IMG/VR virus record: IMGVR_UViG_2737471839_000018
Location: 1-10,087 of that record
Reading direction: 5' to 3' (one strand)
Length of the DNA stretch: 10,087 nt
Source of the DNA: a virus
Taxonomy: Duplodnaviria > Heunggongvirae > Uroviricota > Caudoviricetes
Shown: positions 1 through 10,087 of the stretch, piece by piece
Position numbering within the stretch: the first letter of the stretch is position 1
How the letters are laid out: each line of letters starts with the position of its first letter
Notes under the pieces: generated by a model
Databases searched by the model: none
Told to the model about the DNA's origin: nothing
What the model saw: the letters and a program-made list of their open reading frames with translations, nothing else
Program-made: the position numbers and the translations under genes

Positions 1-251
1 GGTCATGGCCTCCATAGTGATGGCGGGTCCTCCTTGTGGGGTGCCCTGCCACGGGGCGGGAGCATCGCGGAAAAAGGCTAGTTTTTGCATTTTTATTCGT
101 CATCACCACCAATGCAATATATTGATATGACTTGATGTTTTATTTTTCGGTGTCGATTTCGATTGTTTTTTGTTCATCACTGACGCATAACGCCCACCAG
201 CGCAACGCTGAAAGCCAGTCAGTAAACTGGCTTCGGTCATTGTGCACTACG

Positions 252-794
252 TTACTTGTCTTTATCCGGCTGAAACTTATCAGGCACATTTCCGGTAGTT
301 TCCATCAGATAATCGGACAGCATTCGCGGGATGTTTTCATCAAGTTTTGTGCATGCGTTACAGGCTCTGACAACTTCTTTTTTCAGGCCATCCAGCATGG
401 CGGGGGTCATCTGTGGGAAGCTCCTTTGCATAGTAAGCGGCAGGCTGCCCATGATTGAAGAAATCTGACTCGCCAGTTTTGAAAGCGCATATATACAAAA
501 TTCCGTACTAATCACATCGCCGCGTTCGCTCTCGTTTTTAAGCTCCTGCGCCTCCGCCTGCGCTGTCAGCAATCTGATCCTGACTCGCAAAAGCTCATCA
601 TTATCAATCTCTCCTTTGTCGTTTGTAAGCTGGTTAATTGCATTGTTAACCCTATTGTCTATCACGCTGGCAACATCATAAAACGCCTCACGGCCTTTAC
701 GCTCAACGGGAGTCACTCCCCACTTGTCGAATGCTGTAGCACTTACCCGGCAGCTTTGCGCCATGGTTTTTTTGTTCATCAGGTGCGATTTCAT
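252..794 (-). CDS. Small terminase subunit, lambda Nu1-like (TerS)
   Basis: Translation has the segment RLLTAQAEAQELKNESERGDVISTEFCIYALSKLASQISSIMGSLPLTMQRSFP...KLDENIPRMLSDYLMETTG, which matches lambda Nu1 as I recall it (RLTRAQADAQELKN...AFCTFVLSRIAGEIASILDGLPLSVQRRFP...LDELIPGLLSEYIEQSG). The N-terminus (NKKTMAQSCRVSATAFDKWGVTPV) resembles the Nu1 winged-HTH region. The ORF-track start at 797 is TTG; ATG codons are at 794 and 779, and 779 (MNKK...) aligns best with Nu1 MEVNKK. Stop TAA at 252-254. Confidence 0.85.
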   Translation of the reverse strand: MKSHLMNKKTMAQSCRVSATAFDKWGVTPVERKGREAFYDVASVIDNRVNNAINQLTNDKGEIDNDELLRVRIRLLTAQAEAQELKNESERGDVISTEFCIYALSKLASQISSIMGSLPLTMQRSFPQMTPAMLDGLKKEVVRACNACTKLDENIPRMLSDYLMETTGNVPDKFQPDKDK

Positions 795-821
795 CAATAT
801 CCCAACTTGGTCAAGGTTTCA

Positions 822-896
822 GGTTGGTGTGTTGGTGTTATCTTTCCCTTTTTATTCATGGAGATAGAGCAAACAACAAAACCACCACCACCACCC
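822..896. repeat. Candidate cosB-like repeats between cosN and the terS start: tandem GGTTGGTGT/GTTGGTGTT (822-839) and (ACC)5 tract (881-896)
   Basis: Direct repeats seen in the sequence at the position where lambda carries its R-sites and IHF site. The sequence is unlike the lambda cosB R-sites as I remember them. Function is inferred. Confidence 0.3.
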
Positions 897-927
897 TGAA
901 AAAGCTCATAAATAGCGAAAAACCGCG

Positions 928-939
928 AGGTCGCCGCCC
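928..939 (-). other. Lambda-type cohesive end site cosN (12-nt overhang sequence)
   Basis: Plus strand 928-939 reads AGGTCGCCGCCC, the lambda right-end cohesive sequence. The minus strand reads GTTACG GGGCGGCGACCT CGCGGTTTTTCGCTATTTATGA, nearly identical to the lambda left end for about 35 nt, then diverges. Orientation is cosN, then cosB, then terS, as in lambda. Confidence 0.8.
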
Positions 940-971
940 CGTAACAGGTCCATATGCCGGAAAGGACCCGC

Positions 972-997
972 AAAAAAGCCGGATTTCTCCGGCCTTT
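972..997 (-). terminator. Rho-independent terminator ending the capsid operon (hairpin also usable from the plus strand)
   Basis: Stem GCCGGA (978-983), loop TTTC, stem TCCGGC (988-993). Flanked by A6 on plus (T6 on minus) and by CTTTTCT on plus. Sits immediately after the stop of the 137-aa gene at 1000. Confidence 0.7.
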
Positions 998-999
998 TC

Positions 1000-1413
1000 T
1001 CAGATGGTTTTCAGTATGCGATCGATGTCGCCGTCATCGCCCGGGTTTCTGCCATCGTATGCCATGCCAGCTGATACGGCTTGTGGGCTGTGCATGTCCA
1101 TAAAGTTTTCAAAGGCTGCGGTAAGCTCTGGTGCAACCTTCGGGCGTTCCTGCTCTATGGTCATGTTCAGGATGTTTTTAGCCGTATCAACATCAATACA
1201 AGGCACGTTTGCCATTGCACGTAACAGCGGCTGATAGTCGTCAGATTCATGAAGCGACATAATCGCATCAGCGCGCGGCTTGTCCTGTTCTTCCAGTTTG
1301 TTAAGTTGATATATAGCTTCGTAGGTTGATAGACATCTGTCAGCCATTGCCCGCGCTTCGGCTTTAAATTTACTCGCCAGCGGTAGCGCCATGATACTTT
1401 CATTCGTTGCCAT
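1000..1413 (-). CDS. Hypothetical protein (137 aa), last gene of the capsid operon
   Basis: ATG at 1413-1411 preceded by CAGGGGGAACG (SD-like). Follows the D-like gene by 12 nt. Acidic C-terminal region. No family recognised. Confidence 0.65.
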   Translation of the reverse strand: MATNESIMALPLASKFKAEARAMADRCLSTYEAIYQLNKLEEQDKPRADAIMSLHESDDYQPLLRAMANVPCIDVDTAKNILNMTIEQERPKVAPELTAAFENFMDMHSPQAVSAGMAYDGRNPGDDGDIDRILKTI

Positions 1414-1425
1414 CGTTCCCCCTGC

Positions 1426-1761
1426 TTATCGCGCCAGCGGCTGAACGGATACACCAGAACCCGCAAAGGCGGCACATTTTTTCGCGTCGGTGTCGACGCT
1501 CTCAGGCCAGTTAACGGCGGCAATATTGAATATCCCCGTCTTGTAACACTGTGCTGATTTCTGCGTTGACGTGTCCACGGGATACGCCGTCAGATAAACA
1601 GCCTTGCCAGATTCCTGACCATCCCACGGCTTAAATTCGCCATTGTCCGCCAGCATCAGCGGGGTAAATTCCTGAATAACGCCAGCATCAGCGGCAAAAT
1701 GTACCAGCGTCGTGGCGACCTGCTGACTGCCTGCAAATAACTCAATGTATGGAGTGTCCAT
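1426..1761 (-). CDS. Head decoration protein, lambda gpD-like
   Basis: 111 aa. Motifs TPLMLA, WDG, YKTGIF, WPESVDTDAKKCAAFAGSGVSV parallel lambda gpD ([37 protein letters not shown]) as recalled. ATG at 1761 with a GGGGGA SD. Confidence 0.85.
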   Translation of the reverse strand: MDTPYIELFAGSQQVATTLVHFAADAGVIQEFTPLMLADNGEFKPWDGQESGKAVYLTAYPVDTSTQKSAQCYKTGIFNIAAVNWPESVDTDAKKCAAFAGSGVSVQPLAR

Positions 1762-1772
1762 AGAATCCCCCG

Positions 1773-2828
1773 TTAACCAATTTTGACGGTAACAAATTTG
1801 CGAATATCTGCCGGAACAGGCTGCGGTGCGCTGTGCGTCTGCACGTACTCAATCGCCGGATCGCCGTCCTCAATCCAGTTTTTCGGGTAAAACATGTTTT
1901 GCGTTGCGCCCGTTCTGACCGCTTCCTGATCCATAATCGCACCATAGGCCACCAGCCCTTTATTGTTGGTGTTGCCCAGGACCAGCAAATCAGGCTCAAG
2001 GAAATATTTTTCGGTGCCGTCGCTGTCAGTGTATTTGCCGGAATAGACGATAAGGGCAATATCGCCCAGATATCCTTTAAAGCTCACCACTTCGCCCAGG
2101 TTTTTACAGGCCAGCTCTGCGGCGGACTCTGAACCACGGGAAAGATCGTACAGTTCGCGGAATTTTTTAAAGCTGCGTAATGTTCGCCATACCTCAGCGC
2201 CCATGATCATGACGTTGGCGGGGCAACCTGCTTGATCCGCATAAAGCTCGATATCATAAATTGGATCGTGGGTTTCTTTGTCCTGCTCGGACCATTTACG
2301 GCCTTTGGCCTGCTCTATGATGTTTTTTTCCGGTATCTTCCAGTCGATTTCATAGCGTTCTATGCCCTCGCCCTCAATGATGTTTTTTCCGGTCGTTACC
2401 GCATTCACCGCCAGCCATTCCACGCGCGCTTTAATCGCGTTTATCTGGCGGCGCATGTTGCCAGTAATCAGGCGCATACGGCGATAGGTTGGGTCATTAA
2501 GCTGTGCCGGATCTTCTGCAGCCATACGCATGATGGTTTTCGTTGGATCGATTTCGTGCTTCGGCTTCATGTATCCAGGTTTAATCGTGCTGGTTTCGTA
2601 CCCTTTATCGCGCTGGACCTGACTACCCACCATAGGCGAACAAAACGCCGACATCGTAACCTCTTCAATGTCCAGGGTGTCCAGCATGATGTTTTGGGTG
2701 TTGAATGTCGCCACGTTCGGGAAAAACAGCGTGGTAAACAGCGGACTGAATTTAAATTCCGCAATATCCCCGCGATTCAGGTACGCGAAAAGCTGGTTAG
2801 TGTTAAGTGCCGTTGCTTTGCCTGCCAT
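1773..2828 (-). CDS. Major capsid protein, lambda gpE family
   Basis: 351 aa. Shares many blocks with lambda gpE: FKFSPLF..LFF, PGYMKPKHEIDP, DPAQLNDPTYRRMR, RGSESAAELACKNLGEVVSFKGYLGDIALIVYSG, VLGNTNNKGL.AYG, YPKNWIEDGDPA. ATG at 2828 with SD GGAGGTG. TAATG overlap with the upstream gene. Confidence 0.93.
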   Translation of the reverse strand: MAGKATALNTNQLFAYLNRGDIAEFKFSPLFTTLFFPNVATFNTQNIMLDTLDIEEVTMSAFCSPMVGSQVQRDKGYETSTIKPGYMKPKHEIDPTKTIMRMAAEDPAQLNDPTYRRMRLITGNMRRQINAIKARVEWLAVNAVTTGKNIIEGEGIERYEIDWKIPEKNIIEQAKGRKWSEQDKETHDPIYDIELYADQAGCPANVMIMGAEVWRTLRSFKKFRELYDLSRGSESAAELACKNLGEVVSFKGYLGDIALIVYSGKYTDSDGTEKYFLEPDLLVLGNTNNKGLVAYGAIMDQEAVRTGATQNMFYPKNWIEDGDPAIEYVQTHSAPQPVPADIRKFVTVKIG

Positions 2829-3034
2829 TATTCACCTCCATGCGTCTGATTCATGCCCAGCGCCGCGCGTAAATAGGCGCGGACCTGCCAGCCTGTTGAC
2901 GGCTCAACCATTGCCAGCGGATCAAGTCCTGCCTCAATGCCTGCTTTTACGTTCTGCTGGTGGCGTTCCTTGAGCGCCTTCACGATGTCGGGGCTTATGT
3001 ACACCGAAACACCGCCTTTTTTCTCTTCAGCCAT
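2828..3034 (-). CDS. Hypothetical small protein (68 aa), first gene of the capsid operon
   Basis: ATG at 3034 with SD AGAGGAA upstream. Its stop TAA overlaps the ATG of the capsid gene (translational coupling). No family recognised. Confidence 0.6.
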   Translation of the reverse strand: MAEEKKGGVSVYISPDIVKALKERHQQNVKAGIEAGLDPLAMVEPSTGWQVRAYLRAALGMNQTHGGE

Positions 3035-3062
3035 AGTAAGAAATTCCTCTTCGACTTAAAAA

Positions 3063-3130
3063 ATCATAACTGGATGTTCATCCAGTTATGATTATAATCA
3101 TGATTGCATTTTGTGCAATGGTATTGAGTT
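3063..3130 (-). promoter_or_regulatory. Putative capsid-operon promoter/operator: 30-bp perfect palindrome plus palindromic ATTATAAT (-10-like) and a second dyad ATTGCA-N5-TGCAAT
   Basis: ATCATAACTGGATG-TT-CATCCAGTTATGAT at 3063-3092 (14-bp arms). ATTATAAT at 3091-3098 reads as TATAAT on either strand. ATTGCATTTTGTGCAAT at 3104-3120. All lie 30-100 bp upstream of the operon ATG at 3034. The -35 is weak. Confidence 0.45.
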
Positions 3131-3199
3131 GTGTTGCAAATTATGAAATTATTATCCCAATCATGTGTGTCAGTGCACCAAAAAGCCTCATATGCAAAA

Positions 3200-3237
3200 G
3201 CCCGATAAGAACCCTCTGACCTTATCGGGCTTTTTTT
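3200..3237 (+). terminator. Rho-independent terminator oriented for plus-strand transcription
   Basis: GCCCGATAAG (3200-3209), 11-nt loop, CTTATCGGGC (3221-3230), followed by T7 (3231-3237). Confidence 0.55.
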
Positions 3238-3242
3238 GGGGC

Positions 3243-3265
3243 AAAAAAGCCGGATTGCTCCGGCT
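3243..3265 (-). terminator. Rho-independent terminator for the 74-aa gene
   Basis: AGCCGGA-TTGC-TCCGGCT hairpin (3248-3265) preceded on plus by A6, which is T6 after the stem on minus. Same core as the hairpins at 978-993 and 3611-3628. Confidence 0.65.
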
Positions 3266-3284
3266 ATGTGTGCTGTGTGCTGGC

Positions 3285-3509
3285 TCAGTCTCTGATCTCT
3301 TTCAGAAATTCTATCAATGCATCTATCTGTTCAGGATTTACCGCCAGCATTTCACCGGATAGCGCACATCTGACAAATCCATGCCGATCCTTTTCAATCA
3401 ACGCGCCCGTTTCCAGGAATGCGCGGTAATCAGTGATGTTCATCGTCTCCATGTTGTCAGCATGGTATTTATCACGCTGTTTTAATATCTCATCAAATTT
3501 CATCGGCAT
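3285..3509 (-). CDS. Hypothetical small protein (74 aa)
   Basis: Chosen start is ATG at 3509 (MPMKFDEIL...) with strong SD CAGAGGAAAAAACA. The longer ORF-track start at 3587 has no SD and abuts the upstream terminator. Monocistronic between two terminators. Confidence 0.6.
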   Translation of the reverse strand: MPMKFDEILKQRDKYHADNMETMNITDYRAFLETGALIEKDRHGFVRCALSGEMLAVNPEQIDALIEFLKEIRD

Positions 3510-3604
3510 TGTTTTTTCCTCTGTTGTGTCTGTTTGTTTCAGATAGTAACTATGCCGGACCGTGACGAAAACCCGGTAATGCGCCATACCGTTTCAACTG
3601 GTGC

Positions 3605-3628
3605 AAAAAAAGCCGGATTTCTCCGGCT
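3605..3628 (-). terminator. Rho-independent terminator for the PerC-like gene
   Basis: A7 (plus 3605-3611), then AGCCGGA-TTTC-TCCGGCT (3611-3628). On the minus strand the stem is followed by T7. Confidence 0.7.
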
Positions 3629-3634
3629 GTGTGA

Positions 3635-3907
3635 TTAGCTGTACTGGTAATTGCGCCATATATCATCACCAGCACCATCCATACCCATTTCGGCATAAGT
3701 GCGATCGACTGCCTTTTTCAGGTCTCCGAAATTATCCGGCGGCTCCGGTGCCCTCTGTGCCTTCCTTGAACATTCCAGCCGTCGCATCGTGATGTGATGC
3801 CGTTCCTTGTCTGTCTCCACCAGCTGCATGACTTCACCCCATCGCGCCGCCGCCCTCCGGTAAAAGCCTTTCGCCTCCAGTTCCTCCGCTATGCGGTCAT
3901 GTACCAT
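3635..3907 (-). CDS. PerC-family-like transcriptional regulator (90 aa)
   Basis: N-terminal AEELEAKGFYRRAAARWGEVMQ resembles the PerC family signature as I recall it (moderate certainty). ATG at 3907. The SD is a G10 homopolymer. Confidence 0.6.
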   Translation of the reverse strand: MVHDRIAEELEAKGFYRRAAARWGEVMQLVETDKERHHITMRRLECSRKAQRAPEPPDNFGDLKKAVDRTYAEMGMDGAGDDIWRNYQYS

Positions 3908-3909
3908 CG

Positions 3910-3919
3910 CCCCCCCCCC
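3910..3919. repeat. Homopolymeric tract C10 (G10 on the coding strand) between the ssb stop and the PerC-like start
   Basis: Counted directly: C at 3910-3919. Minus strand reads TGA-GGGGGGGGGG-CG-ATG. Confidence 0.9.
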
Positions 3920-4330
3920 TCAGAACGGAATATCATCACCGTAAGGGTCATCGCCTCCAGCTGGTGGCTGATTACCCTGTGTGCTTGTGGTCTTGCGTCG
4001 GCTCCCGCCAGGACGGGCAGCACTGGCACTGATTACACTGTCTGCGATAACCTGATAACCCTGCCGCGTTTCCCCGTTCTGTCCGGTCCACTGGCTAACC
4101 TGTATCGTGCCGGATACGCTGGCAACATCGCCTTTTTGATGTTTAGCCAGGTAGTCGGCCTGCTTGCCAAATGCGATGACCGACAGCCATAACGTCGCCT
4201 GTCCGTCCTGTGCCTGGCTGCATGGCAGCGATACCGCCATACGAGCCAGCGTCATTGGTGTGCCCTTGCTGGTCTGTTTTACCTGCGGGTCGTCCACCAG
4301 CCGCCCGTAAGCGGCTATCTGTGCTGTCAT
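3920..4330 (-). CDS. ssb: Single-stranded DNA-binding protein (SSB)
   Basis: 136 aa. OB-fold-like blocks (GRLVDDPQ, WLSVIAFGKQA, QKGD, WTGQNGETR), a Gly/Pro/Gln-rich linker, and a C-terminal acidic tail ending DDIPF. ATGA overlap with the upstream gene. Confidence 0.85.
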   Translation of the reverse strand: MTAQIAAYGRLVDDPQVKQTSKGTPMTLARMAVSLPCSQAQDGQATLWLSVIAFGKQADYLAKHQKGDVASVSGTIQVSQWTGQNGETRQGYQVIADSVISASAARPGGSRRKTTSTQGNQPPAGGDDPYGDDIPF

Positions 4331-4572
4331 GATTCCACCTCTCCGGTTTTAACGTTGATGGTTGTTACCTGTTCCGCTTCGGCAATCTCCCGTTCTGTCA
4401 GCGTGGCAAAGTTTGCCGCCGTCGTGGTCATGAATGCGCTTATCAGTTCGGGATGTGCTTTCGCGTATCCTTCCCCGGCGTTGCGGTCGATGATTTTTAT
4501 CGCCACCCTCAGCCAGTGTTCTGTCAAATCAAGGGCGTGAGATTGTGGTTTTTTGGCGTGCTTCGTTGTCAC
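4327..4572 (-). CDS. Hypothetical protein (81 aa), coupled to ssb
   Basis: Only an in-frame GTG start at 4572, with GAGGT about 8 nt upstream. Stop overlaps the ssb ATG. Lies directly downstream of the iteron region. Confidence 0.5.
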   Translation of the reverse strand: MTTKHAKKPQSHALDLTEHWLRVAIKIIDRNAGEGYAKAHPELISAFMTTTAANFATLTEREIAEAEQVTTINVKTGEVES

Positions 4573-4620
4573 AGGCTTTACCTCACAGCAATAAAATAAA
4601 ATTTTTGCATTTCAACCCTT

Positions 4621-4846
4621 CACCTGTTCACCTTTTGCAATTTTCCCTTTTTATTCATAATGTTAAGGGGTGAACAGTTTCACAAAAACTATTCACCAAC
4701 TGTTCACCACTGTTCACCCTTAAAGCTCAATAAAGAATCAAAAAGGTGAACAGTGAATAGTTTGGTGAACAGTTCATAAATAACTGCTCACCCTATAATA
4801 TACTGATATAAAAGACATTTATTGCAGGGTGAACAGTGGTGAACAG
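4621..4846. repeat. Iteron cluster / putative origin of replication (TGTTCACC octamers in both orientations in an AT-rich context)
   Basis: Perfect TGTTCACC at 4625-4632, 4701-4708, 4711-4718. Perfect reverse GGTGAACA at 4669-4676, 4745-4752, 4764-4771, 4828-4835, 4838-4845. Degenerate copies near 4692, 4754 and 4785. To my recollection this octamer is the P4 alpha-binding type I iteron of ori/crr. Confidence 0.75.
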
Positions 4847-4859
4847 TTATTCCATAAGT

Positions 4860-10087: not shown

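Follow-up and report, generated by a model that had tools for sequence, protein, structure and literature searches.

The region at positions 252-974 of the window, i.e. the whole stretch of 10,087 nt of DNA that was analysed, probably represents the cos packaging site and the cognate small terminase of a phage-inducible chromosomal island (PICI) of the EcCICFT073 family, by which the TerL of a helper phage would be redirected through the island's own TerS and cosB. The window, judging from its sequence, can be assigned to the EcCICFT073-family Gram-negative PICIs of E. coli, with a lambda-like cos and its own TerS. Its gene set fits a PICI, with int, alpA and a primase/replication module in ~10 kb and without lysis or tail genes. 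All recognisable genes of the window lie on the minus strand. The genes and the elements next to terS are as follows.

8849-10087, minus strand: integrase (ORF)
8223-8561, minus strand: AlpA-like regulator (ORF)
4860-6692, minus strand: D5/DUF5906 primase (ORF)
3920-4330, minus strand: SSB (ORF)
3635-3907, minus strand: PerC (ORF)
2828-3034, minus strand: 68-aa ORF
1773-2828, minus strand: lambda gpE-like major capsid protein (ORF)
1426-1761, minus strand: gpD-like decoration protein (ORF)
1000-1413, minus strand: 137-aa ORF
978-993, unstranded: G+C hairpin GCCGGA-TTTC-TCCGGC, terminator-like, between the 137-aa ORF and cosQ
795-974, minus strand: cos region, between the 137-aa ORF and terS
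252-794, minus strand: terS, Nu1-family small terminase of 180 aa (assigned by Pfam and PHROG)

The integrase is of the PICI type and chromosomal, and it is 96.6% identical to one adjoining cspD/clpS in STEC383. The hairpin at 978-993 is flanked by T runs on both strands, with the minus strand continuing TTTTTTG, and it is kept in the EcCICFT073 and IHE3034 islands. Complete relatives are ~11 kb long and have chromosomal genes at both ends, and their last genes are terS and one ~94-aa gene; the window itself stops 251 bp past terS. TerL is absent from the window and from the relatives with visible island ends (PKF11, O157, IHE3034 and L004). In addition, an Rfam scan of the window gave zero matches, and a second cos site, comparable to cos2 of EcCICFT073, was looked for in the window and is absent.

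The cos region can be divided into the following elements, of which the cosB sites are candidates.

963-969, minus strand: cosQ heptamer GGGTCCT, 30 nt upstream of the cohesive end/nick, the same spacing as in lambda (48473-48479)
923-945, minus strand: cosN core, a 23-mer identical to that of lambda, with GGGCGGCGACCT at 928-939
895-927, minus strand: lambda-like right flank of cosN, CGCGGTTTTTCGCTATTTATGAGCTTTTTCAGG, cos bp 13-45
870-895, minus strand: proximal cosB site, candidate R3-like site, GGTGGTGGTGGTGGTTTTGTTGTTTG, cos bp 45-70, holding the 9-mer TTGTTGTTT common to N15 R3
840-869, minus strand: A+T-rich spacer with the conserved block CTATCTnnATGAATAAAA, in the position of lambda I1, GC 0.33-0.38
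821-839, plus strand: distal cosB site, candidate R2-like site, AACACCAACACACCAACC in cos orientation, inverted relative to the proximal site
795-806, minus strand: third site, candidate R1-like site, GTTGGGATATTG, with the orientation of the proximal site and directly adjacent to the start codon of terS, 2 mismatches
~565-893, minus strand: exchangeable specificity cassette, comprising cosB and TerS codons 1-77 (blastn breakpoints against L004)

The cohesive end GGGCGGCGACCT (minus strand, 928-939) agrees with the lambda left cohesive end at 12 of 12 positions, and the 23-mer GTTACGGGGCGGCGACCTCGCGG (923-945, minus strand) is the exact lambda cosN core, occurring once in the window and in none of 200 shuffles. 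The preliminary description had claimed a lambda match for the cohesive end and about 20 nt of flanking sequence. This is borne out, and the match is in fact longer, spanning lambda -34 to +45 (window 974-895, minus strand) with cosQ included; cos bp 1-45 are 40/45 identical to lambda, and the lambda-like cos stretch gave E=1e-17 against the phage collection. The cosQ core GGTCCT is unchanged in 8 of 8 aligned islands, and the heptamer GGGTCCT is also found in lambda and N15. When aligned with lambda cos, the island follows lambda up to cos bp ~45 and shows no match beyond. Homology to both lambda and EcCICFT073 stops at the end of the right flank, the EcCICFT073 breakpoint corresponding to window position 898. 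Meanwhile, a scan of IMG/VR with a cosB 20-mer gave 43 contigs, and among the metagenome-derived ones that were checked, none ends at cosN, bearing in mind that contig ends are not equivalent to virion termini.

Past cos bp ~45, neither similarity to lambda nor an R site of the CGTTTCC type (CGTTTCC.TTCT) was found, and lambda R3 (bp 50-65) and the remaining lambda R sites have no counterpart in the island cosB. Repeats are present in the interval 795-895: a (GGT)5 run that leads into TTTTGTTGTTTG occupies 870-895, its inverted partner lies at 817-839, and there is a third copy at 795-806. An inverted repeat formed by 817-829 and 889-901 is 92% complementary over 13 nt, and the R2-like copy of the O157 island shows 100% complementarity to its R1-like copy over 11-mers. 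The earlier reading of this interval as unrelated repeats in place of the R sites is thus right about the repeats and about the lack of lambda R sites; however, the repeats are not unrelated to those of all phages, since they include the N15 R3-like element TTGTTGTTT. The single R3 site of N15 was mapped by linker scanning to N15 bp 48-60 (PMC9026076). The common 9-mer lies at island bp 61-69 versus bp 52-60 within N15 R3 (GAGGTTGTTGTTT, bp 48-60), and the partner DNA-binding domains are 57% identical.

The three candidate sites run forward, reverse, forward, with ~53 bp between the first two compared with ~51 bp between lambda R3 and R2. In the proximal site the GGTGG and TTGTT columns are invariant in the 8 islands, while the distal site has 1 mismatch to GTTGGTGTATTG and its block CAATACACC[AC]AC is near-invariant across islands. 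The 12-mer R-site motif gave 14 matches over the window versus 9.6 expected, i.e. it is not enriched, and the best of the matches cluster in 795-842. The IHF consensus WATCAANNNNTTR was not found at up to 1 mismatch in 795-895, the spacer 840-869 included. The putative R-like sites are defined only by conservation, repeat structure and the clustering of the best matches.

TerS (252-794, minus strand) matches Pfam Phage_Nu1 (PF07471) with 76 bits against a cutoff of 30 and PHROG 57 at 8e-50 over residues 1-173, and it is 34% identical to lambda Nu1 (E=2e-32). Two parts of the protein can be distinguished.

TerS residues 1 to ~55: N15-type domain, predicted winged HTH, by homology to N15 gp1 and lambda Nu1 and by predicted secondary structure
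TerS residues ~78-180: island-type oligomerisation and putative TerL-binding half

The nearest phage protein is N15 gp1, whose DNA-binding domain is identical to that of the island TerS at 29 of 51 residues (57%), and an N15-type domain is consistent with the N15 R3 core TTGTTGTTT in the proximal cosB. TerS had been described as divergent at the N-terminus and conserved at the C-terminus. The N-terminus has indeed diverged from lambda Nu1 (18/47 identities in the DNA-binding domain), yet it is of the N15 gp1 type and no orphan; the C-terminal half shows only 44/98 identities to lambda Nu1, so that "conserved" was an overstatement and the contrast between the two parts (18/47 versus 44/98) is weak. 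An AF2 model of TerS has a moderate overall pLDDT of 70.6, with values of 73-82 over residues 1-50, and its N-terminus runs strand, helix, helix, beta-hairpin, helix, which fits a winged HTH. The best Foldseek match of the model, the MerR-type GlnR, is not significant (E=0.26); therefore, the winged-HTH assignment is based on the predicted secondary structure together with the similarity to two homologues, N15 gp1 and lambda Nu1. A phmmer search of PDB sequences with TerS returned only spurious matches, with neither the Nu1 DNA-binding domain nor an Rpp chain among them, while N15 gp1 matches the Nu1 DNA-binding domain in PDB at 4e-4.

Identity of the C-terminal half is ~45% to lambda or N15 and not above 60% to any phage in the collection, so its partnership with TerL is to be regarded as putative. 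The TerS proteins of lambda and phage 21, which have diverged to a similar degree, are not known to substitute for each other in the binding of TerL. The C-terminal motif LDENIPRMLSDYL of the island TerS resembles LDELIPGLLSEYI of lambda and N15. A dN/dS of 0.14-0.23 in each terS segment, residues 141-180 included (for which values of 0.16-0.32 were also obtained), indicates purifying selection. A search for a prophage TerS with an island-type C-terminal half beside a TerL, which would point to the helper, found none; all 793 matching E. coli genomes are annotated with this TerS alone.

Packaging redirection, in which the helper TerL cuts a conserved cosN and the satellite TerS picks its own cosB, was already proposed in the preliminary description, and it is supported by four independent comparative results. 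In a scan of GTDB species representatives, a single-protein query returned nothing, and an alignment query returned Nu1-family loci. The cosB alignment comprised 8 islands with the N15-type domain, from E. coli, Kosakonia, Superficieibacter, Scandinavium, others and metagenomes. The N15-type islands, which come from five genera and have TerS identities of 50-96%, all keep the GGTGG..TGTTGTT and CAATACACC[AC]AC blocks. In addition, the 8 aligned islands keep a central TAT..ATGA block, with the distal block repeating the proximal one in inverse orientation. In sister islands that share this backbone, the TerS (P0101) has a DNA-binding domain of the phage 21 type and a C-terminal half that agrees with that of the window TerS at 100 of 111 residues, and their cosB has three 21-type R sites, namely CATGTCAGTTCT, an inverted copy and CATGTCGTAACT. 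Between the window and a 21-type island, the block at ~565-893 is non-homologous and both sides of it are 91-95% identical; cosN and the C-terminal half of TerS thus stay constant across the cassette exchange. cosB co-varies with the DNA-binding domain of TerS.

One Kosakonia contig holds both a satellite (L018), located in a prophage E gene, and the terminase region of a helper (L047), and the two share the unusual cohesive end GGGCGGCAGACT together with its left flank. In the helper, lambda-type R sites go with a lambda-type TerS that has TerL behind it, whereas in the satellite both cosB and the DNA-binding domain are of the N15 type and TerL is lacking. In this pair, cosN follows the helper and cosB does not. 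Among the Nu1-family loci of the species-representative genomes, a satellite-type TerS is never adjoined by TerL, while a phage-type TerS with enough flanking DNA is followed by a gpA homologue, except at a few loci (e.g. L055 and L058).

The proposed mechanism would start with induction by a lambda-like helper, which would yield island concatemers. The N15-type winged HTH of the island TerS would then bind the R3-like (870-895), the inverted R2-like (821-839) and the R1-like (795-806) sites, a three-site layout that may mimic lambda R3-R2-R1, and the C-terminal half of TerS would recruit the helper TerL. The latter would nick cosN (928-939), pump the island DNA into capsids and terminate at cosQ (963-969). 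The helper TerS is expected to be blind to the island cosB and the island TerS to the helper cosB, and packaging specificity would be switched because neither TerS reads the cosB of the other. Competition between the two TerS proteins for TerL is also probable, and would interfere with the helper. Poor transfer of the IHE3034 island, the missing IHF site, the non-significant fold search and the unenriched 12-mer motif were counted as points against the mechanism.

The island TerS could alternatively act in the manner of Rpp, co-assembling with the helper TerS into a heterodimer or mixed oligomer that reads the island cosB, with the helper TerS supplying or sharing the contact with TerL. We consider this possible but unlikely. 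It is suggested by the location of terS, which occupies the exact position of rppA of EcCICFT073 on the same backbone and downstream of the same cosQ/cosN, and by the fact that Rpp works through binding of the helper TerS (PMC6739421). Mixed TerS oligomers are also plausible because it is in the central region (AQAEAQELKN, FC.Y.LS..A..ISSI) that the protein has kept most similarity to phage TerS, and the extreme C-terminus has no close match in a known phage. However, TerS shows no similarity to RppA (BLASTP, none at E<=100) or to the Rpp chains of PDB, and it keeps a full-length C-terminal domain, with purifying selection at residues 141-180 and the lambda-like terminal motif. In satellite L019, moreover, the C-terminal half of TerS is identical to that of lambda at 71 of 98 residues, and therefore points to direct binding of TerL.

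That a lambdoid late region was captured and has left cos and terS as relics, or that TerS mainly poisons the packaging of the helper (through sequestration of TerL or binding to helper DNA) and does not promote that of the island, is quite improbable. PICIs and helper-embedded satellites do capture helper late genes (bioRxiv 10.1101/2022.07.18.500453), and the IHE3034 island is transferred poorly (PMC6092414). Yet terS is intact at 180 aa in the many close homologues recovered, with a dN/dS of ~0.15-0.2, and the cosQ, cosN and cosB blocks are kept across genera. A relic or a pure decoy would not be expected to show such tight co-variation, be it between cosB and the DNA-binding domain or between cosN and the helper, and both are disfavoured for this reason. 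A complete terminase of the island's own, as in a capsid-forming PICI, with TerL encoded beyond the window, might be imagined from the gpE-like capsid, the gpD-like decoration protein and a possible scaffold-like protein, and from the end of the window only 251 bp beyond terS. In the whole islands (PKF11, O157, IHE3034 and L004), however, terS is followed by the ~94-aa gene and then by the chromosome, and there is no TerL, portal or protease; we regard such self-sufficiency as scarcely credible. The cf-PICI reading was dropped, as TerL, portal and protease are lacking.

Redirection of the helper TerL through the island's own TerS and cosB would concern a common group of elements. Among 5426 complete E. 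coli genomes, 491 contain a close relative that covers at least 80% of positions 1-3100 of the window. The boundary between the cosN/cosQ part and cosB shows up in these genomes as well, with the half 894-975 in 4665 of the 5426 and the whole region 795-975 in only 965. Expressed as shares of the complete E. coli genomes, the C-terminal half of TerS is present in ~15% and the whole cos region in ~18%, O157:H7 and ExPEC included. To our knowledge, Rpp is the sole packaging mechanism so far elucidated in the cos PICIs of E. coli. TerS-encoding PICIs have already been catalogued, and the window element belongs to that class. A survey of 2018 described two islands, those of IHE3034 and 18098, as ones that "encode TerS" and are poorly transferred, the IHE3034 island giving <1 to 40 transductants with the resident prophages (PMC6092414); the TerS of the IHE3034 island is 84% identical to that of the window, and its cosB is the same. 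Meanwhile, a small terminase counts among the core markers of PICIs in SatelliteFinder, being "responsible for redirecting the packaging" (PMC10085698). In the literature searched, we found no paper characterising the Nu1-type TerS of E. coli cos PICIs, nor one on their cos site with its cosB sites, on the N15-type domain or on the exchange of the cassette.

Of the new details, the modular cassette of cosB and DNA-binding domain and the match of cosN between helper and satellite are the most useful. On a wider view, for and against which we find the case about evenly balanced, the island would exemplify a third route to packaging specificity in lambda-type cos satellites, i.e. a true replacement of TerS, in which an exchangeable cassette of cosB and wHTH (N15- or 21-type, with the Rpp module as an alternative at the locus) is fused to a satellite-specific C-terminal domain capturing the helper TerL. 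Swaps of the cassette would let one backbone avoid competing with whichever helper is present, and TerS would titrate TerL as an anti-helper factor. If the TerS-type islands do package in the proposed way, they would show how satellites can keep the cutting site required by the helper nuclease yet change the address label, and they would provide ready-made orthogonal cosB/TerS pairs for engineered delivery vehicles based on PICIs or cosmids.

Compared with known systems, the window island has the backbone and gene order of EcCICFT073, whose cos1 and RppA have been described by Fillol-Salom 2018/2019 (PMC6092414, PMC6739421) and by Murialdo & Feiss 2022 (PMC9026076). Both have PerC, the 68-aa ORF, the gpE-like and gpD-like genes, the 137-aa ORF, the hairpin, cosQ, cosN and a specificity gene in this order, and as far as cos bp 42 (window 898) the two share 94% DNA identity. 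Both also combine a lambda-like cosQ/cosN with a non-helper cosB and a specificity gene starting just past cosB. In EcCICFT073 this gene encodes the 144-aa RppA, whereas here it encodes a 180-aa Nu1-family TerS with a C-terminal TerL-type domain, and the two proteins show no mutual similarity. The cosB regions differ as well, with 101 bp to the start codon, a single proposed R3 and (ACC)n in EcCICFT073 versus 145 bp, three candidate sites and (GGT)n in the window island. Rpp proteins have 135-153 aa and are thought to lack the TerL-binding domain/tail (PMC6739421, PMC9026076); they bind the helper TerS and redirect it to the island cosB (PMC6739421). The helper-like cosQ/cosN and non-helper cosB of Rpp-type redirection are thus present here, and an Rpp homologue is absent. 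The complete TerS would then represent an alternative solution at the rppA locus.

The pac-type SaPIs also encode a homologue of the helper small terminase without a large terminase, which steers the helper machinery to the satellite DNA (TerS(S); Ubeda 2007, as cited in PMC6739421). In contrast to the present island, their packaging is of the headful (pac) type, their TerS belongs to an unrelated family, and they have a separate Ppi inhibitor; here, packaging would be of the cos type, with a cutting site common with the helper and the specificity in cosB only, and no Ppi-like gene was recognised among the window ORFs scanned. The packaging logic of the island may be seen by analogy as combining a SaPI-type TerS with an Rpp-type change of cosB. 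Among helper-embedded satellites, L013, L014 and L018 sit in a prophage E gene and have the same type of TerS and cosB, whereas the window island has a PICI-type chromosomal integrase; the 11capE satellite was reported without terS (Tommasini, Mageeney & Williams, bioRxiv 10.1101/2022.07.18.500453).

Phage N15 resembles the island in the type of the TerS DNA-binding domain (57% over ~51 residues), in the R3 core TTGTTGTTT and in the lambda-like cosN. However, N15 gp1 is followed by its own TerL and has a lambda-type C-terminal half (77/98 identities to lambda). N15 has one R site and the start codon at bp 89, while the island has extra inverted and direct copies and its core is 9 bp further from cosN. 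The lambda/phage 21 pairs, known from the hybrids of the Feiss laboratory, differ from the island in the R-site sequence, and the island has neither an IHF consensus between the sites nor a TerL. As proposed for the island, their three R sites run forward, reverse, forward with ~50 bp between the first two, and the N-terminal wHTH determines specificity while the C-terminus binds TerL. Among the TerS-type islands, natural recombinants swap cosB and the DNA-binding domain as a unit; provided that these islands package in the proposed way, they would be the counterpart in nature of the lambda/21 specificity hybrids.

The backbone of the island is mosaic, with the kin of its integrase at one site and those of its capsid/terS module at others. 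The integrase (window 8849-10087) is 96.6% identical to L016:10497-11735 in an island of E. coli STEC383. That island adjoins yljB/cspD-clpS, and clpS also borders the IHE3034 island; therefore, the island in the window is probably integrated at this locus. Meanwhile, the closest relatives of the capsid/terS module are islands at rcnR-thiM and phoQ. The features discussed below are located in this backbone as follows.

115-127, minus strand: perfect IHF consensus TATCAATATATTG, intergenic, downstream of terS
978-993: G+C hairpin flanked on each side by T runs, separating the capsid-module operon from cosQ
1000-1413, minus strand: 137-aa ORF, with the decoration gene on one side and cos on the other
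7293-8213, minus strand: 306-aa ORF of odd composition, taking up the interval from alpA to the primase gene

Both the EcCICFT073 and the IHE3034 island keep the hairpin. Should it act as a transcription terminator, expression of terS would depend on read-through or on a separate terS promoter, and a scan from the hairpin to the terS start codon (window 795-977) found no promoter-like site. In addition, the candidate R1-like site (window 795-806) lies directly against the start codon of terS and covers part of the probable ribosome-binding site; one might speculate that TerS bound at this site autoregulates its own expression. Downstream of terS, the IHF consensus is the sole zero-mismatch case among the matches in the window at <=1 mismatch, and could be part of an att or ori region.

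The 137-aa ORF matches PHROG 1999 (5e-63) and, more weakly (2e-8), the head maturation protease family phrog_53, at the C-terminal end of the family (profile positions 493-567 of 583). This is roughly the stretch at which the lambda Nu3 scaffold is encoded, so that the ORF may specify a scaffold-like protein; it is annotated as 'head-tail connector' in one RefSeq genome. Together with the gpE-like and gpD-like genes, the ORF hints at capsid remodelling.

In the relatives, the interval from alpA to the primase gene is occupied by short genes (Icd-like, DUF4222 and hypothetical); in the window it is filled by the 306-aa ORF, which is probably spurious. An Rfam search, with an eye to C4/isrK-type immunity RNAs, gave zero matches.

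Among the other loci compared, L014:9139-10847, which follows terS of a helper-embedded satellite, carries HEPN (RiboL-PSP) and GmrSD-like genes, likely anti-phage defence cargo at the satellite end. Other loci (L029-L037, L045, L051, L052, L056, L059, L061, L066 and L068) match lambda Nu1 and gpA at 99-100% identity, and are short or low-coverage contigs in assemblies of unrelated bacteria, among them Kitasatospora, Paenibacillus, Oceanobacillus, Bradyrhizobium and Enterococcus; they are almost certainly lambda DNA contaminating the sequencing libraries.

In comparison with EcCICFT073, cos1 of that island (L012:2580-2600) reads ACACCACCACCAC and window 880-895 reads GGTGGTGGTGGTGG, that is, one trinucleotide repeat on opposite strands, at about equal distance from cosN. 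However, the specificity proteins beside this repeat are unrelated, being RppA in EcCICFT073 and TerS in the window. The cosQ-cosN segment of the window has a second, inverted match in EcCICFT073 (L012:3276-3340, 86% over 66 nt), which is located downstream of rppA and is presumably the published cos2; the window lacks a second cos.

Follow-up and report, generated by a model that had tools for sequence, protein, structure and literature searches.

Gene content and boundaries of the island

The window, by which we mean the whole 10,087-nt stretch of DNA analysed here, carries all its genes on the minus strand: int, alpA, primase, SSB, PerC, orf68, a gpE-like capsid gene, a gpD-like decoration gene and orf137, followed by a terminator, cosQ/cosN and terS (Table 1). 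Its sequence is 100% identical to two contigs from public E. coli assemblies (L006 and L007), in which the island lies between cspD and clpS. There, only a 94-aa ORF, which marks the island end, and ~0.9 kb of non-coding DNA follow terS. The total length is ~11.3 kb between 18-bp direct repeats, and chromosomal genes bound the island on both sides (cspD/macB and clpS/clpA). No tRNA gene was found in the window as an integration target.

Table 1. Features of the island, in window coordinates
Feature	Position	Strand	Remarks
Nu1-type small terminase TerS, 180 aa	252..794	-	Pfam Phage_Nu1 3.4e-21; phrog_57 4e-50
Element-specific cosB-like region, including a (GGT)5 run	798..922	-	Between cosN and terS
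cosN GGGCGGCGACCT plus flank	923..939	-	33/34 identical to lambda left end
cosQ GGGTCCT	963..969	-	Inside a 14-nt block identical to lambda right end
Intrinsic terminator closing the cassette	978..993	-	Hairpin GCCGGAGAAATCCGGC, then T run
orf137, 137 aa, homolog of lambda Nu3/gpC C-terminal domain	1000..1413	-	Mini-scaffold candidate; ortholog of c1501
gpD/SHP-family head decoration protein homolog, 111 aa	1426..1761	-	Ortholog of c1500
Lambda gpE-family major capsid protein homolog, 351 aa	1773..2828	-	Ortholog of EcCICFT073 c1499 / PDB 3BQW
orf68, conserved small gene	2828..3034	-	Stop overlaps E start codon (ATGA); phrog_3255 (unknown function) 2.8e-36
Upstream control region	3062..3265	-	Terminator scan and sequence reading; ~90-95% conserved across three islands
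14-bp-stem palindrome/terminator	3093-3062	-	Overlaps candidate promoter; terminator scan
Candidate promoter TTGCAC, 16-nt spacer, TATAAT	3118-3113, 3096-3091	-	Proposed from reading the sequence
Terminator hairpins upstream of the cassette	3265-3248, 3230-3200	-	Terminator scan
Primase/replicase	4860..6692	-	D5_N, DUF5906, Pox_D5; phrog_864 1.6e-192
AlpA-family regulator	8223..8432	-	Pfam Phage_AlpA 2.1e-17; called as 69 aa in contigs L005-L008
Tyrosine integrase	8849..10087	-	Pfam Phage_integrase and Arm-DNA-bind_3; island end adjoining cspD

Applying the published definitions of PICIs (PMC6092414 and PMC10085698), we found an integrase at one end, an AlpA regulator, a primase-replicase and co-oriented genes. 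Downstream of the replication module lie a capsid-morphogenesis gene, terS and a cos site. The element measures ~11.3 kb (class range ~10-15 kb), has an attachment site with direct repeats, and contains no tail, lysis, portal or TerL genes. We are therefore nearly certain that the window is a classical Gram-negative PICI of the EcCICFT073 family, ~11.3 kb with its flanks and located between cspD and clpS, and that the cassette is the late, or "capsid morphogenesis", module of that PICI. The sequence-only reading had already taken the DNA for a satellite, and the integrase, AlpA, D5-type primase, SSB and PerC agree with it. It had also remarked on the absence of portal and protease. Judging by profile matches and the L006/L007 context, neither is present in the island or its true flanks, and TerL is absent as well. 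Sequence comparison found no homolog of lambda A, B, C-protease, W, FI or FII in the island, and the window holds no S49 protease domain.

The cos region is of lambda type, with cosQ 30 nt upstream of cosN, a spacing identical to that of lambda. The sequence departs from both lambda and CFT073 right after cosN, the boundary of similarity to CFT073 being at position 898. A second cos site, as in EcCICFT073, was sought, and the window has just one cosN. TerS is 34% identical to lambda Nu1, its C-terminal half being well conserved, and terS sits where EcCICFT073 has rppA (c1503), a 144-aa gene. TerS was considered as an Rpp protein (RppA/B/C, ~144-153 aa; PDB 6HLK, 6HN7) and rejected, as no PDB chain matched and it is a full-length Nu1 homolog.

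The capsid, decoration and scaffold-domain genes

The gpE-like and gpD-like calls, first made from the sequence alone, are borne out by profile and structure searches. The E-like protein matches Pfam PF03864 (Phage_cap_E) at 1.6e-51, phrog_29 (major head protein) at 1e-107, PDB 3BQW at 5e-234 and lambda gpE (7VI9) at 6.6e-83. It is 44% identical to lambda gpE over 328 aa. As this full-length alignment has only two 1-aa gaps, the same fold architecture is expected. Full-length profile matching and a solved homologous structure thus solidly assign the protein to the lambda gpE family (PF03864, HK97 fold). PDB 3BQW, the crystal structure of c1499, is a structural-genomics entry from the late 2000s, titled just "Putative capsid protein of prophage". 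The E-like protein is 97% identical to c1499 of CFT073, while the closest phage major capsid protein (MCP) to the PICI E among 50,697 phage records is at most 47% identical. Since no phage MCP exceeds this value, the E lineage is old and satellite-specific.

The D-like protein matches Pfam PF02924 (HDPD) at 2.1e-18, with 67 bits against a cut-off of 29.1, and phrog_49 at 5e-28. It also matches phage 21 SHP (1TD0) at 2.6e-14 and lambda gpD at 4e-10 (38% identity). These matches make its membership of the gpD/SHP head decoration family solid. E precedes D in the direction of transcription, as had been noticed; in lambda the order is Nu3-D-E. NCBIfam gave no match for any cassette protein.

The sequence-only reading held that the cassette lacks a scaffold gene, consists of just shell and decoration proteins and is flanked only by small genes of unknown function. 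This part of it needs correction. Directly downstream of the D-like gene lies orf137, and after it come the lambda-type cosQ/cosN and the Nu1-type terS. The orf137 product matches phrog_1999 (5e-63). It also matches the protease family phrog_53 (2e-8), there at the C-terminal end, positions 493-567 of 583. Lambda Nu3 residues 117-200 match phrog_1999, the family of orf137, at 2.7e-26, and protein P0041 bridges the two families by matching both. In a motif alignment, orf137 and Nu3 have the C-terminal motif and tail in common, and their pI values are 4.6 and 4.5, respectively. Direct pairwise BLAST against lambda C/Nu3 is weak (E=0.04-0.2). From these profile and motif comparisons, orf137 is homologous to the C-terminal domain common to Nu3 and gpC. 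A word-indexed homology search with orf137 returned E. coli proteins only, all at least 63% identical, and an exhaustive HMMER search added two informative distant relatives.

orf137 stands alone, without the N-terminal two-thirds of Nu3 and not nested in an S49 protease gene. As the full-length Nu3 and the in-frame nesting are absent, we describe it as a scaffold-domain homolog and not as a Nu3 ortholog. Without those two-thirds, it may have no scaffolding role. To our knowledge, there is no solved Nu3 structure with which it could be compared. The RefSeq name of orf137, "phage head-tail connector protein", was also considered; the protein has no similarity to W, FI or FII, and its best lambda match is C/Nu3. 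Its ortholog c1501 was given as 137 aa in the 2018 supplement.

Upstream of E, orf68 is present in CFT073 and PKF11 too. It was examined as a gpW homolog, both proteins having 68 aa, and resembled neither lambda W nor other head proteins. The hairpin of the closing terminator at 978..993 is repeated at 3628-3611 and 3265-3248. Upstream of the cassette, scanning for consensus promoters gave none on the minus strand.

Conservation and relation to known satellites

In complete E. coli genomes, E was found in 598/5,426 and orf137 in 593/5,426 (~11%). The ORFs are intact and of the same length in ~600 complete genomes and in other genera. The four cassette genes have dN/dS values of 0.06-0.36 at dS 0.1-0.29 (0.06-0.13 for E, 0.11-0.29 for D, 0.10-0.20 for orf68), so that by this measure they are under purifying selection. 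Two deeply diverged allele groups of the cassette are both retained, and E and D co-vary, with 55% and 54% identity between groups. The cassette is exchanged as a unit, with junctions at cos. E, D and orf137 thus appear to be inherited together as a matched set. The GB089-type cassette differs in its third gene, which encodes an AlpA-like HTH protein instead of the scaffold homolog. In a scan of genome contigs, a single-protein query gave no loci and an alignment-based rescan gave four. Adjoining head genes are likewise absent from PKF11, GB089, CFT073 and four other genera.

The arrangement had been put forward as a distinct, new strategy of capsid piracy. It is instead c1499-c1500-c1501 of the prototype PICI EcCICFT073, and a 2018 report had already described homologs of capsid and decoration proteins in E. 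coli PICIs. Both islands share a gene-for-gene layout (207-, 1056-, 336- and 414-nt genes) and the same cosQ/cosN. Their E, D and orf137 proteins are 97%, 97% and 93% identical, respectively, and window positions 898-3283 are 94% identical at the DNA level. They differ after cos, where EcCICFT073 has RppA (c1503) and two cosN copies, whereas the window has a full Nu1-type TerS, one cosN, another cosB, and another integrase and attachment site. Helper-induced excision, replication and high-frequency transfer have been shown by experiment for EcCICFT073 only (PMC6092414). More broadly, 21 of the 29 reference Gram-negative PICIs carry capsid genes (PMC10111431), and SatelliteFinder counts "capsid morphogenesis" among five core PICI components (PMC10085698).

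Compared with lambda, the similarity extends from E (44%) and D (38%) to the Nu3 C-domain, Nu1 (34%) and the cosQ/cosN spacing. The order differs, being cos-Nu1-A-W-B-C/Nu3-D-E in lambda and E-D-Nu3C-cos-Nu1 in the window, which has no A, W, B, FI or FII and no protease part of C, and in which Nu3 is cut to its C-terminal domain and un-nested. Helper-embedded PICIs (11capE type, Mageeney et al. 2023, PMC10111431) also combine a PICI backbone with their own gpE-family gene followed by a D-like gene. We found two such elements (L011 and L013), each splitting the E gene of a prophage. Unlike the window island at cspD/clpS, they reside inside a prophage, and they carry the other cassette allele with the AlpA-like third gene.

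The use of a satellite capsid homolog for piracy has a precedent in Ccm of SaPIbov5, also a cos-type satellite with a homolog of the helper HK97-fold capsid protein. Ccm demonstrably redirects helper capsid size, whereas experiments on the E. coli ortholog, with a cassette disrupted by markers, revealed neither a change in size nor a requirement for it. In the window, moreover, the MCP is accompanied by its own decoration and scaffold-domain genes. Full capsid autonomy is known from the cf-PICIs. EcCIEDL933 shares the int/alpA/pri backbone and satellite-made capsid proteins, but the cf-PICI gene set extends to portal, protease, head-tail connectors, HNH and TerL, and we found none of these in the window island or its flanks. 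The capsid and terS phylogenies set PICIs apart from cf-PICIs. Finally, CpmB of SaPI1 and Sid/Psu of P4 are satellite-encoded capsid-assembly or decoration factors too, and by analogy orf137 would resemble CpmB in keeping only the end of a helper-type scaffold. They have no sequence relationship to the cassette, and size redirection by the window genes is hypothetical.

A possible role of the cassette in head assembly

We are inclined to propose the following mode of action. After helper induction, the island would excise and replicate. TerS would bind its private cosB, and its conserved Nu1-like C-terminal half would recruit helper TerL to cut the lambda-type cosN. Concatemers of ~4 island copies (4 x 11.3 = 45 kb) would then fill lambda-size T=7 heads; islands of the family measure 10.6-11.3 kb, that is, ~1/4 of a lambda headful. 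The lambdoid helper would supply portal, prohead protease, TerL, head-completion, tail and lysis functions. On its portals, island E, D and the scaffold domain would assemble lambda-type shells, supplementing or replacing the helper shell proteins. With lambda, phi80 or CFT073 phage 4 as laboratory helpers, such a contribution would be superfluous; it would be useful when the capsid supply of the helper is limiting or blocked, for instance in the helper-embedded PICIs that split the helper E gene. A PICI late module acting in this way is, as a whole, the explanation that we hold to be slightly on the probable side, and its capsid part, that island shell proteins build shells on helper portals, falls just short of that.

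The published experiments on EcCICFT073 bear directly on this proposal. Islands deleted for c1499 or c1500 transferred and interfered with lambda as before, the DNA packaged with lambda was phage-sized, and c1499::cat islands transferred well, better than c1501::tetA islands (PMC6092414, Fillol-Salom 2018). Lambda plating was unaffected by single-gene expression of the post-ori EcCICFT073 genes except c1503 (PMC6739421), and the interference maps to RppA. These results argue against an obligatory or small-capsid role. They come from cassette-disrupted islands, since both published marked islands (c1501::tetA and c1499::cat) carry their lesion inside the cassette; thus, an intact cassette has apparently never been assayed. 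Several points count against our favoured explanation. The entry of PICI proteins into any particle is hypothetical, and the good transfer of c1499::cat means that, with the tested helpers, the island can do without the capsid protein. Lambda plating did not respond to the single-gene expression, orf137 is truncated, and the third gene of the GB089 type is not a scaffold. Moreover, the cassette lies behind three terminators, and the promoter given for it is a candidate proposed from the sequence.

Other explanations have to be weighed against it. The PICI MCP, the Nu3-like protein or both could alter the curvature of the helper gpE shell, giving small one-copy (11.3-kb) heads that exclude the 48-kb phage genome, in the manner of Ccm or CpmB. 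SaPIbov5 Ccm, itself a satellite MCP homolog, does so; PmCI172, also with an MCP homolog, makes small heads; and single substitutions in lambda gpE can yield small heads (PMC12749128). orf137, which keeps only the Nu3 C-terminal motif and tail, resembles the CpmB mimicry of the capsid-binding end of the helper scaffold, and the phage-sized DNA and the knock-outs were obtained with c1501::tetA or c1499::cat, that is, with a cassette already broken. We nevertheless consider size redirection unlikely, given that EcCICFT073 with lambda packaged only phage-sized DNA, that interference maps to RppA and single-gene expression does not inhibit lambda, that island sizes cluster at a quarter of the lambda headful, and that the domain lengths of E are the same as in gpE. 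The proteins could also work outside the virion: by triggering capsid-sensing host defences or serving them as decoys, by poisoning non-helper lambdoid phages as subunits, or by regulating late functions of the helper. Such a role would reconcile purifying selection with the lack of a transfer phenotype, and PMC11364771 describes anti-phage functions as frequent in PICIs. Yet a co-inherited capsid, decoration and scaffold-domain trio beside cos and terS fits shell assembly and exceeds what a decoy needs, and lambda interference persisted when c1499 or c1500 was deleted, so that we regard such a role as rather improbable.

The remaining two readings fare much worse. If the cassette were a non-functional remnant of a lambdoid prophage ancestor, the lack of phenotype in the only published knock-outs would be expected. 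However, the dN/dS values, far below 1 at dS 0.1-0.29, effectively refute this very improbable reading, as do the same-length intact ORFs across ~600 complete genomes and other genera, the retention of both diverged allele groups and the conserved upstream control region. An ordinary phage head module, with portal and protease just outside the window, is the case that the sequence-only reading had named against itself, and it is hardly conceivable now. The island is bounded by cspD/macB and clpS/clpA, with nothing past terS but the 94-aa ORF and ~0.9 kb of non-coding DNA, and the picture is the same in PKF11, GB089, CFT073 and the four other genera.

Finding such genes here is in itself ordinary, since capsid genes belong to the working definition of PICIs. 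Our analysis adds that c1501/orf137 is, by its profile matches, a scaffold C-domain homolog, which would turn two stray genes into a matched shell, decoration and scaffold set, and that the published negative results came from islands with selection markers inside that set. The question is thereby sharpened to whether the heads that carry classical PICIs are partly built, or reshaped, by the PICIs themselves. A bolder reading, which we regard as doubtful, is that an intact orf68-E-D-Nu3C cassette builds its own shells on stolen helper portals, maybe as smaller single-copy or helper-independent heads. It could have been overlooked, since in all marked EcCICFT073 derivatives tested so far, c1501::tetA and c1499::cat, one gene of the cassette was knocked out. 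If true, such shell building would represent an intermediate stage between capsid-stealing and capsid-forming PICIs.

The capsid cassette and its scaffold-domain gene

The sequence-only reading had recognized lambda gpE-like and gpD-like genes in E-then-D order, and Pfam, PHROG, structure and pairwise matches bear out both the identities and the order, far beyond chance. The E-like protein matches lambda gpE structures at 6.6e-83 and aligns with gpE over 328 residues with 44% identity and two single-residue gaps, while the D-like protein is 38% identical to gpD. Along transcription E precedes D, whereas lambda has the order Nu3-D-E. The E-like protein is near-identical to PDB 3BQW, titled 'putative capsid protein of prophage', and 97% identical to its CFT073 counterpart. 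CFT073 carries the matching genes in the same lengths and order: a 207-nt ORF, a 1056-nt major capsid gene, a 336-nt decoration gene and a 414-nt ORF. Almost all of the window is coded on the minus strand, and its remaining genes encode a tyrosine integrase, an AlpA regulator, a DUF4222 protein, a D5-type primase, an SSB and a PerC-like regulator.

Features of the cassette, the packaging region and their surroundings, with dN/dS from comparing the alleles of the window, PKF11 and CFT073 (dS 0.1-0.29)
Feature	Position	Strand	Description	dN/dS
orf68	2828..3034	-	stop overlaps E start	0.10-0.20
E-like major capsid protein	2828..1773	-	351 aa; Pfam Phage_cap_E E=1.6e-51; PHROG major head protein 1e-107	0.06-0.13
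D-like decoration protein	1761..1426	-	111 aa; Pfam HDPD 2.1e-18; phage 21 SHP 2.6e-14	0.11-0.29
orf137	1413..1000	-	directly downstream of D; PHROG 1999 at 5e-63	0.17-0.36
Intrinsic terminator	993-978	-	after orf137	
cosQ GGGTCCT	969-963	-	within 14-nt block identical to lambda right end	
cosN	939-928	-	exactly 30 nt beyond cosQ, lambda spacing; 33/34 bases as in lambda left end	
(GGT)5 run, then GTTTTGTTGTTTG	880-897	-	between cosN and terS, in private cosB-like region	
Small terminase gene terS	794..252	-	full-length Nu1 type	
Conserved upstream region	3062-3265	-	~240 nt upstream of orf68; two terminator hairpins	
Candidate promoter	3118-3113; 3096-3091	-	TTGCAC, 16-nt spacer, TATAAT	
Palindrome/terminator	3093-3062		14-bp stem; left arm overlaps candidate -10	
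Repeated hairpin	3611-3628; 3248-3265; 978-993		after PerC, orf100 and orf137	
306-aa ORF	7293-8213	-	probably spurious	
YlcI/YnfO position	7696-7875	+	ORF where GB089 has an annotated gene of this family	

Besides phrog_1999, orf137 matches the far C-terminal end of phrog_53, a family of head-maturation proteases (positions 493-567 of 583, E=2e-8), and residues 117-200 of lambda Nu3 match phrog_1999 at 2.7e-26. An exhaustive HMMER search retrieved P0041, a 195-aa distant relative made up of three Nu3 C-terminal motifs, which matches both families strongly and aligns with Nu3 at 2e-16. The alignment of orf137 with Nu3 shares an I-M-x-L...A-x-x-L repeat, an F-x-x-(F/L)-M...P-x-x-x-x-A-G block and a hydrophobic C-terminal tail, and both proteins are acidic (pI 4.6 and 4.5, respectively). 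Compared pairwise, orf137 and gpC/Nu3 show weak similarity (E=0.04-0.2), so the scaffold case rests on the profile matches. From these we conclude that orf137 encodes a stand-alone homolog of the lambda scaffold C-terminal domain, in which the N-terminal two-thirds of Nu3 is missing, and that the gene does not lie nested within a protease gene. Consequently, the earlier claim that the window holds no scaffold was incorrect. The RefSeq label 'head-tail connector' was rejected, as orf137 resembles none of lambda W, FI and FII. Within the literature searched, we found no paper assigning c1501, the CFT073 ortholog, to the Nu3 family or explaining the function of the cassette.

Island boundaries, packaging signals and control elements

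Two contigs retrieved through the exact capsid protein (L006 and L007) are 100% identical to the window across all 10,087 bases. In both, macB-cspD and clpS-clpA flank the island, which spans ~11.3 kb and has an 18-bp direct repeat at its ends. Past the left edge of the window it holds one 94-aa ORF and ~0.9 kb without convincing genes, the latter reaching the right direct repeat (L006 13113-14011). Portal, prohead protease and large terminase genes were found neither within nor adjoining the island in these flanks, nor at the islands of E. coli PKF11, GB089, CFT073 and four other enterobacterial genera. The case that the sequence-only reading had named as its own refutation, an ordinary head module clipped by the window edge, is excluded. 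Several assemblies call the 306-aa ORF, which matches no family and is odd in composition; positive GC skew and small plus-strand ORFs mark the region, and L007 is annotated with small genes instead.

After cosN, the sequence is unrelated to lambda cosB and to the EcCICFT073 equivalent; the (GGT)5/GTTTTGTTGTTTG stretch may hold TerS binding elements. TerS is 34% identical to lambda Nu1, with a well conserved C-terminal half, the part that in lambda binds gpA (cited in PMC6739421). It gave no match to Rpp structures.

The region upstream of orf68 is 90-95% conserved in three islands, above the synonymous sites of neighbouring genes. Transcripts from its candidate promoter would lack the full hairpin, and read-through from upstream would stop there; the palindrome could be an operator. 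Near-identical hairpins, GCCGGAG(A/C)AATCCGGC followed by a T run, bracket the capsid cassette.

Selection, distribution and mosaic structure

Among 5,426 complete E. coli genomes, 598 have the E allele of the window and 593 have orf137, so the two genes are co-inherited. Another allele group, found in GB089 and four other genera, shares just 55% (E) and 54% (D) identity with that of the window but keeps the E-then-D order. Its third gene (L002 6996-7379 in GB089, with equivalents in the other-genus loci L010-L013) encodes an AlpA-like HTH protein of 127-147 aa, matching PDB 8C3T at 1.6e-10 and not Nu3-like; thus the third position is not fixed in function. No major capsid protein among 50,697 phage records exceeds ~47% identity to the E-like protein, which argues for an old, satellite-specific lineage and not a fresh capture.

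Window positions 1-971 (terS-cos) and 4026-10087 (SSB-to-int) are ~99% identical to the GB089 island (L002) at the same cspD/clpS site, terS being identical at every nucleotide. Positions 972-4025 are replaced by an EcCICFT073-type cassette in place of the GB089 type, and 898-3283 are 94% identical to EcCICFT073 (L004). One junction falls within cos, between cosQ/cosN and cosB, so the cassette moves as a unit. The low dN/dS values, the intact ORFs of one length in about 600 genomes, the two retained allele groups and the conserved upstream region effectively exclude decaying remnants.

Published deletions and a possible role

The window cassette is an instance of a phenomenon already described. 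In the prototype PICI EcCICFT073, c1499 and c1500 are the capsid and head decoration genes (Fillol-Salom et al. 2018, PMC6092414), and c1501 is entered in the supplement with a length of 137 aa. Of 29 reference Gram-negative PICIs, 21 have a major capsid gene, which is dispensable for transfer (Mageeney et al. 2023, PMC10111431); the five core PICI components of SatelliteFinder include 'capsid morphogenesis' and 'small terminase' (PMC10085698). SaPIbov5 Ccm is a precedent for a satellite-encoded capsid homolog, and capsid-forming PICIs for full capsid autonomy. Of the novel capsid piracy first proposed, what stands is a satellite carrying gpE/gpD genes without portal or protease; the scaffold domain is present and the phenomenon known.

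Deleting c1499 or c1500 neither restored lambda plating nor affected island transfer, and the packaged DNA was all phage-sized (PMC6092414). Lambda interference was mapped in 2019 to c1503 (RppA), the other post-ori genes giving no lambda inhibition when expressed singly (PMC6739421). However, in both marked derivatives of EcCICFT073 the marker sits within the cassette: c1501::tetA, the most-used one, in the Nu3-like gene (insertion point taken from the notation), and c1499::cat, in place of the capsid gene. It was in the tetA island that c1499 and c1500 were deleted, and the island in the lambda lysogen from which DNA was sized must have been a marked one. The published lack of phenotype therefore stems from already disrupted cassettes; as far as the text of PMC6092414 shows, the assays covered no island with all three genes intact.

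Shell, decoration and scaffold-domain genes form a matched set next to a cos of lambda type and a private TerS, and the island lacks every enzymatic and unique-vertex head function. It is tempting to propose that TerS would bind the private cosB and recruit helper TerL to cosN, and that about four island copies (45 kb) would fill a T=7 lambda-size head, in keeping with the reported packaging of phage-sized DNA and with family members that measure 10.6-11.3 kb. On helper portals, the E, D and Nu3-like proteins encoded by the island would build lambda-type shells, a role that we hold tentatively, at a little short of an even chance. Redirection of capsid size in the manner of Ccm or CpmB has a precedent in a satellite capsid homolog and is unlikely, the packaged DNA being phage-sized. 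A role outside the virion, to which purifying selection without a transfer phenotype might be referred, is slightly less likely still beside so matched a set of head genes, and absence of any function is hardly credible given the purifying dN/dS values.

Assembly of island shells on helper portals would be redundant with the tested helpers and could be of use where the helper fails to supply capsids, as with helper-embedded PICIs interrupting the helper's E gene. In Cedecea (L011 1-13035) and in Kosakonia (L013 23-13301), a PICI that carries E-D genes of its own lies inside a lambdoid prophage E gene, with helper C, D and the 5' part of E on one side and the 3' part of E, FI and FII on the other. 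This layout matches the published helper-embedded configuration (PMC10111431), in two further genera.

Follow-up and report, generated by a model that had tools for sequence, protein, structure and literature searches.

Operon I of the SaPIs, the packaging operon of these staphylococcal satellites, offers a described precedent for the locus considered here: its expression is governed by LexA, the SOS repressor of the host (Ubeda et al. 2007, cited in PMC6092414). This operon carries terS, cpm and ppi. The LexA boxes of Gram-positive bacteria are of the CGAAC-N4-GTTCG type, and those of enterobacteria are recognized by a 16-bp CTG-N10-CAG core set in a 20-bp imperfect dyad with the consensus TACTGTATATATATACAGTA. 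Eighteen such boxes upstream of UV-induced Escherichia coli genes have been tabulated, e.g., those of ruvA (CGCTGGATATCTATCCAGCA, TTCGCTGGATATCTATCCAGCATTT) and cho (CACTGGATAGATAACCAGCA, TACACTGGATAGATAACCAGCATTC) (PMC3009722, Table 4). A further point of reference is the late control of the lambdoid phages (pR', Q, tR'), in which a hairpin with a U-run comes within a few tens of bases of a near-consensus promoter, ahead of the head genes.

For the enterobacterial island EcCICFT073, induction has been described as helper-dependent, acting via AlpA, and SOS-independent, as measured for alpA only, and its capsid homologue c1499 and decoration homologue c1500 have no known phenotype (PMC6092414). 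In E. coli CFT073, c1498-c1501 have been reported to change expression together (PMC12890032). The literature searched holds no mention of a LexA site at this locus or of c1498-c1503 together with SOS, the searched papers on Gram-negative islands do not mention LexA control, and one SOS RNA-seq supplement lists core SOS genes alone and none of the island's genes. The present analysis concerns a stretch of Caudoviricetes DNA of 10,087 nucleotides (hereafter the window), in which a palindrome upstream of capsid genes has a core that, judged from its sequence and position, probably serves host LexA as an operator and lies across the start of a predicted minus-strand sigma-70 promoter that would drive the capsid unit.

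The island and its capsid unit

Its gene content identifies the window as a close relative of EcCICFT073 among the phage-inducible chromosomal islands. Islands of this type combine int, alpA, a primase with ori iterons, a late lambda-like capsid module and cos within about 10-15 kb, and all of these are found in the window (Table 1), with every gene on the minus strand. The intergenic stretch 3020-3240 is 95% identical to an island of CFT073 located between phoQ and roxA, which can be equated with the published EcCICFT073 from the gene order and the products given for c1499 and c1500. Of 5,426 complete E. coli genomes, about 600 carry the promoter region, CFT073, Nissle 1917 and O157:H7 strains among them. 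Alignments to other genomes are interrupted between the two tandem terminators, at about 3237-3244, where the breakpoint of module recombination is placed; the promoter region hence travels with the capsid module. An exact lambda-type cosN (GGGCGGCGACCT) lies at 928-939, and the palindrome was rejected as a cos site on this account.

The palindrome stands just upstream of the homologues of c1498-c1501, i.e., the genes for the 68-aa, E-like, D-like and Nu3-like proteins, the last of which matches the C-terminal part of head-maturation protease/scaffold profiles. This proposed four-gene unit, which probably ends at the GC-rich hairpin downstream of it, matches the joint expression change reported for c1498-c1501 in CFT073. 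That report (PMC12890032), along with a top-ranking sigma-70 candidate on the minus strand, supports the suggestion of a preliminary description that a promoter of the capsid operon lies at this site.

Table 1. Features of the island and of the control region upstream of its capsid unit (positions in the window)
Feature	Positions	Strand	Sequence or remarks
Integrase	8849-10087	-	
AlpA	8223-8561	-	
Primase	4860-6692	-	
ori iterons	4620-4852		
SSB	3920-4330	-	
PerC-family protein	3635-3907	-	
Small ORF	3285-3587	-	
Intergenic region holding the palindrome	3035-3284		
Two tandem terminator hairpins	3196..3265 (3234->3196, 3265->3248)	-	close the upstream early operon
Second, weaker dyad copy	3134..3148		TTGCAAATTATGAAA; about -50 to -65; within invariant block GTTGCARATTATGAAAT
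Dyad ATTGCA-TTTTG-TGCAAT	3103..3119		overlaps -35 and spacer; conserved in all lineages, also those without LexA box
Predicted -35	3113..3118 (3118->3113)	-	TTGCAC; 16-bp spacer; TTGC invariant among relatives
Predicted -10	3091..3096 (3096->3091)	-	TATAAT; part of ATTATAAT; unchanged in 43/44 E. coli-type haplotypes
Full inverted repeat	3062..3093		AATCATAACTGGATG-TT-CATCCAGTTATGATT; 32 bp; inner part alone conserved among relatives
Predicted transcription start zone	3082..3087	-	4-9 nt downstream of -10, within LexA box; inferred from -10
Predicted LexA (SOS) box	3068..3087		AACTGGATGTTCATCCAGTT; CTG-N10-CAG core, CTGGAT half-sites
A-run	3056..3061	- (A on plus strand)	U6 directly after hairpin on operon strand
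Shine-Dalgarno	3044..3049	-	GAGGAA; 9 nt before ATG of 68-aa gene
68-aa protein, first gene of unit	2828..3034	-	phrog_3255; c1498 homologue
Lambda-E-type major capsid protein	1773..2828	-	Pfam PF03864, E = 1.6e-51; c1499 homologue
Lambda-D-type head decoration protein	1426..1761	-	Pfam PF02924; c1500 homologue
137-aa Nu3-like protein, last gene of unit	1000..1413	-	phrog_1999, phrog_53
GC-rich hairpin	978..993		GCCGGAGAAATCCGGC; TTTTTT next on minus strand; listed on plus strand by the scan
Nu1-like small terminase homologue	252-797	-	

The palindrome and the predicted promoter

In the sequence at 3060-3120 (aaaatcataactggatgttcatccagttatgattataatcatgattgcattttgtgcaat), a repeat search finds two arms of 15 nt each (3062-3076 and 3079-3093) that are 100% complementary across a 2-nt spacer. 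The 30-bp perfect palindrome noted in the preliminary description is therefore real, with arms that are each one base longer than the 14 bp given there; likewise the palindromic ATTATAAT at 3091-3098, described as abutting it, is indeed adjacent to it but overlaps its right arm by 3 bp. Within the window the 15-mer arm recurs only as its own two copies when up to 3 mismatches are allowed (0.23 expected), and the 51-nt palindrome stretch folds at -19.1 kcal/mol, where shuffles give -5.8 +/- 2.1 (z = -6.4; none of 200 folding as well), from which it can be concluded that chance does not account for the palindrome.

When both strands of 3000-3300 are scanned with a simple weight matrix, a minus-strand sigma-70 candidate, TTGCAC-16-TATAAT, ranks first with a score of 10.8. 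The predicted LexA box begins 3 bp downstream of its -10 and spans about -3 to +17, which is a standard position for LexA repression. The palindrome as a whole covers the predicted start, as is expected of the operator of a dimeric repressor, in keeping with the dimeric regulator site that had been proposed at or just after the transcription start. Other motifs were considered by eye and set aside, namely a sigma-54 promoter, an Ogr/Delta-type TGT-N12-ACA site and a Fur box around the -10, the last having 14 of 19 consensus matches but the wrong half-site spacing.

The second rank in the scan (9.3) goes to the plus-strand reading of the same hexamer, and the preliminary description had viewed the -10 as bidirectional and as a possible source of a short plus-strand transcript. 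On that reading, ATTATAAT would also fire on the plus strand from a -35 TGGATG at 3071-3076, yielding a short ncRNA from ~3105 to a bidirectional terminator at 3196-3240. The hairpin at 3196-3234 does have the longer T-run (T7) on the plus strand, and the block 3099-3245 has a fold z of -4.1 and is conserved across different late-gene modules; however, the fold score of this block is dominated by the terminator hairpin, and an Rfam scan of the whole window at E <= 1 gives nothing in 3035-3284, the block included. The comparison of -10 elements weighs against this transcript as well. Every divergent lineage has TATAAT or TAAAAT on the operon strand, whereas the other strand reads TATAAC, TATAAA or TTTAAT in the four divergent relatives L003, L246, L250 and L252, which keep A2 and T6 on the operon strand only. 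Such strand-specific conservation speaks against both the bidirectional -10 and a transcript from it, and makes a plus-strand RNA very improbable. The known sRNA of EHEC islands, Esr41, is encoded on SpLE1 and not on this island.

A LexA-like box at the core of the palindrome

By eye, AACTGGATGTTCATCCAGTT agrees with the consensus TACTGTATATATATACAGTA at 13 of 20 positions, CTG and CAG included. Its core, CTGGAT-N4-ATCCAG, has the two half-sites of the ruvA box (CTGGAT/ATCCAG) and shares CTGGAT with one half of the cho box. Both half-sites are CTGG instead of the preferred CTGT, and the operator is thus predicted to be moderate in strength, as in ruvAB.

A heterology index (HI) was computed with a symmetrised matrix built here from the 18 proven boxes, which is not the original matrix of Lewis et al. 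The proven boxes themselves range from 1.8 to 12.2 (2.0-17.0 under leave-one-out scoring), and the box in the window falls inside this range at 7.34, alongside those of lexA (7.01), cho (7.03), ruvA (7.27), uvrD (8.4), dinG (9.1), ftsK (9.1), dinB (10.1) and polB (12.2). The second-best 20-mer in the 10-kb window stands at 17.8. None of 300 window shuffles contained a site reaching 7.34; the chance expectation of such sites is 0.0015 per 10 kb of random sequence of the window's composition and 8e-5 per 250 bp at an AT-rich intergenic composition. The LexA-binding sites of K-12 form a low-HI class peaking at 7.34 against a background of 22.3 (PMC12527982), an agreement that is approximate only, since the matrices differ.

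In its 20-bp dyad, its CTG-N10-CAG core, its HI and its location beside or across a predicted -10 and start of the gene to be repressed, the box resembles those of ruvAB and cho (ydjQ). It differs from them in lying on a mobile satellite rather than in core DNA-repair genes, in that a perfect palindrome of 32 bp, carrying a U-run on the operon strand, surrounds it in this lineage, and in that its LexA role is predicted. We infer from this match on the promoter start that DNA damage probably turns the capsid operon on directly. A LexA dimer occupying about -3 to +17 would block RNA polymerase in undamaged cells; upon DNA damage, RecA-stimulated self-cleavage of LexA would free the promoter, and the capsid operon would come on together with the induction of resident helper prophages while requiring no helper product for its own switching. 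A parallel may be struck with SaPI operon I: in both, a late capsid-related operon of a satellite would be under the host SOS repressor and released by a signal that induces the helper prophage, apart from the helper-dependent switch for excision and replication, though here as a prediction from sequence. The two differ in the phylum of the host and in the LexA motif, and are unrelated in promoter and gene content, with lambda E/D/Nu3-like genes in the window's unit in place of terS, cpm and ppi.

Conservation of the box and the question of other regulators

The box was followed through 88 homologous loci from E. coli genomes and IMG/VR, with divergent relatives added by way of the 68-aa protein (Salmonella L246, Pluralibacter L248, and L250-L253). 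A box of LexA grade is present in 86 of the 88 loci at HI <=10.5 and in 78 at HI <=9, the two above 10.5 being L003 and a metagenomic sequence that carries an insertion of 1 bp. Across 44 haplotypes ACTG (3069-3072), ATG (3074-3076) and ATCCAG (3080-3085) are invariant, and variation is concentrated at 3086-3088 (11, 8 and 20 haplotypes, respectively), 3065, 3067 and the centre at 3077-3079. Variation that gathers in this way at the centre and at the bases just outside the 16-bp core has the shape of a LexA footprint. In two haplotypes, the substitution G3073T shifts a half-site to the consensus CTGT. The box is also kept in the Salmonella (GACTGGATAAATATCCAGAT, HI 8.8) and Pluralibacter (AACTGGATGTTTGTCCAGTT, HI 9.1) relatives, whose 68-aa proteins are only 62-68% identical.

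By comparison, perfect arms of at least 13 bp occur in only 27 of the 88 loci, most having 7-9 bp, and the perfect 30-bp palindrome is a property of the window's lineage. The outer 5-6 bp of each arm lie outside the operator and are probably a lineage-specific extension, whose source is probably templated quasi-palindrome correction, a secondary role as an RNA hairpin, or both.

The promoter-like block ATTTCATnATTTGCAAC ... ATTGCAnAAAnTGCAAT-N4-GATTAtAAT is present in all lineages compared, including L003, L250 and L252, and these three have no LexA box despite sharing it (best HI 13-17). Thus, LexA control is not essential to this promoter family, and the three must control the promoter in some other way. 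In L003 the block stands ahead of a capsid gene of the HK97 type, whose leader is unrelated; this leader is structured, 150 nt long, and ends in a hairpin and U7. A scan of genome contigs with GTTGCARATTATGAAAT gave, among the matches listed, chance matches in unrelated AT-rich genomes and no homologue.

The palindrome might alternatively be the operator of a dimeric regulator supplied by the satellite or a helper phage, for which AlpA, a PerC-like protein or helper late activators had been put forward, with autoregulation by the 68-aa protein as a further form of the idea. Its position on the predicted start would suit a repressor; the full palindrome co-occurs with the 68-aa gene, L003 being without both; and the N-terminus of the 68-aa protein (VSVYISPDIVKALKERH) has, by eye, a ribbon-helix-helix look, with an AF2 model of moderate confidence (pLDDT 72.7) that shows a strand followed by two helices. 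Set against this, L250 and L252 have the 68-aa gene and no palindrome, and the protein has no Pfam match and, by Foldseek, nothing of significantly similar fold in the PDB (best E = 1.7), leaving autoregulation unsupported. The half-site has no other copy in the island, the alpA region included, and a host LexA box falls on the conserved core, which by chance would happen in about 1e-4 of intergenic regions. No similar sequence occurs in the phage collection either: a sensitive blastn search of 50,697 phage records with 3036-3200 as the query returned chance-level hits only, and mimicry of a helper-phage late promoter was rejected on these grounds. With nothing to favour AlpA, the PerC-like protein or a helper activator, and with a high-scoring host LexA box as the conserved core and no second copy of the half-site in the island, a regulator of this kind appears decidedly unlikely.

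A possible role of the palindrome as RNA

On the operon strand the hairpin leads straight into a run of six U residues (U6), and this gives the palindrome an intrinsic-terminator-like score. It may hence be read as acting in operon-strand RNA, either as a terminator or attenuator made of a 14-bp hairpin and U6, or, through its inner 7-8 bp, as a stem-loop stabilising the 5' end of the mRNA. As a terminator it would keep transcripts that read through the early operon out of the capsid unit, or an antiterminator would let polymerase past it. The minus strand reads AATCATAACTGGATGAACATCCAGTTATGATT and then TTTTAAGTCG, giving 14 pairs, a loop of 4 and TTTT(TT), and the fold energy given above is that of a stable hairpin relative to shuffles. 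When 27 haplotypes are aligned, 94.4% of the cells are paired; there are 7 two-sided changes, spread over 3 pairs, and at least 12 operon-strand G-U cells. Neither the percentage paired nor the covariation score is equalled in any of 500 shuffles, a control in which the relatedness of the haplotypes is uncorrected. The Pluralibacter relative L248 has an 8-bp stem and then U6 entirely downstream of the -10, and in the unrelated HK97-type relative L003 a hairpin with U7 stands directly before the capsid ATG.

Several observations count against RNA as the main role. The start predicted for the best promoter lies inside the 5' arm, and the full hairpin would therefore be absent from the operon's own transcript. 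The whole hairpin would be transcribed only in read-through from the upstream operon, which has to pass two other, stronger terminators that already close that operon. The stem, in which 4 of the 14 pairs are G-C, is AT-rich and so lacks the G+C-rich character of an intrinsic terminator; the pair 12-33 is broken in 12 of the 27 haplotypes; and the invariant positions fit the LexA box and not the whole stem. The hairpin is absent from L250, L252 and L003, and the U-run persists in the hairpin-less L250 and L252, indicating that it is not tied to the stem. Further, the two-sided changes of the outer stem may be templated quasi-palindrome mutations, e.g., TA...TA to GG...CC in one step. An RNA function as the explanation of the site is thus rated unlikely and is kept as a secondary or additional role.

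The arrangement also invites comparison with lambdoid late control, which it resembles in the succession of a near-consensus promoter, a hairpin with a U-run within tens of bases, and head genes. Here, however, neither a Q-binding nor a pause element was identified, the hairpin, rather than lying downstream, overlaps the -10 and the start, and there is no sequence similarity to any phage in the collection.

Twin dyads and a possible composite control region

The second dyad of the preliminary description, ATTGCA-N5-TGCAAT, is present as described, and it has a partner: the twin dyads TTGCATTTTGTGCAA (3104-3118) and TTGCAAATTATGAAA are 30 bp apart and are conserved more widely than either the palindrome or the LexA box, being kept even in relatives that have an HK97-type capsid module and no LexA box. 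The first of them lies partly in the promoter spacer. Spacer sequence is normally free to vary. The twin dyads may mark a second regulatory input.

A LexA operator by itself does not predict the compensatory two-sided changes of the outer stem or the many G-U substitutions on the operon strand. The site can also be seen as a two-layer switch in a composite control region, in which the palindrome would serve as a LexA operator in DNA and as a terminator in RNA and the dyads would add their own input. Under such an arrangement, the 32-nt palindrome with its U6, when present in read-through RNA of the early operon, would act as a terminator insulating the capsid unit; a satellite or helper factor would bind to the TTGCA-N5-TG(C/A)AA dyads, which lie near -27 and -57; and the capsid unit would integrate the SOS signal with one from the helper or the satellite. 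This fuller scheme is rather speculative, and we hold it to be improbable in comparison with the simple LexA operator.

Implications for phage satellites

The islands of the EcCICFT073 type are model phage satellites of Gram-negative bacteria. If the proposed control is true, the LexA operator gives their capsid-like genes a DNA-damage input that is independent of the helper, mirroring the LexA control of SaPI operon I. In that event, the function of genes of the c1499/c1500 type would best be sought in SOS-induced cells, with or without a helper.

The predicted promoter block and the modules joined to it

The predicted promoter of the capsid operon carries two copies of the dyad TTGCA-N5-TG(C/A)AA, which are spaced 30 bp apart and lie at about -27 and -57 relative to it, and a weaker third match is seen at 3592-3606 of the window. 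The two dyads are kept in all relatives, even in those that have another capsid module and are devoid of a LexA box. Such an arrangement is found in the homologous locus L003 of E. coli JNEC-KY176 (region 1335-1500), wherein the same promoter block stands upstream of an HK97-type capsid/protease module and is devoid of a LexA box. The L003 leader is structured (-50.8 kcal/mol over 150 nt, z = -5.6) and is closed by a hairpin followed by U7, immediately 5' of the capsid ATG. Another homologous locus, L001 of E. coli LZHX12, has a second LexA-box-like sequence, TAGTGTATAAAAAACCAGTA, between int and alpA (15204-15223; heterology index 8.2), in which GTG stands where a LexA box has its essential CTG; the int-alpA spacer of the window is without this site.

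The 68-aa gene that opens the capsid unit always lies immediately 5' of the E-type capsid gene, with an overlap. Its protein family is very narrow, with 31 clusters coming nearly all from E. coli and a few from Salmonella and Pluralibacter. The predicted model of the protein has a beta-hairpin and two helices, and no structural match to this fold was found.

Between the tandem terminators, at about 3237-3244, the matches to the window in other E. coli genomes come to an end: the capsid side alone is common to many genomes, and the PerC side alone to others. From this pattern of sequence matches, the position looks like a recombination junction between modules.

Coordinates of sequence features in the window
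Feature	Position	Strand or orientation	Remarks
cosN GGGCGGCGACCT	928-939	minus	exact lambda/phi80-type sequence
68-aa gene	2828-3034	minus	first of capsid unit
TTGCA-N5-TG(C/A)AA dyad	3104-3118 and 3134-3148		two copies
Iteron GGTGAACAGT	4620-4852	both orientations	about 10 copies

A stretch next to alpA, and probable packaging and replication elements

The stretch of about 900 bp between alpA and the downstream genes (7293-8213) has as its sole ORF an implausible one of 306 aa. A weak SymR-like Rfam match lies at 7497-7569 on the plus strand and scores 32.8 bits, where the gathering score is 61. The equivalent zone of one related strain carries annotated Icd-like and YlcI/YnfO genes. The stretch may contain a small RNA, or small genes that overlap.

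The cosN sequence, situated immediately downstream of a hairpin (978-993) and flanked by the Nu3-like gene and a Nu1-like small-terminase homologue (252-797), is probably the cos site of the island. The iteron cluster lies immediately downstream of the primase gene; microRNA-like Rfam matches arising from it were rejected as spurious. This iteron region is probably the replication origin of the island.

Follow-up and report, generated by a model that had tools for sequence, protein, structure and literature searches.

The repeat array at positions 4617–4845 of the window, by which we mean the whole 10,087-bp stretch analyzed here, is in all likelihood a vegetative replication origin. The element that carries it, judged from its sequence, is an EcCICFT073-type phage-inducible chromosomal island (PICI) of E. 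coli. The original prediction had proposed a probable satellite origin at this site, and that proposal is supported by a repeat unit that is the octamer of satellite phage P4, by an adjacent gene for an alpha-type initiator and by collinearity with the published primase-dependent origin of EcCICFT073. Elements of this kind have already been described and validated by experiment, and the iteron itself is familiar from P4. Because the iteron of the window differs from the validated EcCICFT073 iteron, the origin function proposed here is inferred by homology. In the accessible literature, we did not find stated the ori-like unit structure of each arm of the array, the mapping of specificity to a protein segment whose codons adjoin the origin or a single iteron alphabet common to P4-like elements, PICIs and capsid-forming PICIs (cf-PICIs).

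The genes of the window lie on a single strand (minus) in the order int-alpA-icd-DUF4222-pri-[array]-81aa-ssb-perC-capsidE-gpD-Nu1 terS. From DUF4222/pri through the head-decoration gene, this order is the same as in EcCICFT073, the model Gram-negative PICI. Besides PerC, a lambda-E-like capsid protein and a gpD-like decoration protein, the window encodes a Nu1-like small terminase (TerS), which it has in addition to the EcCICFT073 complement. The genes and protein domains that matter for the origin are as follows.

8849–10087, minus strand: int
Within 8223–8561, minus strand: alpA (Pfam Phage_AlpA)
4860–6692, minus strand: pri/rep, 610 codons from a GTG, with the ATG at 6677 as the likely start
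6288–6677, minus strand: N-terminal domain of Pri, about 130 aa, with a Toprim-like fold that is not the P4 alpha primase domain
4899–5189, minus strand: codons 502–598, winged-helix origin-binding domain homologous to PDB 1KA8 (P4 alpha)
4923–4970, minus strand: codons 575–590 (MKRKTKHGLRSNVTLT), segment that covaries with iteron class, the putative wing
4327–4572, minus strand: 81-aa gene (phrog_1231), the first gene past the proposed origin
3920–4330, minus strand: ssb

None of the P4 genes sid, delta and psu was identified among the ORFs of the window, and the DUF4222 gene upstream of pri has no similarity to P4 Cnr/ORF106, nor is there a cnr homolog. A 306-aa ORF at 7293–8213 (minus strand) matches Icd-like/repressor families (NCBIfam NF033153, phrog_6196) over its last 50–90 residues only, and its long N-terminal extension is probably not translated. 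No Rfam RNA family matched anywhere in the window.

The octamer TGTTCACC occurs nine times without mismatch in the 10,087-bp window, and eight of these copies are clustered within 4625–4845 (plus orientation at 4625, 4701 and 4711; minus orientation at 4669, 4745, 4764, 4828 and 4838). By chance, 0.28 copies are expected in the whole window, and the maximum among 200 shuffles was 2; the three forward and five reverse perfect octamers of the original prediction, with their degenerate companions, are thereby borne out. Two further sites in the array carry one mismatch (TATTCACC at 4690 and TGCTCACC at 4785, both plus), and another two carry two mismatches but keep the TCAC core (CCTTCACC at 4617, plus; TATTCACT at 4752, minus), which brings the array to 12 sites. 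A C precedes all 12, and the real repeat unit is therefore the 9-mer CTGTTCACC. The array starts 15 nt past the stop of the gene for the 610-aa helicase, and GC content across 4580–4880 is 0.28–0.43, as against approximately 0.45–0.65 in the flanks. Coordinates and composition thus agree with the earlier description of AT-rich repeats directly 3′ of the helicase gene, with the 81-aa gene and ssb after them. Chance or low complexity as the cause of the array is ruled out by the shuffles, the 12-site layout and the conservation of the iteron columns among relatives (see below).

The 12 sites are ordered as two arms with the following parts, for which the strand gives the orientation of the iterons.

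4617–4845: complete iteron array of 12 sites, the proposed origin; two six-site arms in inverted orientation
4617–4632, plus: outer pair of the left arm, CCTTCACC (two mismatches, 4617–4624) and TGTTCACC (4625–4632)
4633–4668: left AT-rich spacer of 36 bp, GC 0.25
4669–4676, minus: single inverted iteron in the left arm, with no mismatch
4690–4718, plus: inner triplet of the left arm, TATTCACC at 4690, TGTTCACC at 4701 and TGTTCACC at 4711, spaced by 11 and 10 bp
4719–4744: central AT-rich segment of 26 bp on the dyad axis (~4730.5)
4745–4771, minus: inner triplet of the right arm, TGTTCACC at 4745, TATTCACT at 4752 (two mismatches) and TGTTCACC at 4764
4785–4792, plus: single inverted iteron in the right arm, TGCTCACC, one mismatch
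4793–4827: right AT-rich spacer of 35 bp, GC 0.23
4828–4845, minus: outer pair of the right arm, both sites perfect TGTTCACC at a spacing of 10 bp, 15 nt past the pri stop
4588–4612: A/T run ATAAAATAAAATTTTTGCATTTCAA adjacent to the distal pair of iterons

Each arm follows one plan (two sites, an AT spacer of ~35 bp, one inverted site, three sites), and the plan is mirrored in the other arm: the sites form six mirror pairs with midpoints at 4730–4731.5, and the inner triplets of both arms converge on the 26-bp AT-rich center. The bidirectional cluster described originally therefore stands, and its extent and symmetry are revised, to a full span of 4617–4845 with dyad-symmetric sites. The array contains no GATC (Dam) sites. 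Outside it, the window (int to terS) holds no second iteron cluster; the ninth perfect TGTTCACC, at 6131–6138 (minus), is the only perfect copy elsewhere. This single extra copy, inside the pri coding region, is within chance. A one-mismatch AGTTCACC also occurs in pri at 6163–6170 (plus), inverted relative to the 6131 copy and 32 bp from it. The A/T run at 4588–4612 is kept across genera (ATTTTTTAATTTTAT in relatives) and resembles the run found next to every crr repeat of P4; a role in unwinding or priming is possible.

The identity of the repeat unit comes from the annotation of P4. The RefSeq record (NC_001609) marks an 8-bp 'ori type 1 repeat' in both ori (9310–9413) and crr (4291–4590), and these repeats read as TGTTCACC and one-mismatch variants of it. 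The original prediction had named the octamer as the P4 type I iteron of ori/crr; comparison with the P4 ori and crr sequences showed that the octamer of the published annotation is the same as that of the array. Alpha reportedly binds the P4 type I repeats (Ziegelin et al. 1993). A nucleotide search of a phage database with the array returned a single match, at 72% identity, to vB_KppS-Ant, a Klebsiella cf-PICI-like 'phage', and did not recover P4. A full-text literature search with TGTTCACC gave unrelated primer or sequence matches only, none of them combined with 'iteron'.

Beyond the octamer itself, each arm of the window array has the six-site spacing of the type 1 repeats of P4 ori. The gaps between successive sites are 8/44/21/11/10 bp in the left arm and 10/43/21/12/7 bp in the right arm (reverse complement), compared with 10/43/22/11/10 bp in P4 ori (reverse complement) and 9/43/11/7/14 bp in the crr repeats, so that both arms fit the ori layout better than the crr layout. 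The two elements differ in how such units are deployed. P4 has one unit in ori and two units in direct orientation in crr (a direct duplication), with ori and crr ~4.7 kb apart, whereas in the PICI two units abut back to back as an inverted repeat. Because the layouts of the arms match those of the P4 units, we conclude that P4 spreads over two loci what the window holds in one: the P4 origin is bipartite (ori plus a distant crr), whereas the window has a single cluster from int to terS.

In P4, crr is needed in cis but is not known to be the replication start site, and the internal ori2 within alpha reportedly lacks type I iterons. The window array might by analogy be a crr-like cis-acting enhancer, with a separate origin elsewhere in the island also required, as in P4. 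Such a role would suit the position of the array, which like crr lies directly 3′ of the initiator gene (alpha in P4), and the left-arm spacer, which resembles the P4 crr repeat spacers (z ~4). We consider it improbable, given that the window has no second cluster between int and terS, that the arms are nearer to the ori layout and that the EcCICFT073 array alone, with primase supplied in trans, supports plasmid replication (PMC11338833).

This experimental precedent bears directly on the reading of the array as an origin. Fillol-Salom et al. (2018) located the origins of Gram-negative PICIs directly 3′ of the gene for the initiator, where AT-rich DNA is flanked by sets of iterons, and found that the pri-ori segment of EcCICFT073 drives plasmid replication (PMC6092414). 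Brodel et al. (2024) employed the 'Primase-Ori' of CFT073 as a replicon conditional on the primase, in whose absence it is lost, and their supplement prints an 'Origin of replication (Primase)' sequence (PMC11338833). By sequence comparison, this printed origin is the intergenic array of 288 bp that lies 3′ of the primase gene in CFT073. Because the CFT073 array is the published primase-dependent origin, the cloning test of such an array has already been done on a sister element.

The window and CFT073 arrays are collinear, with nearly equal site positions and matching orientations. Counted in nucleotides from the pri stop, the sites are as follows.

Window: 15+, 25+, 68-, 89+, 101+, 108+, 142-, 152-, 163-, 184+, 228-, 236-
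CFT073: 15+, 24+, 72-, 92+, 103+, 112+, 145-, 156-, 176+, 224-, 233-

The two elements thus share a 2>1<3>3<1>2< layout, overall length and a first site 15 nt past the pri stop. They differ in the iteron itself, which is TGTTCACC in the window and TGTCTACC/TATCTACC in EcCICFT073. Their Pri proteins are 49% identical overall and have the N-terminal domain in common, but identity falls to 26% in the C-terminal wing segment. The different iterons and the low wing identity together indicate that the window and EcCICFT073 probably belong to separate specificity groups. Relatives in Yersinia and Edaphovirga carry yet another iteron, TCTCCACC, on the same site scaffold. The SaPI origins of Staphylococcus PICIs, in which iteron sets surround an AT-rich region 3′ of rep, are alike in logic and placement (PMC6092414); their iterons, host and lineage are unrelated to those of the window, and the likeness is one of organization alone.

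The pri product is an SF3 (D5/P4-alpha type) helicase with a C-terminal origin-binding domain. Its Pfam domains are D5_N, DUF5906 and Pox_D5, with a weak PPV_E1_C match. Residues 502–598 match the origin-binding domain of P4 alpha (PDB 1KA8) with E=4e-24, and residues 150–605 are 50% identical to alpha residues 320–776; on these grounds, the original prediction of an alpha-like iteron-binding domain at the C-terminus of the helicase is confirmed by homology. The word 'primase' in that prediction is unproven. The zinc-binding/Toprim primase N-terminus of alpha is absent from Pri and is replaced by the shorter Toprim-like domain of ~130 aa, in which inspection by eye did not find the canonical acidic motifs. 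In a set of E. coli proteins (P0002, P0003, P0080, P0088; P0048), the N-terminal domain of Pri (99% identical) is joined to other domains, including fusions straight onto an SSB domain (233 aa) and one onto PerC. These fusions suggest that some islands have lost the helicase, the origin and the 81-aa gene by deletion.

We scanned one genome per species, which yielded 80 loci encoding relatives; with P4, vB_KppS-Ant, CFT073 and the window, the set comprised 84 sequences. An iteron cluster lies within 400 bp 3′ of the gene in 83 of them, and the sole relative without one (L067) has an ORF that appears truncated. The iterons fall into four core classes: TTCACC (64 sequences), TCTACC (7), TCCACC (9) and TCCGCC (3). 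The window origin was also aligned with ten class-A orthologs, which came from Klebsiella-type, Kluyvera, Raoultella, Pluralibacter, Citrobacter, Pectobacterium and Pantoea sources; iteron columns were 82% conserved and spacers 54% (p=3e-10).

The N-terminal architecture of the initiator is independent of iteron class: N-termini of the alpha type, of the PICI type and of other types are all found both with class A and with class B. One locus in Enterobacter hormaechei (L015) encodes a 790-aa protein with an alpha-type N-terminus next to iterons of the TGTCTACC class, a pairing from which it follows that iteron class is not tied to P4-like versus PICI-type architecture. In Pectobacterium brasiliense (L019), seven perfect iterons accompany a Pri that leaves its reading frame at about residue 565, near the C-terminus, and whose wing segment has 7% identity; in an Enterobacterales MAG (L027), an internal deletion of the origin has left only part of the outer sites. 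Both origins may be decaying or trans-dependent.

Two loci in O157 strains carry the same pri-plus-origin module, with origins 94–99% identical, on different island backbones. One (L084; NZ_CP044148 4796588–4810874) is a short PICI near tRNA-Ser/clpA, and the other (L085; NZ_CP038374 2247240–2261526), located at roxA/pepT, is a capsid-forming PICI that has genes for portal, protease and terminase. This sharing agrees with the report that PICIs and cf-PICIs have their left part in common (PMC10085698).

The different genes downstream of the array in these two islands also bear on whether the array controls transcription. It had been suggested that the array may serve as the promoter region of the 81-aa gene and ssb. 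A promoter scan found no minus-strand sigma-70-like promoter in 4300–5000, and no terminator was found in that interval, with none separating pri from the downstream genes; the promoter reading was therefore dropped. More broadly, the array could be a control region (promoter/operator) for the 81-aa gene, ssb and perC through which Pri or another protein regulates. The array does lie directly upstream of these genes on the same strand, and iteron-binding initiators often autoregulate. The promoter and terminator results, the presence of the same array ahead of different genes in L084 and L085 and the description of Gram-negative PICIs as transcribed unidirectionally (PMC6092414) nevertheless make a control region very improbable.

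Iteron class tracks Pri residues 575–598, an approximately 25-residue segment near the C-terminus that, from sequence covariation, is a probable specificity determinant. The pairs of segment and iteron are as follows.

Segment KRKTKHG-----LRSNVTL (P4: KRHTKQG-----IQTNLTL), iteron TGTTCACC
Segment RAKCTKGPDKGRVITNVLL, iteron TGTCTACC
Segment RKKSTKG----NMRSNIRL, iteron TCTCCACC
Segment KAESKKKATRGRIQSNITL, iteron TGTCCGCC

The clearest example is a locus in E. ruysiae (L007), whose iterons are TGTCTACC. Its Pri is 98% identical to that of the window in the helicase and 85–87% identical over residues 481–574, but only 33% identical over residues 575–598. In the DNA, the helicase core is ~90% identical, but identity collapses at ~4972 (codon ~573, the recombination breakpoint) and remains low across the origin and past it, everything downstream having been replaced. 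This collapse (window 4923–4972; L007 4290–4640) indicates that the segment and the origin, which are a few hundred base pairs apart, were exchanged together. The layout of the E. ruysiae origin also differs, with sites at 28-, 39-, 59+, 70+, 114-, 122-, 211+, 220+, 265-, 276- and onward. The mapping of segment to iteron is not one-to-one, as CFT073 Pri has another segment sequence again and yet its iterons are of the TGTCTACC class. If satellites do cross-activate one another, recombination may swap the wing codons together with the neighboring origin, as one block of a few hundred base pairs, and so provide an escape from the cross-talk.

Within the winged-helix topology, the segment lies C-terminal to both the conserved-tyrosine helix and the helix after it, a position from which we infer that residues ~575–590 form the β-hairpin wing. 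The β-hairpin wing is one of the two usual DNA-contacting elements of a winged helix (PMC2777425). We relied on topology for this assignment because a single-sequence AlphaFold model of the domain reached a pLDDT of only 38.

The covariation also weighs on a role of the array as a packaging (pac/cos) site or as a centromere-like partition site. Repeat arrays can perform such functions, and the window encodes a Nu1-like small terminase. The repeat, however, appears to be the recognition sequence of the DNA-binding domain of the replication initiator and covaries with that domain, the cos sites of EcCICFT073 are reported to lie apart from its ori (PMC6092414) and no partition genes were seen among the genes of the window. 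We give a packaging or partition role next to no weight.

For the array as an origin, a plausible sequence of events can be proposed. After induction of the island, Pri/Rep would be made, and its origin-binding domain would recognize the 9-mer CTGTTCACC across the 12 sites, with the wing (residues ~575–590) presumably reading the central bases. Papillomavirus E1 and SV40 large T antigen likewise join an SF3 helicase to an origin-binding domain and act at palindromic sites around AT-rich DNA, although their origins have no sequence relationship to the array. By analogy with these proteins, two SF3 helicase rings could assemble head-to-head on the converging units. AT-rich DNA would then melt, either in the 26-bp center, which is the candidate segment, or in the 35-bp spacers, and bidirectional replication would begin. 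Primers could be supplied by the N-terminal domain of Pri or by host DnaG. P4 may need both ori and crr because origins of this type generally require two six-iteron units, which PICIs would supply in one compact palindrome.

Among 5,426 complete E. coli genomes, 668 (~12%) carry the window-type origin, in up to six places per genome; the counts are 564 genomes for the CFT073 type and 1,115 for the P4 crr type. A possible though doubtful extension is that TGTTCACC and the alpha-type wing define one replication-specificity group across three satellite families resident in the same E. coli strains, namely P4-like elements, classical PICIs and cf-PICIs. In that case, the initiator of one satellite could fire or titrate the origin of another, with cross-activation or iteron incompatibility as the outcome. 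Asadulghani et al. (2009) speculated that the O157 Sakai prophage Sp7, whose alpha-like gene is broken, was replicated in trans, and they proposed proteins of the Sp13 (P2-like) or Sp2 (P4-like) prophage as helpers (PMC2669165). Under-co-occurrence of these satellite families has also been reported (PMC10085698). A shared specificity group would fit both the Sp7 speculation and this under-co-occurrence.

Our analysis assigns a probable function to a conspicuous non-coding array carried by ~12% of complete E. coli genomes, and its two-unit layout offers a testable explanation for the bipartite origin of P4. Conditional replicons are already used for non-replicative phage-delivered payloads (PMC11338833), and a specificity segment as small as the one described here could help in the design of orthogonal ones. 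For the satellites themselves, these results show a common modular toolkit of initiators and origins, with at least four iteron 'alphabets', on which PICIs, cf-PICIs and P4-like elements all draw.
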